Positions 1-11,000 of a DNA stretch of 11,000 nt are shown here, piece after piece. The notes under the pieces were generated by a model. It did no database searches. It was not told where the DNA came from and saw nothing but the letters and a program-made list of their open reading frames with translations. The position numbers were made by a program, and so were the translations under genes. This DNA is from Zygophlyctis sp. KS116 (taxonomy: Eukaryota > Fungi > Chytridiomycota): positions 1-11,000 of the forward strand of contig BAAFSQ010000315.1 in the NCBI GenBank assembly GCA_054661495.1, read 5' to 3'. Within the stretch, counting starts at the first letter, position 1. Every line of letters starts with the position of its first letter.

Positions 1-163
1 TCATGGATTTGAAGTCGAAAGCGGTTAATAATTAATTAAACTGAATAATAAACAATCGGTCCATTTTTAGTAAATCTAGACTGACTAAGACAATCGTTTG
101 ATTTCATGCCGTTTTTACGCCTCTATTGGCCTGGCCGCATTGCCGATATTCTCTTTCAAAAAA

Positions 164-704
164 ATGATTTCAATGATTACTTTTGCACTTTTGCCTCTCC
201 TCAGCTTAGCCCAGGGCACAACCAATAGCACTGGCTCTACAAACAGTTCCATTGTCTCTCCTGAATGCCAGAAAGCATTACAATCAGTTTCAAGTTCCTG
301 CCAGACTCAAGTAGCGGAATGGACGAGTTTAGCAACGAGTTCTTGTAAAACGATAGATCTATGTACAGCGGATCAGAGAACAAACATTTGTCGAAAGTTC
401 AACAATGAGGTCCTTCCATGGTAAGTTTACAGAAATTAATTCTAGTTTGGATCCTGTTCTAAAAGCTTGCCCCGCAGGAGCAGCAGATTTGGAAGATTCC
501 ATAAAGGCATGTGCCAAATTGGCAGTTGGATCTGGTACTTCCGCCGGGTCTGGTACTTCCACCGGGTCTGGTACTTCCACCGGGTCTGGTACTTCCACCG
601 GACCAGGAACACCTACGGCAGCCTCGACCGACAACGCCAACTCTGGTTTTGCTATTGGAATGGAATTGTCTTTTCTAGGATTACTGGTTTCATTAGTTTT
701 ATAA
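164..704 (+). CDS. Secreted Cys-rich, probably GPI-anchored surface protein, paralog 1 (171 aa; exons 164-420, 446-704)
   Basis: ATG at 164 begins a hydrophobic signal peptide (MISMITFALLPLLSLAQ). Removing the 25-nt intron 421-445 (GTAAGTTTACAGAAATTAATTCTAG) joins ...EVLP-C-LDPVLKAC. The protein has 8 Cys, a GSGTST repeat stalk, then NSG plus a hydrophobic C-terminus (FAIGMELSFLGLLVSLVL) typical of a GPI signal. I do not recognise the family. Confidence 0.85.
528..617 (+). repeat. 18-nt coding tandem repeat GGGTCTGGTACTTCCACC (GSGTST): 4 near-perfect copies at 528-599 plus 1 degenerate copy
   Basis: Seen directly. It encodes GSGTSA-GSGTST-GSGTST-GSGTST-GPGTPT. Confidence 0.95.
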
Positions 705-950
705 GAAATTTAAAACCTCATCGTATCTGAATTAATCTGAGCTGCCCCCAGGTCCAATTTCTTCAGCTAATCAAGCTGGTTGAACGAACCATCTTAAAAT
801 AGATTCCACTGCTGATTCTAAATTAAGATGGATCTTCTATTTATAACTTCCAAAAATAAATATGAAAATGATTTCAATGATTACTATTGCATTATTGCCT
901 CTCCTCAGTTTAGCCCAAGGCACAACAAATAGAACTGGCTCGACAAATAG
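638..950 (+). repeat. Direct repeat, copy A: paralog 1 GPI tail + 157-nt spacer + paralog 2 leader. Copy B is at about 1331-1646.
   Basis: CAACTCTGG starts at 638 and 1331. The stops at 704 and 1397 are offset by 693 nt and the starts at 862 and 1558 by 696 nt. Both spacers carry the identical block TCATCGTATCTGAATTAATCTGAGCTGCCCCCAGGTCCAATTTCTTCAGC. Confidence 0.9.
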
Positions 951-1397
951 CACTAGAAAAACTACTAGTAGCAATCCAACAGCGTTTGTTTTACCTATGA
1001 TAAACATCACAAATACTTATAATTTTTCTCTTGAATGCCGGAAAGCAGTTTTAGCAGCAGATGCAACCTGCTTCAAACAATGGTTTATTATTGGAATGGA
1101 TGCAGTTTCGGGTGCAAAAACGGAGACTATTTTAAAATCAGCCTGTGAAAATCTTCAATGGTAAGTTAGTTCCTAAAATCTTACTCTAGCATTAAGCCTA
1201 TAATGACTTTATGTGTCGGTGTCGATGTTGCAACTGCTGAAAATGCAATGAGCCAAGCCGGTGCAGAATGCTCTAAATTAGGCTATTCAATCGCTACTAG
1301 TACAACAACAGCAGTACCGACAGATAAGGTCAACTCTGGCTATACTTTTGGAATGGAATGGTATATTCTAGGATTGCTGGTTTCATTAGTTTTATAA
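862..1397 (+). CDS. Secreted Cys-rich, probably GPI-anchored surface protein, paralog 2 (divergent core; 168 aa; exons 862-1160, 1190-1397)
   Basis: The signal peptide is nearly the same as in paralogs 1 and 3. The 29-nt intron 1161-1189 (GTAAGT...CTCTAG) splits a Cys codon at the same position and phase as in the paralogs, giving ENLQ-C-IKPIMTLC. It has 6 Cys with the shared C-x10-C and C-x7-C spacings, and the tail NSGYTFGMEWYILGLLVSLVL. Confidence 0.85.
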
Positions 1398-1646
1398 GAA
1401 ATTTAAAAACTCATCGTATCTGAATTAATCTGAGCTGCCCCCAGGTCCAATTTCTTCAGCAAATCACGCTGATTGCAATCAACTGACAATCTTAAAATAG
1501 ATTGTGGCGCTGATTCAAATAAAGATGGATATTCTATTTATAGCTTCCAAAAAAAATATGAAAATGATTTCAATGATTACTTTTGCACTTTTGCCTCTCC
1601 TCAGTTTAGCCCAAGGCACAACCAATAGCACTGGCTCTACAAACAG
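1331..1646 (+). repeat. Direct repeat, copy B: paralog 2 GPI tail + 160-nt spacer + paralog 3 leader
   Basis: Aligns with 638-950 with few substitutions and a small indel. Confidence 0.9.
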
Positions 1647-2005
1647 TTCCGATGTCTCTCCTGAATGCCAGAAAGCATTACAATCAGTTTCAAGTTCCTG
1701 CCAGACTCAAGTAGCGGATTGGACGAGTTTAGCAACGAGTTCTTGTAAAACGATAGATCTATGTACAGCGGATCAGAGAAAAAACATTTGTCAAAAGTTC
1801 AAGAATGAGGTCCTCCCATGGTAAGTTTACAGAAATTAATTGTAGTGTGGAGCCCGTTATGAAAGCTTGCCCCGCAGGAGCATCAGAATTGGAAGGCACC
1901 GAAAAGGCATGCGCTGCATATTCGAATGCATCTAGCAAGAACTATTCTGGACTTACCATGCAATTGATGTTTTCTATTTTAGCATTTTTATTTTTCTTGA
2001 ATTGA
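1558..2005 (+). CDS. Secreted Cys-rich, probably GPI-anchored surface protein, paralog 3 (140 aa; exons 1558-1820, 1846-2005)
   Basis: 1564-1915 aligns without gaps to 164-515 at an offset of exactly 1400 nt. It has a 25-nt intron at 1821-1845 and 8 Cys. There is no repeat stalk, and the hydrophobic tail is distinct (LTMQLMFSILAFLFFLN). Confidence 0.85.
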
Positions 2006-2139
2006 TTGTAAGAATAACTCTGAAATTAAGAATTTGAATGAGTGCTGAGTTTTATGATCAGTCCCACAGTGAAAACTAGAATGAAAACTACAGCTAAACC
2101 GCTGGAACCTAATTTGATTCCTAGAGCGCGTCATTAAAA

Positions 2140-2740
2140 ATGTTTCTCGTCAATTGGTTCTGGGACACACTCAGCTACTTGGGACTAGTCAATAAAAATG
2201 CAAAAATACTATTCTTGGGTCTAGATAACGCTGGAAAAACTACTCTTCTCCATATGCTTAAAAACGACCGTCTTGCAACTCTAAATCCAACTCTCCATCC
2301 CACTTCTGAAGAATTAGCAATCGGAAATGTTAAATTTACTACATATGATTTGGGAGGACATCAGCAGGCTCGAAGACTTTGGAAAGATTATTTTCCTGAA
2401 GTTGATGGAATTGTCTATTTAGTAGATGCAGCGGATCCTGCTAGACTAGGAGAATCAAAGGCTGAATTAGACGTAATTTAGAATTTTTTAAAAACTTTAG
2501 GCTCTTTTGGCTATTCCTGAATTATCTCAAGTTCCTTTTCTAATTCTAGGAAATAAAATTGATGCACCTACTGCAATTTCAGAAAATGATTTAAGAAGTC
2601 ATTTAGGACTTGTACAAACTACTGGAAAAGGAAAGGTTGTTGCTAAAGGTGTTCGACCTATTGAAGTTTTCATGTGTTCTGTTGTAATGCGACAGGGTTA
2701 TGGAAATGGATTCCAATGGTTGGCTAATTTTATGAATTAA
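2140..2740 (+). CDS. SAR1: Small COPII GTPase Sar1 (190 aa; exons 2140-2472, 2501-2740)
   Basis: Motifs [28 protein letters not shown] and EVFMCSVV are present. Removing the 28-nt intron 2473-2500 (GTAATT...CTTTAG) gives [11 protein letters not shown]. Confidence 0.97.
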
Positions 2741-2836
2741 ATGCACTAATAAAGTCTACTTTTTTCAGAGAGTGAGTTTTAGGAATGTTTAATCGTTTTA
2801 GGTGAATTTAAGGAAAAGGAATAATTGCATTGGAAA

Positions 2837-4264
2837 ATGAAGATTGTGAATGATGCAGATTCTTATCAAAAGTCATTAAAGGAAGTTGATCCAAAGACAG
2901 GAAAAGAAATAAATCCATATATTCCATCGTTTATATCAAAGGCACCATGGTATGCCAAGGATGATCAGTCAGAGCTGGGACATCAAAAGAAAAAGGTTGA
3001 AGAAAAGGTGCCGATAGGAATATCAGTGTCTAGAACTCTAGTACAAAATTCTGGGAAATTTAGAAAAGGTGCTTGTCAAAATTGTGGTGCAATGACACAT
3101 GCGACAAAAGATTGTCTTGAAAGACCTAGAAAAACTGGTGCTAAATGGACAGGAAGAGATATAAAACCAGATGAAATTACATCATCTTTATCTCTAGGAT
3201 TTGAAGCTAAAAGAGATAGATGGAATAATTATCAAGGTGATGACTACTCTTCAAGAGTTGCAGATTGGGAATTAATAGAAAAATCTAGAGATAAATTAAG
3301 ACAAGAAAAGGCTAGACAAAAGTTACTATCAGGAAATCAGGAAGAGGGCTCAGATTCGGATTCTGAAGATGATAAATACACTGACAATTTAGATACTGAA
3401 AAACAAGGAGATGCGGCTAATAGAGTTCCTGTTAGAAATTTAAGAATTAGGGAAGATACGGCTAGATATTTAACAGATTTAAATGCAAATTATGATCCAA
3501 AGAATAGAAAGGGTAAATTACCAAGTCTTAAGTATTTAGTAACTGGAGTTGAATCTACATTATACGGGAATGATGATTTTGTTAAAGCTGCTTCAGGATC
3601 AGATGCGGATAAATTGGCACAGATTAGTGCTTTTGCTTGGGAAGCAGAGAAAAGGGGGAAAGATGTTCATATTACAGCAAATCCAACGCAAGGGGAATTA
3701 TTGTTTAAGCAGGTATGTGGGAGCTCTTTGTCTAAAATATAGTATCAAGAAAAAAAGAAGAATATGGTTAATCAACATAAAAGTGCAGTATTTGATAAAT
3801 ACGGTGGTCAAGAACATTTGAATGCACCACCAAAGGAACTTTTAATGGTACAGAATGAAGAATTTGTAGAATATACAGAGTCGGGTGCCGTAAAAGAAGC
3901 TAAAGTATCTCGAGAATCGGTAAAAGGGAAATCAAAGTATCCAGAAGATGTTTATCCTGGAAATCATACGTCTGTTTGGGGGTCATGGTGGGAGGATGGT
4001 AAATGGGGATATGCCTGTTGTCATTCACATTTAAAAGCATCATATTGTGCTGGAAAAGCAGGGATTGAAGCCTTAGCTGCTGAACCAATGGCTCCATTAA
4101 AAAGATCTGCAGAAGAACCCGAAAAGCCTGAGCCAAAAGTTGCCAAAAGGACCATTTCTTCATCACATTCTGGTAGCATAACTCAAGAAGAGTTGGAAGC
4201 ATACAGACTTAATCGTCAAAAATTTCATGATCCAATGGCAAATTATAAAGATGATCAAGAATAA
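2837..4264 (+). CDS. SLU7: Pre-mRNA splicing factor Slu7 (second step, 3' splice-site selection); 465 aa, or 456 aa if 3513-3539 is spliced
   Basis: Motifs: EINPYIPSFISKAPWY, zinc knuckle GACQNCGAMTHATKDC, KRDRWNNY, VRNLRIREDTARYL, KSKYPEDVYPGNHTSVWGSWW and WGYACCH. Removing the 30-nt intron 3713-3742 joins LFKQ-YQEKKKNM. The first in-frame ATG is 2837, but the start is less certain than the rest. Confidence 0.93.
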
Positions 4265-4344
4265 CTTGTATCTTAATTCTGTAGAAAATCAATAACTTGT
4301 AGTTGATCATGAGTTTTTTTAATATAAAATCAAAGAATTTTAAG

Positions 4345-5331
4345 TTATAAAAAGAATTTCCTTCGAGAAGTCTCCAAATCTTGCTTATGAATCCATTCAT
4401 ACTCTGCCGAGGGAGAATCACCCATAAAAACGCCCTTTTGAATCCACTTGAGTTTTAGAGTAAATCTTGGCCCTAGTTCTTGCAAATCAACTTTTTCCTG
4501 ATTTCTAAAAATATACCGATGTCTTCTAAAGAATATAAAATCTCTTTGATTATGAAATGTGACAGCTTGTCTTCTTTGAAATTCAGGAACATGCGGGAAA
4601 AGCGACGCCACCATTCTACCAACAGAATGACCTAATCTAGTAGAAAAATTGTTCAAGATCAACTCTGGGGGAGAATCACATCCATTACCATGACCTCTTA
4701 TTTGCTTATTTAATTTAATACTTGAAAGTTTAAAGTATGCTGTGGGACCATTTGGTAAATGACATATTGTCAACCCATCTAATCGCTTTAAACCATTTAT
4801 ACTTACCAATAACCTTTTTATTTTCATGCAGGATCATTATATCTGTGAAGCCCTTGTTAATGCAAATATCAGCAATATTTAAAAGACTGAATTGCGGCTT
4901 TCGTTTCACAAATGTTGATCCTGGAAAAATATCACAAAATTCCTTTACAAAATCATAAACCTTCTAACAATAAGAAAAGATAAGATACCCCTGGAACTCT
5001 TTGAGTTGTTGTAATTAGAATCTTTGGATCAGCAGATCCTTGAAAATAATCCTTGAATTCATCTTCCTCTTCCTGTGCAATGATCTAATGCATTAGCCTA
5101 AACAATGCATACTTCTTCATCATCAGCGACAAGGTTGTCATCAGCTTCTCTCTTGTTTTCTAGAGTCTTTGGGACATTTTTCTCTAATCGCTGCTTCTTC
5201 AATTCAGGATCATTGGCTTCCGATCGCTTGATCTCTTTTCTTCTGGCTAATTTAGCTCTTGCGGCCTCGGATTTCAGCTTGTAAAAAACAGCAGCTCTCT
5301 TTATTTTATTAGAAATCTTTAGATCTTTCAT
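4345..5331 (-). CDS. RPF1: Ribosome production factor 1, Brix domain (301 aa; exons 5331-5113, 5084-4989, 4963-4807, 4778-4345)
   Basis: The N-terminus ISNKIKR...[10 protein letters not shown] is Rpf1-like. Also present: [61 protein letters not shown] and a C-terminal SRRKFFL. Introns 5085-5112 (28 nt), 4964-4988 (25 nt) and 4779-4806 (28 nt) are all GT-AG and restore frame. Confidence 0.95.
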
Positions 5332-6764
5332 TCGCTGGAATTTCTAACCCAACCCTCGACAAAAATTGACGCCTTTAGAAACTTGCGGGAAGAATATTTT
5401 TTAAATAGAGATTCATACTTGGATGGCTTTGACACATTTTCAAGAATTAAATCTACAGTGTCTTGCATTTGAGAAACTTCATATCCAGAGTAATGTACAA
5501 GATTATTGTCCTATGATTAAAATTAAAATTTTACCCATTCACCACGATCTAACATTTGTCGGGCCAAGTACAATCCAGACGCTGCAATCAAGGATGGCGT
5601 CTTGTCAAGGAATCGATTATCTATAAGTGATGCCTCCATCAAGTACTTTGCCAAAGTTCTAGTTTGATGATCGTAATTTTCAGCTTTAGAGACTCGACGC
5701 AAAAAAGACATTGGAGATGGGTATTGAAGAGAAAAATCTAAAACTTGGAGTATATATCTTTCTGCTTTAAGAACTTCTTCTTCAGTATATCCTCCATCAG
5801 CCATATAAATGAAATTAGAAAGAGAAGGAGTCAAGATTTCTTCATATTTTGAGGCAATAAACATTGCTGCAACTCCCACCAATTGAAGTTTAACAAGAGA
5901 TACAACTCGAAGAGATAAAAATCTGTCAATAATATTTACAGTAAGGTAAAGAGTTTCCGGCAATAAATGAAATTTGTGATGAACTTCAATCAACCAATCT
6001 ACAAGAATGCTTCTCATACTCCATTGCAAGTCTTTTTGATCATCAATGTAATTAGGATCAGGCATTGTCGTCAACTCTAATTTCTTCATGTACTCAAAGA
6101 TTTCAACAACATATTCAGAAACCATACTTGGATCTCCAGAGTCATCTGCATCCAAATCATCCCACTCAGAAGTTTTCACCTTTTTTGTAGAATGTTCTTC
6201 AGCCTCTTCATTATCACAAGAGTCAATCATTGCAGGATGTCTTACTCGAGCCTTGTTAACTTTAATAACTTTGGGCTCATCATCTTTAACCACCAACTTT
6301 TTAGTGACTTTAGCCTTTGGAGGTTGAATACAGCTCTTTTCATTGCTATTCTTTACTTTTTCTTGTAAAACTGCCTTCTTGTCTACAGTCTCATTTATAC
6401 TGGATTTACGAGTTTTTGCAGTCACACGTCCCTTTATCTCCTTGTTGTTTGTCTAGAATGAGATTTACTAAAGACGCGCTCATCACGTCTGGCAACACTT
6501 ACCTGATTCTGTTGTACATTACTAACATCTCCTAATGCAGATCTCTTCTTTGATGGCAACACTTCCTTTTTAGCAATTGGCTTCACTTTACTGGACAATG
6601 TCGCGTTCTTTGTCAATAGTACTTTAGACATTCCCTTGTTTTCTTCGTTTGAGTTATTCTTCTTCAATCCTGTTGGTGCATTGGAACTTGCAGCAGCTAA
6701 TCTAGAACGCGTTTGAATCTAGTATTCGTTTAACCTTTTAGAAAAGACTTACTTGCGAAAACAT
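5328..6764 (-). CDS. G2/M B-type cyclin, Cdc13/Clb/NimE-like (442 aa; exons 6764-6753, 6718-6503, 6452-5535, 5510-5328)
   Basis: It has a destruction box RSALGDVSN and a cyclin box MRSILVDWLIEVH...LPETLYLTVNIIDRFL...LQLVGVAAMFIASKYEE. The last exon, absent from the ORF track, reads DNNLVHYSGY...[26 protein letters not shown], the typical fungal cyclin B C-terminus. Introns are 6719-6752 (34 nt), 6453-6502 (50 nt) and 5511-5534 (24 nt). The 12-nt first exon (MFSQ) is the least certain part. Confidence 0.93.
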
Positions 6765-6983
6765 ATACTTTTTGGTTTAAAGTTTATTTAAATATTATAT
6801 TAGTAAAGAAAAGTAAGAGACAATCTCTAACACTTGTTCTAAAACTTTTAAAGAGCGAGTCCGATTATTCCCCGGGCTTTGAGTTAATTTCCCCGTGGCA
6901 CCTTCAGACTCTAGTTCCGTGCACCCTAATACAACAAAACAGAGAGATCTATCCCAGATCCGATCTTCCTTTTTTAATCATGA

Positions 6984-8141
6984 TTATTTGTAGATTAAAT
7001 CGCGTACACATTCAGAAATTGCTAAACAACTAGTTAATCCAGGTGATTCAATTCCTAAAAGATTTATAAATCCTTCTTGTTCCTTTTCAATTACAAAATC
7101 TTGAAATCCTTGATTTTCTCCAGACAATTTTGGACGTATTCCTGTATAATCCAATGATAATTTGTCTTTATCAACCCCTTTCAAGTATTTTGATACAGAA
7201 TTGTAAAATTTCTCTAATAATTCTACTTGTTTTAAACCATTTGGAAAAGAATAATCATCAGAATCCTTTATATATTGTACATCTGGACCAAATATTAAAG
7301 AACCTGATAAATCCAAAGTACAGTGAATTCCAAGACTTGTTAAATTATAATCTGGAATAGGATAAATCAACCTAGATACTAGACAAGACCCATTATACTT
7401 TACATAATGACCTTTAACATTATATAATTGTTTCTTTATAGGCCTTAGAGTACTAGATAATCTATTTGAACTTAATCCTGTACAATTTATAACATAATCA
7501 GCCTCTAAAACTGTAGAATCCTTTAGAGTAACTAAAAATCCTGAATTTCCTTTTTCTATCTTTTCTGCTTCTGTCCTATAAAACACTTGTCCACCTTGAT
7601 CTAGAATTATATTCTATAAATTTCAAATTTAAAGAAAATACTTGTAAAGTTTCCATCAATAAATGAGAATCTAGCATCCCAGTTTCTGGAGAATGTAATA
7701 CATTTGAAAATTTCAGATTTGGTTCTAAACTAGATATTTTCTGATGAGTCATAAAATTTAAAGGAATATCAAGATATTTTGCAGTCTTGTACAATTTCTC
7801 TAATTCCAAATCTTGATTGTCCGTATTAGAGACAATAAATTTCCCAATTTTAGCATGAGGAATCCTATATTTTTCCAAAAAAGGATACAACAATTGTCTT
7901 CCCTTGATACATAGATTAGATTTTAGAGAATTTATAGGATAATAAACTCCACCTTGACATTAATAAAAAAGAAAATACAATGAATAACTCCAGAATTCCT
8001 AGAAGAAGTTTCCATTCCAAACTTTATTCCTTTTTCAATTATAAATGTTGTTGCATTGGGAATTTTAGATAATTCTTTAGCGATCGCTAATCCGACAACA
8101 CCGGCACCAATGACTAGATGATTTACTTTTATATGATCCAT
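6984..8141 (-). CDS. L-2-hydroxyglutarate dehydrogenase-like FAD-dependent oxidoreductase, L2HGDH/LhgO family (367 aa; exons 8141-7979, 7952-7642, 7613-6984)
   Basis: Motifs: VIGAGVVGLAIA Rossmann motif, ETSSRNSGVIH-C-GVYYP...SLKSNLC across the 26-nt intron 7953-7978, SPETGMLDSHLLM, LGIHCTLDL, FGPD, DYTGIRPKL and LLGIESPGLTSCLAI. The second intron is 7614-7641 (28 nt). Confidence 0.9.
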
Positions 8142-8160
8142 ACTGTACTGTTGAAATGGC

Positions 8161-8187
8161 TTTAGACTGATGACGTTTAGACTGATG
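8161..8187. repeat. TTTAGACTGATG x2 (15-nt period) in the divergent intergenic region
   Basis: Copies at 8161-8172 and 8176-8187, with TGACGT at the junction. Confidence 0.85.
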
Positions 8188-8280
8188 GCACTAGAACTTG
8201 TGGCGTGCAATAGTAATAAGAGGAATTTATAAGCTGATAATTATGCAATAATACAATCTAATAAGACTCTTCACTAGAGG

Positions 8281-8311
8281 AAACTCTACTGTAAACTCTA
8301 CTGTAAACTCT
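8281..8311. repeat. AAACTCTACTGT x2.6 tandem repeat ending 2 nt before the glycosyltransferase ATG
   Basis: Copies at 8281-8292, 8293-8304 and a partial copy at 8305-8311. Confidence 0.9.
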
Positions 8312-8313
8312 TT

Positions 8314-9459
8314 ATGAAAATTCTAAATTTCAAAACAAGAAATTGTCTATTTTTATTGCTTTTGTTAGCTCTAATGTTTACAATATTTAGAGAAAAATCT
8401 AAAAATACTCTAAATATTCATGTTTTTGCTTGGAAAAGAGGAAAATCTCTCTCTAGACTCTTAAATTCTCTTAATAATGCAGAGTATATGGATGATCAGG
8501 CTCTATTAATAATACATGTAGATGGAGAAGAGTCTGAAGAAGTTGATAGAGTCTTGTTTAATTTTAAATGGAAATTTGGAAGGAAATACATGATAATTCA
8601 AAGGAACAAGTCTAGAGTTGGACTATTAAAGGTTTTTTTTAAATTTTTTAAATATTTTAGATGATGTTGTATGCATGGGACACTGTTGATTCAAAATATG
8701 CTATATTTTTAGAAGATGATGTTCAAGTTTCAGAAATGTTTTATATATACGCAAAACAATGTATTAATTTACTTCAGGAAAATTTCCAGAATTTAATTGG
8801 ATGTTCACTATATACTCCAAGGTTGGATGAAATTTCTCATACTAATGATCCTCAACATCCGCCATTATGGAATTTTACTGAAAAAACACTTGAAAATTGG
8901 GTTTATTATCAACTTCCTTGTTCTTGGGGTGCAGTTTATAAAGACTATGAATGGAAAAAATTTGTAAAATATTTAGATTATAGAATACATTCACGTAAAA
9001 GTTTACCAGAAATACCAAATTCCAGGTCTAATCAATGGGAATCAAGTTGGAAAAGGTAGGATTTTCTAGACTAAATGATTTTCTAGATTCCTGATAGAAT
9101 TCATGTATGCAAAAGGACTTTTTCTATTATATCCAAATTTTAATAATCAAGTTTCATTCTCTACAAATTACTATGAAGAAGGAATTCATTCTGTTCCTGC
9201 AGGTAGTAAAGTTGTAGTTCCAGATCGGCTAAGGGTAATTCCAGATGAAAGATTTCAGGTTCCATTGTTTGATGTCAAGGATTACAATCAAATAATGGAT
9301 GTATTTAACAATTTCCCAAAATCTAAAGACAATGTTCCTCTAATCAGTATTTATAATCAAGTCATTCAAGATTTTCCTGAATTTTTAAAAGTAGGAAATG
9401 ATTGGATCTCTAATGTATATAATGTAGATAAAATAGCATACTATTTACTCTGCAATTAA
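8314..9459 (+). CDS. Type II membrane GT-A fold glycosyltransferase (361 aa; exons 8314-8631, 8661-9055, 9087-9459)
   Basis: It has an N-terminal signal-anchor and the motifs SLSRLLNSL, FLEDDVQVS, SLYTPRL, QLPCSWGAVY, SRSNQWESSWKRFLIEFMY...LYPNF and SFSTN. From memory these match the uncharacterised plant/fungal 'glycosyltransferase family 2'-annotated group (Arabidopsis At5g60700-like). Introns are 8632-8660 (29 nt) and 9056-9086 (31 nt). Confidence 0.85.
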
Positions 9460-9539
9460 TGAAATTCATCAGAAATTAATGTTTTTAGCACAAGAAATTT
9501 TTACAGATTTCCAGTTATTTCGCGTTCTTTGAGACATTA

Positions 9540-10844
9540 ATGCTCAATTACTCTGCTACGAATGCGTTTCTATACAAGCTAGGGAGCATAGGGATTAAAA
9601 TGGACTCGAAAGATTTACAAAAATTAGAAAAGGTATTAAAGGCTGATGATGAATACATTTCAACTATAACTAATAATCAAGAATTGGATATTTCTTGGTC
9701 TGATGAAATTGGATTATTTAAAAATCTTAAAAAAAAGAATATTACAGTCTCTGAAATCATAAATTTCTTTAAATCACTACGACTGATAAATCTCTCGATT
9801 AGAGAAATTGATTCTAATTTCAATAGTTTTCTACATTTGAAAGAATTGAATTTATCTGGAAATTTATTGTCTAAAGTGGAGAATATTCCTCAAACTGTAG
9901 AAATTCTAGATTTAAATGCTAATCGGTAATTCCTTGAAACTAAAAAACAAGACTACAGGAATTTCCAAATCTAAGGAATCAAACTAAACTGCTACATCTA
10001 GGAATATCTTTTAATGAAATTTCATTAATTCACTCTGATCATTTACCAAATCAGTTAGTATCTCTTGATGCGAGTTTTAATAGATTATACGATCTAAAGT
10101 CATTGATTTCAAGTCTAGAACCTCTAAAATCTTTAAGAAATTTGGCTTTAATCGGAAATTCTCTAGATCTATCACCAATTTACGAATCTTTAGTAATTTC
10201 TAAATTACCTTTATCTTTTTTGGATGATGAACCGACCCTGTCTATTCCAAAATTCAAAGGAAATGAACAAGATGCATTCAAATTTAATGTAAAAGCTACA
10301 GTACAATGCATAACTGGTCTAAAAATCCCTGAATTTACTCCTTCTCATCCAGATCAACCTAAAGATCAGTAATTTACACTACTTACAATATAGATTCAAG
10401 TATTCTGTTCTCGTGGAATTTGAGTCTAATCTCTTTCAGACTGATTTTGTAGAATGGAATCCAGAAATTTTAGAATTTAATACTTTCAAGATTATGAATT
10501 TTCCAATTTCAAAGGATTTACCAGATATTTTTAAAGGTAATCTTGTTTACTCTAATTAAAGTTGGGCCTAAAATCTCATTTTTGGAACAGAGAAATACAT
10601 TTACAATGTCCGAAACTGGTTCTACTCCTGTTCCTGTGGGAGCTAAAAAGGGAGCAGTCAAAAAACCAGGTAAAAATTATAAAATTTAATTTTAGTAATT
10701 CAATGGATTTCAAGTCCAGGAGTTATTACAAATTTGGGATCGAGAAATATCTCAATTGTAGAATTACTATCTAAAAAGGAATTTATCGCAGACTGTATTC
10801 TTGATGGATGTACAATCAGGATTACATGGACGATTTCTAAATAA
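9540..10844 (+). CDS. Leucine-rich repeat protein, LRRC43-like (400 aa; exons 9540-9925, 9952-10368, 10394-10536, 10562-10669, 10696-10844)
   Basis: FFKSLRLINLSIREID...FLHLKELNLSGN...IPQTVEILDLNAN resembles, from memory, the LRRC43 LRR start. Further LRRs are LLHLGISFN, LVSLDASFN and LRNLALIGN. Four GT-AG introns (9926-9951, 10369-10393, 10537-10561, 10670-10695; 26, 25, 25 and 26 nt) give one continuous frame to TAA at 10842-10844. Confidence 0.8.
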
Positions 10845-10910
10845 AATTTAAACAATTGCTGTACTAATTCATAGCAAAACTAAATTCCCAAAGAATCGTA
10901 AGGGCAAACT

Positions 10911-11000
10911 TTAGGGCTTTATCGAGGGCAAAGAAATTTCATTCAAATTGTTTCCTATTCTATTCTCTTGAAATTTATCAACTTACTTTTCAAAGTATCT
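10911..11000 (-). CDS. Possible 3' end of a convergent gene running off the window (...RYFEKIGNNLNEISLPSIKP*)
   Basis: There is a perfect GTAAGT donor at 10986 (minus) with TAG 27 nt away (10960-10986), followed by a short open frame to TAA at 10913-10911. The frame and product cannot be confirmed. Confidence 0.3.

Follow-up and report, generated by a model that had tools for sequence, protein, structure and literature searches.

A conserved ATGA stop/start overlap between a B-type cyclin gene and RPF1 in a compact chytrid-like genome

Introduction

How are two spliced, essential nuclear genes expressed when the stop codon of the first shares nucleotides with the start codon of the second? 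Such an overlap is rare, and one lies between a B-type cyclin gene and RPF1, which encodes a 60S biogenesis factor, in an 11,000-nt stretch of the Zygophlyctis sp. KS116 assembly (contig BAAFSQ010000315.1; hereafter, the window). A sequence-only reading of the window had offered two explanations: an operon-style dicistronic mRNA coupling the two products, or an RPF1 promoter and leader embedded in the cyclin coding sequence together with a cyclin 3' end running into RPF1. The features on which the present analysis rests are collected in Table 1.

Table 1. Features of the cyclin/RPF1 locus, in window coordinates
Feature	Position	Strand	Description or basis
RPF1, Brix-family 60S biogenesis factor, 301 aa	4345..5331	-	Pfam Brix, named homologues, open frame
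T6 run	5283..5288	-	RPF1 Val-Phe codons, 40-45 nt past cyclin stop; candidate U-rich 3'-end element
Two overlapping AATAAA hexamers	5300..5310	-	RPF1 codons 7-11, 18-28 nt past cyclin stop; candidate cyclin poly(A) signal
ATGA junction	5328..5331	-	RPF1 start codon 5331-5329 overlaps cyclin stop codon 5330-5328; distance -4
B-type (G2/M) cyclin, 442 aa	5328..6764	-	Pfam Cyclin_N and Cyclin_C, chytrid matches, open frame
TC(C/T)CGCAAG word	5382..5390	-	spans Ser-Arg-Lys of the cyclin, at -59 to -51 from the RPF1 ATG; candidate RPF1 cis-element embedded in the cyclin
Last cyclin intron, 24 nt	5511..5534	-	removed in RNA contigs X1 and X3 and in relatives' contigs L007/L008
Conserved non-coding block 5' of cyclin	6790..6895	-	relatives' alignment; holds intergenic-enriched word TCGGAC (6864)

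Materials and methods

Relatives were drawn from ENA, JGI and Logan assemblies and comprise six sequence types, 79-89% identical around the junction. Gene spacing was taken from a self-trained gene finder, trained on 200 kb of the genome (12.7 Mb, 1175 contigs) plus the window (211 kb, about 120 genes), in which overlaps down to -31 were allowed and received no bonus. For RPF1, the naturally spliced contig L007 served as the full-length query, and the other spliced models were searched exon by exon.

Results

The ATGA overlap is genuine

The upstream gene carries Cyclin_N and Cyclin_C, its best named matches are chytrid G2/mitotic cyclins (78-79%), and its four exons (6764-6753, 6718-6503, 6452-5535 and 5510-5328, minus strand), separated by three introns, join into an open model. 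The last exon had been read as 60 codons followed by TGA, which is confirmed, and it completes the Cyclin_C domain, matching positions 66-117 of the 119 of the Pfam model and continuing positions 1-64 matched by the previous exon. The short intron before it runs from GT to AG, is absent from the RNA contigs of two independent studies, and interrupts the cyclin at a protein position that is also interrupted in Dinochytrium and Gorgonomyces. In the alignment, this cyclin ends 6 residues past the last conserved Trp, and the acidic tail of 20-40 aa found in its homologues is missing.

The downstream gene combines a Brix domain with the RPF1 N-terminal extension, matches named Ribosome production factor 1 proteins (about 60%), and has four exons (5331-5113, 5084-4989, 4963-4807 and 4778-4345, minus strand) and three introns, of which 4806-4779 is removed in RNA contig X1. 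In a quick tree of RPF1, the lineage sits on a long branch, with no supported position. [quoted passage not shown]

Between the two genes, the 4-nt overlap leaves zero intergenic DNA, and the in-frame TAG five codons 5' of the RPF1 ATG is present. This TAG closes the frame to an RPF1 start further upstream. A start further downstream is likewise rejected, since the homologues begin at the same site; the Met aligns with the N-termini of ten fungal homologues, so that the N-terminus is indeed the usual one. The cyclin and RPF1 are read in different frames, and in that of the cyclin a further stop follows two codons past the first. An alternative cyclin 3' splice form or an intron across the junction can be set aside: no GT-AG candidate pair spans it, and the RNA contigs show none. 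The gene finder, which had no incentive to overlap genes, recovered the -4 junction by itself, both in the window and in L005, L009, L010 and L011. The junction anatomy described by the sequence-only reading was therefore correct in all points checked.

That reading had also asked whether relatives keep the overlap, and the ATGA is retained in 6/6 sequence types. In one lineage, two extra residues follow directly after the RPF1 Met and the -4 overlap is still kept, and an 83-aa prediction (P0252) shows the same junction with seven additional residues, its ATG being at the usual place. The neighbouring spacers vary among the same relatives, from 219 to 407 nt for DAO-cyclin and from 24 to 103 nt for SAR1-SLU7. 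Because the same junction is found in six sequence types that are 79-89% identical, the overlap is due neither to chance nor to an assembly deletion. An assembly or annotation artefact, for which the fragmentation of the genome assembly could be invoked, has a negligible probability, as the junction recurs in independent ENA, JGI and Logan assemblies of these types and in spliced contigs. The overlap is genuine, conserved and derived. Metagenome scans found no closer relatives carrying it; the RNA runs that hold parts of this stretch are freshwater or aquatic.

An old neighbourhood and a lineage-specific abutment

In Gorgonomyces, the genes for DAO, cyclin, SLU7, RPF1 and SAR1 lie within 7 kb, and in Dinochytrium and Polychytrium cyclin and RPF1 are within 3 kb of each other. 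Gene order and orientation differ in each of the three, and RPF1 has its own upstream spacer of 377-709 nt. In Syncephalis no cyclin was found within 6 kb. Cyclin B and RPF1 are thus neighbours in these three distant chytrids (L112, L113 and L116); SAR1 accompanies them in two, and one also has SLU7, DAO and an LRR gene, the order being shuffled. Because three named chytrids keep both genes nearby yet separate, the junction is derived: the cyclin-RPF1 microsynteny is old and the abutment specific to this lineage. The abutment may have originated by local rearrangement and deletion, in an order of events that three outgroups do not fix.

Gene packing in the genome

Introns in this genome are mostly 24-30 nt long. 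In the ab initio models of the sampled 211 kb, tandem stop-to-ATG gaps have a median of about 90 nt with a tail of -4 (cyclin/RPF1), -1, +1, +4, +7, +10, +10 and +12, convergent gaps have a median of about 40 nt and begin at 6 nt, divergent gaps begin at 23 nt, and many are below 30 nt. Minimal spacers therefore occur in all orientations, as in compacted genomes with overlapping transcription and, because the predicted gaps are so tiny in each of them, signals must often lie in neighbouring genes. The close-packed partners are functionally unrelated.

Excluding cyclin/RPF1, an overlap is seen in 1 of about 63 tandem pairs (95% interval 0.04-8.5%), at a rate per offset equal to that of the +1 to +12 gaps, and an extrapolation would give tens of overlapping pairs genome-wide. 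The genome-wide count of same-strand distances proposed by the sequence-only reading was made on this sample of about 200 kb, where no bacterial-type spike at -1 or -4 is visible among 63 pairs, a sample too small to exclude one. The single further overlap is that of the COG4 stop with a histone deacetylase start, as TAATG (L027:4409-4413, plus strand; -1), with Pfam support on both sides and ab initio starts. Also in L027, the NMD3 stop lies 1 nt from the start of a glycosyltransferase-like gene (L027:7166-7170, minus strand; +1, ab initio start). A second ATGA (L012:6798-6929 in C1, minus strand) was not counted, as the stop of a helicase-domain gene overlaps there only a 43-codon frame without a Pfam match; this frame precedes a diacylglycerol-kinase-domain gene. 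Elsewhere in the window, a tandem array of small secreted, Cys-rich, GPI-type proteins (98-2005, plus strand) differs in copy number in the near-identical L005 and is missing from L009 and L010, where an RFC subunit directly follows SAR1. An Rfam search of the window gave no non-coding RNA match of note.

Candidate 3'-end signals within RPF1

Past the cyclin stop, AATAAA copies at +18 and +23 and the T6 run at +40 all fall within RPF1 codons 7-16. At least one AATAAA copy follows the stop in all six lineages, L007 and L011 each retaining a different one, and the T6 run is invariant in the six. Judging from its distribution, AATAAA behaves as a poly(A) word in this genome: coding DNA holds 65 copies against 112 expected under synonymous shuffling (0.58 of expectation), and the hexamer occurs in 11% of post-stop windows versus 1.5% of internal coding windows (p about 1e-4). 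T6 is likewise at 0.6 of expectation in coding DNA, compared with 0.94-1.0 for four similar A/T hexamers, and T5 runs peak 15-45 nt past stops in the genome sample. The succession of AATAAA and T5 is found in 1/2161 internal coding windows, and after the cyclin stop in all lineages.

The Asn-Lys pair of the RPF1 N-terminus is conserved in all fungal RPF1 compared, and the chance of obtaining AATAAA and T5 from the RPF1 peptide under the codon usage is about 0.19 per lineage, the lineages being related and not independent. In the genome sample, the other close-packed pairs do not show this signature of AATAAA and T-run. AATAAA and T6 within RPF1 may constitute the cyclin 3'-end signal.

Candidate 5' signals within the cyclin

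Among 61 conserved cyclin sites with a rare codon in some lineage, four are invariant in five lineages: codons 7 and 42, and the adjacent TCC-CGC (7% and 5% of their codon families), which lies 59-54 nt 5' of the RPF1 ATG. In the sixth lineage, TCC is replaced by TCT and CGC AAG is retained. The resulting TC(C/T)CGCAAG word is not enriched between genes in the genome sample; it could act as a promoter element, belong to a weak hairpin, or be there by chance. The main promoter words are absent upstream of RPF1, and a broad synonymous constraint in the last cyclin exon, looked for across the relatives, was not found (z about 0). Two further candidates were set aside: the telo-box-like AGGGTT at 5356-5351, as a repeat 5' of a single gene accounts for part of its enrichment between genes, and the RRPE-like AAAATTT in the last cyclin intron, as other introns also retain short words. 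In L014, a short repeat containing AGGGTT occurs five times 5' of eIF1 (SUI1), upstream of position 20745 in C1 (plus strand).

The invariant rare codons 7 and 42 of the cyclin both give ACGCG, whose density in intergenic DNA is about 11-fold that in coding DNA, and for this reason the genome seems to embed promoter words in coding DNA. Three MCB/E2F-like CGCG words lie 3' of the cyclin start on the minus strand, two in coding DNA by way of invariant rare codons (6712-6708 and 6606-6602) and one conserved within the 50-nt second intron (6479-6473); they are candidate embedded cell-cycle elements. Between genes (C1-C4, 1-50000 each), ATCGGAC/GTCCGA and AAACGCG reach about 15-25-fold over expectation as 7-mers and are likely general promoter elements of the lineage. 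Upstream of the cyclin, the non-coding block, which is conserved in all relatives and in which RNA contig L007 begins, is the likely cyclin promoter and 5' leader.

The context of the RPF1 start is poor for scanning, with C at -3 in 5/6 lineages and G at -2, where the genome consensus is A. An out-of-frame AUG lies at -85 from the RPF1 ATG, and none is closer.

RNA contigs across the junction

Contigs L007 and L008, from public runs of a relative, start 71 or 18 nt before the cyclin ATG, span both ORFs and run nearly to the end of RPF1. They are taken as RNA-derived because all introns of both genes are absent from them, and the spliced contigs show that both genes are transcribed and spliced. 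These spanning contigs do not prove the existence of one molecule, because two transcripts overlapping by at least 31 nt would assemble alike, and the RNA contigs of the window itself (X1 and X3) stop short of covering the junction. Evidence on transcript ends comes from contigs only, and we infer the transcript starts and poly(A) sites from the sequence.

Discussion

Two overlapping transcripts or one

Taken together, the two genes are probably independent, overlapping transcription units, with the RPF1 promoter and leader in the cyclin and the cyclin 3' end in RPF1. In favour of this explanation, AATAAA is avoided in coding DNA, yet follows the cyclin stop in all lineages; the promoter words embedded in coding DNA, the tiny gaps in every orientation and the unrelated functions of close-packed partners also fit it. 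Local rearrangement and deletion in a compact lineage would have removed all spacer DNA. The cyclin mRNA would pass its own stop and be cleaved and polyadenylated within the first 20-30 RPF1 codons, at AATAAA and the T-run, while RPF1 would have a promoter of its own, lying within the final intron or exon of the cyclin. Its leader would be shorter than about 85 nt, given the out-of-frame AUG at -85, and its translation would begin by ordinary cap-dependent initiation. The RPF1 transcript would ignore AATAAA because this signal adjoins its 5' end, and the -4 state would persist, given that an insertion or deletion there would disrupt one of the frames. As a by-product, some read-through RNA with two ORFs would probably arise. 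The poor context of the RPF1 start, the lack of a broad synonymous constraint, the absence of the main promoter words upstream of RPF1 and the contigs spanning both ORFs count against overlapping units, as do the chance of about 0.19 that the RPF1 peptide yields AATAAA and T5 and the lack of this signature in the other close-packed pairs.

The same spanning contigs would be expected if RPF1 were translated from an obligate dicistronic mRNA made from the cyclin promoter, with ribosomes that end at the UGA reinitiating at the overlapping AUG, so that RPF1 output would be coupled to cyclin translation. We consider this unlikely. The exact -4 geometry in six lineages, including the type with the two-residue insertion, while the neighbouring spacers vary, does fit such a coupling, as do the poor RPF1 start context and the second pair, COG4/histone deacetylase, at -1; however, two frames would freeze an overlap even without coupling, and the sampled pairs show no spike at -1 or -4. 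In the last 60 nt, a weak hairpin is invariant (z -0.5 to -3.1 relative to synonymous shuffling) and would fit reinitiation, but the folding z of other windows in the same cyclin reaches -2.4, 0/21 predicted pairs covary, the consensus hairpin has -7 kcal/mol, and in five lineages no UGGGA core was found within 100 nt. Such a transcript would, moreover, be cut by the poly(A)-type signal that immediately follows the cyclin stop. Exon junctions and a long 3' stretch past the stop are a textbook cause of nonsense-mediated decay (NMD), which may hold in chytrids as well. An mRNA with both ORFs would have three exon junctions and 0.9 kb past the cyclin stop. The genome has UPF1, UPF2 and Mago genes, alongside DENR, RLI-domain and eIF1 genes; the NMD, DENR and RLI-domain genes speak against coupling, whereas the failure to detect Pre-PUA (Tma20/eIF2D) and UPF3 in an exon-wise search of the incomplete assembly would point the other way. 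Coupling would also tie a periodic cyclin to a growth factor with which it shares no stoichiometry, and the coupling reported in cells is inefficient (about 82-fold lower for CASQ2; PMC5972666), which is poor for an essential factor. That the lineage should translate tens to hundreds of essential nuclear genes, including RPF1, by virus-like reinitiation on spliced dicistronic mRNAs, without TURBS and despite its NMD genes, is similarly doubtful. Of the two explanations offered by the sequence-only reading, the sequence thus leans to that of embedded signals, operon-style coupling gaining no positive support beyond spanning contigs that do not discriminate between them.

A mixed mode, in which an RPF1 mRNA from the internal promoter gives most of the protein and incomplete poly(A) use yields a two-ORF isoform from which reinitiation adds a regulated share of RPF1, would accommodate the embedded signals and the spanning contigs together. 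In Encephalitozoon, AAUAAA is used stochastically and read-through has been documented (PMC2803860), and partly polycistronic loci are known in algae and fungi (PMC7896298), but the reinitiation is hypothetical here, and the data at hand do not separate the mixed mode from overlapping units; we regard it as rather improbable. Very improbable, too, are leaky scanning, trans-splicing, an IRES, and a fusion of the cyclin with RPF1 through a frameshift, read-through or an intron at the junction. Leaky scanning explains algal bicistrons (PMC7896298), but it is excluded here because 30 AUGs precede the RPF1 AUG on the spliced contigs, with an upstream ORF of 434-442 codons. Micro-introns are abundant in this genome, but none is removed at the junction in RNA contigs; a fusion is opposed by the differing frames and by the second closure of the cyclin frame just past its stop, and the lack of a spacer leaves neither a splice acceptor nor a structured spacer for trans-splicing or an IRES.

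Comparison with known systems

The junction most likely follows the mode of compact microsporidia, whose overlapping transcripts begin within the gene upstream or finish within the one downstream (PMC3629993). In Encephalitozoon cuniculi and Antonospora locustae, AAUAAA is the 3' signal, and for the few truly overlapping genes the signals lie inside adjacent coding sequences (PMC2803860, PMC3629993). Minimal spacers and transcripts overlapping their neighbours, as suggested here without mapped ends, are common to both. In contrast to microsporidia, the present genome is chytrid-like and intron-rich (12.7 Mb), the frames overlap at stop and start, and the junction is conserved over six lineages; in E. 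cuniculi, stop/start frame overlaps are very rare, with 9 cases after re-annotation.

Termination-reinitiation at AUGA or UAAUG is known from victoriviruses, hypoviruses, caliciviruses and influenza B, and from the rare cellular cases GAD and CASQ2, with a UGGGA motif defining the calicivirus and influenza B elements (PMC5972666). Since fungi can reinitiate after long ORFs, as with victoriviruses (PMC5972666) and in selected yeast (PMC11952965), coupling is mechanistically possible. The present junction shares with these systems a long upstream ORF whose stop overlaps the downstream AUG, as in TURBS, but differs in having spliced nuclear genes and in lacking UGGGA, a covarying upstream structure and an acidic run at the C-terminus. 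Closely spaced same-strand genes with conserved pairing are also seen in the polycistronic nuclear loci of green algae and Plicaturopsis crispa (PMC7896298). However, the algal upstream ORFs are short and bypassed by leaky scanning (PMC7896298), whereas here the upstream ORF has 442 codons and no sequence separates the two ORFs. Because defining features of each are lacking, the junction is assigned neither to TURBS nor to leaky-scanning systems. The ATGA/TGATG translational coupling of bacteria and archaea (PMC6728339) has the identical -4 geometry, but the genes here are spliced, eukaryotic and unrelated in function, and no spike of such distances accompanies them in the sampled pairs. Within the limits of the library searched, no paper on such junctions in chytrids was found.

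Under either reading, gene finders that forbid overlaps will mis-annotate this lineage. If the two genes are overlapping transcription units, which is the likely reading, the locus would be a case of dual coding, in which one essential gene conceals a promoter and the next a poly(A) signal, and its host would be an intron-rich fungus rather than a reduced intracellular parasite. It would also pose a testable question: how can one transcript use a poly(A) signal that another passes over? If, instead, coupling were true, the junction would be a natural cellular example of reinitiation after a long ORF, a process described to date chiefly in viruses.
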